Below are positions 1 to 64,000 of a DNA stretch of 64,000 nucleotides, in pieces. The stretch is from Escherichia phage vB_VIPECOOM01, in the sequence record OQ721909; one strand, given 5' to 3'. Numbering within the stretch: the stretch's first letter is position 1; each line of letters starts with the position of its first letter. A program made the translations under genes and the position numbers. Under the pieces are notes generated by a model that was not told where the DNA came from, did not search any database, and saw nothing but the letters and a program-made list of their open reading frames with translations.

Positions 1-1
1 G

Positions 2-2009
<2,008 letters not shown>

Positions 2010-2037
2010 TATTAAAGCATATTAAAGAGGATTAAAA

Positions 2038-4017
2038 ATGACTTTATTATCTCCGGGCATTGAGCTCAAAGAAACTACGGTTCAAAGCACCGTGGTTAAT
2101 AACTCTACTGGTACAGCAGCTCTGGCCGGTAAATTCCAGTGGGGTCCTGCTTTTCAAATTAAACAGGTTACAAATGAAGTAGATTTAGTTAATACTTTTG
2201 GTCAACCTACAGCTGAAACTGCTGACTATTTTATGTCTGCAATGAATTTCTTACAATACGGAAATGATTTGCGAGTTGTGCGTGCTGTCGATAGAGATAC
2301 CGCTAAAAACTCATCTCCAATTGCCGGTAATATTGAATACACTATTTCTACCCCAGGTAGTAACTACGCGGTTGGAGATAAAATCACGGTTAAGTATGTT
2401 TCAGAAGACATTGAAACAGAATGTAAAGTTACCGAAGTAGATGCTGATGGAAAAATTAAGAAAATTAATATTCCTACCGCAAAAATTATCGCTAAAGCGA
2501 AAGAAGTAGGCGAATATCCAGAATTAGGTTCTAACTGGACCGCGGAAATTTCTTCGTCTTCCTCTGGTTTAGCTGCGGTAATAACTCTTGGAAAAATTAT
2601 TACTGATTCTGGTATTTTATTAGCTGAAATTGAAAATGCCGAAGCTGCTATGACAGCGGTTGAATTTCAAACAAATCTCGAAAAATATGGAATTCCAGGA
2701 GTAGTAGCTCTTTATCCAGGCGAGTTGGGCGATAAAATCGAAATTGAAATCGTATCTAAAGCTGACTACGCAAAAGGGGCTTCTGCATTACTTCCAATTT
2801 ATCCAGGTGGCGGAACCCGCGCATCTACTGCCAAGGCAGTGTTTGGATATGGACCACAAACTGATTCACAATACGCTATTATAGTTCGTCGCAATGATGC
2901 TATTGTTCAAAGTATTGTTCTTTCAACAAAGCGTGGTGAAAAAGACATTTACGATAGTAACATCTATATTGATGACTTTTTCGCAAAAGGTGGTTCAGAA
3001 TATATTTTCGCAACTGCACAAAACTGGCCAGAAGGCTTCTCTGGAATTTTAACTCTATCTGGTGGATTATCATCAAATGCTGAAGTAACAGCAGGAGATT
3101 TGATGGAAGCCTGGGACTTCTTTGCTGACCGTGAATCTGTTGACGTTCAGTTGTTTATTGCGGGTTCTTGTGCCGGTGAATCTTTAGAAACAGCATCTAC
3201 TGTCCAAAAACACGTCGTTTCAATTGGGGATGCTCGCCAAGATTGCTTAGTATTGTGCTCACCACCGCGTGAAACTGTTGTTGGAATTCCTGTAACTCGT
3301 GCTGTCGATAACTTAGTCAATTGGAGAACTGCAACTGGTTCATACACTGATAATAACTTTAATATCAGTTCAACCTACGCAGCAATTGATGGTAACTACA
3401 AGTATCAGTATGACAAATATAATGATGTGAATCGTTGGGTTCCATTAGCAGCTGATATTGCTGGTTTATGCGCAAGAACTGATAACGTTTCTCAGACTTG
3501 GATGTCTCCAGCTGGTTATAATCGTGGTCAGATTCTTAACGTTATTAAACTTGCTATTGAAACTCGTCAGGCTCAGCGCGACCGTTTATATCAAGAAGCT
3601 ATCAACCCAGTAACTGGTACAGGTGGTGATGGTTACGTATTGTATGGTGATAAAACAGCTACTTCTGTTCCTTCTCCATTTGATCGTATTAACGTTCGTC
3701 GTCTGTTTAATATGTTGAAAACGAATATCGGACGTAGTTCAAAATATCGTTTGTTCGAATTAAACAACGCGTTTACTCGTTCATCGTTCCGCACAGAAAC
3801 TTCCCAGTACTTGCAGGGAATTAAAGCTCTCGGTGGAATTTATGAATATCGTGTAGTTTGCGATACAACAAATAACACTCCGTCAGTAATTGATAGAAAT
3901 GAGTTTGTTGCAACATTCTACATTCAACCGGCGCGCAGTATAAATTATATTACTTTGAATTTCGTCGCAACTGCTACTGGTGCAGATTTCGATGAATTAA
4001 CTGGTCTTGCAGGTTAA
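2038..4017 (+). CDS. 18: contractile tail sheath protein gp18
   Basis: 659 aa, same length as T4 gp18; preceded by TATAAATA late promoter and SD. Confidence 0.96.
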   Translation: MTLLSPGIELKETTVQSTVVNNSTGTAALAGKFQWGPAFQIKQVTNEVDLVNTFGQPTAETADYFMSAMNFLQYGNDLRVVRAVDRDTAKNSSPIAGNIEYTISTPGSNYAVGDKITVKYVSEDIETECKVTEVDADGKIKKINIPTAKIIAKAKEVGEYPELGSNWTAEISSSSSGLAAVITLGKIITDSGILLAEIENAEAAMTAVEFQTNLEKYGIPGVVALYPGELGDKIEIEIVSKADYAKGASALLPIYPGGGTRASTAKAVFGYGPQTDSQYAIIVRRNDAIVQSIVLSTKRGEKDIYDSNIYIDDFFAKGGSEYIFATAQNWPEGFSGILTLSGGLSSNAEVTAGDLMEAWDFFADRESVDVQLFIAGSCAGESLETASTVQKHVVSIGDARQDCLVLCSPPRETVVGIPVTRAVDNLVNWRTATGSYTDNNFNISSTYAAIDGNYKYQYDKYNDVNRWVPLAADIAGLCARTDNVSQTWMSPAGYNRGQILNVIKLAIETRQAQRDRLYQEAINPVTGTGGDGYVLYGDKTATSVPSPFDRINVRRLFNMLKTNIGRSSKYRLFELNNAFTRSSFRTETSQYLQGIKALGGIYEYRVVCDTTNNTPSVIDRNEFVATFYIQPARSINYITLNFVATATGADFDELTGLAG

Positions 4018-4052
4018 TACGGTGCATTCTAAAGGCCTGTTTCGGCAGGCCA

Positions 4053-4060
4053 TATAAATA
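4053..4060 (+). promoter_or_regulatory. late promoter TATAAATA (gene 19, distal)
   Basis: Exact TATAAATA directly after post-gene-18 hairpin. Confidence 0.55.
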
Positions 4061-4111
4061 CACTATATCCTTAATTCTTTAATTCTATATGCCCTAGGTT
4101 AAACATAGGGA

Positions 4112-4119
4112 TATAAATA
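4112..4119 (+). promoter_or_regulatory. late promoter TATAAATA (gene 19, proximal)
   Basis: Exact TATAAATA 15 nt upstream of ATG. Confidence 0.7.
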
Positions 4120-4133
4120 CTACAGAGGCTAAT

Positions 4134-4625
4134 ATGTTTGTAGATGATGTAACACGAGCGTTTGAATCTGGTGATTTTGCTCGACCTAACTTATTCCAAG
4201 TAGAAATTTCTTATCTTGGACAAAATTTTACGTTTCAATGTAAAGCCACTGCTTTACCAGCTGGTATTGTAGAAAAAATTCCAGTCGGATTTATGAACCG
4301 TAAAATTAACGTAGCAGGCGATCGTACATTCGATGACTGGACTATTACAGTAATGAATGACGAGGCGCATGATGCACGTCAGAAGTTTGTTGACTGGCAA
4401 AGCATTGCTGCTGGGCAAGGGAACGAAATTACTGGTGGAAAACCAGCAGAGTATAAAAAGAGCGCTATTGTTCGCCAATATGCTCGTGACGCTAAAACTG
4501 TAACAAAAGAAGTCGAAATTAAAGGCCTGTGGCCTACTAACGTGGGTGAACTTCAATTAGATTGGGATTCAAACAATGAAATCCAAACCTTTGAAGTAAC
4601 TCTCGCTCTCGATTATTGGGAATAA
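4134..4625 (+). CDS. 19: tail tube protein gp19
   Basis: 163 aa as in T4 gp19; two upstream TATAAATA boxes. Confidence 0.95.
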   Translation: MFVDDVTRAFESGDFARPNLFQVEISYLGQNFTFQCKATALPAGIVEKIPVGFMNRKINVAGDRTFDDWTITVMNDEAHDARQKFVDWQSIAAGQGNEITGGKPAEYKKSAIVRQYARDAKTVTKEVEIKGLWPTNVGELQLDWDSNNEIQTFEVTLALDYWE

Positions 4626-4632
4626 AATGAAT

Positions 4633-4646
4633 GGGGAGAAATCCCC
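4633..4646 (+). terminator. GAAA-tetraloop hairpin after gene 19
   Basis: gggga-gaaa-tcccc. Confidence 0.5.
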
Positions 4647-4657
4647 ATCCTGCTTAA

Positions 4658-6282
<1,625 letters not shown>

Positions 6283-6283
<1 letters not shown>

Positions 6284-6531
6284 TGGAAGGTTTAATTGAA
6301 GCTATTAAATCAAACGACCTCGTAGCCGCTCGTAAATTCTTTGCTGAAGCCATGGCTGCAAGAACGATTGATTTAATTAAAGAAGAAAAAATCGCTATCG
6401 CTCGTAATTTCTTAATCGAAGGTGAAGAACCTGATGATGAGGATGACGAAGACGAGGATGATGACGAAGATAGCGATGATAAAGACGACAAAAAAGACAA
6501 AGACTCTGACGAAGACGAGGATGATGAATAA
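6283..6531 (+). CDS. 67: prohead core protein gp67 with poly-acidic C-terminal tail
   Basis: 82 aa, TAATG overlap with gene 20 stop; C-terminus '[19 protein letters not shown]...'; position between 20 and 68 as in T4. Confidence 0.85.
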
Positions 6532-6956
6532 TGCTTCTGATCCCTGAAACTCATGAATTAGTTCTCGAGAATGTCGAAGCACTTATTCCTGAAGCACAGG
6601 GTCGCTTTGACGAATTGTCTTCTGCTTTAAATAAAGACGATATAAATACAATTATCGAGAATATGCTTGATGATGAAACTGATTTAGCAATTGCATTAGC
6701 TTCTATTAATGAAGATATGCCGCTAAATGAATTCATTGTTAAGCATGTTTCAGCTCGTGGTGAAATTACACGTACTAAAGACCGCAAAACGCGCGAACGT
6801 AATGCATTTCAAACCACTGGGCTGTCTAAAGCAAAACGTAGACAAATTGCTCGCAAAGCTACCAAAACGAAGATTGCCAATCCAGCAGGTCAATCTCGTG
6901 CTCAGCGTAAGCGTAAAAAAGCTCTTAAACGCCGTAAAGCATTAGGATTAAGCTAA
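6531..6956 (+). CDS. 68: prohead core protein gp68
   Basis: 141 aa; TAATG coupling to gene 67; basic C-terminus; T4 order 20-67-68-21. Confidence 0.85.
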
Positions 6957-7594
6957 TGAATGAACCCCAATTACTAATTGAAACTTGGGGTCAACCTGGC
7001 GAAATTATTGATGGTGTGCCAATGCTTGAATCCCACGATGGAAAAGACTTAGGTTTAAAACCTGGTTTATACATCGAAGGAATATTCATGCAAGCGGAAG
7101 TCGTCAATAGAAATAAACGTCTTTATCCAAAACGCATATTAGAAAAAGCGGTAAAAGACTATATCAATGAGCAAGTTTTAACTAAACAAGCTCTCGGAGA
7201 ATTAAATCATCCTCCACGCGCTAATGTTGACCCGATGCAAGCCGCTATCATTATAGAAGATATGTGGTGGAAAGGAAATGACGTATACGGACGAGCTCGT
7301 GTTATTGAAGGTGACCATGGTCCTGGAGATAAATTAGCAGCTAATATTCGTGCCGGATGGATTCCAGGAGTTTCTTCTCGTGGATTAGGTTCATTGACTG
7401 ACACAAATAAAGGTTATCGTATCGTAAACGAAGGATTCAAATTAACTGTAGGTGTTGATGCAGTATGGGGTCCAAGTGCTCCAGATGCATGGGTAACTCC
7501 TAAGGAAATTACCGAATCACAGACGGCGGAAGCCGATACAAGTGCCGATGACGCCTATATGGCTCTCGCAGAGGCCATGAAAAAAGCGTTATAA
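6956..7594 (+). CDS. 21: prohead core scaffold/serine protease gp21
   Basis: 212 aa as T4 gp21; coupled to gene 68. Confidence 0.94.
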   Translation: MNEPQLLIETWGQPGEIIDGVPMLESHDGKDLGLKPGLYIEGIFMQAEVVNRNKRLYPKRILEKAVKDYINEQVLTKQALGELNHPPRANVDPMQAAIIIEDMWWKGNDVYGRARVIEGDHGPGDKLAANIRAGWIPGVSSRGLGSLTDTNKGYRIVNEGFKLTVGVDAVWGPSAPDAWVTPKEITESQTAEADTSADDAYMALAEAMKKAL

Positions 7595-7597
7595 ATA
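7590..7597 (+). promoter_or_regulatory. late promoter TATAAATA (gene 22)
   Basis: Exact TATAAATA 28 nt upstream of ATG. Confidence 0.7.
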
Positions 7598-7624
7598 TTA
7601 TTATCTAAACAACAGGACTACAAA

Positions 7625-8434
7625 ATGCTTAAAGAACAACTGATTGCTGAAGCGCAAAAAATTGATGCTTCCGTTGCTCTTGATAGTATTTTCGAATCAG
7701 TTAATATTTCTCCGGAAGCAAAAGAAACTTTCGGCACTGTATTCGAAGCTACCGTCAAGCAGCACGCCGTTAAATTAGCTGAATCTCATATCGCTAAAAT
7801 TGCTGAAAAAGCAGAAGAAGAAGTAGAAAAAAATAAAGAAGAAGCCGAAGAAAAAGCTGAGAAGAAAATCGCTGAGCAAGCTTCTAAATTCATTGACCAT
7901 CTTGCGAAAGAATGGCTCGCTGAAAATAAATTAGCAGTTGATAAAGGCATCAAAGCCGAACTGTTTGAATCCATGCTTGGTGGATTAAAAGAGCTCTTTG
8001 TTGAACACAACGTTGTTGTTCCAGAAGAATCAGTTGATGTTGTGGCTGAAATGGAAGAAGAGCTGCAAGAACATAAAGAAGAATCAGCTCGTCTGTTCGA
8101 AGAACTCAATAAGCGTGACGCATATATCAATTATGTGCAGCGTGAAGTGGCATTGAGCGAAAGTACTAAAGATCTGACTGAGTCTCAAAAAGAAAAAGTC
8201 TCTGCTCTGGTCGAAGGTATGGATTATTCAGATGAATTCTCAAATAAATTGAGTGCCATCGTAGAAATGGTGAAGAAGTCTAATAAAGATGAAAGCACTA
8301 TTACTGAGGGTATAAATACTCCTGATACTGAAGCAGCCGGACTGAATTTCGTCACTGAAGCTGTAGAAGATAAAGCTGCACCTGGTGCAGAAGATATTGT
8401 AAGTGTATATGCGAAAGTCGCATCTCGTTTCTAA
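7625..8434 (+). CDS. 22: prohead core scaffold protein gp22
   Basis: 269 aa, highly charged coiled-coil (E/K-rich) typical of gp22. Confidence 0.94.
   Translation: MLKEQLIAEAQKIDASVALDSIFESVNISPEAKETFGTVFEATVKQHAVKLAESHIAKIAEKAEEEVEKNKEEAEEKAEKKIAEQASKFIDHLAKEWLAENKLAVDKGIKAELFESMLGGLKELFVEHNVVVPEESVDVVAEMEEELQEHKEESARLFEELNKRDAYINYVQREVALSESTKDLTESQKEKVSALVEGMDYSDEFSNKLSAIVEMVKKSNKDESTITEGINTPDTEAAGLNFVTEAVEDKAAPGAEDIVSVYAKVASRF
8311..8318 (+). promoter_or_regulatory. late promoter TATAAATA inside gene 22 3' end (candidate gene 23 promoter)
   Basis: Exact TATAAATA about 135 nt upstream of gene 23 ATG. Confidence 0.45.
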
Positions 8435-8452
8435 TTTTAAAGGTTAACACAA

Positions 8453-10018
8453 ATGACTATCAAAACTAAAGCTGAACTTTTGAACAAATGGAAGCCATTA
8501 CTGGAAGGTGAAGGTTTACCGGAAATTGCTAATAGCAAACAAGCGATTATCGCTAAAATCTTTGAAAACCAGGAAAAAGATTTCCAGACAGCTCCAGAGT
8601 ACAAAGACGAAAAAATCGCTCAGGCGTTCGGTTCTTTCTTAACAGAAGCTGAAATCGGTGGTGACCACGGTTACAATGCTACTAACATCGCTGCAGGTCA
8701 GACTTCTGGCGCAGTAACTCAGATTGGCCCAGCTGTTATGGGTATGGTACGTCGTGCTATTCCTAACCTGATTGCTTTCGATATTTGCGGTGTTCAGCCG
8801 ATGAACAGCCCGACCGGTCAGGTATTCGCACTGCGCGCAGTATATGGTAAAGACCCAATCGCTGCCGGCGCTAAAGAAGCATTCCACCCAATGTATGGTC
8901 CAGATGCAATGTTCTCTGGTCAGGGTGCTGCTAAGAAATTCGCTGCTTTGAAAGCAAGTGATACTCTTGAAGTTGGAACTATTTACACCCACTTCTTCCA
9001 GGACACCGGTACTGTATATCTGCAAGCTACAGAAGCTAAACAAATTGATTCCACTGCATCTGACGCAGCTAAATTAGATGCTGAAATTAAGAAACAAATG
9101 GAAGCTGGTGTACTGGTAGAAATCGCTGAAGGTATGGCTACTTCTATCGCTGAACTTCAGGAAGGTTTCAACGGTTCTACCGATAACCCATGGAATGAAA
9201 TGGGCTTCCGTATCGATAAACAAGTTATCGAAGCTAAATCTCGTCAGCTGAAAGCTGCTTACTCTATCGAATTAGCACAAGACCTCCGCGCTGTTCACGG
9301 TATGGATGCTGATGCTGAACTGTCTGGTATTCTGGCTACCGAAATCATGCTGGAAATCAACCGCGAAGTTGTTGATTGGATTAACTACTCAGCTCAGGTT
9401 GGTAAATCTGGTATGACCCTGACTCCGGGTTCTAAAGCTGGTGTATTTGACTTCCAGGATCCGATTGATATTCGTGGTGCTCGCTGGGCGGGTGAATCCT
9501 TTAAAGCTCTGTTGTTCCAGATTGACAAAGAAGCAGTTGAAATTGCTCGTCAGACCGGTCGCGGTGAAGGTAACTTCATTATCGCTTCCCGTAACGTAGT
9601 TAACGTTCTGGCTTCAGTTGATACTGGCATTTCTTATGCTGCACAGGGTCTGGCTACCGGCTTTAACACTGATACTACCAAGTCAGTATTTGCGGGTGTT
9701 CTGGGTGGTAAATACCGTGTATATATCGACCAGTATGCTAAACAGGATTATTTCACTGTAGGTTATAAAGGTCCGAACGAAATGGATGCTGGTATTTACT
9801 ATGCTCCATATGTAGCTCTAACTCCGCTGCGTGGTTCCGATCCGAAGAACTTCCAACCAGTAATGGGATTCAAAACTCGTTACGGTATCGGTATCAACCC
9901 ATTTGCAGAATCCGCTGCTCAGGCTCCGGCTTCTCGCATCCAGAGCGGTATGCCTTCTATTCTGAATAGCCTTGGTAAAAACGCTTACTTTAGACGTGTA
10001 TATGTTAAAGGTATCTAA
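8453..10018 (+). CDS. 23: major capsid protein gp23
   Basis: 521 aa; near-identical to recalled T4 gp23; strong codon bias; followed by UUCG hairpin terminator. Confidence 0.98.
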   Translation: MTIKTKAELLNKWKPLLEGEGLPEIANSKQAIIAKIFENQEKDFQTAPEYKDEKIAQAFGSFLTEAEIGGDHGYNATNIAAGQTSGAVTQIGPAVMGMVRRAIPNLIAFDICGVQPMNSPTGQVFALRAVYGKDPIAAGAKEAFHPMYGPDAMFSGQGAAKKFAALKASDTLEVGTIYTHFFQDTGTVYLQATEAKQIDSTASDAAKLDAEIKKQMEAGVLVEIAEGMATSIAELQEGFNGSTDNPWNEMGFRIDKQVIEAKSRQLKAAYSIELAQDLRAVHGMDADAELSGILATEIMLEINREVVDWINYSAQVGKSGMTLTPGSKAGVFDFQDPIDIRGARWAGESFKALLFQIDKEAVEIARQTGRGEGNFIIASRNVVNVLASVDTGISYAAQGLATGFNTDTTKSVFAGVLGGKYRVYIDQYAKQDYFTVGYKGPNEMDAGIYYAPYVALTPLRGSDPKNFQPVMGFKTRYGIGINPFAESAAQAPASRIQSGMPSILNSLGKNAYFRRVYVKGI

Positions 10019-10033
10019 TCTTTGACGATTTAA

Positions 10034-10049
10034 GGGACCTTCGGGTCCC
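10034..10049 (+). terminator. UUCG-tetraloop intrinsic terminator after gene 23
   Basis: gggacc-ttcg-ggtccc followed by T-rich tract. Confidence 0.8.
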
Positions 10050-10066
10050 TTTAGTTGTTTTTATGG

Positions 10067-10074
10067 TATAAATA
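10067..10074 (+). promoter_or_regulatory. late promoter TATAAATA (gene 24)
   Basis: Exact TATAAATA 28 nt upstream of ATG, just after gene 23 terminator. Confidence 0.7.
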
Positions 10075-10101
10075 AATCATATAAACCAAAAGGAAAGCGC
10101 A

Positions 10102-11385
10102 ATGGCTAAAATCAACGAACTTCTGCGCGAATCAACCACAACGAATAGCAACTCAATCGGTCGCCCAAATCTCGTTGCTTTGACTCGCGCTACCACTAAA
10201 TTAATATATTCTGACATTGTAGCAACGCAAAGAACTAATCAACCTGTTGCTGCTTTTTATGGTATCAAATACCTTAACCCAGATAACGAATTTACGTTTA
10301 AAACTGGTGCTACTTACGCTGGCGAAGCTGGATATGTAGACCGAGAACAAATCACAGAATTAACAGAAGAGTCTAAATTAACTCTCAATAAAGGCGATTT
10401 ATTCAAATATAATAATATCGTTTATAAAGTATTAGAAGATACACCATTTGCTACCATTGAAGAAAGTGATTTAGAATTAGCTCTTCAGATTGCAATTGTT
10501 CTTTTAAAGGTTCGTCTATTTTCTGACGCAGCGTCAACAAGCAAATTTGAAAGCTCTGATAGTGAAATTGCTGATGCTAGATTCCAGATTAATAAATGGC
10601 AAACCGCGGTTAAATCTCGTAAACTTAAAACTGGCATCACAGTTGAATTAGCACAAGATTTAGAAGCAAATGGATTCGATGCTCCTAATTTCTTGGAAGA
10701 TTTGCTTGCAACTGAAATGGCGGATGAAATCAATAAAGATATTCTACAGTCTTTGATTACAGTATCAAAACGCTATAAAGTTACAGGAATTACTGATACT
10801 GGATTTATTGATTTGAGTTATGCATCTGCGCCTGAAGCTGGTCGTTCATTATACCGAATGGTGTGTGAAATGGTTTCGCATATCCAAAAAGAATCAACTT
10901 ATACTGCAACGTTCTGTGTTGCTTCAGCTCGTGCCGCTGCGATTCTTGCTGCATCAGGTTGGTTAAAACATAAACCAGAAGATGACAAATATCTTTCACA
11001 AAATGCCTACGGGTTCTTAGCTAATGGTTTACCGCTTTATTGCGATACTAACAGCCCATTAGATTATGTAATCGTTGGTGTAGTAGAAAATATCGGTGAA
11101 AAAGAAATTGTTGGATCAATTTTCTATGCTCCGTATACAGAAGGTCTTGACTTAGATGACCCTGAACATGTAGGTGCATTTAAAGTTGTAGTTGATCCAG
11201 AAAGCTTACAACCATCTATCGGTTTATTGGTTAGATATGCTTTATCTGCAAATCCTTACACTGTAGCAAAAGATGAAAAAGAAGCAAGAATAATTGATGG
11301 TGGAGACATGGATAAAATGGCGGGTCGTTCAGATTTGTCTGTTTTATTAGGTGTTAAATTACCAAAAATTATCGTCGATGAATAA
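10102..11385 (+). CDS. 24: capsid vertex protein gp24
   Basis: 427 aa as T4 gp24; paralog-like to gp23; TATAAATA upstream. Confidence 0.95.
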   Translation: MAKINELLRESTTTNSNSIGRPNLVALTRATTKLIYSDIVATQRTNQPVAAFYGIKYLNPDNEFTFKTGATYAGEAGYVDREQITELTEESKLTLNKGDLFKYNNIVYKVLEDTPFATIEESDLELALQIAIVLLKVRLFSDAASTSKFESSDSEIADARFQINKWQTAVKSRKLKTGITVELAQDLEANGFDAPNFLEDLLATEMADEINKDILQSLITVSKRYKVTGITDTGFIDLSYASAPEAGRSLYRMVCEMVSHIQKESTYTATFCVASARAAAILAASGWLKHKPEDDKYLSQNAYGFLANGLPLYCDTNSPLDYVIVGVVENIGEKEIVGSIFYAPYTEGLDLDDPEHVGAFKVVVDPESLQPSIGLLVRYALSANPYTVAKDEKEARIIDGGDMDKMAGRSDLSVLLGVKLPKIIVDE

Positions 11386-11391
11386 AACAAA

Positions 11392-11407
11392 GGGACCGAA
11401 AGGTCCC
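11392..11407. terminator. bidirectional hairpin terminator between gene 24 (+) and rnlB (-)
   Basis: gggacc-gaaa-ggtccc flanked by A-run and T-run. Confidence 0.75.
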
Positions 11408-11414
11408 TTTTTAT

Positions 11415-12419
11415 TTAACTTACCAATTCAATCCAAGCCGGACGAAGTACATCTTGTACCATTTTAACTAATTCCTTTTTAATCAAAGAAGGATTATCCG
11501 CTTGAGTTAAAGTAATACCTTCACGAGAAGTTTCTTCCAAAATATCTTGAACAGTTAGTCCCATCACCTTTCCAAAATCCTTTGGACCAATTTCGCCAAT
11601 TTTAGAAATAACGTTATTTACTCGGTTCAGTGTAACGTAGCAAGCTAAAATTCCCAGCAATTTATTATCAGCTTCTGACAGCTCAACTTTAGCTTTAATA
11701 GGCTTATCAGACTTTTTCTTTTCGCTAAATTTAGAGTTCTTGCATTTAATCGCTACACGATTGCCATTAGGCATCCAAGAAGGATAACAAGGTTTCAATA
11801 CATATCCTTCAGCAGTAAATACTTCGCCTTTTGCTTCGGCATTCCAAACGCATTTATTTGCATCAACTAATCCAGCGTGGTCTACCGTAAAATTATAATC
11901 CTGGACGACAGAATCTAAATCATTTGGCAATTTAATAAGGTCTTCAAATTTACCACGACCTAAAAGTGGAGCCATTTTAAATTTAAATGTATTACAGAAT
12001 GATTCCATCATATAATCATCGACATAAGTCACATCACCACTTTCGGTAGTAACAATAATGTCAAATACATAAAAATCTTTATCGCCATAATCGACATTCT
12101 TCTGAATGCCAGGTCCAGCAAATTCACCGAAGACTTGATAAGATACAACTGCTGAAGTTTCCATAATATCTTGTACTGCTTTAATGGAATCAGCATAATT
12201 CTTTAAAATAATTTCATACCCAAAGAAATCTTCAGCAGGAAGAATCAGTCCAGTACGTTTAGCACAAGTTGCTTTATCACGCTCAATAATCAATGAAAAG
12301 TTTGTACCGTGAATCTTTTCACGAGCTACCCATTCGCCACCAGTCAATCCTAAACTGTAAAGTTTTTCAATGAATTTAGAATTGTAATGATTTTCAAGAC
12401 TGCTATACTTTTTAAACAT
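11415..12419 (-). CDS. rnlB: RNA ligase 2 (Rnl2)
   Basis: 334 aa; nucleotidyltransferase motif I 'KIHGTN'; T4 position after gene 24. Confidence 0.9.
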
Positions 12420-12428
12420 AATTAATCC

Positions 12429-12707
12429 TCAAAATGTAATTTCTAACCAATCACCATCACGCTGGTCACTATTGACTTTAAAGCTAAATCCTTCTTTTCT
12501 CAGCCAATCACCAATTTCTTCAGTAATCAATTTATCGCGAGCAGTACAATAATAACTAAAATATGTTTTACCTTGTTCAGCTGCTTTATTAGCAAGTTCC
12601 GAAAAATCTTTAATAAAACACTCTAGTTTAAACTGTTTACTTTTAAGTGCTTTTTCGCGCAATTGATTAGCAAAAGATTCATTTTCATAAAGATCATACT
12701 GTTCCAT
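12429..12707 (-). CDS. hypothetical protein (24.2-like)
   Basis: 92 aa ORF with ATG, syntenic position. Confidence 0.55.
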   Translation of the reverse strand: MEQYDLYENESFANQLREKALKSKQFKLECFIKDFSELANKAAEQGKTYFSYYCTARDKLITEEIGDWLRKEGFSFKVNSDQRDGDWLEITF

Positions 12708-12909
12708 TTTTCACCTTTTTATTAATATGTCTTTTTCTATAGACAACTTTTTCTCGAGTCTCAAATTTATTCTTAGCAGTCATAGCTCGAGCCCATAATA
12801 CAGCCACTTCCTTTGCCTGTAAGTTCAATTCACGAGCAATTTCAATGAATGACTTTCCAGACTCATGGAGTGTAAACACCACAACCTCAGTTCTCATAAT
12901 CAATCTCAT
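12694..12909 (-). CDS. hypothetical basic protein (24.3-like)
   Basis: 71 aa ORF, overlaps downstream ORF by 14 nt. Confidence 0.55.
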   Translation of the reverse strand: MRLIMRTEVVVFTLHESGKSFIEIARELNLQAKEVAVLWARAMTAKNKFETREKVVYRKRHINKKVKNGTV

Positions 12910-12978
12910 GTTATCGAGTTGGTGCCATTATATACATCGTTTTCTGACTATGTTTTGCGTGCTTTCAAAATGAAGAAA

Positions 12979-12992
12979 GGGGCCGAAGCCCC
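12979..12992 (-). terminator. hairpin terminator after hoc
   Basis: ggggc-cgaa-gcccc; T-rich on minus strand after stem. Confidence 0.6.
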
Positions 12993-12997
12993 TGAGA

Positions 12998-14128
12998 TTA
13001 TGGATAGGTATAGATGATACCAGTTTCTAAAGCAGTTTTATGAATGATGTATCCATTACGCGATTCTTGAACATCAACTTCCGGATAGTCTTTCATCATC
13101 TTCTGAAGAGTGTAACGATGCAAGTAGTACTTACTATCTGGGTCGTCAGTTTTCCAATCTTTACCTTCTTCAGTCATTTTTTGGATTTCATCCATAACCC
13201 ACCAACCGCACCAGATATAAGCTGAAGTACGATGTGGAAGAGGATGAACATAAGGTAATTCACCTTCTGGTTCCGGAGCAACTTTATCAGTTACCTGAAC
13301 TTGACCTGTTGTTTTAACTGTTTTGCTATCATAGTCAGTTGCTGTAACGACAGCAGTAACTTCAATAGTTTGACTTCCAACAGATGAGGTATCGATAGTA
13401 TATACGTTAGTTGACCCTTCTACAGGAGAAGAATCTTTCTTCCATGAGTAAGTAATTTGTGCTGCGTCAGGTGCGCCAGTAACATTAGCAGTAAATGTAG
13501 CCGAAGCATCTTGCTGAACGTTAATAGAAGGAGGAGTCAATGTAACCTGTGGATTCATTGTCTTCTTATTAACCGTCAATGATACTTCATTAGAAGTAAC
13601 TTCCTTTGCATCATAATCTGTCGCGGTTACTTGAGCTACGCATTTAATTCTTTTTACTCCACTTGTAGTTGGAGTATAGCTAAATGTAGCGGAAGTTGCT
13701 TCACTAACAGGAGAATCATCTACATGCCACTGATATGTAGCAGATGCACCTGATGGTTGAGAAGCTAAGACAGCAGTAAATTCAACAGGAGTTCCAATTA
13801 CTCCAGCAGCAGGACTAGCAGGAGTTACAGCTAAGGTAGTTGTCTGTGTCTTATTTTGAACTGTGATAGTTGTAGAAGCTTCTGCTGTTTCAGCCTCAGC
13901 TTCTGGAACTGTGTTTGTTGCAACTACTTTAATAGTCTTTTGACCGGCAGGTCCTTTTAGTACATAACTAAAAGTTGCTTCAGTTCCATCTTGTGGAACA
14001 TCATCTACAGTCCAAGCATAGGTAATAGTTCCACCTCCAGTTTCACCACTGGGTGTAGCAGTAAACTGCTGAGTCTGATCTATAACTCCAGTAGGTGTTT
14101 TAGGAGTTATATCAACTGTAAAAGCCAT
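12998..14128 (-). CDS. hoc: highly immunogenic outer capsid protein Hoc (tandem Ig-like domains)
   Basis: 376 aa as T4 Hoc; T/S/V-rich beta-strand repeats 'Y.W..D'; hairpin terminator downstream. Confidence 0.9.
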   Translation of the reverse strand: MAFTVDITPKTPTGVIDQTQQFTATPSGETGGGTITYAWTVDDVPQDGTEATFSYVLKGPAGQKTIKVVATNTVPEAEAETAEASTTITVQNKTQTTTLAVTPASPAAGVIGTPVEFTAVLASQPSGASATYQWHVDDSPVSEATSATFSYTPTTSGVKRIKCVAQVTATDYDAKEVTSNEVSLTVNKKTMNPQVTLTPPSINVQQDASATFTANVTGAPDAAQITYSWKKDSSPVEGSTNVYTIDTSSVGSQTIEVTAVVTATDYDSKTVKTTGQVQVTDKVAPEPEGELPYVHPLPHRTSAYIWCGWWVMDEIQKMTEEGKDWKTDDPDSKYYLHRYTLQKMMKDYPEVDVQESRNGYIIHKTALETGIIYTYP

Positions 14129-14137
14129 AAGTTATCC

Positions 14138-14818
14138 TTATTTTAATGTTACGAAAGAAGAGTTGCGTGTTTCACGAATTAAAACTGATCCGTCACGGTT
14201 AATGTAGTAAATTAAGCTAAATAAAGTTTGATGTGCCGACGCGTGTTCAAAACTAGTTGGGTGAGATTTCCAATCCGGAGTTTCAGCAATCCACTGGTAA
14301 ATCCACCAAGGAACAGTGCAGAATCCTGGATTTTTTCCAATCAGCTGAAGATTCGGACTAAAGTTTTCCGGAAGAGTAAATACAGACGGCTTTTCAGATT
14401 CAATAATCTCAGCTACGGCCTGCTCGAATTTTTCTTCAACAAAAGGAGTATCTTCAATCAAAACATCGGTATTTTCAGGAATTTTATCCGTTTCTACTAC
14501 TTCAATTTTAATGTCAGATTTAAGTGGAGAATCAATCAGAAGTGCTGCTTCTGGATTGACTTCTTCATCGTCATATTTTAATCCCTCTGCAGCATCAGCA
14601 GCATTAATTAAGTCTTTAATAGATAACCCATCAGTCTCTGGCATAGGTTCACTAGCGAGCTTCTGGAGGGCTTCTTCAATATCAATAACGATATTATCAA
14701 AAGATTTATTCTTTTTGACCTTTATACCAAACTGTTCAGCATATTCAGCTAATTTAGCTTTAGCTTCTTTATTATCATCAAGAGCCTTCAGCTCTGCAAT
14801 ATAATCTTTATCTATCAT
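14138..14818 (-). CDS. inh: Inh, inhibitor of prohead protease
   Basis: 226 aa; syntenic between hoc and uvsW. Confidence 0.75.
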   Translation of the reverse strand: MIDKDYIAELKALDDNKEAKAKLAEYAEQFGIKVKKNKSFDNIVIDIEEALQKLASEPMPETDGLSIKDLINAADAAEGLKYDDEEVNPEAALLIDSPLKSDIKIEVVETDKIPENTDVLIEDTPFVEEKFEQAVAEIIESEKPSVFTLPENFSPNLQLIGKNPGFCTVPWWIYQWIAETPDWKSHPTSFEHASAHQTLFSLIYYINRDGSVLIRETRNSSFVTLK

Positions 14819-14831
14819 AATATTTCCTCAG

Positions 14832-14839
14832 TATAAATA
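14832..14839 (+). promoter_or_regulatory. late promoter TATAAATA (uvsW)
   Basis: Exact TATAAATA 30 nt upstream of uvsW ATG. Confidence 0.65.
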
Positions 14840-14868
14840 TAGATATATTTATTACATGGTATTTAGAC

Positions 14869-16380
14869 ATGACTGACATTAAAGTACATTTTTATGATTT
14901 TAGTCACGTGAGAATTGATTGTGAAGAAAGTACATTTCATGAACTCCGTGATTTCTTTAGCTTTGAAGCTGATGGGTATCGTTTTAATCCGAAGTACAAA
15001 TATGGCCACTGGGATGGACGAATCCGTCTTTTAGATTATAATCGCCTTCTTCCATTTGGCTTAGTCGGGCAAATTAAAAAGTTCTGCGATAACTTTGGCT
15101 ATAAAGCTTGGATTGACCCACAAATTAACGAAAAAGAAGAATTATCAAGAAAAGATTTTGATGAATGGCTTTCTAAATTAGAAATCTATTCAGGAAATAA
15201 AAGAATTGAACCGCATTGGTATCAAAAAGATGCAGTGTTCGAAGGATTAGTTAATCGTCGTAGAATTCTTAATCTTCCAACATCCGCAGGTAAATCTTTA
15301 ATTCAAGCTTTGCTTGCACGTTATTATTTGGAAAATTATGAAGGTAAAATTCTTATCATTGTTCCAACAACTGCTTTAACAACTCAGATGGCTGATGACT
15401 TTGTTGACTATCGTTTATTCAGTCATGCAATGATAAAGAAAATCGGCGGTGGAGCATCAAAAGATGATAAATATAAAAATGATGCACCGGTAATTGTTGG
15501 TACATGGCAAACTGTAGTAAAACAACCGAAAGAATGGTTCTCACAGTTTGGAATGATGATGAATGATGAATGCCATCTTGCCACAGGAAAAAGTATTTCA
15601 TCTATCATATCAGGTTTAAATAACTGCATGTTTAAATTTGGTCTATCAGGTTCATTGCGTGATGGCAAAGCTAATATCATGCAGTATGTTGGAATGTTTG
15701 GTGAAATATTTAAGCCAGTAACGACTTCTAAATTAATGGAAGATGGACAAGTAACTGAGTTAAAAATTAATAGTATTTTTCTTCGCTATCCCGATGAGTT
15801 CACTACTAAATTAAAGGGAAAAACTTACCAAGAAGAAATAAAAATTATTACTGGGCTCAGTAAAAGAAATAAATGGATCGCTAAATTAGCTATTAAACTT
15901 GCACAAAAAGATGAAAACGCTTTTGTCATGTTTAAGCATGTATCACATGGTAAAGCTATTTTCGATTTAATTAAAAATGAATACGATAAAGTTTATTACG
16001 TATCAGGAGAAGTTGATACCGAAACACGCAACGTAATGAAAACCCTAGCTGAAAACGGTAAAGGAATAATTATAGTAGCTAGTTATGGTGTATTTTCTAC
16101 TGGTATTTCAGTTAAAAATCTGCATCACGTTGTTTTAGCGCACGGTGTTAAATCTAAAATTATTGTATTGCAAACAATAGGTCGCGTATTACGTAAGCAT
16201 GGTTCTAAAACAATCGCAACGGTCTGGGACCTCATTGATGATTGTGGCGTCAAGCCAAAATCTGCTAATACGAAAAAGAAATACGTTCATTTGAACTATC
16301 TTTTAAAACACGGCATTGATCGTATTCAGCGCTACGCAGATGAAAAATTTAATTACGTAATGAAAACAGTTAATTTATAA
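14869..16380 (+). CDS. uvsW: UvsW RNA-DNA/DNA helicase (SF2)
   Basis: 503 aa; Walker A 'LPTSAGKS', DEAH-like 'NDECH'; late promoter upstream. Confidence 0.93.
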   Translation: MTDIKVHFYDFSHVRIDCEESTFHELRDFFSFEADGYRFNPKYKYGHWDGRIRLLDYNRLLPFGLVGQIKKFCDNFGYKAWIDPQINEKEELSRKDFDEWLSKLEIYSGNKRIEPHWYQKDAVFEGLVNRRRILNLPTSAGKSLIQALLARYYLENYEGKILIIVPTTALTTQMADDFVDYRLFSHAMIKKIGGGASKDDKYKNDAPVIVGTWQTVVKQPKEWFSQFGMMMNDECHLATGKSISSIISGLNNCMFKFGLSGSLRDGKANIMQYVGMFGEIFKPVTTSKLMEDGQVTELKINSIFLRYPDEFTTKLKGKTYQEEIKIITGLSKRNKWIAKLAIKLAQKDENAFVMFKHVSHGKAIFDLIKNEYDKVYYVSGEVDTETRNVMKTLAENGKGIIIVASYGVFSTGISVKNLHHVVLAHGVKSKIIVLQTIGRVLRKHGSKTIATVWDLIDDCGVKPKSANTKKKYVHLNYLLKHGIDRIQRYADEKFNYVMKTVNL

Positions 16381-16405
16381 GGGCTCCGGCCCTTTGGAGA
16401 AAAAG

Positions 16406-16636
16406 ATGTTACTAGAATTTAAACAATTTCTTTATGAAGCTTCTATTGATGAATTTATGGGTAAAATTGCCTCTTGCCAAACATTAGAAGGTCTAGAAGA
16501 ACTTGAAGCTTATTATAAGAAAAGAGTTAAAGAAACTGAATTAAAAGATACTGATGACATCTCTGTGAGAGATGCTTTGGCAGGAAAAAGAGCTGAATTA
16601 GAAGATTCAGACGATGAAGTAGAAGAAAGCTTTTAA
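16406..16636 (+). CDS. UvsW.1-like small acidic protein
   Basis: ORF track start 16394 is TTG; ATG 16406 with GGAG gives 76 aa 'MLLEFKQF...'. Confidence 0.65.
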   Translation: MLLEFKQFLYEASIDEFMGKIASCQTLEGLEELEAYYKKRVKETELKDTDDISVRDALAGKRAELEDSDDEVEESF

Positions 16637-16692
16637 ATTAAAAAAAGGCCCAACCAAAAAGGAAGGGCCAAAACTATAGACTAAAGGTCACA

Positions 16693-16860
16693 CTATAGCA
16701 AAAGTTGTGTTTCATTTAATTGTTCTTCCGAACTTTCTGAAACTGGTAGTTCTTTAATGTAATTATAGCAAGGCCCAGGATGTACAGGACCTTTGTCTGT
16801 TTCAACAACCAATGCAGAATCGATTGGAGTTTTACAGACAACACAAATCTTATCTGACAT
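16693..16860 (-). CDS. small Cys-containing protein, possible zinc ribbon (not in ORF track, 55 aa)
   Basis: Hand-translated: 'MSDKICVVCKTPIDSALVVETDKGPVHPGPCYNYIKELPVSESSEEQLNETQLLL*'; ATG 16860, TAG 16693-16695. Confidence 0.45.
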   Translation of the reverse strand: MSDKICVVCKTPIDSALVVETDKGPVHPGPCYNYIKELPVSESSEEQLNETQLLL

Positions 16861-16888
16861 GATTGTCTCCTCTAAATTATATATCTAT

Positions 16889-17113
16889 TTATATAACTCT
16901 CATATGCATATCAATGCCCATATCTTTAGAATAAAAATATTCATCAAGATATCCGGCAAATTTTCCTTTAATATAAAGTACATCTTCACCGCATGGGTGG
17001 TCGGCCAGAATACGAATATCCTGACGCTTGAGATTATACTTTTTCATTAAGAATTGAATTTCCGTTTCAAATTCTTCTTCATAATTAAAAGCATCATCAA
17101 TGCTATATTTCAT
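16889..17113 (-). CDS. hypothetical protein (uvsY.-2-like)
   Basis: 74 aa ORF directly downstream of uvsY, overlapping stop/start. Confidence 0.55.
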   Translation of the reverse strand: MKYSIDDAFNYEEEFETEIQFLMKKYNLKRQDIRILADHPCGEDVLYIKGKFAGYLDEYFYSKDMGIDMHMRVI

Positions 17114-17526
17114 TATTTTCCAGCCTCAAATGCTCGCATGTCTTGAATATGCTTAATAGCAAATCCACGTGATTTAATAGCATCAAGAGCTCCGCTACAG
17201 AAATCCAATAAAATTCCCCAATATTGTAATGAAGTATCAACTTTTAAAACATCCTTATCAGCTGATAGAACTGTCTTCATTTCTGATTTCTCATAACGGT
17301 CCATACTAAATTCATCACCATCTCCTCGTCCCGAGTAGTAGTCTAATTTAGCTTTAAGAGCAACTTTTTTCTGTGCGTCAATTCTAAGCATTTCCTTTTT
17401 AATACTTGAATGCTTATTGAGCCATTTACTATATAACATCACATTATTAGCTGCTTCATACTGTAATTTAGTCGAATCTATAAACACATCTTTCTTCAAT
17501 TCTTCTTGAAGATCTTCTAATTTCAT
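17113..17526 (-). CDS. uvsY: UvsY recombination mediator
   Basis: 137 aa as T4 UvsY; classic MotA-box middle promoter upstream. Confidence 0.92.
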   Translation of the reverse strand: MKLEDLQEELKKDVFIDSTKLQYEAANNVMLYSKWLNKHSSIKKEMLRIDAQKKVALKAKLDYYSGRGDGDEFSMDRYEKSEMKTVLSADKDVLKVDTSLQYWGILLDFCSGALDAIKSRGFAIKHIQDMRAFEAGK

Positions 17527-17566
17527 ATTGTTCTCTATTCAATTGTTATTGGATGGACTTAGATTC

Positions 17567-17592
17567 ATTATACCACGTTTATACGTGAAGCA
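17567..17592 (-). promoter_or_regulatory. MotA-dependent middle promoter (uvsY)
   Basis: Minus-sense 'aTGCTTCA' (MotA box), 13 nt, then 'TATAAT'. Confidence 0.7.
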
Positions 17593-17991
17593 TTATACTC
17601 TGTTACTGGAAGCCAGTTGTAGTTTTATCTGCTCAATATCATCAGGGTTATCGATGACCGAAAAGCGTATTTCTACTATCAGAGTATAATCATCATAAAC
17701 CGGTATTACATTAACTGCTAATTTATCAATACGTGGCTCGTAGTTTCTTACTGCGCTTTCAATGTTACGCTCAACAGTATCAGCAGTAAGAGGAGTCATA
17801 TTCTCAAAAAGCTGATCAGATAAATCACATCCAAATTCCGGGTCAAATGGTCTCGACCCTTTTCTGGTTGTAATAATTCCCAAAAGGCTATTTTTAATTG
17901 ACCTTAATCCAAGAGATCTAGAAACATCTTTGTCCCAATCCATTTTCATTTCTGGGTCAATGTCAGAATAAAGCTTATTAATATTTGCCAT
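17593..17991 (-). CDS. 25: baseplate wedge / sheath initiator gp25
   Basis: 132 aa '[22 protein letters not shown]...' matches T4 gp25. Confidence 0.92.
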   Translation of the reverse strand: MANINKLYSDIDPEMKMDWDKDVSRSLGLRSIKNSLLGIITTRKGSRPFDPEFGCDLSDQLFENMTPLTADTVERNIESAVRNYEPRIDKLAVNVIPVYDDYTLIVEIRFSVIDNPDDIEQIKLQLASSNRV

Positions 17992-18617
17992 TACAATAGC
18001 TCAAAGAATTCTTTGAGTCCTCTTATTACATGAGCGTGAGATTTTCCACACTCTGGACATTTAATTGGAACAGCCAAATAAACAGTAGGCTTTAAAAGCA
18101 TATCTTTTATAGCTACAATATCTGACTCTGTGATGATAGAATATAAATCTTCCAACTCTTTTTCATTTAAGTCTTCAATTGGAATGCTTTCTCCGTTAGC
18201 ATGAATCGTTTCTATACATGATACTATCATGTGGGCTATGTTTTTATCATCAAAAATTTTAGGGTAATGGAACTTAATTTTAATGTCACCCAGTGTATAC
18301 CAGAGGTCTTCTGGTGCATCTATTCGTGTATGTAATAGATTTATATGGGTTGGTATTTCAGTTCCACAGGTGCACTTCCAGGAGTTTTCGTGATTAACTT
18401 CTCCAAGAGAATGTGCCCATAAATGAATCAATAGTAGTTCTGATTCTTGGCGGTTTAAATCTTTTGCATTTGTACAGTCTTTGATTAGCTTTTTAACGAT
18501 CTCTTCTACTGAACCGTTCTTTTTAGCAGTAATAAGTTCTAGATATTCTTTAAGAGTAAATGCGCGACAGTTGATTATTTTAGAACCAACTCTCACATCA
18601 AATTTGTATTCATACAT
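17991..18617 (-). CDS. 26: baseplate hub protein gp26
   Basis: 208 aa; Cys-rich; coupled to gene 25. Confidence 0.88.
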
Positions 18618-18638
18618 ATTTAGCTCCTTTATTTATCA

Positions 18639-18650
18639 TATTTATAAATA
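18639..18650. promoter_or_regulatory. overlapping divergent late promoters (TATTTATAAATA) for genes 26 and 51
   Basis: Plus TATAAATA 18643-18650 (gene 51); its complement TATTTATA 18639-18646 serves minus-strand gene 26. Confidence 0.6.
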
Positions 18651-18667
18651 GAATAAAAGGAGCATCT

Positions 18668-19417
18668 ATGGCAAACATTATTCGTTGTAAATTACCAGAT
18701 GGTGTTCATCGTTTTAAACCATTTACGGTAGAAGATTATCGAGATTTTTTGTTAGTTCGAAACGATATAGAACATCGGTCACCACAAGAACAAAAAGAAA
18801 TAATTGCTGATTTAATTGCTGATTATTTTGGAGACTATCCGAAGACTTGGCAACCATTTATATTTTTGCAGGTATTTGTAGGGTCAATAGGTAAAACTAA
18901 AGTACCGGTCACATTTGTATGTCCAAAATGTAAAAAAGAAAAGACAGTTCCATTTGAAATATATCAAAAAGAATTAAAGGAACCTGTTTTTGATGTAGCT
19001 AATGTTAAAATTAAATTAAAGTTTCCTTCTGAGTTTTATGAAAATAAAGCAAAGATGATTACTGAAAATATTCATTCTGTTCAAGTAGATGAAACATGGT
19101 ATGATTGGAAGGAAATTAGCGAATCAAGTCAAATAGAACTTGTTGACGCCATCGAGATAGAAACATTAGAAAAAATTCTCGATGCAATGAATCCTATTAA
19201 TTTAACATTGCACATGTCGTGTTGTAATAAGTATGTAAAAAAATACACTGATATAGTAGATGTGTTTAAGCTATTAGTTAACCCAGATGAGATATTTACT
19301 TTTTATCAAATTAATCACACACTTGTAAAAAGTAATTATAGCTTAAATTCAATAATGAAAATGATTCCTGCCGAGCGCGGATTCGTATTAAAACTGATTG
19401 AGAAGGATAAACAATAA
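18668..19417 (+). CDS. 51: baseplate hub assembly catalyst gp51
   Basis: 249 aa; divergent from gene 26 with shared late-promoter region. Confidence 0.88.
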
Positions 19418-20592
19418 TGAGTATGTTGCAACGCCCTGGATATCCAAATCTCAGCGTTAAATTATTTGATAGCTACGACGCTTGGAGTAATAATAGATTT
19501 GTTGAATTAGCTGCTACTATTACCACATTAACTATGCGGGATTCTCTTTATGGCCGAAATGAAGGAATGCTGCAGTTTTATGATTCTAAAAATATCCATA
19601 CAAAAATGGATGGAAATGAAATAATTCAGATTTCTGTAGCTAATGCAAACGATATTAATAATGTTAAAACAAGAATTTATGGATGTAAGCATTTTTCCGT
19701 GTCAGTAGATTCAAAGGGTGATAACATCATTGCTATTGAATTGGGAACTATTCATTCTATAGAAAATCTTAAATTTGGCAGACCGTTTTTCCCTGATGCA
19801 GGTGAATCTATAAAGGAAATGCTTGGCGTCATTTATCAAGATCGCACATTATTAACTCCAGCGATAAATGCTATAAATGCTTATGTTCCTGATATTCCAT
19901 GGACTAGCACATTTGAAAACTATTTGTCGTATGTCAGAGAAGTTGCTCTAGCTGTAGGAAGTGACAAATTTGTATTTGTATGGCAAGACATCATGGGAGT
20001 TAACATGATGGACTATGATATGATGATAAATCAAGAACCATATCCAATGATTGTCGGTGAGCCATCTTTAATAGGTCAATTCATCCAAGAATTAAAATAT
20101 CCATTAGCATATGATTTCGTTTGGTTGACTAAATCGAATCCTCACAAACGTGACCCAATGAAAAACGCTACTATCTATGCGCATTCGTTTTTGGATTCTT
20201 CATTGCCAATGATTACTACAGGAAAGGGAGAAAACTCTATTGTAGTGTCAAGGTCAGGTGCTTATTCTGAAATGACTTATAGGAATGGATATGAAGAAGC
20301 TATTCGTCTTCAAACTATGGCGCAATACGATGGCTATGCTAAATGTTCTACTGTCGGTAATTTTAACTTAACCCCTGGCGTTAAAATTATTTTTAATGAT
20401 AGTAAAAACCAATTTAAAACAGAATTTTACGTTGATGAAGTCATCCATGAATTATCCAATAATAATTCAGTAACTCATCTATATATGTTCACTAATGCAA
20501 CGAAACTGGAAACAATAGACCCAGTTAAGGTTAAAAATGAATTTAAATCTGATACTACCACTGAAGAAAATAGTTCTTCCAATAAGCAATAA
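19417..20592 (+). CDS. 27: baseplate hub protein gp27
   Basis: 391 aa as T4 gp27; TAATG coupling. Confidence 0.93.
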
Positions 20593-21070
20593 AGAAGTTT
20601 CTATTCCTAAAATGGGTCTTAAACATTATAACATTTTAAAAGATGTTAAAGGTCCTGATGAAAATTTAAAACTTCTTATTGATTCTATTTGTCCAAATTT
20701 ATCACCGGCAGAAGTTGATTTCGTTTCTATTCATTTATTGGAATTTAATGGAAAGATTAAATCTCGTAAAGAAATAGATGGTTATACTTATGACATTAAT
20801 GATGTTTATGTATGTCAAAGATTGGAATTTCAATACCAAGGAAATACATTTTATTTTAGACCGCCTGGAAAATTTGAACAATTTTTAACTGTGAGCGATA
20901 TGTTATCCAAATGCTTGCTTAAGGTCAATGATGAAGTTAAAGAAATTAATTTTCTTGAGATGCCAGCATTCGTTTTAAAATGGGCAAATGATATTTTTAC
21001 AACTTTAGCAATTCCTGGCCCTAATGGTCCAATAACCGGAATTGGCAATATTATTGGATTATTTGAATGA
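20537..21070 (+). CDS. 28: baseplate hub distal protein gp28
   Basis: 177 aa; overlaps gene 27 3' end. Confidence 0.85.
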
Positions 21071-22839
21071 AAAAGCCACAAGAAATGCAAACGATGCGTA
21101 GAAAAGTTATTTCAGATAATAAACCAACACAGGAAGCGGCTAAATCCGCTTCCAACACTTTATCTGGACTTAACGATATATCTACGAAATTGGATGATGC
21201 TCAAGCTGCTTCTGAATTAATTGCTCAAACTGTCGAAGAAAAATCGAATGAAATAATTGGAGCAATTGACAACGTAGAAAACGCAGTGAGTGATACTACT
21301 GCCGGTTCTGAGTTAATTGCTGAAACTGTTGAAATTGGCAACAATATTAATAAAGAAATCGGTGAATCGCTCGGGAGTAAATTAGATAAATTAACGAGTT
21401 TATTAGAGCAAAAAATTCAGACAGCCGGAATTCAACAAACAGGAACTAGTTTAGCTACGGTTGAAAGCGCTATTCCTGTTAAAGTTGTTGAGGACGATAC
21501 AGCTGAATCTGTGGGTCCTTTATTACCGGCTCCTGAAGCAGTTAATAATGATCCTGACGCTGATTTTTTCCCTACCCCTCAGCCAGTTGAACCCAAACAA
21601 GAATCACCAGAAGAAAAACAGAAAAAAGAAGCATTTAACTTAAAATTATCTCAAGCTTTAGATAAATTAACAAAGACGGTTGATTTTGGATTTAAGAAAT
21701 CCATTTCAATTACTGATAAAATATCAAGCATGTTATTTAAGTATACCGTCAGTGCTGCTATTGAAGCTGCTAAAATGACTGCAATGATATTGGCTGTTGT
21801 TGTCGGAATAGACTTGTTGATGGTTCATTTCAAATATTGGTCAGATAAATTTTCACAGGCTTGGGATTTGTTTAGTACAGACTTTACTAAATTCTCTAGC
21901 GAAACCGGAACATGGGGTCCTTTATTACAGAGCATCTTTAGTTCTATTGATGAAATTAAAAAATTCTGGGAAGAGGGAGATTGGGGCGGTTTGACGGTAG
22001 CTATTGTAGAAGGGCTTGGAAAGGTTCTTTATAATTTAGGAGAACTTATTCAGCTTGGAATGGCTAAATTATCTGCGGCAATTCTTCGAGTTATTCCTGG
22101 TATGAAGGATACTGCTGATGAAGTAGAAGGAAGAGCACTAGAAAATTTCCAAAATTCTACTGGAGCATCTCTCAATAAAGAAGACCAGGAAAAAGTTGCA
22201 AATTATCAAGATAAACGAATGAACGGAGACCTTGGTCCGATAGCAAAAGGATTAGATAAAATTGCGAACTGGAAAACTCGTGCATCTAACTGGATTCGTG
22301 GCGTTGATAATAAAGAAGCACTAACTACTGACGAAGAACGTGCAGCAGAAGAAGAAAAATTAAAGCAACTTTCACCAGAAGAAAGAAAAAATGCTTTAAT
22401 GAAGGCTAATGAAGCCCGTGCCGCGATGATTCGTTTTGAAAAATATGCTGATTCGGCTGATATGAGTAAAGACTCAACAGTTAAATCAGTTGAAGCTGCC
22501 TATGAAGACCTTAAAAAACGGATGGATGACCCAGATTTAAATAATTCACCGGCAGTTAAAAAAGAACTTGCTGCTAGATTTTCTAAAATTGATGCTACAT
22601 ATCAAGAGCTCAAGAAAAATCAGCCTAATGCCAAACCTGAAACTTCTGCTAAATCGCCAGAAGCAAAACAAGTCCAGGTAATAGAAAAGAACAAAGCACA
22701 GCAAGCTCCTGTTCAACAAGCATCTCCTTCGATCAATAATACTAATAATGTTATTAAGAAAAATACTGTCGTTCATAATATGACACCCGTAACGAGCACG
22801 ACTGCTCCTGGTGTATTTGATGCGACTGGAGTTAATTAA
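21067..22839 (+). CDS. 29: baseplate hub / tail length determinator gp29
   Basis: 590 aa; ATGA overlap with gene 28. Confidence 0.9.
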   Translation: MKKPQEMQTMRRKVISDNKPTQEAAKSASNTLSGLNDISTKLDDAQAASELIAQTVEEKSNEIIGAIDNVENAVSDTTAGSELIAETVEIGNNINKEIGESLGSKLDKLTSLLEQKIQTAGIQQTGTSLATVESAIPVKVVEDDTAESVGPLLPAPEAVNNDPDADFFPTPQPVEPKQESPEEKQKKEAFNLKLSQALDKLTKTVDFGFKKSISITDKISSMLFKYTVSAAIEAAKMTAMILAVVVGIDLLMVHFKYWSDKFSQAWDLFSTDFTKFSSETGTWGPLLQSIFSSIDEIKKFWEEGDWGGLTVAIVEGLGKVLYNLGELIQLGMAKLSAAILRVIPGMKDTADEVEGRALENFQNSTGASLNKEDQEKVANYQDKRMNGDLGPIAKGLDKIANWKTRASNWIRGVDNKEALTTDEERAAEEEKLKQLSPEERKNALMKANEARAAMIRFEKYADSADMSKDSTVKSVEAAYEDLKKRMDDPDLNNSPAVKKELAARFSKIDATYQELKKNQPNAKPETSAKSPEAKQVQVIEKNKAQQAPVQQASPSINNTNNVIKKNTVVHNMTPVTSTTAPGVFDATGVN

Positions 22840-22847
22840 GGAATAAT

Positions 22848-23942
22848 ATGGCAATTGTTAAAGAAATAACTGCTGATTTAATTAAAAAGTCCGGTGAGAA
22901 AATTTCAGCCGGACAGAGTACTAAATCAGAAGTAGCAACTAAAACATACACTGCCCAGTTTCCAACTGGGCGTGCTAGTGGTAATGACACTACAGGGGAC
23001 TTCCAGGTAACAGATCTATATAAGAATGGATTATTATTTACTGCATACAATATGTCATCTAGGGATTCTGGAAGTCTTAGATCGATGAGATCTAACTACT
23101 CTTCTTCATCTTCGAGTATTTTACGTACAGCCAGAAACACTATCAGTAATACAGTATCAAAACTGTCAAATGGATTAATATCAGATAATAATTCAGGAAC
23201 AATAAGTAAAGCACCTGTTGCAAATATTCTTTTACCAAGATCTAAATCCGATGTTGATACATCATCACATAGATTTAATGATGTTCAAGAAAGTCTTATC
23301 AGTAGAGGCGGAGGTACTGCTACTGGTGTGTTAAGTAATATTGCTTCAACTGCAGTATTTGGGGCACTGGAAAGTATAACGCAAGGTATAATGGCTGATA
23401 ATAATGAACAGATTTATACGACAGCCAGAAGTATGTATGGCGGTGCTGAGAATAGAACTAAAGTGTTTACATGGGATTTGACGCCACGTTCAACAGAAGA
23501 TTTGATGGCTATTATTAATATCTATCAATATTTTAACTATTTTTCTTATGGTGAAACGGGCAAATCTCAATATGCTGCTGAAATAAAGGGGTATTTAGAT
23601 GATTGGTATCGTTCTACATTAATTGAACCTTTATCTCCGGAAGACGCAGCTAAAAATAAAACACTATTTGAGAAAATGACATCGAGTTTAACTAACGTTC
23701 TAGTAGTTTCAAACCCGACAATTTGGATGGTGAAAAACTTTGGTGCAACATCTAAGTTTGATGGAAAAACGGAAATATTTGGCCCATGCCAAATACAGAG
23801 CATCAGATTTGATAAAACACCTAATGGTAACTTTAACGGATTAGCTATTGCTCCAAACCTCCCTAGTACATTTACTCTTGAGATTACTATGAGAGAAATT
23901 ATCACGTTAAACCGTGCTTCTTTATATGCGGGGACTTTTTAA
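22848..23942 (+). CDS. 48: baseplate-tail tube junction protein gp48
   Basis: 364 aa as T4 gp48. Confidence 0.9.
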   Translation: MAIVKEITADLIKKSGEKISAGQSTKSEVATKTYTAQFPTGRASGNDTTGDFQVTDLYKNGLLFTAYNMSSRDSGSLRSMRSNYSSSSSSILRTARNTISNTVSKLSNGLISDNNSGTISKAPVANILLPRSKSDVDTSSHRFNDVQESLISRGGGTATGVLSNIASTAVFGALESITQGIMADNNEQIYTTARSMYGGAENRTKVFTWDLTPRSTEDLMAIINIYQYFNYFSYGETGKSQYAAEIKGYLDDWYRSTLIEPLSPEDAAKNKTLFEKMTSSLTNVLVVSNPTIWMVKNFGATSKFDGKTEIFGPCQIQSIRFDKTPNGNFNGLAIAPNLPSTFTLEITMREIITLNRASLYAGTF

Positions 23943-24907
23943 TGTATTCTTTAGAGGAATTTAATAATCAAGCAATAAACGCAGATTTCCAACGTAATAA
24001 TATGTTTAGCTGCGTTTTTGCGACAACTCCATCAACTAAAAGCTCTTCGTTGATAAGTTCAATTAGCAACTTTTCTTATAATAACTTGGGTCTAAATTCA
24101 GATTGGTTAGGATTGACTCAAGGCGATATTAATCAGGGAATTACCACGCTAATTACCGCTGGCACACAAAAACTGATAAGAAAATCAGGGGTTAGTAAAT
24201 ATCTTATTGGTGCCATGAGTCAACGTACAGTTCAAAGTTTATTGGGCTCATTTACAGTTGGTACATATTTAATCGACTTCTTTAATATGGCATATAACTC
24301 ATCTGGATTGATGATATATTCCGTAAAAATGCCAGAGAATAGATTATCCTATGAAACTGACTGGAACTATAATTCTCCTAATATTCGTATAACTGGGAGA
24401 GAATTAGACCCTTTGGTTATTTCATTTAGGATGGATTCAGAAGCTTGTAACTATCGTGCAATGCAAGACTGGGTTAACGCTGTTCAAGACCCAGTAACTG
24501 GACTGCGTGCTTTGCCGCAAGATGTCGAGGCAGATATTCAGGTTAATCTTCATGCTCGTAATGGATTACCTCATACTGCTGTGATGTTCACCGGATGCAT
24601 TCCAGTGTCAGTGAGTGCTCCTGAGTTATCATATGATGGAGATAACCAAATAACTACATTTGATGTTACTTTTGCGTATAGAGTCATGCAGGCTGGGTCG
24701 GTTGATAGACAAGCTGCGCTTGAGTGGCTTGAATCTGCTGCTATAAATGGCATCCAAAGCGTTCTCGGAAATAGCGGAGGCGTTACTGGATTATCTAATT
24801 CGCTTTCACGACTTAGTAGATTAGGAGGAACTGCGGGAAGCATTTCAAACATTAGTACTATGACGGGAATTGTCAATTCGCAAAGTAAAATATTAGGAGC
24901 AATATAA
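23942..24907 (+). CDS. 54: tail tube initiator gp54
   Basis: 321 aa; TAATG coupling; GAAA hairpin terminator downstream. Confidence 0.9.
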   Translation: MYSLEEFNNQAINADFQRNNMFSCVFATTPSTKSSSLISSISNFSYNNLGLNSDWLGLTQGDINQGITTLITAGTQKLIRKSGVSKYLIGAMSQRTVQSLLGSFTVGTYLIDFFNMAYNSSGLMIYSVKMPENRLSYETDWNYNSPNIRITGRELDPLVISFRMDSEACNYRAMQDWVNAVQDPVTGLRALPQDVEADIQVNLHARNGLPHTAVMFTGCIPVSVSAPELSYDGDNQITTFDVTFAYRVMQAGSVDRQAALEWLESAAINGIQSVLGNSGGVTGLSNSLSRLSRLGGTAGSISNISTMTGIVNSQSKILGAI

Positions 24908-24911
24908 CAAT

Positions 24912-24929
24912 GGGGACCGAAAGGTCCCC
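24912..24929 (+). terminator. hairpin terminator after gene 54
   Basis: ggggacc-gaaa-ggtcccc then 'atattttt'. Confidence 0.75.
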
Positions 24930-24935
24930 ATATTT

Positions 24936-25226
24936 TTATTTGCGGAATGAAATAAAAGCAGCAACTGAAGCAACTAAACTGTCTTCAATATAAACTTCAA
25001 TTTTTACCGGAGCTTCTGATTCAAATTTACCTGTTACTACACCTTGGAAAATGCTTTCAGTCTGTTCTGGCTTTGAAAAATTTTCAGAAGGAAAAATTCC
25101 GAACTTTTTATCTGTTCCAAAAATTTTGATAAATTCATCATAAACTGCTTCATTAAAAGCATTATCAGCAGGAATAACGCCTTCAACTACAAGTTCTTGA
25201 CCTAAAAAGCGCAAAGAAGATTTCAT
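24936..25226 (-). CDS. hypothetical protein (alt.-3-like)
   Basis: 96 aa ORF immediately downstream of conserved early-promoter element. Confidence 0.55.
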   Translation of the reverse strand: MKSSLRFLGQELVVEGVIPADNAFNEAVYDEFIKIFGTDKKFGIFPSENFSKPEQTESIFQGVVTGKFESEAPVKIEVYIEDSLVASVAAFISFRK

Positions 25227-25234
25227 TTTGTGTT

Positions 25235-25287
25235 CCTCATGTTATGTAAGTAAAATTACTATAACACAACACGAGGGACTTGTAAAC
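25235..25287 (-). promoter_or_regulatory. conserved 53-bp early-promoter element, copy A (upstream of alt.-3-like ORF)
   Basis: Minus-sense 'GTTTACaagtccctcgtgttgtgttatagta...'; 49/53 identical to copy B. Confidence 0.55.
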
Positions 25288-27344
25288 TACATTTTGAACT
25301 TTTTAGACATTCCGTTGATGTTAACCAAAGAAGCCAAGATTTGAGAAACTTCGTTTTCCTCTTCTTTTGATTCTTCTACAAGGAATTGATTAAATCCAGC
25401 CATTGGACGAACTTCACCAGTTTCCATCAGATGGTCGCCATCATATACCGATTCTTCTAATTGTTCAGAAGGAGGAACGATTGTGCCTTCGACTAGATAC
25501 TTATTATAAGCAGTTTCTTTCATCATGTACGTACTCACTTTATTAATCTTCAGTAGAATTCCACGTGGTAGAATAATTTCAGCTTCTGATGGAAATCCTG
25601 ATAAATGACCTGGAACGATAACTTTGATTCGCTCAGCTCCTTTAATTACCATACCAACGCTAGTTTCAGCATCTTCATTCGCATAAGCAGAGCGACTGCC
25701 CATATGCATCAAATCTTCTGCGTCAACTGAACCTTCTCCTTCACCAGAAAATACTGCACCGGAATCATCTAGAGCCATATAGTTTTTACCATACTCACCG
25801 AAGATATTTGGTTTAAGCGATGTGGATACGAAGTTCTTGAAATAAAACATTTTATTTTCAATATTATGGCGTAAAGTTTTGAAAGTAACTTCTTGTCCAC
25901 GGTAAAGTGTAGTTCCTGGAGGAAGAACTGAACCTTTAGCAAAGGCAGAATCCATTGTCTCGATGTGTTTAATAGCTCGTTCCATATATTCTTCACGGGT
26001 AGAATCTGGTTTACCTAAAAGGAACGAGTTCATTTCAACATATGAATCTGCACAATAATCTTCAATTACATCAGATTCAGCTTGAGTCAGTCCTTTTGGA
26101 GTTACTTCGGTGCTTGCGTATTCATATGCCTGGGCGGCAGATTCATTAATCAATTTATAAATGCCATTCATGACAAATTGAATAATAGCTACCTTTTCAT
26201 CTGGCGTGGCTTTAGAACCTTTAACTAAATCATTAACAATTTTCTTAATAACATCAAAGCTGTTAGAAATATTAATATCAGAAAGATCACTTAAAATTTT
26301 ATCAGTTTTATAATCAAAAAATTCTTTATTCTTTAAATATTCTTGAGAACCTTGATATGTTATATCGCTCTGTAATTTAATAGATGGATCACGTAAACGT
26401 GCATGAGCCAATGCAATATGATTTCGGAAGCTTTCTAGTTCATAATCGTTAGATTTAAAACGAGAAGCGCTTCTCATACCACCTATAGCTCCTTTGCTGA
26501 AGTTTGAACCAATTTGAATAACGCCAGAGTTCATTGATCCTTCTGCTTTATATACCGGAACTTTAGATTCAAACTCTTGATATTTCTTAGCAGCGAAGCT
26601 ATCGCCCTGAAGTGAAGCATCAACAGTAGAATATTGAGCTTGTGCTGCTAATCGACGACTAATTTTAGTTTTCTGAATAACAGCTTGATCCGTGCGCTTA
26701 TCATTTTCTAAAGCAATAGAAGCAGCAACAGCAACAGCTTTAGGAACAGCATTACCCGTTTTAACGTCTACATAAACATCACCAACCTTTGATTCAACTT
26801 TTGTGAATAACTCAGTTGAAATAGGAGGTACACCTGGAATGTCTTCTAAATTGGCATTTTTACGGTAAACCATAATATATGCATACTTTTTATCGTAATC
26901 CCAGATTTCCTTTAAAAGAACATATCGACCTGCTCCTTTAGTACGTACTAAACGGTCGGCAATAACTTGCATTTGACGAGCTGCGCCGTTTGTTTTACTC
27001 TTTAGTACGCGGAATAAGCATGCATCAATTTTATACTGTTTCATTGTTTGAAGAGCAGTATCAAAAACCGCATTAATGACACCAATTGGGTTTCCACCCA
27101 AGTTTTTAAGTTTAACTAATGATAGTTTTTCATTGACACCTATCATTACGATATGCATCATTTTATCGCCTGGCTTAACGTTTTTATTTGTATCACCACC
27201 AGAGGTGTATGTACAAAATCTAAATCCAGGAAGCACACTTTCTTCACCGGCTTGAATAGCAAAAATTTGAGGTATTTTATGCTTAGGATTTAAGTTAACA
27301 ACCGGCGCCGAAGCGCCGTCAAATAATTCTGTAATAAGTTCCAT
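25287..27344 (-). CDS. Alt-like ADP-ribosyltransferase paralog
   Basis: 685 aa; N-terminal about 230 aa near-identical to adjacent Alt; ART motifs 'LYRGQ' (Arg), 'FVSTSL' (S-T-S), C-terminal 'YDGDHLMETGE'. Confidence 0.85.
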   Translation of the reverse strand: MELITELFDGASAPVVNLNPKHKIPQIFAIQAGEESVLPGFRFCTYTSGGDTNKNVKPGDKMMHIVMIGVNEKLSLVKLKNLGGNPIGVINAVFDTALQTMKQYKIDACLFRVLKSKTNGAARQMQVIADRLVRTKGAGRYVLLKEIWDYDKKYAYIMVYRKNANLEDIPGVPPISTELFTKVESKVGDVYVDVKTGNAVPKAVAVAASIALENDKRTDQAVIQKTKISRRLAAQAQYSTVDASLQGDSFAAKKYQEFESKVPVYKAEGSMNSGVIQIGSNFSKGAIGGMRSASRFKSNDYELESFRNHIALAHARLRDPSIKLQSDITYQGSQEYLKNKEFFDYKTDKILSDLSDINISNSFDVIKKIVNDLVKGSKATPDEKVAIIQFVMNGIYKLINESAAQAYEYASTEVTPKGLTQAESDVIEDYCADSYVEMNSFLLGKPDSTREEYMERAIKHIETMDSAFAKGSVLPPGTTLYRGQEVTFKTLRHNIENKMFYFKNFVSTSLKPNIFGEYGKNYMALDDSGAVFSGEGEGSVDAEDLMHMGSRSAYANEDAETSVGMVIKGAERIKVIVPGHLSGFPSEAEIILPRGILLKINKVSTYMMKETAYNKYLVEGTIVPPSEQLEESVYDGDHLMETGEVRPMAGFNQFLVEESKEEENEVSQILASLVNINGMSKKFKM

Positions 27345-27347
27345 GAT

Positions 27348-29444
27348 TTATCCTTGAACGAACTTGTAAGGCATGTTTGTAATATCTATGCAAGACGCAA
27401 TAATTCCAAGAGATGATTCTGCTTTCTGTTTAACATTTGATGAAACAAATGATGCAAAGTCAACTCTGTCTTCTATTTCAATATCACCTGTCATTGCAAC
27501 CAATTCACCAGTTTCCATTAAATGGTCTCCATCATAGATTACCGATTCGGTGAGTTCTTCCGTAGTCATAACTTCAGCTTGAATGAGTTTTGTATTATTA
27601 GATGTTGTTCCGTCATTATTGGAAGCATCAGTTATTTTATTAACTTTGACCATCAATCCGCGTGGTAAAATAACTTCAGCTTCAGTTGCTATTCCGAGAC
27701 TTCCTGGATATACAACATTAACTTTATGAGCTCCATCAATTGCCCATCCTATTTGAACTTTAACGTATTCAGGATTTTCTTTATACGCTCTTATTTCGTT
27801 TGGATTAATAGTTATTCCTTCTTCATTTTTATCAACTGTTAATTCATTGCGAGCTTCTGGTTCTAAAAGACCAATACCAGCATGCGTAATTCCAAAACGT
27901 CCAAAAATGATAGGAGTTAAAGAAGTAGATACAAAATTTCTGAAATAGAACACTTTATTTTTAACTAGTGCTTCGTATATAGGAGCAGTCATACTTTGAG
28001 CACGATAAACTGTAATGCCTTCTGGTATACGGTCACCATTTTCAAAGGCTGAATCTAAATTATTTATCGCAGATTCAATTTCTTTTTCACTCATTACATC
28101 ATATCGTTCTGGATTATAGCGTCCTAAAAGAAGATTATTGATGTCAGTATATCCTGATCCACAATACTCTCTAATGCCGCGCTTTTGCGATGGAGTATAT
28201 TTAGAACCATCACGGGCAATAGTAATATCAATCATTGGACCTGCACCAATTCCAGAAAAGCTATAAATCATTCGTTTGAGGAATTTAGTTTTTGCTGCGT
28301 TCCAGGAATTTTTAGTTATTTCTTCCCAGACTTCATCTGGCTGTCCTTTACGGGTTTTATTATGTTTATCAAGCCAAGTATCTTTATATTCTTCAAAGAA
28401 TTTATTAATAGCTGCTGCATACTTCTCTAAACATTTTATTGAAGTAGTTGGTTCATTTTTGATCGCGTTAAAAATTACATCTTTAATTTTTTCAGAAACT
28501 TCATTAACCTCACTTTTTGAAAAGAATTTATAGTCATAGTGAAGTTCATCTGCAGTCCCTTCGGCAATAATTTTTGCTGCCTTAGTTTTAGAAGCTAATG
28601 AATTAATTCCAAGTTTCATTTCTTCCGCTTCGGGAATTAAAGGAGCTGTAGCAGGTTTATTGAAATTAGCTGCAGTAGATTCATACTTCTGGAATAATTC
28701 ACTTTCAAATCTAGAAGATTCCAATGACTGACTTTGTGCAATTGCTCTACGGGAAATTTTAACTTTAACTATTACAGCTTGGTCAGAACGTTTATCGTTT
28801 TCTTGCGCAATAGATGCTGCAATTGCCTCATTTTTAGTTACTTGAGCTCCAGTATCTTTATTGATATAAACATCGCCGACCTTCGATTCAACTTTAGTAA
28901 AGAGCTCGGTACTAATTTCTGGAACTCCTGGAATGTCTTCTAGTGATACATTTTTGCGATGTATAAGAATATATGCATACTTTTTATCGTAATCCCAGAG
29001 TTCCTTAAGAAGGACGTATCTGCCACCTGAACGACTACGGATAAGTCTATCAGCAATAACTTGAATTTGTCGAGCTTGACCAGCAGTTTTAGACTTAAGA
29101 ATACGGAGCATACAGGCATCAATTTTATACTGACGCATCGTCTGCATTGCAACAGTAAAAACTGAATTGATATAATTAATTGGGCTTGGACCGAGACCTT
29201 TTAATTTAGCAATTGAACCTTTAGCAGTTAATGTAAAAGGAACAATATGCATCATTTTATCGCCCATTTTTAAATCGCGATTAGTATCACCTCCAGATGT
29301 ATAGGTACATAAACGAAAGCCTGGTTGTTCAATTGCGTCATCAACATGAACTGAAAAAATTTGCGGTATTTTCTTCTTTGGATTTAAGTTTGTAATCGGA
29401 AGAGTAGTATCTTCGTCAAATAATTCTGTAATGAGTTCCATCAT
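27348..29444 (-). CDS. alt: Alt, packaged mono-ADP-ribosyltransferase
   Basis: 698 aa; ART motifs 'VYRAQ', 'FVSTSL'; late promoter TATAAATA 15 nt upstream; adjacent to gene 30 as in T4. Confidence 0.9.
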   Translation of the reverse strand: MMELITELFDEDTTLPITNLNPKKKIPQIFSVHVDDAIEQPGFRLCTYTSGGDTNRDLKMGDKMMHIVPFTLTAKGSIAKLKGLGPSPINYINSVFTVAMQTMRQYKIDACMLRILKSKTAGQARQIQVIADRLIRSRSGGRYVLLKELWDYDKKYAYILIHRKNVSLEDIPGVPEISTELFTKVESKVGDVYINKDTGAQVTKNEAIAASIAQENDKRSDQAVIVKVKISRRAIAQSQSLESSRFESELFQKYESTAANFNKPATAPLIPEAEEMKLGINSLASKTKAAKIIAEGTADELHYDYKFFSKSEVNEVSEKIKDVIFNAIKNEPTTSIKCLEKYAAAINKFFEEYKDTWLDKHNKTRKGQPDEVWEEITKNSWNAAKTKFLKRMIYSFSGIGAGPMIDITIARDGSKYTPSQKRGIREYCGSGYTDINNLLLGRYNPERYDVMSEKEIESAINNLDSAFENGDRIPEGITVYRAQSMTAPIYEALVKNKVFYFRNFVSTSLTPIIFGRFGITHAGIGLLEPEARNELTVDKNEEGITINPNEIRAYKENPEYVKVQIGWAIDGAHKVNVVYPGSLGIATEAEVILPRGLMVKVNKITDASNNDGTTSNNTKLIQAEVMTTEELTESVIYDGDHLMETGELVAMTGDIEIEDRVDFASFVSSNVKQKAESSLGIIASCIDITNMPYKFVQG

Positions 29445-29464
29445 ATCCTCTCTAGTGTTTATTC

Positions 29465-29472
29465 TATTTATA
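29465..29472 (-). promoter_or_regulatory. late promoter TATAAATA (alt)
   Basis: Plus 'tatttata' = minus TATAAATA about 20 nt upstream of alt ATG. Confidence 0.6.
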
Positions 29473-29477
29473 AAATT

Positions 29478-29495
29478 AAAGGCCCGAAGGCCTTT
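29478..29495 (-). terminator. hairpin between alt.1-like ORF and alt late promoter
   Basis: aaaggcc-cgaa-ggccttt. Confidence 0.5.
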
Positions 29496-29682
29496 AATAA
29501 TCTAGTGGTAAGAGAGTACGGTATATTTCAAACTTCGGACCTTTTTCATAGGCATCAAATGTTTCTGTAAATTTATTATAAGCATATGCATCTACAAATT
29601 CAAGAACGATTTGTGATACAGAAGTAGAAACATCTCCACCTTCTTTTTGAGCCACGACAATTGTTTCTAAGTAAGCTTTCAT
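29494..29682 (-). CDS. hypothetical protein (alt.1-like)
   Basis: 62 aa, ATGA-type overlap with gene 30 stop. Confidence 0.5.
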   Translation of the reverse strand: MKAYLETIVVAQKEGGDVSTSVSQIVLEFVDAYAYNKFTETFDAYEKGPKFEIYRTLLPLDY

Positions 29683-31139
29683 AGACCAGTTACCTCATGA
29701 AAATCACCAAATACATCCTCGAATGTATTAGCTTTAGTTTTATCTTCACGTAAACGAATCGCAATTGGAAGAAATAATTTAACGTAATCAGTGCGGCCAT
29801 CAGATTTTAACCAACCATTGCATTCGCACTCTAGAATTTTTCCAATATAATAATTTTGGTTTTCCATAATGCGAGTACGGTCAAGTTCATGTGATTTTAC
29901 ACCGGCTTTATCTTTTAAGCCTGAACCTGCATTTACTTTAATTTTTCCACACTCTGATTCAAGAATAAATCCACCTGCTTTAGTAGGGTCTTTACGGTGA
30001 GGATAAATTCCTACAATTTTTAAATCAACATCAATTACTTCTTTAAATTTATAAAGATTTTTTGAACGAGCATTTTCCCACAATCCATCGGTATTTTTGA
30101 GAATAATACCTTCAAGACCTTGGTCAATATATTTTTTATAAATTACCTTAGCTTCATCTAGGTTATTTACTACCTGGTTTTCAATTAAAATTACTTTATC
30201 ATATCCTGATGTCATTTGTTCTAGTTTAGAAAAACGTACATCATATTTTAAACGAAACGTCGGAAGACCGTATATTTCTACCAACGGAACATAATCCCAG
30301 ACCTGAAACTTCATGCATTTGGCTTCTTTTTCTGAAATAGTTCCCTTTAAAGATTTATTGGCGATTCCATTAGAAGCAGTACGAGATTCAGCTACTTCGG
30401 CAAACTCTTTAGCTTTACTGATTTCAGGAGCGTCAAAAAGAAAATCTAGGCCTTCTGGTTCCTTTTCAACTTGCTCATGGTATACCAATTCGCCATCAAT
30501 TAACACACCTTCTGGATGAATCTGGCGGGCTTCAGCGGTCATTTTGATTAACTCTTCCTTAAGAAGATCTAATCCTAGATATTCATTACCAGCTCGTGAT
30601 AAAAGACGAACATCATCTAATTCATCACCTCGAACTTCAGCAAAACACCGAGCTCCATCTGCTTTTAACTGTGCAAAGGCTGGAAATTTGATATTCTTAC
30701 TAATGCCTTTTTCATCATAAGAACTTGCCAGCATTTGAGGTTGTTCAGGAATTAAACCTGGCCAAACTTTGTTTGCAATAGATACTGAAGCACCGCATTC
30801 AAGGTCTCGCATCATAACTCGACGCAAAACTTCAACATCATCCTTTTTACCATCGGTGATATATCCAGTTAATTCCTCAATTGCTGCATTGCCAGTTAAT
30901 TTCCGAGTAGCTAACGTGAATTCAATGAAGTCAAGCATATCGGTAATAGTCAACATTCCAAAACTCTGGGTAGCAATACCAGGTTTAGGCCATTTCTTGA
31001 TATAATACTGTAACCCACGAGAATAAGTCAGACGATATACTCGTTTAAGCAATTCATTATCTTTATTCTTTTCAAGAATTGCTTGCTTCTGCTTAGTTGA
31101 TCCAATAGATGCTATTTCATTCAGAATTTTAAGAATCAT
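29679..31139 (-). CDS. 30: ATP-dependent DNA ligase gp30
   Basis: 486 aa; motif I 'KADGAR'; matches recalled T4 ligase. Confidence 0.97.
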   Translation of the reverse strand: MILKILNEIASIGSTKQKQAILEKNKDNELLKRVYRLTYSRGLQYYIKKWPKPGIATQSFGMLTITDMLDFIEFTLATRKLTGNAAIEELTGYITDGKKDDVEVLRRVMMRDLECGASVSIANKVWPGLIPEQPQMLASSYDEKGISKNIKFPAFAQLKADGARCFAEVRGDELDDVRLLSRAGNEYLGLDLLKEELIKMTAEARQIHPEGVLIDGELVYHEQVEKEPEGLDFLFDAPEISKAKEFAEVAESRTASNGIANKSLKGTISEKEAKCMKFQVWDYVPLVEIYGLPTFRLKYDVRFSKLEQMTSGYDKVILIENQVVNNLDEAKVIYKKYIDQGLEGIILKNTDGLWENARSKNLYKFKEVIDVDLKIVGIYPHRKDPTKAGGFILESECGKIKVNAGSGLKDKAGVKSHELDRTRIMENQNYYIGKILECECNGWLKSDGRTDYVKLFLPIAIRLREDKTKANTFEDVFGDFHEVTGL

Positions 31140-31405
31140 TGTTCATCCTTCAAAGTTTGATTTACATCTCTATTATAAATCAATTCATCATTAAGCTCAG
31201 GCAAAGACTTATGATATGTAGTTCTAACTTTATTTCCTTGCATCCAGTGCTTGACGTAAATGAAACCTTGCTCTACACATTTTTTAAAAATTCGTTCGTC
31301 TTTTTGAGCTCGGAATTCTGGATTGCATCTAAAAAATTGATTTACGTGACCGTAATCACGTGTAGTATTACCTTCATTTTCATAAATAGTATGAACAACA
31401 AACAT
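31136..31405 (-). CDS. hypothetical protein (30.1-like)
   Basis: 89 aa, coupled upstream of gene 30. Confidence 0.55.
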   Translation of the reverse strand: MFVVHTIYENEGNTTRDYGHVNQFFRCNPEFRAQKDERIFKKCVEQGFIYVKHWMQGNKVRTTYHKSLPELNDELIYNRDVNQTLKDEQ

Positions 31406-32244
31406 TAGAATGCTCCTTGAAAAATATTATCACCACTAGTAGGTCTATTATACAAATACTCTATGCCACCAGGTTTAATATAGTTCCATGTCTGAAACGG
31501 ATGTGTCTGATATGGATGATATAGATGATTATAAGGATTTAATCCAGGCGTTCTCCAGGTAGTGTTCCAAGGAAAAGAATCATTTTTAACCATCTTCTCA
31601 ATTAAATCTTTTATAGCTTTTTCACTATCAAAACTTTCTTTATTTTCCTTCGGCGAAAAAAGCTTATTTTCTACATCATTCCATGTATAAACTCGCTGTG
31701 CAGTTTTTGGAATATTGTCACGCTCTCCTCGAGCCATCCAATAAACTGGAACATTTAATATTTCACTCGCATGATCGCAGTGATGAGCGAGATCGTCAAT
31801 ATAACAAATTACGTTATATTTCTCTTTTGCCTTTTTGAACAGCTCTTCTTTTGAAGAATCATGACCACACATCATTACTTCTGAGAAGGCACCAGGAAAA
31901 AGAGCATTCAAATTAAATTGACGATTCAACAGAGCGTCAATAGAATCACCCAATGCTGTAACAGCTACAAAATTATAATCTTCTTTTAATTTGTTAATTA
32001 CACACAGGGCATCTTTATACGGAGACAAGTAACGAATAAAATCTGAACGATTGTATTTTTCAATTAACTTGACGCCAAGTTCTTCGTCACAATTAAAGAG
32101 TTTACCTGGAGAAATAAATTTCTCATCTTGGATCATTTTTAAAATATGTTCTAATGGAAGATTATATTTCTGAGCAAAATAAGGAAGGCCTGATTGCCAG
32201 CTTAAACATACTCCATCAATATCAGTTAAAATAGTAGGCTTCAT
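31405..32244 (-). CDS. HAD-superfamily-like hydrolase (30.2-like)
   Basis: 279 aa; N-terminal 'ILTDIDGV' resembles HAD motif I DxDG(T/V). Confidence 0.65.
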   Translation of the reverse strand: MKPTILTDIDGVCLSWQSGLPYFAQKYNLPLEHILKMIQDEKFISPGKLFNCDEELGVKLIEKYNRSDFIRYLSPYKDALCVINKLKEDYNFVAVTALGDSIDALLNRQFNLNALFPGAFSEVMMCGHDSSKEELFKKAKEKYNVICYIDDLAHHCDHASEILNVPVYWMARGERDNIPKTAQRVYTWNDVENKLFSPKENKESFDSEKAIKDLIEKMVKNDSFPWNTTWRTPGLNPYNHLYHPYQTHPFQTWNYIKPGGIEYLYNRPTSGDNIFQGAF

Positions 32245-32699
32245 AGAGAGTCTCTTAATAGGTTTAACACATCAATAAATTCAGCTTCGGTTAGTATTGT
32301 ATCATCTTTTGTTAGACCACTAGCCATGCTGTGCTTCAAAACTTTTCCTTTCGAAGCTTGTAATGCATCACGAAAGCCCCTGTTTTGGATCGCTGCTTCA
32401 AAATATGCATTTGTGTATAATTCTTTCCACGCTGGAGAGTATCTTGAAAATGGAACTCCAAGCCAGAACAACGTGCCACGGTCCTGAGCTCTAGCATAAG
32501 ACCTTCCAGCTTGTTGCGCATCCAATCCGGACATCCCAAATATACGTCTTTGCTGTTCAACATTTTTCACCTTACATCCTTGGAGGAATCCTTCGAGACC
32601 TCCAAATTGGATACCATCCATAACGAAAGGCCATTGGGCGAAATTACTTAATGCACATGATGGCCATCTAAAATTGCTTCTTATCTCTAGCTCAGACAT
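32241..32699 (-). CDS. NADAR/YbiA-like (DUF1768) putative N-glycosidase (30.3-like)
   Basis: ORF-track start 32705 is TTG; ATG 32699 gives 152 aa; motif 'ALSNFAQWPFVMDGIQFGGLEGFLQGCK' vs YbiA 'FSNFAAWP..VDG...SEHYFQAQK'. Confidence 0.6.
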   Translation of the reverse strand: MSELEIRSNFRWPSCALSNFAQWPFVMDGIQFGGLEGFLQGCKVKNVEQQRRIFGMSGLDAQQAGRSYARAQDRGTLFWLGVPFSRYSPAWKELYTNAYFEAAIQNRGFRDALQASKGKVLKHSMASGLTKDDTILTEAEFIDVLNLLRDSL

Positions 32700-32898
32700 T
32701 TTCAATACTTATAATTTCAACATCAGCCCAATGACCATAGCAAGGAAGACGAAATTCAACTGGCCAGTTAGGGTCCTTTTCTAATATAATAGACTTAACT
32801 TGTGGTTCTTCATGTTCATCGGTATACGGACCTTTATACGTTACTTTATATGTGACCTTAATGTACTGAATTCCAAAAATCTTATTAATTATATTCAT
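32692..32898 (-). CDS. hypothetical protein
   Basis: 68 aa; overlaps flanking ORFs by 4-8 nt (coupled array). Confidence 0.45.
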   Translation of the reverse strand: MNIINKIFGIQYIKVTYKVTYKGPYTDEHEEPQVKSIILEKDPNWPVEFRLPCYGHWADVEIISIENV

Positions 32899-33092
32899 AC
32901 TAATTCCTTTAATCCATAGATAGGAGATAATTCATCACCCATACGAAGGTCTTCATTTCCATCTACCCAGGAAACAATATAAGCCTCTTTTATTTGAATA
33001 CCACTCCATTTAAATGGAGGTAGAACCTTAGAAATTAATCCAGGTATACCGACTCCCTTTAATTCAACAGTTTGACCCAAAAAGAATTTCAT
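32895..33092 (-). CDS. hypothetical protein
   Basis: 65 aa; ATGA coupling. Confidence 0.45.
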   Translation of the reverse strand: MKFFLGQTVELKGVGIPGLISKVLPPFKWSGIQIKEAYIVSWVDGNEDLRMGDELSPIYGLKELV

Positions 33093-33379
33093 TAGAACCT
33101 CATCTGAAAACCATGCGATTTAACATTACCGCCGTCAATATCAGAAATGTTAATTTCACGCGCAATTGAAGGGTCAATGTCAATTTCACGATTGAGTTTA
33201 GCGATAGTTAGAGTATCGCGCCCATTTACAGTACGGAACTCTAAAGGGCAGACTACATTAACGTAGTTTTTAATCGATTCACTGGTAGGCTGCAAATGAG
33301 CAGGAAGGTCTTTAGGCGCCTTAGAGAAAACCACTTCACAGAAATTTTTGCGGGTATCAAAATAAGTAGTCATAAACAT
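33092..33379 (-). CDS. hypothetical protein
   Basis: 95 aa ORF with ATG. Confidence 0.5.
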   Translation of the reverse strand: MFMTTYFDTRKNFCEVVFSKAPKDLPAHLQPTSESIKNYVNVVCPLEFRTVNGRDTLTIAKLNREIDIDPSIAREINISDIDGGNVKSHGFQMRF

Positions 33380-33419
33380 AGTATTTTCCTCAGTAAGGGG
33401 CCGAAGCCCCTATTTTATT

Positions 33420-33785
33420 TTAAATATCAAATTCGTTAAGAACTACATCAAAAATCGCTTCAAGATGCTCAGGTTTAGCTCTGTTACTCAGAATATGACG
33501 AATCCAAGTTTTAACCAGAAGCTTACGATTGACGCCATTCCAGCAAGGATGAGTCCCTAAATCACGTTGACGGAAATCATCATCTAATGCGATTTTAAAA
33601 GAAGAACCTTCTTTCGTGATTGAAACTGTGATGCCATTTTCAAATCGCATATAAACGTAGTTAGGAGTCATATACTGTTCAATTTCGCATACTGATCCAT
33701 TTTGATGTTTCCAAAGGCAAATAGTATCATTAGAACCTGCAATACCGTTAGAAACATATTTACGTTCAAAGTTGATGTAGTTCAT
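33420..33785 (-). CDS. hypothetical protein
   Basis: ORF-track start 33797 is TTG; ATG 33785 preceded by GGAG; 121 aa; early promoter upstream. Confidence 0.5.
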   Translation of the reverse strand: MNYINFERKYVSNGIAGSNDTICLWKHQNGSVCEIEQYMTPNYVYMRFENGITVSITKEGSSFKIALDDDFRQRDLGTHPCWNGVNRKLLVKTWIRHILSNRAKPEHLEAIFDVVLNEFDI

Positions 33786-33821
33786 TTTATTCTCCAAGAT
33801 GTTTAATTGTGGTACAGGTAT

Positions 33822-33850
33822 ATAATATCATATCCTGTACCAAAGTAAAC
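33822..33850 (-). promoter_or_regulatory. early promoter (GTTTAC, 17 nt, TATTAT) with embedded inverted repeat
   Basis: Minus-sense 'GTTTACtttggtacaggatatgaTATTAT'; IR ggtacagg/cctgtacc at 33811-33841. Confidence 0.5.
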
Positions 33851-33852
33851 AA

Positions 33853-34185
33853 TTATTTTACTACTTTCCAGTGCTGCATGTCAAGTTTACCAACTTTTTT
33901 CATCTTCTCAATTAAGCGTTCTGCACGTTGGCGAGCTGTAACATAATACCATTCGCCTAATTCATTTTGTTCAATTTTTCCAACGATTACTGTATTCAAT
34001 TCATAAATCCAACCAGTAAAGAAATTATGAACTTGAATTGTAAAGGTGAAATCTGTTCCCATACCTTCTGTTGTTTCTACTTCAATAATATCACCTTCAA
34101 CTGCCATTAAGAACCACATAGTTTCATCATATTTACCATTGAAGCATTTAGTTTTAACTGTAGCGTTCAGATTAATCGTTTTCAT
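33853..34185 (-). CDS. hypothetical protein
   Basis: 110 aa; early promoter upstream (34214-34242). Confidence 0.5.
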   Translation of the reverse strand: MKTINLNATVKTKCFNGKYDETMWFLMAVEGDIIEVETTEGMGTDFTFTIQVHNFFTGWIYELNTVIVGKIEQNELGEWYYVTARQRAERLIEKMKKVGKLDMQHWKVVK

Positions 34186-34213
34186 TTTATTCTCCTTTGC
34201 TTGTGTAAGATAA

Positions 34214-34242
34214 TACTATCACAAAGGAACTATACTGTAAAC
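34214..34242 (-). promoter_or_regulatory. early promoter (GTTTAC -35)
   Basis: Minus-sense 'GTTTACagtatagttcctttgtgatagtattat'. Confidence 0.45.
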
Positions 34243-34272
34243 AACTTTGTGCAATCTTTGGAAAATAAAAAA

Positions 34273-34290
34273 GGACTCCCGAAGGAGTCC
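34273..34290 (-). terminator. hairpin terminator downstream of small basic ORF
   Basis: ggactcc-cgaa-ggagtcc followed on minus strand by T-run. Confidence 0.6.
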
Positions 34291-34295
34291 TCAAC

Positions 34296-34514
34296 TTATG
34301 CTTTCTGCTTACCAAAACGAGAAGCATCATCTCGAAGAACCGCACGTGCTCGGCGCATGATCTTCTCAACAGTTTGATTGATACGAGAGTTCGACCCACG
34401 CTTGTAACCAGCGCGTTTAGAATCACCAACTTTCTTTTCAACTGCTTTCTTTGCTTTAGCTTGTTTTGCCATTATAAATTCTCTTTTAAATGAAAATGCA
34501 GGACTTATTGGCAT
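34296..34514 (-). CDS. small highly basic protein (start uncertain; may begin at internal ATG 34472, 'MAKQAKAKKAVEKK...')
   Basis: 72 aa Lys/Arg-rich ORF; hairpin terminator immediately downstream. Confidence 0.4.
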   Translation of the reverse strand: MPISPAFSFKREFIMAKQAKAKKAVEKKVGDSKRAGYKRGSNSRINQTVEKIMRRARAVLRDDASRFGKQKA

Positions 34515-34666
34515 TGCCTGCGCAAGCCCTCAAGGGGAACATAGGTTTTGAGTATTTACCGACAGGATAACCATAAACCTCGTCAACATTCAAGAGGTAC
34601 ACCGTAAAACAAAGTTCGACGGCTCCTCGATTTTAGCTCACACTAAGGCAGTGAATCTCCAATAAA

Positions 34667-34915
34667 TTACTTCAGTGTTACCACAAAGTGACGAACTGCT
34701 TTTCGTGCAGCAGAAGCCAGAGGCTTAGCATACTTAAGTTCATCTTTTTCCTGGAGCTCAGCAGCTAATGCAGTTTGAGCAGGATTCAGATGTTTGAAAT
34801 AACGCAGGATTTCAAGGGCTTCGGCTTCAACATCAATAGATGCGCCATAGTTTTCGTGACCATTATTCCATGCGTTTCGTTGCAGTTCAAGAGCGTGTTG
34901 TAATTGTTTAATCAT
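34667..34915 (-). CDS. rIII: rIII lysis-inhibition accessory protein
   Basis: 82 aa as T4 rIII; syntenic next to gene 31. Confidence 0.85.
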   Translation of the reverse strand: MIKQLQHALELQRNAWNNGHENYGASIDVEAEALEILRYFKHLNPAQTALAAELQEKDELKYAKPLASAARKAVRHFVVTLK

Positions 34916-35054
34916 TTAAAAATTCTCGTTAGAGATTAAAACTCGGTAGTCACGTTCTTCTGAATTTCATCTTCTTTCGACAGATCTCTCAGTTGTAGAC
35001 TACCACGTAGAATTGTTCGGTTAACTTATTATTCCGACACCCAATTCATATTAT

Positions 35055-35062
35055 TATTTATA
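35055..35062 (-). promoter_or_regulatory. candidate late promoter (rIII) with long leader
   Basis: Minus-sense TATAAATA immediately downstream of gene 31 stop. Confidence 0.35.
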
Positions 35063-35398
35063 TCACTTATAAAGACACGGAATAGCTTTATAGTGACAGG
35101 TAACGAATTTTTGTTTAATTTCTTTTGGCTGCTTAAGACCTAGAGCTACAAAAGGATGCGGAACGTTTCGAATTTGACCAACTGGAAGAGAAGTCAAATC
35201 ACCAACTTCGCAGAAACCTTCAGGAACATCAGGACCAACAGAGTGAACTACACACAGTTCAGGAACTTCACCTTGAACACGTTTACCGATAATGAGTCCT
35301 GATTCTGTAACTTCTTCATCACCAGCTTGCGCAGGTTCAGAAACTAAAATAACATATTCACCGACAGCACGAATTGGTAGCTGTTGTACTTCAGACAT
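35063..35398 (-). CDS. 31: co-chaperonin gp31 (GroES-like)
   Basis: 111 aa as T4 gp31; MotA-box middle promoter upstream. Confidence 0.92.
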
Positions 35399-35428
35399 CG
35401 TTTTTCCTTTTTGTTAACAGATGAATTA

Positions 35429-35453
35429 ATAATAACAAATAATTCTTAAAGCA
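35429..35453 (-). promoter_or_regulatory. MotA-dependent middle promoter (gene 31)
   Basis: Minus-sense 'aTGCTTTA', 12 nt, then 'TATTAT'. Confidence 0.6.
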
Positions 35454-35454
35454 T

Positions 35455-35763
35455 TTATTTACCAATAAATTGAAGCAAATGCTCAACTTTCATACCATTA
35501 ACGGAAATCAATTTGTCAATAGAAAAACCTCGCCATGCACCAATCTCAACATCAAATACTGGAATCATATCAGTAGATTCTTTCCGAGTAGATTCAGTCA
35601 ATTTACCGGTTTGCATGGTTGGCATAAAGTCTGCATCACGAGTACCTTTCATAGTACGAATAGTACCATCAGACTTTTCAAAAACCACGTTTGAAATACC
35701 CATGGACAATTTAGTTTTCAAAATTTCACGAATTGCTACTTTCTGCTCAGTTGTCAGTTTCAT
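35455..35763 (-). CDS. hypothetical protein (31.1-like)
   Basis: 102 aa ORF. Confidence 0.5.
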   Translation of the reverse strand: MKLTTEQKVAIREILKTKLSMGISNVVFEKSDGTIRTMKGTRDADFMPTMQTGKLTESTRKESTDMIPVFDVEIGAWRGFSIDKLISVNGMKVEHLLQFIGK

Positions 35764-36000
35764 TTATTTACCTATCACAGTTTTAATATGAGTTGTTCCA
35801 CGTTCTTTAAGAGTGGAAAGTAATTTTTGGCATTTTTCTAAATCAGATTTCCAACTATACGGTCTATCAATACAAACCCATTCTGACTTATAATACTGCT
35901 TCCATTTAGAGAAAAAATATTTCTTATACTCTACAGCAAATGAAATGTTCTCGTTAGAATAAGAACTAATTGCTGTGAGCTGTACCAAACGAAATTTCAT
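35764..36000 (-). CDS. hypothetical protein (31.2-like)
   Basis: 78 aa ORF coupled to cd. Confidence 0.5.
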   Translation of the reverse strand: MKFRLVQLTAISSYSNENISFAVEYKKYFFSKWKQYYKSEWVCIDRPYSWKSDLEKCQKLLSTLKERGTTHIKTVIGK

Positions 36001-36581
36001 TATTCACCACAGAATTCGTTGATATTTTCCCAGTTTAACTTATTCAAGTTTTTCTTAGGAACATTAAACACTTCAATACCTGCATTTCGCAGAATATCAT
36101 CCCAGCCAGGTTTATTTTTATCGTATGTTTCACAATAAACCAACTTTTTAATTCCAGATTGAGCTATCGCTTTTGCACAATCTGGGCAAGGAGAAAGTGT
36201 TACATACATAGTAGCACCTTCAATTGAAGAACCATTTCGTGCAGCAAACAAAATTGCATTTAGTTCAGCATGAATTTCATTTTTAGACGACCATTCAGAA
36301 TGAGCGCTGCGGTGTTCTTTCGCCAAGACAAAACGATCAGTTGAACCAAATGATACACATTCAGGCTTATGACCTTGAATGATAGTATGTTTAGGTTTAT
36401 TCAACAACCAACCTTGCTCGGCAGCATAATCACAGCAATTCACACCGCCTGCAGGCGAACCGTTATATCCAGTAGAAATAATACGTCCATTCTTTTCAAT
36501 TACTGCTCCTACCTTCCAGGAGCAACATTTTGATTCTTGTGATACTAAATATGCAATTTGAAGTACTGTACTCGCTTTCAT
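36000..36581 (-). CDS. cd: dCMP deaminase
   Basis: 193 aa; zinc motifs 'HAELNA' and 'PCPDCAKAI'. Confidence 0.95.
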   Translation of the reverse strand: MKASTVLQIAYLVSQESKCCSWKVGAVIEKNGRIISTGYNGSPAGGVNCCDYAAEQGWLLNKPKHTIIQGHKPECVSFGSTDRFVLAKEHRSAHSEWSSKNEIHAELNAILFAARNGSSIEGATMYVTLSPCPDCAKAIAQSGIKKLVYCETYDKNKPGWDDILRNAGIEVFNVPKKNLNKLNWENINEFCGE

Positions 36582-36916
36582 TTCATAATCACCAGATAAG
36601 CAGATTTAGCAGTTTCAACACGATAAATTTCGTGACGAAGTTTAGTTATACTTTTAATAACAGAACTAATTATATTCTGCCCATCTTTAAAGCGGTTTTT
36701 CTTATCAATAAAAATTGCACCAGCCATCTTTTTGTGAAGCTCAACTGGATACTTCGTCACAATAATAGCATCATACACAGAAGGATGAATACTATTCACT
36801 AAAGTATCGTTCATCAAAGTTATTCTAATGAACTGAGCTGTTTCAGAGTCAAGCGCTCTATGATCGCCAGTATCATTTTCAAGACAATTATCAATTATAT
36901 CAGTTAAATTCATCAT
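36578..36916 (-). CDS. hypothetical protein (cd.x)
   Basis: 112 aa; ATGA coupling to cd. Confidence 0.5.
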   Translation of the reverse strand: MMNLTDIIDNCLENDTGDHRALDSETAQFIRITLMNDTLVNSIHPSVYDAIIVTKYPVELHKKMAGAIFIDKKNRFKDGQNIISSVIKSITKLRHEIYRVETAKSAYLVIMK

Positions 36917-37149
36917 AGTACGCCATACACCCTTTGTGCTTCAACTAATCCATCAAAATCCAATTTGAGATGCGTTATTTGGTCACCATCACCTGGATTC
37001 ACAATTACTAATACTGAACGAGGAGTTTCGGTAATAACACGAACCGATGTTTCTGGAAATCGTTCAGAAACCTTATTTACTAATTCCTGAGCAAATAGTT
37101 TAACTTTTTCTTGGAATTCTTTAACAGTAATTGGTTTTTCGCTTAGCAT
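36913..37149 (-). CDS. hypothetical protein (cd.x)
   Basis: 78 aa. Confidence 0.5.
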   Translation of the reverse strand: MLSEKPITVKEFQEKVKLFAQELVNKVSERFPETSVRVITETPRSVLVIVNPGDGDQITHLKLDFDGLVEAQRVYGVL

Positions 37150-37670
37150 GTTGATCCCAGCTCCTTACTTTCAACGTTTTTAACTAATTTGACAGAAACT
37201 AATTCAGCATCTTGAGTAATCATTACCGGACCTTCTTCATACTCTTCGAGATATTCTAGAGCTTTCTTTTTAGCTTCTTCCTTCGTATCAGTTTGAGCAT
37301 AGATATAAAACATACAACCAGTAATACCTACTACTTTCCACTTAATTTCTTTATCAGCTTTAATTTCAAATTTACTGACAGAGTCATCTTTTTGAACTTC
37401 TTCGAAAAAAGAATATTCTAACATATAAGCAATTGAAAATAACGGGCTAACTTTATAGGATTCGCCCATTACATCAACAGCTTTATACCAGCAATCATCA
37501 ATTTCACGTTTAATGCTAATAACATTTTTCGCAGGATCTATTTTTACTTTAAATGAATTTTCCCCAATAAACTGGGCAATTCGTTTATTAGCCCCACAGG
37601 TTTCATTAAAAATATCTTTATATCCAGCTTTAAAGCGATAAACCTTATCTTCTTCAAACCATTCGCTCAT
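37143..37670 (-). CDS. hypothetical protein (cd.x)
   Basis: 175 aa; early promoter upstream. Confidence 0.55.
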   Translation of the reverse strand: MSEWFEEDKVYRFKAGYKDIFNETCGANKRIAQFIGENSFKVKIDPAKNVISIKREIDDCWYKAVDVMGESYKVSPLFSIAYMLEYSFFEEVQKDDSVSKFEIKADKEIKWKVVGITGCMFYIYAQTDTKEEAKKKALEYLEEYEEGPVMITQDAELVSVKLVKNVESKELGSTC

Positions 37671-37700
37671 TTCAATTTCCTCATTTGTTTTGGTAGAGCT

Positions 37701-37730
37701 ATAATATCACAACTCTACCGTAAAGTAAAC
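37701..37730 (-). promoter_or_regulatory. early promoter (GTTTAC, 18 nt, TATTAT) with embedded inverted repeat
   Basis: Minus-sense 'GTTTACtttacggtagagttgtgaTATTAT'; IR ggtagag/ctctacc at 37692-37719. Confidence 0.5.
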
Positions 37731-37732
37731 TG

Positions 37733-38008
37733 TTAAATTGCTTTGAATTCTGATGTCTGCGATTCAAAACGAATATCGCCTTTGATAACTAGCTCAGCAT
37801 CAAGACCGAACACAACAATGATATGCGCGGAGCCTGGATACAGTGTAATGGCGATAGAATCAACCTGGTCTGGAAGTAAAGTGTTCAATACATGAGTCAC
37901 TTGAGCATGAATTCGAAGCTCAGCTGCGTTATCAAGCTTTTCAAACATATTATTAGCTATAATTTGGCTAAACACTACTTCTACGATTTTAGAATAAGTC
38001 GGAAACAT
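37733..38008 (-). CDS. hypothetical protein (cd.x)
   Basis: 91 aa. Confidence 0.5.
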   Translation of the reverse strand: MFPTYSKIVEVVFSQIIANNMFEKLDNAAELRIHAQVTHVLNTLLPDQVDSIAITLYPGSAHIIVVFGLDAELVIKGDIRFESQTSEFKAI

Positions 38009-38010
38009 AT

Positions 38011-38211
38011 TTACCTCACATAATTTTCTTCAAGCCAATCAATAACATCTAAAGCATTATCAAAAATTGAGCCATCTACTTTGTCTTCTGTTTCATAATC
38101 AAGAACATCTAAGCCTACTCTTCCATCAACAATAGGCCATAAACAAAATAGATATTTCTTTTCTTTTTCAATCTTATCGCAAAGACGATAAATCTTTTCT
38201 AAGTTATTCAT
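38011..38211 (-). CDS. hypothetical acidic protein (cd.x)
   Basis: 66 aa. Confidence 0.45.
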   Translation of the reverse strand: MNNLEKIYRLCDKIEKEKKYLFCLWPIVDGRVGLDVLDYETEDKVDGSIFDNALDVIDWLEENYVR

Positions 38212-38400
38212 AAGTTTTCCATGGTAAAGGCAGTTTAGTTTTCTTTACTGTTAGTTCAACATCAGGATTCTTTTCTCTTAATTTAAGACATTCCTCCCAA
38301 GCCCTGATTTCACTAGTGAATACGCAAAATTGCCCATCACTAGTACCAACTAAACCACTATTTACAATAACAATAGCCCAAGTTTCATGATGTAAAGCCA

Positions 38401-38401
<1 letters not shown>
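38204..38401 (-). CDS. hypothetical protein (start set at ATG overlapping pseT stop, TGATG)
   Basis: ORF track gives 75 aa from 38431; ATG at 38401 gives 65 aa with translational coupling to pseT. Confidence 0.4.
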
Positions 38402-39622
<1,221 letters not shown>

Positions 39623-39626
<4 letters not shown>

Positions 39627-39853
39627 CTATTTTTCTCAACCAATGATTGAATATAATCATGCAGGTCTTTAGATGCTTTACCCCACTTATTTTGATATTC
39701 ATTTTTAAGATTAGCACGTGATTGAGCTAATAAAACATCATTAGTTGGAGGTAAAGATTCTAATCGTTGAATCTGGCGACCATAAATCATTGCAGCCATT
39801 TCGGATTCATAAATCAATCCTTTAAGATGTTCAAATTGATGCCATGAAATCAT
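39623..39853 (-). CDS. hypothetical protein
   Basis: 76 aa. Confidence 0.45.
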
Positions 39854-40149
39854 TTACATTTATCCTCTTTTAACTCTTGACGATAATAACATATCATAGT
39901 TTTCTGGTCATGCACATATCGTTTTACATCATTAAGCCAAATACGAAATTCCTGGGAATCTTCAAATGGCATACCGACCCAAGCTTTACCATCGATAACT
40001 TTAACTTGCCAAGATAGTTTAGCTTCATCATATGACTTTATCTGCACAGGCCAATTAGGATGAACTGTTTCTTTCTTTACTTCTAGAGGCTTTGTCGAAC
40101 AACCAACTAGAAGACCAATAGATAATATTACTGCTGATAGTTTAATCAT
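39850..40149 (-). CDS. outer-membrane spanin lipoprotein (Rz1-like; pseT.2-like)
   Basis: 99 aa; signal peptide with lipobox 'LLVGCS'; 4-nt overlap with upstream i-spanin. Confidence 0.65.
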   Translation of the reverse strand: MIKLSAVILSIGLLVGCSTKPLEVKKETVHPNWPVQIKSYDEAKLSWQVKVIDGKAWVGMPFEDSQEFRIWLNDVKRYVHDQKTMICYYRQELKEDKCK

Positions 40150-40499
40150 TTAGAAAGGTCCTGGATGTCTTCTGCAAACTTGTTGAAGGAGTTGTTGATT
40201 TGTTTTTCAACCAATCCTGGTTTATGAGCCACCACATCCGCCTTCTTTGCGTCTTTGCGCAGTTTTTCATTTTCACGCTCAATAGCAGCAATTGCCTCAC
40301 GATTTTTATTATTCATCGCATCAATATAATTATATTGAATTTTTAAATCATTTAATGCTAAAGCGTTTTCATTGGCCGTTTTTGTAATTTCTACAACAGA
40401 CGTTTCTAATCTTTCAATTTTACTTTTTAAAATTAAAGAAGTTCCGCCCAATGCAATTACAATTAATAACAAACCCGCTGTCGTATTACTTAATTGCAT
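40146..40499 (-). CDS. inner-membrane spanin (Rz-like; pseT.3-like)
   Basis: 117 aa; N-terminal TM helix 'AGLLLIVIALGG', then charged coiled-coil. Confidence 0.65.
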   Translation of the reverse strand: MQLSNTTAGLLLIVIALGGTSLILKSKIERLETSVVEITKTANENALALNDLKIQYNYIDAMNNKNREAIAAIERENEKLRKDAKKADVVAHKPGLVEKQINNSFNKFAEDIQDLSK

Positions 40500-40996
40500 A
40501 AAGTTTTAATAACCTCTACAATATCGTCTTGAGAAAGACCGTTAATTAAAATATGATGTTCAGCCGGAGATTTAGAAATTTTAAAGCATGCCTCAACATC
40601 TTCTGCCATATCTGATGCACTACGATTTGGATTACTAATTCCAAGACGATGTTTTCCCGTTAAAGGATTAACGATGATATAGCATTTACAGTTATTAATA
40701 TGAACATTAGGTTGAGTCTGATTAATGAACACATCACAATCATATTTTGCAAGCTGATTTTCTAAAAAGACTTTCATCTCCTCAACCGCATCAGGAAGCA
40801 TATCACGGGCTTGCTCAAGACGACGATTTCGATATTCTTTAATGGTCGTTTTCCGCTTGACTTGCTTAGCTAAATCTTTCTTAAGATCGGTGATATATCC
40901 AACTCGACGATTTCCTTTAAATACAGAAATCCCATCTGTAGTATCACCGTATGCTTCAACGACCATTTCAGTAGTAATAAGCTGTAAATCCATCAT
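40490..40996 (-). CDS. alc: Alc, inhibitor of host transcription
   Basis: 168 aa (T4 Alc about 167 aa); syntenic between pseT.3 and rnlA; conserved early promoter upstream. Confidence 0.8.
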   Translation of the reverse strand: MMDLQLITTEMVVEAYGDTTDGISVFKGNRRVGYITDLKKDLAKQVKRKTTIKEYRNRRLEQARDMLPDAVEEMKVFLENQLAKYDCDVFINQTQPNVHINNCKCYIIVNPLTGKHRLGISNPNRSASDMAEDVEACFKISKSPAEHHILINGLSQDDIVEVIKTLCN

Positions 40997-41001
40997 AAAG
41001 T

Positions 41002-41054
41002 CCTCATGTTATGTCAGTAAGACTACTGTAACACAACACGAGGGACTTGTAAAC
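41002..41054 (-). promoter_or_regulatory. conserved 53-bp early-promoter element, copy B (upstream of alc)
   Basis: Minus-sense 'GTTTACaagtccctcgtgttgtgttacagta...'. Confidence 0.55.
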
Positions 41055-41057
41055 AGC

Positions 41058-42645
<1,588 letters not shown>

Positions 42646-42653
42646 AATAAAAT

Positions 42654-42667
42654 GGGCCTTACGGCCC
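42654..42667 (-). terminator. hairpin between nrdB and denA
   Basis: gggcc-ttac-ggccc in 27-nt spacer. Confidence 0.4.
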
Positions 42668-42672
42668 ACTCC

Positions 42673-43851
42673 TTAAAAATATTTTTTAAAACTCATCATA
42701 ACTTTATCATCAACATCATTATCAATCTGTGCTACAAGGTAAGATGACAGTTCTACTTCTTGCGGCGCTGATTGAACATTATCAGAATTAAGGTATTCAC
42801 GAATCCAAGGATACGGATGTTTAACCGGAGCATCGGTAATTGGGCATGGAAGACCGCACTGTTTCATACGAGATACAGTTAAGTAATCAATAAAGCTCCA
42901 CATGCTATTTGTATTTAATCCAGGAACATCACCATCTTTAAATAAATGAACTGCCCAGTCTTTTTCTTGACGGTTAACTTCCATGAAAATATCAACTGCT
43001 TCTTGTTCACACTCTTGAGCAATTTTAACCCATTCATCACCGTCAGTGCCAAGTTGAAGTTGACGAATAATGTACTGGGTACCTTTAAGGTGAAGCTGTT
43101 CATCACGTGCAATGAACTTCATAATCTTAGCATTACCTTCCATGATTTCCATATTTTTGTGGAAGTTAAAGGTACATGCGAAAGATACGTAAAAACGAAT
43201 AGCTTCCAGGGCATTGATTACATGGAGACAGAGATAAAGGGACTTCATTAAAGCACGTTTAGCTTCGGCTTCTTGTTTAATAGCTCGGTTTAAACGAAAG
43301 ACAGCATCAGGAGATTCTTTAGCTAGTTCTACAAATTCTTTAGCATTTTCCCATTCACGGGTTTTAATCAGAACATCATCATAATAACGCCCAATGGATT
43401 CAGCACGTTTCATAATAGCTTCATCTAATACAATTTCATCAAATACCTTCGATGGATCAGTATAAAGATTTCGCATGATATGAGTATATGAACGACTGTG
43501 AATAGTTTCACTAAAAGTCCATGTAGCAACCCATGTATCAAGGCTTGGATCTGAAATTAATGACATAAGTACAGCAGACGGTGCACGACCCTGAATGCTA
43601 TCCAAAAGTGATTGATACTTCAGGTTATTAGTAAAAATATCTTGCTGATACTGAGGAAGCTTGTTAAATTGTGCAGCATCCATCATTAAGTTTACTTCTT
43701 CAGGACGCCAGAAAAATGATAATTGCTTTTCGGTTAAATCTTCAAAAACTTTATGACGTTGAATATCATAACGCGCAATACCAAGACCTGAACCAAAAAA
43801 CATAGGTTCTTTTAAAACATCGACTGGATTTGTATTAAAAACTGTGCTCAT
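42673..43851 (-). CDS. nrdB: ribonucleotide reductase beta subunit (uninterrupted)
   Basis: 392 aa continuous ORF matching recalled T4 NrdB; no intron-sized interruption. Confidence 0.96.
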   Translation of the reverse strand: MSTVFNTNPVDVLKEPMFFGSGLGIARYDIQRHKVFEDLTEKQLSFFWRPEEVNLMMDAAQFNKLPQYQQDIFTNNLKYQSLLDSIQGRAPSAVLMSLISDPSLDTWVATWTFSETIHSRSYTHIMRNLYTDPSKVFDEIVLDEAIMKRAESIGRYYDDVLIKTREWENAKEFVELAKESPDAVFRLNRAIKQEAEAKRALMKSLYLCLHVINALEAIRFYVSFACTFNFHKNMEIMEGNAKIMKFIARDEQLHLKGTQYIIRQLQLGTDGDEWVKIAQECEQEAVDIFMEVNRQEKDWAVHLFKDGDVPGLNTNSMWSFIDYLTVSRMKQCGLPCPITDAPVKHPYPWIREYLNSDNVQSAPQEVELSSYLVAQIDNDVDDKVMMSFKKYF

Positions 43852-43902
43852 AAATTTTCCGCTTAGTTAATAGTTGGTGACTCGTCCATGAGTCAAATTA
43901 TA

Positions 43903-46167
43903 TCATAATTTACAGGATGAACAATCTTCAGCTTTTGGAGTTTCTATTTCGTAATCATCAGTACCGGAACCATCACGAGTATTATGATAATAGAAGTTTT
44001 TAATTCCATAATACCATCCATATAGCATGTCATCAATCATTATTGACATTGGAACCTTTCCTTTTGGAAAAATCTGTGGGTCATAATATGTATTCGCTGA
44101 AGCTGATTGACATACCCATTTCAGCATAATAGCTACCTGCGTAAGATAAGGTTTATTACCTTTCTTAGCTAATTTCCATGTATAATCATAGAGGTCTATG
44201 TTATGCTCAATATTGGGCACGACTTGATTAAAGGAACCCTCTTTTGATTCTTTAACAGAGACTGGTCCACGTGGAGGCTCGATACCGTTTGTACTGTTAG
44301 AAACTTGGGAAGATGACTCACATGGCATAAGTGCTGATAATGTGCTATTACGGATGCCAAAGAGCTTAAGGTCTTCCCGCAGCGACGACCAGTCACAAAC
44401 GTATTTTGGAGCTGCGATTTGGTCAATCTTTTTATTGTACCAGTCGATAGGTAATTCGCCTCGAGACCAACGAGTGTCTGAATAATATTCGCAAGGTCCT
44501 TTTTCTTTGGCGAGCTTAATGGATGCTTTAATGAGTCCATACTGTAATCTCTCAAACAATTCATGAGTCAAATCGTTAGCGTCTTCATATGAAGCAAAGT
44601 TAGAAGCTAACCATGCAGCATAGTTAGTAACACCTACACCAAGATTTCGACGCTTTTTAGCTTTTTCTGCTTCAGGAACTGGATATCCTTGGTAATCCAA
44701 AAGATTATCAAGAGCACGAACTTGAACTTCTGCTAATTCATTAATTTTATCTTGGTCTTGCCAATCGAAGTTATCTAACACAAATGCAGATAACGTACAC
44801 AATCCAATTTCAGCATCAGGACCATTCACATCATTAGTTGGAATAGCAATTTCACAACACAAGTTACTCTGACGAATAGGTGCCTTTTCACGAATAAATG
44901 GAGTATAGTTATTCGTATTATCAATGAACTGTACATAAATCCTTGCTGTTCCTGATCGTTCAGTCATTAGCAATTCAAACAGTTCACGGGCTTTAATACG
45001 CTTTTTACGAATATTAGGGTCTTTTTCTGCGGCTTCATATAATTCACGGAAACGATCTTGGTCTTTAAAATAAGAATAATAAAGCTCGCCACCCATTTCA
45101 TGCGGACTGAACAAAGTAATGTAGTCGTTCTTTCCAAAACGTTCCATCATTAGGTCATTCAGCTGAACGCCATAATCCATATGACGGATACGGTTTTCTT
45201 CTACACCTTTGTTATTTTTCAAAACGAGAAGATTTTCAACTTCCAAATGCCAAATAGGATAATAAGCAGTAGCAGCGCCGCCACGAATTCCGCCCTGTGA
45301 ACATGATTTAACAGCAGTCTGAAAATGTTTCCAAAAAGGAATAACACCAGTATGACGCACTTCACCTGTGCCAATCTTAGAACCTTCGGCACGAATCATA
45401 CCAACGTTAATACCGATTCCGGCTCGTTTAGAAATATACTCAACAATTGAAGCAGAAGCCTTATTGATAGACTTCAGCGAATCGCCTGCCTCAATAACGA
45501 CGCATGAACTAAACTGCCGAGTTGGAGTACGACATCCAGCCATAATAGGAGTAGGCAGTGAAATCTGTCGAGTAGATACTGCTTCATAAAAACGAATAAC
45601 ATGTTTTAATCTGTCAACAGGTTCATCTTGATGCAATGCCATTCCAATAGTCATAAATGCAAACTGTGGAGTTTCATAAATTTGACCAGTGGTTTTATCT
45701 TTAACGAGATATTTTTCTTTTAATTGCATCGCCCCGGAATAAGTAAATTCCATATCCCGCTCATGCTTAATTTTTGATTCTAAAAATGTAATTTCTTCTG
45801 CAGAATATTTTGACAACAATTCAGGGTCATATTTACCTTCATTTACACAGTAAGAAATATGGTCAATAAATGAACGGGGCTCATACTGTCCGTACACATG
45901 TTTACGAAGAGCAAACATTAAACAACGTGCAGCTACGTATTGATAATCAGGCTCTTCAACCGAAATAGAATTCGCAGCAGCCTTAATTACAATAGTTTGA
46001 ATGTCATCAGTGGTCATTCCATCACGGAGATATGATTTAATATTTTCATATAATTCATAAGGATCTACAGATGTTCCTTCAGCTGCCCAAGATAAAACTT
46101 TAATAATTTTTTGCGGGTCAAAGCTCTGAGAAACACCACTACTTTTGATAACATTAATTAATTGCAT
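43903..46167 (-). CDS. nrdA: ribonucleotide reductase alpha subunit
   Basis: 754 aa; active-site region 'NLCCEI...' and C-terminal 'CSSCKL'. Confidence 0.97.
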   Translation of the reverse strand: MQLINVIKSSGVSQSFDPQKIIKVLSWAAEGTSVDPYELYENIKSYLRDGMTTDDIQTIVIKAAANSISVEEPDYQYVAARCLMFALRKHVYGQYEPRSFIDHISYCVNEGKYDPELLSKYSAEEITFLESKIKHERDMEFTYSGAMQLKEKYLVKDKTTGQIYETPQFAFMTIGMALHQDEPVDRLKHVIRFYEAVSTRQISLPTPIMAGCRTPTRQFSSCVVIEAGDSLKSINKASASIVEYISKRAGIGINVGMIRAEGSKIGTGEVRHTGVIPFWKHFQTAVKSCSQGGIRGGAATAYYPIWHLEVENLLVLKNNKGVEENRIRHMDYGVQLNDLMMERFGKNDYITLFSPHEMGGELYYSYFKDQDRFRELYEAAEKDPNIRKKRIKARELFELLMTERSGTARIYVQFIDNTNNYTPFIREKAPIRQSNLCCEIAIPTNDVNGPDAEIGLCTLSAFVLDNFDWQDQDKINELAEVQVRALDNLLDYQGYPVPEAEKAKKRRNLGVGVTNYAAWLASNFASYEDANDLTHELFERLQYGLIKASIKLAKEKGPCEYYSDTRWSRGELPIDWYNKKIDQIAAPKYVCDWSSLREDLKLFGIRNSTLSALMPCESSSQVSNSTNGIEPPRGPVSVKESKEGSFNQVVPNIEHNIDLYDYTWKLAKKGNKPYLTQVAIMLKWVCQSASANTYYDPQIFPKGKVPMSIMIDDMLYGWYYGIKNFYYHNTRDGSGTDDYEIETPKAEDCSSCKL

Positions 46168-46484
46168 AAGTCCTCAACTTGAAAATCGTCTTTAAACAAT
46201 CGGTTAACTATATGAGCTATTATATCACCATGACACGGCTTTGGTTTACATGTGCATCCTAGCCTCATTCCACGTAAAGGCTCTAAATGTGCTTTAGTTA
46301 TTTCTCCGGATTTAATTCGACGTATAAAATCTTTTTTGAATAATTCAATGGCAGCCTCCCGGCTGCCAGCATCTTTACCGACGTAATTTCCCCAAAATGT
46401 ACCACGGTGAATATTAACATCAAAGTCGGATTTATATTTATTCACTACCTGGCATAGACGGCCCGCGCGGCGATAATTCGTCAT
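46158..46484 (-). CDS. hypothetical Cys/His-containing protein (nrdA.1-like)
   Basis: 108 aa; '[12 protein letters not shown]'; overlaps nrdA start by 10 nt. Confidence 0.55.
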
Positions 46485-46701
46485 ATTGTTTTTCCGTTAA
46501 AACAGTAATATCATAGTAACAATCTGAAGAAGTTTTAACTGTAGAAATTTTATTATCAAAATACTCACGAGTCATTTTATGAGTATAATATTTTTTGCCG
46601 TAAATGATAATAGGCTGATTTGGTCCTGGAACTTCTAACTCACTTGGGTTAGGAAGTGTAAAAAGAACTACACCAGAAGTATCTTTAAATCGTAAAATCA
46701 T
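46438..46701 (-). CDS. hypothetical protein (nrdA.2-like)
   Basis: 87 aa. Confidence 0.45.
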
Positions 46702-46719
46702 ATATCCTCACAATTAAAA

Positions 46720-47579
46720 TTACACCGCCATTTTTCCTTTCAAGACACCATGGGACTGATAATCTTTGAGAACGAAATCTCGCGCTGTCATATATTCAGT
46801 TAACCAATACATTTGAGTTTCAGTATCGCATTGACTGAATCCATTAGGCCAATTAATACTGAGTTTGCACAGGTCCATAGGGGTTCTATTTAATATCTCT
46901 TTGCATTGCTCAATATGGTTAGAATAAATGTGTGTATTGCCGCCCGAGAATATCAAATCGCCCGGAACTAGTTCACACATGTCAGCAACAATATGTAAGA
47001 GAGCAGCATAGCTCGCGATGTTAAATGGAAGACCGAGGAAAACATCTACCGAGCGTTGATACCATTGGAGGTCAAGGTATCCGTTACGAACATTAAACTG
47101 ATAGAACATGTGACAAGGTGGTAATGCCATTTGCTTAAGTTCAGCTGGATTCCACGCTGACACAATTTGACGCCTATCGTTTGGAAATGTTTTAATACGA
47201 TTAACAACTTCTACAATTTGGTCTACACCGCCAAAATCACGCCATTGTTTTCCGTAAATTGGACCAAGTTCACCACTATGATATCCTAAATCTTTTGCTT
47301 GATTTTCGTAATTTTCATCCCAAATCGTTTTTCCAGCAATTAAAGATCCATGAGTACGTTTACGTAGATCATTTACGTTAGTACTTCCTGACAGAAACCA
47401 TAGTAACTCAGAAATACATGCATTCCAAGCGAGCTTCTTAGTCGTTACTGCAGGAAAACCTTTAGTTAAATCCCAGCGTAATTTAGTACCGAACAAAGCA
47501 ATTGTTCCTGTGCCTGTTCGGTCATCGGTTTCGTAGCCATTTTCTAGAATATCTTTAATTAAAAATTGGTATTGTTGCA

Positions 47580-47580
<1 letters not shown>
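46720..47580 (-). CDS. td: thymidylate synthase (uninterrupted)
   Basis: ORF-track start 47592 is TTG; ATG 47580 gives 286 aa 'MQQYQFLIKD...'; TS motifs 'LPPCH', 'DLQWYQRSVD'; no intron. Confidence 0.95.
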
Positions 47581-48605
<1,025 letters not shown>

Positions 48606-48609
<4 letters not shown>

Positions 48610-48965
48610 ATTATCTCCCATTGAAAAGGGCCAGGAACATATCCGCTAGAGTTAACCATTTTAACTAAAGTTGCCATTCCTCTATTAACTGCTTGTGCGA
48701 TTTCATCAAAAATTTTGTCACTACCACCGTAAAAGTCATTAAAAAATTCTAACGCGTTCTCCCGAACTTTTAATTTACGGCCGACAATTTCGCCTACAGT
48801 AAATTCTCTTCCGCAAAATCCAGTGTAAATTGTAATTACACCCGTTAACTGACTTTCACGGGAATTTATGTCGTGTGATAAATTAATAAAAGCCGTCCCA
48901 CGCGCGGTTTTAAGTTGGCAACGAATTTTTACTTGAGTAATTCCAGTTACATGAATGTCAGACAT
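48606..48965 (-). CDS. hypothetical protein
   Basis: 119 aa ORF with ATG. Confidence 0.5.
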
Positions 48966-48975
48966 AATATTTTCC

Positions 48976-49218
48976 TCAAACAGACTTTTTCACAATTTTC
49001 CAATCAGCTTTAAACTGATCAACGTCAGAATAGTAAATCCAGAATCCTGCGCTTTCTCCATCCTCATAAAGAGGGCATCCATCGCATTCATCTTCCCATC
49101 CCATATCACGTAAAAGATGTTCAGCTTTTTCAACAAGTTCAGAATCTTTACCAATGATATTAAAATACCATTTACCTCTAACTTCTGAATCTTTAATGCT
49201 CTGGCGTTGTAATCTCAT
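48976..49218 (-). CDS. hypothetical protein
   Basis: 80 aa; early promoter 49245-49273 upstream. Confidence 0.5.
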   Translation of the reverse strand: MRLQRQSIKDSEVRGKWYFNIIGKDSELVEKAEHLLRDMGWEDECDGCPLYEDGESAGFWIYYSDVDQFKADWKIVKKSV

Positions 49219-49244
49219 TTTATTCTCCTTAGTTGATAGGGTAA

Positions 49245-49273
49245 TAGTATCACACTACTACCCTGTTGTAAAC
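49245..49273 (-). promoter_or_regulatory. early promoter (GTTTAC -35)
   Basis: Minus-sense 'GTTTACaacagggtagtagtgtgatactatta'. Confidence 0.45.
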
Positions 49274-49659
49274 TACTTTTTGAAAGTTTTTCGCAAAAGT
49301 TCAATGATTTCATCTACATTGTTTTCGTCTACAATGCAGTGAATTTTTGTTACGCCAGAAATCTTGTCTTCGACTTCATCTTCTTCAGAAGTCGGTTCTT
49401 TATACTCGCGGAAACAATAAAACTCTTCTTCACTAAGTTCAAAATAATCATCACCCATACCATCATCATTATAGATTTCGCCATTAGCACAAATGATTTC
49501 AGTTACATAATCAAATCCATCTAAACTTGATATTGATTTAACTTCAAACCAACCACCATTTTCTTGAATGATGCCGACCATATTAGCATTTGATGAACTA
49601 ATATCAATGAAAGATTTAATACGATGTGGATTTAACTCATATTTTTTGCCAATTTCCAT
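49273..49659 (-). CDS. hypothetical acidic protein
   Basis: Start moved to ATG 49659 (GAGG SD); 128 aa. Confidence 0.5.
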   Translation of the reverse strand: MEIGKKYELNPHRIKSFIDISSSNANMVGIIQENGGWFEVKSISSLDGFDYVTEIICANGEIYNDDGMGDDYFELSEEEFYCFREYKEPTSEEDEVEDKISGVTKIHCIVDENNVDEIIELLRKTFKK

Positions 49660-49704
49660 TTTGATTTTCCTCATTTTGATAGGGGCTTGACAGCCCCTTG
49701 ATAA

Positions 49705-49931
49705 TTATTGTTCGATCAGTCCCATGTAAAATTCTGCGTCTTCAGCATCCATACCATCGCAATATTCATTAGCCATAAAGCGGGTGAGGTCTTCAAGAGG
49801 ACCTTCAATAACAATTTGAATGCTCCAAAACTTAGAATCTTGCACACTTGTGATACTAAGTTCAGGATAACGATTACGAATAATTTCTTCAATATATTCA
49901 AAATCAACGATGTCAATATCAACTTTAGCCA
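49705..49931 (-). CDS. hypothetical protein (frd.3-like)
   Basis: ATG 49931 with AAGAGG SD ('[13 protein letters not shown]...', 75 aa); the longer ORF-track version lacks an SD. Confidence 0.5.
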
Positions 49932-49976
49932 TATTGTTTTCCTCTTTAATCGTCAGCAGTATTGCCGATAGTTGTA

Positions 49977-50005
49977 TAGTACCATAGAAGAACAGGGATG
50001 TAAAC
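49977..50005 (-). promoter_or_regulatory. early promoter (GTTTAC -35) downstream of gene 32 terminator
   Basis: Minus-sense 'GTTTACatccctgttcttctatggtactata'. Confidence 0.45.
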
Positions 50006-50037
50006 CGTTTTGTGAAAAAAATTTTTGAAATAAAAAA

Positions 50038-50056
50038 GGGGACCTCTAGGGTCCCC
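50038..50056 (-). terminator. hairpin terminator after gene 32
   Basis: ggggacc-tctag-ggtcccc followed on minus strand by T-run. Confidence 0.7.
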
Positions 50057-50078
50057 AATTAATTAGTAATATAATCTA

Positions 50079-50987
50079 TTAAAGGTCATTCAAAAGGTCA
50101 TCCAGGTCCGTGTCATCAGCACTAGATGAACTGCCAGAGCTTGAGCTCATAAAATCATCTTCAGTTTTTGTTTTGAAGTCATCAACATTAAATGCATCCA
50201 AATCATCAGCAACTTTATCAGCTTTCTTAGCGGCAGTCGCTGCGGCACCACCCATAGCAGCAGTTCCCATAACTTGACTGAACTTAGTGCTCAATTCTTC
50301 AAACGATTTGAATTTATCTTTAGAAGTCATTTCAGAAAGGTCAACCATTTGTTCGAACAGTTCTTTCTGGAAAGATTCATCATCGATGTTTGGAATCGCA
50401 GATTGATTCAGGAATTTAGATTCGTCGTAGTTACTAAAACCAGAAACTTGTTTAACTTTCAGTACAAAGTTAGCACCTTCCCACGGACAAGTTACATCAA
50501 CCGGAGTTTCACCCATTTCAACATCAACTGCAATCATTGCATTGATTTTATCCCAGATTTTCTTACCGAAACGGTATTTAAATACTTTACCTTCATTTTC
50601 TGGAGCAGCTGGGTCTTTTACTACAAGAATGTTAGCCCAGTAAGAAGTTTTACGTTTAACAAGACCATACTCTTTATTGTCAGTGTTATACAAATCATTT
50701 TTACTGATGTACTGACATACTGGACAAGAATCGTAATCACCGTGGGTAGATGAACAGTTTTCAATATACCATTTACCATTTTTCTTGAAACCGTGATTTA
50801 CAAGAATTGCAAATGGTGCTTGTTCATCATTTTTAGACGGAAGAAAACGAATTACTGCTTGACCGTTACCCGCATTATCGAGTTTCAGTTTCCACTCGCC
50901 TTTATCTTCAGAAGAAAAACCACCTTTATTTCCAGCCAGTTTAGCCATTTGTGCAGCGAGTTCAGCAGTAGATTTACGTTTAAACAT
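50079..50987 (-). CDS. 32: single-stranded DNA-binding protein gp32
   Basis: 302 aa; zinc site '[14 protein letters not shown]'; acidic C-terminal tail; autoregulatory leader upstream. Confidence 0.97.
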
Positions 50988-51020
50988 TTTTATTTCCTTT
51001 TTAATTTAATTAACAGTTGG
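50988..51020 (-). promoter_or_regulatory. gene 32 translational operator (AU-rich leader)
   Basis: mRNA sense '...UUAAUUAAAUUAAAAAGGAAAUAAAAAUG', the classic gp32 autoregulatory site. Confidence 0.7.
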
Positions 51021-51061
51021 TGCTATGACGATGTATGACCTCATAGCTGGTCAGTGAGATA

Positions 51062-51086
51062 ATTATAATCTATTTATAATAAGCAA
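51062..51086 (-). promoter_or_regulatory. MotA-dependent middle promoter (gene 32)
   Basis: Minus-sense 'tTGCTTA', 12 nt, then 'TATAAT'; overlaps late promoter. Confidence 0.6.
51071..51078 (-). promoter_or_regulatory. late promoter TATAAATA (gene 32)
   Basis: Minus-sense TATAAATA about 85 nt upstream of gene 32 ATG. Confidence 0.55.
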
Positions 51087-51740
51087 TTAGTACTTACAAG
51101 ATTTCACAGTTTCAATGAAAACATTTTTAGCTTTCTGTGAATCAATATTTAAAATTTTTCTATAAGCCTTTAACTTTATAGAATAATTATTCCAGACTAA
51201 ATTATCAGTCTGTTCATCATGTTTATCGATTATATTTAAAAACGAATCAAGCAAGATAAACGTCTCAAACGAAATTATATTCGATTGAAGTAGTTTAAAA
51301 ATATAACTTGATTGAACTTTTGGATTATATTCAAAAATTTCTTTAAAAGCAGAAACTTCAACTTTTTTACTAAAATAATAAATGTTGCGAATATCTTCTT
51401 CAAACTTAAATTTAATTTGCTTTAAGCGTCCGATATATTCACGATAAAACACAAGTGCATCAGCGTCAGAGATGTCACCAATCCAAGCATCCTGGTTAGC
51501 AACAAGATTGCTTATAAAGATTAAAGCAAGTTCCTTTAATTTATATTTTTCTGATAACTTCTGGAAAAAATACTTATCCCTTCGCTTTTGATAAGCGGCA
51601 TCAGACACCCGCATGCACCAATTATACTTAATTACATCATACTTTCCATTCATATGTTGTTTTATCATTAAGTATAATTTATAAACTGATTTACCATCAA
51701 TGTATCTTTCACCACCAGCAGGCATGCGGAGTTTAATCAT
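51087..51740 (-). CDS. 59: helicase loader gp59
   Basis: 217 aa as T4 gp59; syntenic. Confidence 0.9.
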   Translation of the reverse strand: MIKLRMPAGGERYIDGKSVYKLYLMIKQHMNGKYDVIKYNWCMRVSDAAYQKRRDKYFFQKLSEKYKLKELALIFISNLVANQDAWIGDISDADALVFYREYIGRLKQIKFKFEEDIRNIYYFSKKVEVSAFKEIFEYNPKVQSSYIFKLLQSNIISFETFILLDSFLNIIDKHDEQTDNLVWNNYSIKLKAYRKILNIDSQKAKNVFIETVKSCKY

Positions 51741-52075
51741 AGTAGAAAATCTAATGTATTAGTTTTTTCACAGCGAACAACAGAAGGACGTAAAAGATTT
51801 TCGTCAATAGCTTCTGACTGAATTTTTTCAATTATACCCGAAGGAATAAATTTAGCAAATTGAGTTTCAGGAATAGAATTTTCTTCCAAGAATGCTGTTG
51901 TAGCTTCAAGATAACTCATTCCAAACTCTTCTACCATTTTTTCAATAATAAATCCATTTTCTTGACGATCAAGAAGCTTTGCAATTTCATCCTTTTCTTT
52001 CTTAATTGAAAGTTCTTTTTCTGAAAGACCGGTCTCATCGACCGGACGAATATCATTTAGAGAAAACTGTGTCAT
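51737..52075 (-). CDS. 33: late transcription co-activator gp33
   Basis: ATG 52075 gives 112 aa 'MTQFSLNDIRPVDE...' as T4 gp33. Confidence 0.85.
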   Translation of the reverse strand: MTQFSLNDIRPVDETGLSEKELSIKKEKDEIAKLLDRQENGFIIEKMVEEFGMSYLEATTAFLEENSIPETQFAKFIPSGIIEKIQSEAIDENLLRPSVVRCEKTNTLDFLL

Positions 52076-52322
52076 AAAGTTCAACTACCTCTTCGGTTTC
52101 AGCTTCAAACACATCACGGTTATCTTTATGATACAAAGCTAAAAGACGATTAAACATCTTACCATCAACGCCAAGTTCATCTTTGGCACGAATTCGAATA
52201 TCTTTAATTAATTCATTATAACCGGAAATTTTCAGTTTATGATCAGATGCTTCTTTGATAAATTTAGCTAAGTCTTCGCCATGGATAGCTTCATCAAATT
52301 CAACCATTTCTTTTTTAGCCAT
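52053..52322 (-). CDS. dsbA: DsbA dsDNA-binding late transcription enhancer
   Basis: 89 aa; syntenic between rnh and 33. Confidence 0.85.
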   Translation of the reverse strand: MAKKEMVEFDEAIHGEDLAKFIKEASDHKLKISGYNELIKDIRIRAKDELGVDGKMFNRLLALYHKDNRDVFEAETEEVVELYDTVFSK

Positions 52323-52330
52323 TATTCACC

Positions 52331-53248
52331 TCAAAATTCATTAATGCTATTAGTTAATTTAGAAAGACCCGCTTTTACAAAATATGAATAAATTTTGCCA
52401 CGCGGTGGTAATTTATATGAATTATAGTAATTCACAATGTTTGAAGCAATATTATCAGGAATATAATCAAAGTCAATTAGAACTAAATTTTCTTTATATC
52501 GATTATATTCAGATTCAGTGAGAAGCACCTTAGCTTGCTCACGGTCATTAGCAATAGCTTCAACAATAGATGTTTTCATTGAAGGAGTTCGTTCACCTTC
52601 AACTCTGGTAAACCAAAAGTCAGATCGTACTTTAACTGAAGCAACGTTATCCTTTTTGTCGCCTTTAAGGATTTTAGTCATACAGTCAATTTCAGCAGAA
52701 CCACTTTTAATTTTAACCCATTTCTTATGCATCGGTGACCATTGCTTAACATTTGGGTATTTGTGAAGTTGAGTAAAGTCACCATCCGATGAAATGATTA
52801 AAATCTTGTGTCCTTCTAAAGAGAACTTTTTAACAAGAACAGCAACGTGGTCATCTGCTTCATACTTATCAATATCCATAACAATGTATGGCATATAAGC
52901 TTTCAATTCATCTATAACTTTATGACTGGATTCAAAATAACCTTCCCAGTCCCAAGTAGATTCTTCTCGCGCTTTTCCACGGTTTTTCTTATAGTAATAA
53001 GCGAAATCACGACGCCAATATCCGGATTTTGCGTTATCGATACACAACACAATTTTAGTGTATCCAAGAGTTTTTGCTTTTTTGACATTAAACTTAATTG
53101 AGTTCAATATCAAATGACGAACCATTGATAAATTAATTTTTTCTTTATCTGGGAAGTTTACTAGAGCAGTCGAAAGTGCAATTTGACTAAAGTCAATTAA
53201 GCAAATTCCTTCTTTGTAATCTTCATCCAGCATCATTTCTAAATCCAT
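52331..53248 (-). CDS. rnh: RNase H (5'-3' exonuclease/FEN)
   Basis: ORF-track start is TTG; ATG 53248 gives 305 aa 'MDLEMMLDEDYKEGICLIDF...' as T4 RNase H. Confidence 0.95.
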   Translation of the reverse strand: MDLEMMLDEDYKEGICLIDFSQIALSTALVNFPDKEKINLSMVRHLILNSIKFNVKKAKTLGYTKIVLCIDNAKSGYWRRDFAYYYKKNRGKAREESTWDWEGYFESSHKVIDELKAYMPYIVMDIDKYEADDHVAVLVKKFSLEGHKILIISSDGDFTQLHKYPNVKQWSPMHKKWVKIKSGSAEIDCMTKILKGDKKDNVASVKVRSDFWFTRVEGERTPSMKTSIVEAIANDREQAKVLLTESEYNRYKENLVLIDFDYIPDNIASNIVNYYNSYKLPPRGKIYSYFVKAGLSKLTNSINEF

Positions 53249-53310
53249 ATGAACCTCGTTCAATTAGTGAGATTTCTATTATATACTATCCAAATCTTAA
53301 AGTAAACAAG

Positions 53311-53318
53311 TATAAATA
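53311..53318 (+). promoter_or_regulatory. late promoter TATAAATA (gene 34)
   Basis: Exact TATAAATA 35 nt upstream of ATG. Confidence 0.7.
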
Positions 53319-53352
53319 CTTATTATTGAAAACACAATAGGAGCCCGGGAGA

Positions 53353-56300
53353 ATGGCCGAGATTAAAAGAAAGTTCAGAGCAGAAGACGGTCTGGACGCA
53401 GGTGGCGATAAAATAATCAACGTAGCTTTAGCTGATCGTACCGTAGGAACTGACGGTGTTAACGTTGATTACTTAATTCAAGAAAACACAGTTCAACAAT
53501 ATGATCCAACTCGTGGATATTTAAAAGATTTTGTAATCATTTATAATAATCGTTTTTGGGCAGCAACGGATAATATTCCAAAACCTGCTGGAAGTTTTAA
53601 TAGAATTCGTTGGAAAGCATTACGTACTGATGCCGTATATACAACCGTATCATCTGGACCATATCAATTAAAATCCGGAGAAGCAATTTCAGTAGATACA
53701 TCAGTTGGTAATGACATTGAGTTTAATTTACCACCTTCTCCGCTTGATGGAGAAACCGTAATAATTCAAGATATTGGTGGAAAACCTGGTATAAATCAGG
53801 TTAAAATAAATTCTTCAAATCAGAGTATTGTTAATTTTAGAGGTGAACAAGTACGTTCAGTTCTAATGACTCATCCAAAGTCACAGATGATATTCATTTT
53901 TAATAATCGTTTGTGGCAAATGTATGTTGCTGATTATAGCAGAGAAGCTGCGATTGTTACTCCATCGACTGCATATCAAGCACAATCTAATGATTTTATC
54001 GTGCGTAGATTTACTTCCGCTGCGCCGATTAATATTAAACTTCCGAGATTTGCTAATCATGGCGATATTATTAATTTCGTTGATTTAGATAAATTAAATC
54101 CACTTTATCATACAATTGTCACAACATATGATGAAACAACTTCAGTACAAGAAGTTGGAACTCATTCTATTGAAGGCCGTACATCGATTGACGGTTTCTT
54201 GATGTTTGATGATAATGAAAAATTATGGAGATTGTTTGACGGGGATAGTAAAGCACGTTTACGCATTATAACGACTAATTCAAACATTCGTCCAAATGAA
54301 GAAGTTATGGTATTTGGTGCGAATAATGGAACAACTCAAACAATTGAGCTTCAGCTTCCAACTAATATTTCTGTTGGTGATACTGTTAAAATTTCCATGA
54401 ATTACATGAGAAAAGGACAAACAGTTAAAATCAAAGCTGCTGGTGAAGATAAAATTGCTTCTTCAGTTCAATTGCTGCAATTCCCAAAACGCTCAGAATA
54501 TCCACCTGAAGCTGAATGGGTGACTGTTCAAGAATTAGTTTTTAACGGTGAAACTAATTATGTTCCAGTTTTACAACTTGCTTATATAGAAGATTCTGAC
54601 GGAAAATACTGGGTTGTACAGCAAAACGTTCCAACTGTTGAAAGAGTCGATTCTTTAAATAATTCTACTAGAGCAAGATTAGGCGTAATTGCTTTAGCTA
54701 CACAAGCCCAAGCTAACGTCGATTTAGAAAATTCTCCACAAAAAGAATTAGCAATTACTCCAGAAACATTAGCTAACCGTACTGCTACAGAAACTCGCAG
54801 AGGTATCGCAAGAATAGCAACTACTGCTCAAGTAAATCAGAACACTACATTCTCTTTTGCTGATGACCTTATCATCACTCCTAAAAAGCTGAATGAAAGA
54901 ACTGCTACAGAAACTCGCAGAGGTGTTGCTGAAATTGCTACGCAGCAGGAAACTAATACAGGTACTGATGATACTACAATCATCACTCCTAAAAAGCTTC
55001 AAGCTCGTCAAGGTTCTGAAACATTATCGGGTATTGTAACTTTTGTATCTACCGCAGGAGCTACTCCAGCTTCTAGTCGTGAATTAAATGGTACAAATGT
55101 TTATAATAAAAATACTAATAATTTAGTTGTTTCGCCTAAAGCTTTGGATCAGTATAAAGCTACTCCAACACAGCAAGGTGCAGTAATTTTAGCAGTTGAA
55201 AGTGAAGTAATTGCTGGACAAAGCCAAGAAGGATGGGCAAATGCGGTTGTAACGCCAGAAACGTTACATAAAAAGACATCAACTGATGGAAGAATTGGTT
55301 TAATTGAGATTGCTACGCAAAGCGAAGTTAATACAGGAACTGATTATACTCGTGCAGTCACTCCTAAAACTTTAAATGACCGTAAAGCAACTGAAAGTTT
55401 AAGTGGTATAGCTGAAATTGCTACACAAGTTGAATTCGACGCAGGTGTCGACGATACTCGTATCTCTACACCATTAAAAATTAAAACCAGATTTAATAGT
55501 ACTGATCGTACTTCTGTTGTTGCTCTATCTGGATTAGTTGAATCAGGAACTCTCTGGGACCATTATACCCTTAATATTCTTGAAGCAAATGAGACACAAC
55601 GTGGTACACTTCGTGTAGCTACACAAGTTGAAGCTGCTGCAGGAACATTGGATAATGTTCTAATAACTCCTAAAAAGCTTTTAGGTACTAAATCTACTGA
55701 AGCGCAGGAAGGTGTTATTAAAGTTGCAACTCGGTCTGAAACTGTAGCTGGAACGTCAGCAAATACTGCTGTATCTCCAAAAAATTTAAAATGGATTGTG
55801 CAGAGTGAACCTACTTGGGCAGCTACTACTGCGATAAGAGGTTTTGTTAAAACCTCATCCGGTTCAATTACATTCGTTGGTAATGATACAGCTGGTTCTA
55901 CGCAGGACTTAGAACTATATGAGAAAAATAACTATGCAGTATCACCATATGAATTAAACCGCGTATTAGCAAATTATTTGCCGTTAAAAGCAAAAGCTGT
56001 AGATAGTAATTTATTAGATGGTTTAGATTCACTCCAGTTCATTCGTAGGGATATTGCGCAGACGGTTAATGGTTCACTAACCTTAACGCAACAAACGAAT
56101 CTGAGTGCCCCTCTTGTATCATCTAGTACTGCTACGTTTGGTGGATCAGTTTCGGCAAATAGTACATTAACTATTTCTAATACTGGAACGGCAACTCGTC
56201 TGATTTTTGAAAAAGGGCCTCAAACTGGGACGAACCCAGCTCAAACGATGACAGTCAGAGTGTGGGGAAATCAATTCAGCAGTGAATCGGACACAACACG

Positions 56301-57222
56301 TTCTACTGTATTTGAAGTTAGTGATGAAACGTCTAGTCACTTTTATTCTCAGCGCAATAAAGCTGGTAATATAACATTTAATATAAACGGTACAGTAACG
56401 CCGATAAATGTGAATGCTTCAGGAACATTGAATGCGAATGGCGTTGCAACATTCGGTAGTTCAGTTACTGCTAATGGCGAATTTATCAGTAAATCATCGA
56501 ATGCTTTTAGAGCAATAAACGGTGATTATGGATTCTTTATTCGTAATGATGGTGCTAACACCTATTTTATGCTTACTGCATCTGGTGATCAGACCGGTGA
56601 ATTTAATGGATTACGTCCTTTATCTATTAATAATGCATCTGGTCAAGTAACGATTGGTGAAAGCTTAATCATTGCCAAAGGTGCTACTATAAATTCAGGC
56701 GGTTTGACTGTTAACTCGAGAATTCGTTCTCAGGGTACTAAAACATCTGATTTATACACCCGTGCCCCAACATCTGATACTGTAGGATTCTGGTCAATAG
56801 ATATTAACGATTCAGCCACTTATAACCAGTTCCCGGGTTATTTTAAAATGGTTGAAAAAACTAATGAAGTGACTGGACTTCCATACTTAGAACGTGGCGA
56901 AGAAGTTAAATCTCCCGGTACATTGACTCAGTTTGGTAACACACTTGATTCGCTTTACCAAGATTGGATTACTTATCCAACTACCCCAGAAGCGCGCACC
57001 ACTCGCTGGACACGCACATGGCAGAAAACCAAAAACTCTTGGTCAAGTTTTGTTCAGGTATTTGATGGGGGTAACCCTCCTCAACCTTCGGATATAGGAG
57101 CGATCCCATCTGATAACGGAATAATAGGTAATCTTACTATTCGTGATTTCTTGCGAATTGGTAATGTTCGCATTATTCCTGACCCAGTGAATAAAACTGT
57201 TAAATTTGAGTGGATTGAGTAA
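53353..57222 (+). CDS. 34: long tail fibre proximal subunit gp34
   Basis: 1289 aa as T4 gp34; late promoter upstream; internal tandem modules of about 40 aa. Confidence 0.95.
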   Translation: MAEIKRKFRAEDGLDAGGDKIINVALADRTVGTDGVNVDYLIQENTVQQYDPTRGYLKDFVIIYNNRFWAATDNIPKPAGSFNRIRWKALRTDAVYTTVSSGPYQLKSGEAISVDTSVGNDIEFNLPPSPLDGETVIIQDIGGKPGINQVKINSSNQSIVNFRGEQVRSVLMTHPKSQMIFIFNNRLWQMYVADYSREAAIVTPSTAYQAQSNDFIVRRFTSAAPINIKLPRFANHGDIINFVDLDKLNPLYHTIVTTYDETTSVQEVGTHSIEGRTSIDGFLMFDDNEKLWRLFDGDSKARLRIITTNSNIRPNEEVMVFGANNGTTQTIELQLPTNISVGDTVKISMNYMRKGQTVKIKAAGEDKIASSVQLLQFPKRSEYPPEAEWVTVQELVFNGETNYVPVLQLAYIEDSDGKYWVVQQNVPTVERVDSLNNSTRARLGVIALATQAQANVDLENSPQKELAITPETLANRTATETRRGIARIATTAQVNQNTTFSFADDLIITPKKLNERTATETRRGVAEIATQQETNTGTDDTTIITPKKLQARQGSETLSGIVTFVSTAGATPASSRELNGTNVYNKNTNNLVVSPKALDQYKATPTQQGAVILAVESEVIAGQSQEGWANAVVTPETLHKKTSTDGRIGLIEIATQSEVNTGTDYTRAVTPKTLNDRKATESLSGIAEIATQVEFDAGVDDTRISTPLKIKTRFNSTDRTSVVALSGLVESGTLWDHYTLNILEANETQRGTLRVATQVEAAAGTLDNVLITPKKLLGTKSTEAQEGVIKVATRSETVAGTSANTAVSPKNLKWIVQSEPTWAATTAIRGFVKTSSGSITFVGNDTAGSTQDLELYEKNNYAVSPYELNRVLANYLPLKAKAVDSNLLDGLDSLQFIRRDIAQTVNGSLTLTQQTNLSAPLVSSSTATFGGSVSANSTLTISNTGTATRLIFEKGPQTGTNPAQTMTVRVWGNQFSSESDTTRSTVFEVSDETSSHFYSQRNKAGNITFNINGTVTPINVNASGTLNANGVATFGSSVTANGEFISKSSNAFRAINGDYGFFIRNDGANTYFMLTASGDQTGEFNGLRPLSINNASGQVTIGESLIIAKGATINSGGLTVNSRIRSQGTKTSDLYTRAPTSDTVGFWSIDINDSATYNQFPGYFKMVEKTNEVTGLPYLERGEEVKSPGTLTQFGNTLDSLYQDWITYPTTPEARTTRWTRTWQKTKNSWSSFVQVFDGGNPPQPSDIGAIPSDNGIIGNLTIRDFLRIGNVRIIPDPVNKTVKFEWIE
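54760..55800 (+). repeat. in-frame tandem modules of about 40 aa inside gene 34
   Basis: About 8 modules with consensus '..TE..G...IAT..E.N.GTDDT..ITPKKL..R'; identical 24-mers at 54781-54804 and 54901-54924. Confidence 0.7.
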
Positions 57223-57230
57223 GAGGTATT

Positions 57231-58346
57231 ATGGAAAAATTTATGGCAGAGTTTGGACAAGGATACGTCCAAACGCCATTTTTATCGGAAAGTAATTCAG
57301 TAAGATATAAAATAAGTATAGCGGGTTCTTGCCCGCTTTCTACAGCAGGACCGTATGTTAAATTTCAGGATAATCCTGTCGGAAATCAAACATTTAGCGC
57401 AGGTCTTCATTTAAGAGTTTTTGACCCTTCAACAGGAGCATTAGTTGATAGTAAGTCATATGCTTTTTCTACTTCAAATAATACTACATCAGCTGCTTTT
57501 GTTAGTTTCATGAATTCTTTGTCAAACAATAGACTTGTTGCTATATTAACTAGCGGAAAGGTTAATTTTCCTCCTGAAGTGATATCTTGGTTAAGGGGAG
57601 CAGGAACTTCAGTTTTTCCATCAGATTCAGTATTGTCAAGATTTGACGTATCATATGCTGCTTTTTATACTTCTTCTAAAAGAGCTATTGCATTAGAGCA
57701 TGTTAAACTAAGTAATAGAAAAAGCACAGATGATTATCAAACTATTTTAGATGTTGTATTTGATAGTTTAGAAGACGTCGGAGCTACGGGATTTCCTAAA
57801 AGAACATATGAAAGTGTCGAGCAATTTATGTCAGCGGTTGGTGGAACTAATAACGAAATTGCGCGATTGCCAACTTCAGCTGCTATAAGTAAACTATCTG
57901 ATTATAATTTAATTCCTGGCGATGTTCTTTATCTTAAAGCACAGTTATATGCTGATGCTGATTTACTTGATCTTGGAACTACAAACATATCCATTCGTTT
58001 TTATGATGCATCAAATGGATATATTTCCTCTACCCAAGCTGAGTTTACTGGGCAAGCTGGGTCTTGGGAATTAAAGGAAGATTATGTAGTTGTTCCTGAA
58101 AATGCAGTCGGATTTACTATATATGCGCAGAGAACTGCTCAAGCTGGTCAAGGCGGAATGAGGAATTTAAGCTTTTCTGAAGTATCAAGAAATGGCGGCA
58201 TTTCAAAACCTGCCGAATTTGGCGTCAACGGTATTCGTGTTAATTATATCTGTGAATCGGCTTCACCTCCAGATATAATGGTACTTCCTACACAAGCCTC
58301 TTCTAAAACTGGCAAAGTGTTTGGGCAAGAATTTAGAGAAGTTTAA
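57231..58346 (+). CDS. 35: long tail fibre hinge protein gp35
   Basis: 371 aa; syntenic. Confidence 0.9.
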   Translation: MEKFMAEFGQGYVQTPFLSESNSVRYKISIAGSCPLSTAGPYVKFQDNPVGNQTFSAGLHLRVFDPSTGALVDSKSYAFSTSNNTTSAAFVSFMNSLSNNRLVAILTSGKVNFPPEVISWLRGAGTSVFPSDSVLSRFDVSYAAFYTSSKRAIALEHVKLSNRKSTDDYQTILDVVFDSLEDVGATGFPKRTYESVEQFMSAVGGTNNEIARLPTSAAISKLSDYNLIPGDVLYLKAQLYADADLLDLGTTNISIRFYDASNGYISSTQAEFTGQAGSWELKEDYVVVPENAVGFTIYAQRTAQAGQGGMRNLSFSEVSRNGGISKPAEFGVNGIRVNYICESASPPDIMVLPTQASSKTGKVFGQEFREV

Positions 58347-58351
58347 ACTGA

Positions 58352-58369
58352 GGGAGCCTTCGGGTTCCC
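58352..58369 (+). terminator. UUCG-tetraloop terminator after gene 35
   Basis: gggagcc-ttcg-ggttccc then 'ttttt'. Confidence 0.75.
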
Positions 58370-58377
58370 TTTTTCTT

Positions 58378-58385
58378 TATAAATA
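58378..58385 (+). promoter_or_regulatory. late promoter TATAAATA (gene 36)
   Basis: Exact TATAAATA 24 nt upstream of ATG, after gene 35 hairpin. Confidence 0.7.
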
Positions 58386-58408
58386 ATATTAAAATAAAGG
58401 GGCATATA

Positions 58409-59065
58409 ATGGCTGATTTAAAAGTAGGTTCAACTGTGGGTGGATCTGTCATTTGGCATCAAGGAAATTTTCCATTGAATTCAGCCGGTGACGATGTACT
58501 CTACAAATCATTTAAAATATATTCAGAATATAATAAACCGCAGGCAGCTGATAACGATTTCGTTTCTAAAGCTAATGGCGGTACGTATTTAAATAAAGTA
58601 ATTTTTAATAAAGGAATGACTGTTCCTGGTGCAGGGTCAGGTGACAATGGTATTTTTGCTGGTCCTGGTGATAATGCCACGTATGATACTACAAATATGG
58701 ATATTGTTTCGTGGTATGGTATTGGTTTTAAATCATCACAGGGTTCAGCGGGTAGAACTGTAGTAATTAACACGCGAAATGGAGATATTAGCTCAAAGGG
58801 TGTAATTGAAGCATCACAAATACGCGCAACTTCATTATCACCAGTAAATAATTATGACCTTACACGGAAAGATTATGTTGATGGAGCAATAAATATTGTT
58901 ACAGCAAACGCAAACTCTAGAGTATTACGCTCTGGAGACACTATGACAGGAAATTTGACTGCGCCAAACCTTTTTTCACAGAATCCTGCATCTCAACCTT
59001 CACATGTTCCACGATTTGATCAAATTGTTATTAAGGATTCTGTTCAAGATTTCGGCTATTATTAA
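58409..59065 (+). CDS. 36: long tail fibre distal connector gp36
   Basis: 218 aa; late promoter and hairpin upstream. Confidence 0.9.
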
Positions 59066-59073
59066 GAGGACTT

Positions 59074-62022
59074 ATGGCTACTTTAAAACAAATACAATTT
59101 AAAAGAAGCAAAACCGCAGGTCAACTTCCTGCTGCTTCAGTATTAGCCGAAGGTGAATTGGCTATTAATTTAAAAGATAAAGCAATTTTCACAAAAGATG
59201 ATTCAGGCAATGTTATAGAATTAGGTTTAAAATATGGAGGAACAATTGATGGTTCTTTAACTGTTAATGGAAATATAACTGGAACTTTAATTGGAAATTC
59301 TAGCACAGCTACTAAATTGCAAACACCTAGGAAAATTAATGGTATATCCTTTGATGGGTCAAAAGATATCACGCTAACTCCATCTGACATAAATGTCAAT
59401 AGCACAACGTTTATAAAAAATAACGGCGAATTACCGGTTGATGCTAATTTAGATGAGTATGGGCCTGTTGAAGAATATCTTGGGGTTTGGTCGAAATCTA
59501 CTTCAACAAATGCGCAACCGGCAAATAAATTCCCAGAAGAAAATGCCGTAGGTGTACTAGAAGTATTTGTGGCCGGTCAATTTGCTGGTACTCAGAGATA
59601 TACTGTAAGATCTGGTAACGTATATGTTCGATCTTTGTCTGCTAAATGGAACGGTGTTAACGGTCCGTGGGGAGTTTGGCGTAATGTTCAAGCGTCAACT
59701 CGTCCACTTTCACAAACGATTGACCTTGATAGCTTGGGAGAATTAGAACATTGCGGCTTATGGCGAAATAGTTCAAGTGCTATTGCATCATTTGATCGCC
59801 ATTATCCAGAAGAAGGATCAGCCGCACAAGGATTTTTAGAAATATTTGAAGGTGGTTTATACACGAGAACGCAGCGATATACTACCCGCATGGGTATGGT
59901 TTATACTCGTTGTCTCGCTGCCGCATGGGATGCTAGCGCACCCAAGTGGGAGGAATGGAAGCAGGTTGGTCATGGCACACCAGCGACTTTTTATGATGGA
60001 GATCTGAATGATTTTAAAACTCCTGGGTTATATAATATTTTAGGCACTGATGCCGTTATTAATTGCCCTACAGGTGAAGGTTTACCAGCCGTTATTGTTG
60101 GTTTGCTAGAAGTTAAACAGCGTGCTTCTGGTGGTGCTATTTTCCAAAAATTTACTACTGCCGGAACGGGTGAAACTACTCGCGATCGTATTTTTGAGCG
60201 TGCATATACTGGTGGTGCGTGGGGTGCATGGAACGAAGTATATACATCTTATTCTCTGCCAATTACTTTGGGTATGGGTGGTATTAAAGCTCAATTATCG
60301 GAGTTAGATTGGCAAACCTTTGATTTTGTTCCTGGTAGTATGTTTAGCGTTCCTTTGAACAAAATAAAGAATATGCCAGCAAATATGGATTGGGGCACGA
60401 TTGATGGAAACCTGGTTATGTTTTCCGTTGGTCCTAGCGAACATACTGGCACAGGACGTACTGTTCAGGTTTGGCGTGGTACTGTATCCCAGACAAACTA
60501 CCGTTATTTTGTTGTGCGTATAGCTGGAAATCCAGGAAACAGGACTAACACTTGTCGCCGTGTTGTTCTTGAAGACGGATCACATACTTGGACTGCTCAA
60601 CAAAACTTTAGGGGATTGCTAAATATCACCGCTGATATTAATCTTGGTGCTAATAAGAAAATTTCAATTGCTCCGGGAGCATATATTCAAGGCCCTGCTA
60701 GCGGTTCTGGTTCAAATACTTACGCAAATCAGAATACTACTATTGCGCCATTATATCAGGCCATTGACGATTCAAATAAAAACCAGTTTGCTCCTATTGT
60801 AAAACAGAAAAACACTGTAACAAATATTACTATGGCTTCTGGTATGGATATTGCTAGTTCAGAATATCGTATCATTGCTCAAGGTGATTTATCCGCTACT
60901 GGAACTACAGCTAATGAATTAGCTACATGGCGTTTCTTGCCGTCTGGCCGATTCATGTCACAAAGTCGAGTTTATGCTGGCGCAGCATTCTTGAACACTG
61001 ATGGTAACATTGCTGGTTCAATCTGGAAGAAATACAACGATGCAACCAACTTAGACGCTGCTTTGAATACTCGCGTAGGTAAAAGCGGTGATATTATGAC
61101 CGGACGCTTGACAATTCAAAGCCCAGGTGATTCTATTGTATTATCAGCACCTGCTAGTAATTCTTTGCATATTCGTGGTGACGTAGACGGGACTGGTAAC
61201 TGGTATATTGGTAAGGGTGGTGATGATAATGGATTAGCGTTCTATAGTTATGCTACTAATGCTGGTGTATACATTACAAACGCAGGAGATATCACGCTAA
61301 GTCCAAAAGGCGTCGAAATGGCTCATGTCAATAACATTCGATTATATGTTCATGGTGAACGTTGGACCGCTAGTCAACCAGGTGATTGGGGCAACCAATG
61401 GCGAGTAGAAGCGCCAATATTCGTCGATCATGGTTATGTTGGATCAGATAGCTATTATCCAATTATTAAAGGAAGAAGTGTAGTCACCAATCAAGGGTTT
61501 GTAACTGCCGTCGATCTTGGTATTCGTCGTGTCCCTAATAATTGGGGACAAGCAATTATTCGTGTTGGATCTGCGGAGGCATCGCCAGCGGCTGGACACC
61601 CTAACGCGGTATTTGAATTTCATTACGACGGTACTTTCTATTCTCCTGGTAATGGTAACTTTAACGATGTGTATATTCGTTCCGATGGTCGACTTAAGAT
61701 CAATAAAGAAGAGTTAGAAAACGGAGCACTTGAAAAAGTATGCCGACTGAAGGTTTATACATACGATAAGGTTAAGTCTATTAAAGATCGTAGTGTTATT
61801 AAACGTGAAGTTGGTATTATTGCTCAGGATCTTGAAAAAGAATTACCGGAAGCTGTGTCTAAAGTTGAAGTTGATGGATCTGATGTTCTGACAATTTCTA
61901 ACTCCGCTGTGAATGCTCTTTTAATTAAGGCTATCCAAGAAATGAGCGAAGAAATTAAAGAATTAAAAACGCCTTTCTTCACTAAAATTGCTCGCAAAAT
62001 TAGTAATTATTTTAAATTCTAA
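59074..62022 (+). CDS. 37: long tail fibre distal subunit gp37 (with C-terminal intramolecular-chaperone-like domain)
   Basis: 982 aa; N-terminal '[22 protein letters not shown]' as T4 gp37; C-terminal 113 aa resemble an endosialidase-type auto-chaperone. Confidence 0.92.
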
Positions 62023-62028
62023 CAACAA

Positions 62029-62041
62029 GGGGCTTTGCCCC
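62029..62041 (+). terminator. hairpin after gene 37
   Basis: ggggc-ttt-gcccc then 'tttgg'; short loop. Confidence 0.45.
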
Positions 62042-62054
62042 TTTGGAGAAAATT

Positions 62055-62855
62055 ATGGCAGTAGTTGGTGTTCCCGGTTGGATTGGAAGTTCATCTGTAA
62101 ATGAAACAGGACAACGATGGATGAGTCAAGCGGCTGGTCAATTAAGATTGGGTGTTCCTTGCTGGATGAGCCAATTCGCCGGACGCTCAAGAGAGATTAT
62201 TCATACCGTAACAGCAAACCATAACTTTAATGGTCAATGGTTCCGCGACCGTTGCTTTGAAGCTGGCGGTGCACCCATTGTATTCAATATTGTTGGTGAT
62301 ATCGTTTCTTATTCTAAAGATGTGCCACTTTTCTTTATGTATGGGGATACGCCTAATGAATATGTTGTTCTTAATATTCATGGCGGTGTTCATATGTGGG
62401 GTCGTGGTGGTAATGGTGGATACACTCACTCAGGAGGCGACGGTAACGGTACACAAGGCGGTCATGTTATTCAAAATGATATCGGTGGACGGCTTCGTAT
62501 TTGGAACTACGGTGTTATAGCTGCTGGCGGTGGTGGTGGTGGCGGTATTGCATATCGTCCACACTCAGGGGCAAACTGGCAAGATATCGGTGGCGGTGGC
62601 GGTCGACCTTTCGGTGGTGCTGGCGGTGGCGGTTATTCCGGTGGTGCTGCTTCGTATGAAGGTCCGGGTGGTGGTTATGACTATGGTAACGCACACTCCG
62701 GCGCAGGCGGTAATGCTGGTGCTGCTGGTCAGAATGCATGGTATGACGGCGGTAAAGTTCTTAAAGTTGGTGTTGGTGGTGCGTCTGGTCATGCAGTGTT
62801 TGGATCTTCTCCAACTTGGGGTGCTGTTGGAACAATTTACGGACCAAGAGTATAA
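62055..62855 (+). CDS. 38: gp38 receptor-binding adhesin, T2-type (glycine-rich motifs)
   Basis: ORF-track start 62043 is TTG; ATG 62055 gives 266 aa; C-terminal half has poly-Gly blocks (GGGGGGG, GGGGG, GGAGGGG) separated by short variable segments. Confidence 0.85.
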
Positions 62856-62885
62856 TTTGAATAAATATCCTTAAAAGGAGGGTCT

Positions 62886-63542
62886 ATGGCAGCACCTAGA
62901 ATATCATTTTCGCCCTCTGATATTCTGTTGGGTGTTCTAGATCGCTTGTTCAAAGATAATGCTACCGGGAAAGTTCTTGCTTCCCGGGTAGCTGTCGTAA
63001 TTCTTTTGTTTATAATGGCGATTGTTTGGTATAGGGGAGATAGTTTCTTTGAGTACTATAAGCAATCAAAGTATGAAACATACAGTGAAATTATTGAAAA
63101 GGAAAGAAATGCACGCTTTGAATCTGTCGCCCTGGAACAACTCCAGATAGTTCATATATCATCTGAGGCAGACTTTAGTGCGGTGTATTCTTTCCGCCCT
63201 AAAAACTTAAACTATTTTGTTGATATTATAGCATATGAAGGAAAATTACCTTCAACAATAAGTGAAAAATCACTTGGAGGATATCCTGTTGATAAAACTA
63301 TGGATGAATATGCAGTTCATTTAAATGGACGTCATTATTATTCAAACTCAAAATTTGCTTTTTTACCAACTAAAAAGCCTACTCCCGAAATAAATTACAT
63401 GTACAGTTGTCCATATTTTAATTTGGATAATATCTATGCTGGAACAATAACCATGTACTGGTATAGAAATGATCATATAAGTAATGACCGCCTTGAATCA
63501 ATATGTGCTCAGGCGGCCAGAATATTAGGAAGGGCTAAATAA
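62886..63542 (+). CDS. t: holin T
   Basis: 218 aa; single N-terminal TM segment 'VAVVILLFIMAIVWY' and large periplasmic domain, as T4 T. Confidence 0.92.
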   Translation: MAAPRISFSPSDILLGVLDRLFKDNATGKVLASRVAVVILLFIMAIVWYRGDSFFEYYKQSKYETYSEIIEKERNARFESVALEQLQIVHISSEADFSAVYSFRPKNLNYFVDIIAYEGKLPSTISEKSLGGYPVDKTMDEYAVHLNGRHYYSNSKFAFLPTKKPTPEINYMYSCPYFNLDNIYAGTITMYWYRNDHISNDRLESICAQAARILGRAK

Positions 63543-63815
63543 TTATTTGTTTGTATACATCTCTAGATATCGATATACACCCTCAAAACCCTCGTTGAAT
63601 TCGTCGATGAGGGTTTTCTTATCTTCTTGAGTTAATTCAGAAACAATTTTACGGAATGAATTCTGATTTAACTTTCTACCTTCATGCGTTACTCCAATCT
63701 CATTCAGAAATGCAATAAAATTAGCACGATTCTCAACAATATCTTCTCTGGAAAATTTAATCAAAATAGACGCAACAGTAATAATTTCACGAACTGTATC
63801 AATATTTTTATTCAT
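63543..63815 (-). CDS. asiA: anti-sigma-70 factor AsiA
   Basis: 90 aa 'MNKNIDTVREIITVASILIKFSREDIVENRANFIAFLNEIGV...' matches recalled T4 AsiA. Confidence 0.9.
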   Translation of the reverse strand: MNKNIDTVREIITVASILIKFSREDIVENRANFIAFLNEIGVTHEGRKLNQNSFRKIVSELTQEDKKTLIDEFNEGFEGVYRYLEMYTNK

Positions 63816-63827
63816 TAACTATACCAC

Positions 63828-63980
63828 TCAATTAGTTGACTTTGTTATAATATCATCAGACGCTTGATTTGTAAACTGGTCTGTGGTATTTTCTTCAAAA
63901 ATTTTTTCTACGAATTCCTTGAACGACTCACGTTCCTGAGCTACATTATGCTCGATTACTTTTTCAAGATTATGACTCAT
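63828..63980 (-). CDS. small hypothetical ORF upstream of asiA (50 aa, not in ORF track)
   Basis: Hand-translated 'MSHNLEKVIEHNVAQERESFKEFVEKIFEENTTDQFTNQASDDIITKSTN*'. Confidence 0.3.
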   Translation of the reverse strand: MSHNLEKVIEHNVAQERESFKEFVEKIFEENTTDQFTNQASDDIITKSTN

Positions 63981-64000
63981 TCGAAATAATCTTCAATTTC

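Follow-up and report, generated by a model that had tools for sequence, protein, structure and literature searches.

A probable gp38 tail-fibre adhesin of the Ox2 subtype, with OmpA as its predicted receptor, encoded by gene 38 of an Escherichia phage

Gene 38 of the phage DNA described here very likely encodes a receptor-recognising adhesin of the long tail fibre, belonging to the Ox2 subtype and acting according to a proposed four-step mechanism in which the outer-membrane protein OmpA is contacted. The window, that is, the whole stretch of 64,000 nucleotides analysed, comes from Escherichia phage vB_VIPECOOM01 (OQ721909). From position 40000 to 64000 it is 100% identical to Escherichia phage vB_VIPECOOM03 (OQ721911.1), a Tequatrovirus that was obtained from hospital wastewater in the Philippines and propagated on E. 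coli ATCC 25922 (PMC10508110). Gene 38 is likewise 100% identical at the nucleotide level to the coding sequence WFG78408.1 of that genome, which is annotated only as 'tail fiber protein'. Copies of gp38 with at least 90% protein identity occur in about 40 phage records, and some relative of the protein is present in 804 records; in the close relatives EcNP1, Nami, ESh29, ASO78A and OE5505 the protein is 99.2-99.6% identical. The adhesin is already known, in that an identical protein has been deposited, two crystal structures exist for the family and the prediction of receptors by gp38 clade has been published. A first-pass annotation, made from the sequence without database searches, had proposed an adhesin, a mosaic host-range module and variable segments as the determinants of receptor choice; this reading is supported and corresponds to textbook biology, so that the current understanding of gp38 is unchanged.

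The reading frame of gene 38 begins with the ATG at 62055 and comprises 266 codons followed by a stop codon at 62853-62855 (Table 1). A program-made list of open reading frames opens the gene at an in-frame TTG at 62043; the ATG is favoured as the start because the homologues all begin with MAV(V/E)G. The first-pass annotation had described a gp38 of 266 aa with poly-Gly blocks, and all the blocks that it quoted were found in the frame 62055-62855 on the plus strand: GGGGGGG at aa 158-164, GGGGG at aa 179-183, GGAGGGG at aa 187-193, GPGGG at aa 203-207 and GAGGNAGAAG at aa 216-225. Glycine accounts for 36% of aa 116-266 as against 12% of aa 1-115. In gp34, gp35, gp36, gp37 and holin t the glycine content is 4-11%, and runs of more than two glycines are absent from these five proteins. 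In shuffles of gp38 that kept its composition, seven or more glycines in a row appeared in 1.3% of cases and three or more runs of at least four glycines in 3.7%. The short aromatic-containing segments that had been proposed to lie between the blocks are also present, each inter-block segment holding two to five aromatic or His residues. In an alignment of 17 homologues, the glycine motifs are kept column by column and the intervening segments are variable. Three overlapping frames of 74-114 aa, located at 62530-62874 on the plus strand and at 62515-62739 and 62565-62792 on the minus strand, were rejected as genes and regarded as composition artefacts of G-rich DNA.

The family of the protein and the order of its domains could be read directly from profile matches. 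Pfam GP38 (PF05268, 'phage tail fibre adhesin') matches aa 47-266 with an E-value of 3.2e-66 (223.7 bits, cut-off 25), and Gp38_N (PF21721) matches aa 1-42 with 1.4e-19 (70.2 bits, cut-off 25). The PHROG family phrog_2056, 'tail fiber protein; host specificity', matches with 9e-108 and is covered from position 1 to 266 of 267; NCBIfam lacks a family for either gp38 or gp37. Among solved structures, PDB 9V85, the receptor-binding domain of PP01 gp38 (PMC12892980), aligns to aa 38-266 (3.9e-61), and chain D of 6F45, which is S16 gp38, aligns to aa 5-263 (3.2e-43) with the glycine motifs in register. A single-sequence AlphaFold2 model of gp38 reached a mean pLDDT of 32.6 and a pTM of 0.17 and was too poor to use; the fold was therefore taken from sequence homology to the crystal structures. 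From the homologues, gp38 would be expected to be present in the virion and to share their fold. The label 'T2-type' given by the first-pass annotation holds in the broad sense of the family; the precise type is Ox2, to which the protein is 96% identical as compared with 48% for T2.

Table 1 Features of the gp38 region (positions are those of the window)
Feature	Position	Strand	Remarks
T4-type late promoter TATAAATA	58378..58385	+	ahead of gene 36; pattern search
Gene 37, distal long-tail-fibre subunit, 982 aa	59074..62022	+	predicted docking partner of gp38
gp37 C-terminal intramolecular chaperone, aa 870-982, 113 aa	61681..62019	+	Peptidase_S74
Shine-Dalgarno GGAG	62045..62048	+	6 nt 5' of ATG; read off sequence
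Gene 38, gp38 tail-fibre adhesin (very likely)	62055..62855	+	266 aa plus stop; ORF, Pfam, PHROG
N-terminal attachment domain, aa 1-42	62055..62180	+	Pfam Gp38_N
Conserved linker and first part of beta-helix domain, aa 43-115	62181..62399	+	T6-like; alignments, nucleotide profile
Gly-rich motif GRGGNGG, aa 116-122	62400..62420	+	T6-like/Ox2-like switch about here
Hypervariable segment 1, aa 123-134	62421..62456	+	start overlaps position of PP01 loop A
Conserved beta-helix return, aa 135-157	62457..62525	+	conserved columns
Poly-Gly motif GGGGGGG, aa 158-164	62526..62546	+	aligns with S16 GGGGGGGG run
Hypervariable segment 2, aa 165-178	62547..62588	+	PP01 loop B; R-(P/V)-HSGA motif
Gly-rich motif GGGGGRPFG, aa 179-187	62589..62615	+	(nearly) invariant in all homologues
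Hypervariable segment 3, aa 188-215	62616..62699	+	short internal Gly motifs; PP01 loops C and D
Gly-rich motif GAGGNAGAAG, aa 216-225	62700..62729	+	alignment
Hypervariable segment 4, aa 226-240	62730..62774	+	PP01 loop E
Last Gly-rich motif GGASGHAV and conserved C-terminal strand, aa 241-266	62775..62852	+	alignment

The domain map in Table 1 was drawn from the alignment of 17 homologues (T2, T6, Ox2, RB32, PP01, S16 and ten IMG/VR contigs), following a published layout scheme of conserved Gly motifs and hypervariable segments (PMC3157838). Five conserved Gly-rich motifs, the last of them at aa 241-248, and four variable segments were distinguished, and the C-terminal end is conserved. In the attachment domain, W9, W22 and W37 are invariant in the 17 homologues including S16, in which Trp 'prongs' of gp38 dock onto the gp37 trimer at its tip (PMC6851490, PMC7917993). 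The S16 run GGGGGGGG, residues 151-158 of that protein, was designated polyglycine-II (PGII) helix 3 by the S16 authors (PMC6851490). The R-(P/V)-HSGA motif of the second variable segment is that of the 'type 1' OmpA binders, corresponding to R165-A170 of AV119/FL08 (PMC12032242). Five receptor-recognition loops have been defined on the PP01 crystal structure (PMC12892980). When transferred to gp38, four of these fall at aa 167-176, 191-194, 209-213 and 229-235 and loop A at about aa 122-127, and all five lie within variable segments or at their edge. In a T6-like homologue of 277 aa from an IMG/VR contig (IMGVR_UViG_2974787500_000001; L010 4001-4831), a stretch of 17 residues composed of a poly-Gly motif and the variable segment following it is duplicated in tandem (…GGGGGYYSPFSQMRLTF, present twice); this is a duplication of a whole motif-plus-loop unit within an adhesin.

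The mechanism proposed for gp38 begins with its partner gp37, which would trimerise aided by the intramolecular chaperone at its own C-terminus. The chaperone would then cut itself off after DVYIR869, releasing 113 aa, and one monomer of gp38 would cap the exposed tip of the gp37 trimer, its N-terminal helical domain inserting W9, W22 and W37 into hydrophobic pockets on gp37. The rest of gp38 would form a beta-helix, and the Gly-rich motifs extending from it would come together as a flat 'sandwich' of packed polyglycine-II helices. The hypervariable segments would be loops at the distal end of this sandwich and would contact the surface loops of OmpA, giving rise to the reversible first step of adsorption. 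Capping, docking of the Trp residues, the polyglycine-II sandwich and the binding of OmpA loops are predicted from the structures of S16 and PP01 and from the genetics of T6 and Ox2.

Over the full length of gp37, identity to the T6 protein is 78%, and the C-terminal part of gp37 is Ox2-like. Pfam Peptidase_S74 matches aa 870-928 (1.1e-11), and the protein carries the motif DVYIR^SDGRLK with the junction R869/S870, aligned to NVSSDRRIKK of S16 gp37 (6F45_A). In S16, the last 113 residues of gp37 are auto-cleaved at the equivalent site and the docking surface for gp38 is thereby exposed, and a motif identical to the one found here, DVYIR^SDGRLKI, has been reported in fPS phages (PMC7917993). 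The autocleavage predicted at R869/S870 would also release exactly 113 residues. Within the C-terminal part of gp37 (aa 601-982, 60874-62019), aa 659-728 resemble the T7 tail-fibre protein gp17 (7BOZ, 4A0T; E = 5e-4). This stretch overlaps the Pfam gp37_trimer match and looks like a fibre module that is common to unrelated phage groups. Another side observation concerns gp35 (57231-58346), the proximal hinge connector in the long tail fibre, in which aa 58-120 match Pfam ILEI above the gathering score (3.3e-8); ILEI denotes the interleukin-like EMT inducer or FAM3 fold, an unexpected name for a phage fibre protein.

The gene order g34-g35-g36-g37-g38-t-asiA is the same as in T2, T6, RB32, PP01 and S16. 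Apart from the late promoter ahead of gene 36, a second T4-type late promoter TATAAATA was found by pattern search at 53311, ahead of g34. Directly upstream of g38, neither a sigma-70-like nor a T4 late promoter was found, and a terminator search from g36 to g38 gave weak internal matches only, with none convincing between g37 and g38. As the promoter of gene 36 is the nearest one upstream of gene 38 and no convincing terminator intervenes, g36, g37 and g38 are probably transcribed together as one late transcript. A hairpin, GGGGC-TTT-GCCCC, in the gap between g37 and g38 (62029-62041) was rejected; its fold is no more stable than those of shuffled sequences (z = -0.8). On the other side of the gene, in the g38/t intergenic region (62856-62885), the sequence AATAAATA at about 62861-62868 differs from the late promoter TATAAATA by one mismatch, and phage ASO78A has a late promoter annotated at this same place; holin t may have a late promoter of its own. 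The deposited genome OQ721911.1 holds, at about 154381-154507 (L002 2200-2326), a perfect tandem duplication of 127 bp made up of the end of g35 and 34 further nucleotides, which is absent from the g35/g36 intergenic region of the window (58347-58408). The largest default k-mer of SPAdes is 127. The duplication looks like an untrimmed overlap of a circular contig left in the deposited genome.

The first-pass annotation had also held that the host-range module is mosaic relative to a T4-like backbone, and comparison with T4 agrees with this. The proteins gp34, gp35, gp36 and holin t are 91.5, 96, 80 and 98.6% identical to their T4 counterparts, so that the flanks stand at 80-99% identity, whereas gp37 is similar (77%) only over its first 66 aa and gp38 has no similarity at all. 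Judged by these values, the block exchanged relative to T4 extends from about residue 66 of gp37 through the end of g38, which is how T4 is known to differ from the T2/T6 group. Most T4-type phages have the adhesin form of gp38, T4 itself being exceptional (PMC3157838, PMC6851490), and hence 'mosaic' describes the normal state for the genus. At the level of sequence, gene 38 is itself mosaic, with a T6-like N-terminal half and an Ox2-like specificity domain. Residues 1-115 differ from T6 at one position (99.1% identity) and from Ox2 at six, whereas residues 116-266 are 97.4% identical to Ox2 and 51.3% to T6. In a nucleotide identity profile the switch falls at about 62365-62424, where the first Gly motif lies. 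Two haplotypes, V-T-N...G...V..I and L-G-D...S...T..L, turn up repeatedly in the N-terminal part of different Ox2-subgroup members; this agrees with the proposal in the literature that specificity determinants are easily exchanged thanks to the modular build of gp38 (PMC3157838).

The most likely receptor of gp38, as judged from its sequence, is OmpA, an outer-membrane protein of E. coli. The gp38 specificity domain (aa 116-266) falls in the clade of Ox2, RB32 and AV119, with identities of 97.4% to Ox2, 83.4% to RB32 and 82.1% to AV119 as against 51.3% to T6, which uses Tsx. The variable segments of gp38, Ox2, RB32 and AV119 are equal in length and carry near-identical motifs, including R-(P/V)-HSGA. 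OmpA is given as the receptor of Ox2 in the introduction of one study (PMC12032242). RB32 needs OmpA, and the composition of the LPS matters as well (PMC3157838); AV119 was found to depend on OmpA in deletion mutants and was classed as 'type 1' (PMC12032242). According to two independent studies, similar gp38 sequences lead to the same receptor (PMC12032242; bioRxiv 10.64898/2026.04.02.716166). It is on the segments shared with these three OmpA-dependent phages, together with this rule, that the prediction is founded. The proposal of the first-pass annotation that the variable segments are the likely receptor determinants matches the established model (PMC3157838, PMC6851490, PMC12892980, bioRxiv 10.64898/2026.04.02.716166). 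For vB_VIPECOOM03, the genome announcement gives only the propagation host ATCC 25922 and no receptor (PMC10508110).

The gene number invites another reading, in which the product is a non-virion chaperone of the T4 type that helps gp37 to fold and is then released, leaving the tip of gp37 to bind the receptor. In T4, gp38 is indeed absent from the virion and the receptor is bound through the gp37 tip (PMC6851490), and the homologue in the ASO78A GenBank entry is labelled 'distal long tail fiber assembly catalyst'. The name of the gene and its place downstream of g37 are, however, all that the two have in common. The first-pass annotation had named full-length alignment with T4 gp38 as one finding that would refute an adhesin, and BLASTP of gp38 against T4 gp38 gave no similarity (best E = 9.3, over 21 aa). 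T4 gp38 (NP_049864.1) has 183 aa and matches no Pfam family, whereas gp38 here matches GP38 and Gp38_N in addition to the PHROG family and both structures. The partner differs too, T4 gp37 having Collar and Phage_fiber matches and no S74 domain, and gp37 here having the self-cleaving S74 chaperone and neither of those matches. In T6, virions of gene 38 amber mutants were morphologically normal yet unable to adsorb (PMC3157838). The chaperone reading is refuted at the sequence level and has next to no probability. Hardly any more credence is due to the view that the Gly-rich stretch is low in complexity and without specific function, in a frame that is open by coincidence. The G-rich DNA is also free of stops over long stretches of other frames and of the opposite strand, but the motifs are kept columnwise in 17 homologues of several genera while the segments between them vary, and two crystal structures resolve the residues to which they align. 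Moreover, T6 derivatives from which individual Gly motifs or variable segments had been deleted gave no functional phage (PMC3157838). Conservation and homology to solved structures have already refuted this reading.

For an adhesin of the Ox2 subtype, the remaining alternative is that the primary receptor is something other than OmpA, namely Tsx, OmpC, OmpF, FadL or a sugar of the LPS core, or else OmpA together with a second factor. Substitution of a single loop residue can switch the receptor of a gp38, as shown by Q206L in a hypervariable loop, which changed it from OmpF to OmpW (bioRxiv 10.64898/2026.04.02.716166), and Ox2 host-range mutants in which receptor use is changed have been mapped to the hypervariable regions, as summarised in a further study (PMC12892980). 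The differences from Ox2 include positions 174, 193 and 230, which lie in the predicted recognition loops B, C and E. Together with the effect of single loop substitutions, these differences make the exact specificity less than certain, and the OmpA specificity, being drawn from homologues, is stated as a prediction. RB32 and Ox2 are in addition sensitive to LPS composition, and Ox2 was counted by Trojet et al. among the phages that need more than one host factor (PMC3157838). Against a different receptor, the subgroup consensus has N174 and G193, which the OmpA-dependent AV119 also carries; among the 11 members compared, K174 and R193 occur in the Ox2 record alone. Residue 230 is a Y/S/H polymorphism, the most varied site in the Ox2 subgroup, with Tyr in four members, and gp38 here can therefore be regarded as a common allele. 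Identity to T6 (Tsx) in the specificity domain amounts to no more than 51%, and over the whole protein it is 58% to PP01 (OmpC) and 48% to T2. A primary receptor other than OmpA is accordingly improbable. A related idea is that the combination of a T6-like attachment half, an Ox2-like specificity domain and Tyr230 changes the range of OmpA loop variants accepted, or adds a second receptor, as compared with Ox2 and EcNP1; this is doubtful, and it deserves consideration because a change of one loop residue is known to be able to redirect a gp38 to another receptor. If it were true, the Y230S difference from EcNP1 would be a natural single-residue switch of host range.

With OmpA kept as the predicted receptor, the entry 'tail fiber protein' in GenBank can be made more precise, as 'gp38 adhesin, Ox2/type-1 subgroup, predicted receptor OmpA', and the label 'assembly catalyst' carried by some relatives is wrong. 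Phage therapy was the stated aim for vB_VIPECOOM03 (PMC10508110). Under the OmpA prediction, resistance should come mainly through loss of ompA or through changes in its loops, and partners in a cocktail should therefore target other receptors.

Among known systems, the closest well-described relative is Ox2 (X05675.1, CAA29158.1), whose gp38 also has 266 aa and shows 96.2% amino acid and 93% nucleotide identity. Ox2 gp38 is reportedly the OmpA-recognising adhesin that was studied by Henning's group. The Gly motifs and the lengths of the variable segments are all as in the protein described here, and the flanking C-terminus of g37 and the t gene are the same. Ten substitutions separate the two proteins. 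Six are situated in the N-terminal half, where gp38 here follows the T6 haplotype; the others found in Ox2 are N174K, G193R and Y230S, in the predicted receptor loops B, C and E, and A257V near the C-terminus. EcNP1 gp38 is closer still, its sole difference being Y230S.

AV119/FL08 (Lutz et al. 2025) and RB32 belong to the same specificity-domain clade, at 82-83% identity. AV119 and RB32 have in common with gp38 here the motif IAYR(P/V)HSGANWQDI of hypervariable segment 2, the motif of hypervariable segment 4 and D/N at the position of AV119-217. Scattered substitutions occur within the variable segments and beside them, at 123, 133, 169, 202, 203, 209 and 217. AV119 also has a different N-terminal attachment domain (70% identity), which lacks the VP insertion. 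At a greater distance, the gp38 proteins of S16 (45% identity) and PP01 (58%) possess the same architecture in three parts, namely attachment domain, beta-helix and polyglycine-II sandwich, and their Gly motifs align with those found here (PMC6851490, PMC12892980). Both bind OmpC, and their variable loops differ from those of gp38 here in sequence as well as in length. T4 gp38 has the same gene number and the same place between g37 and t, but its sequence is unrelated.
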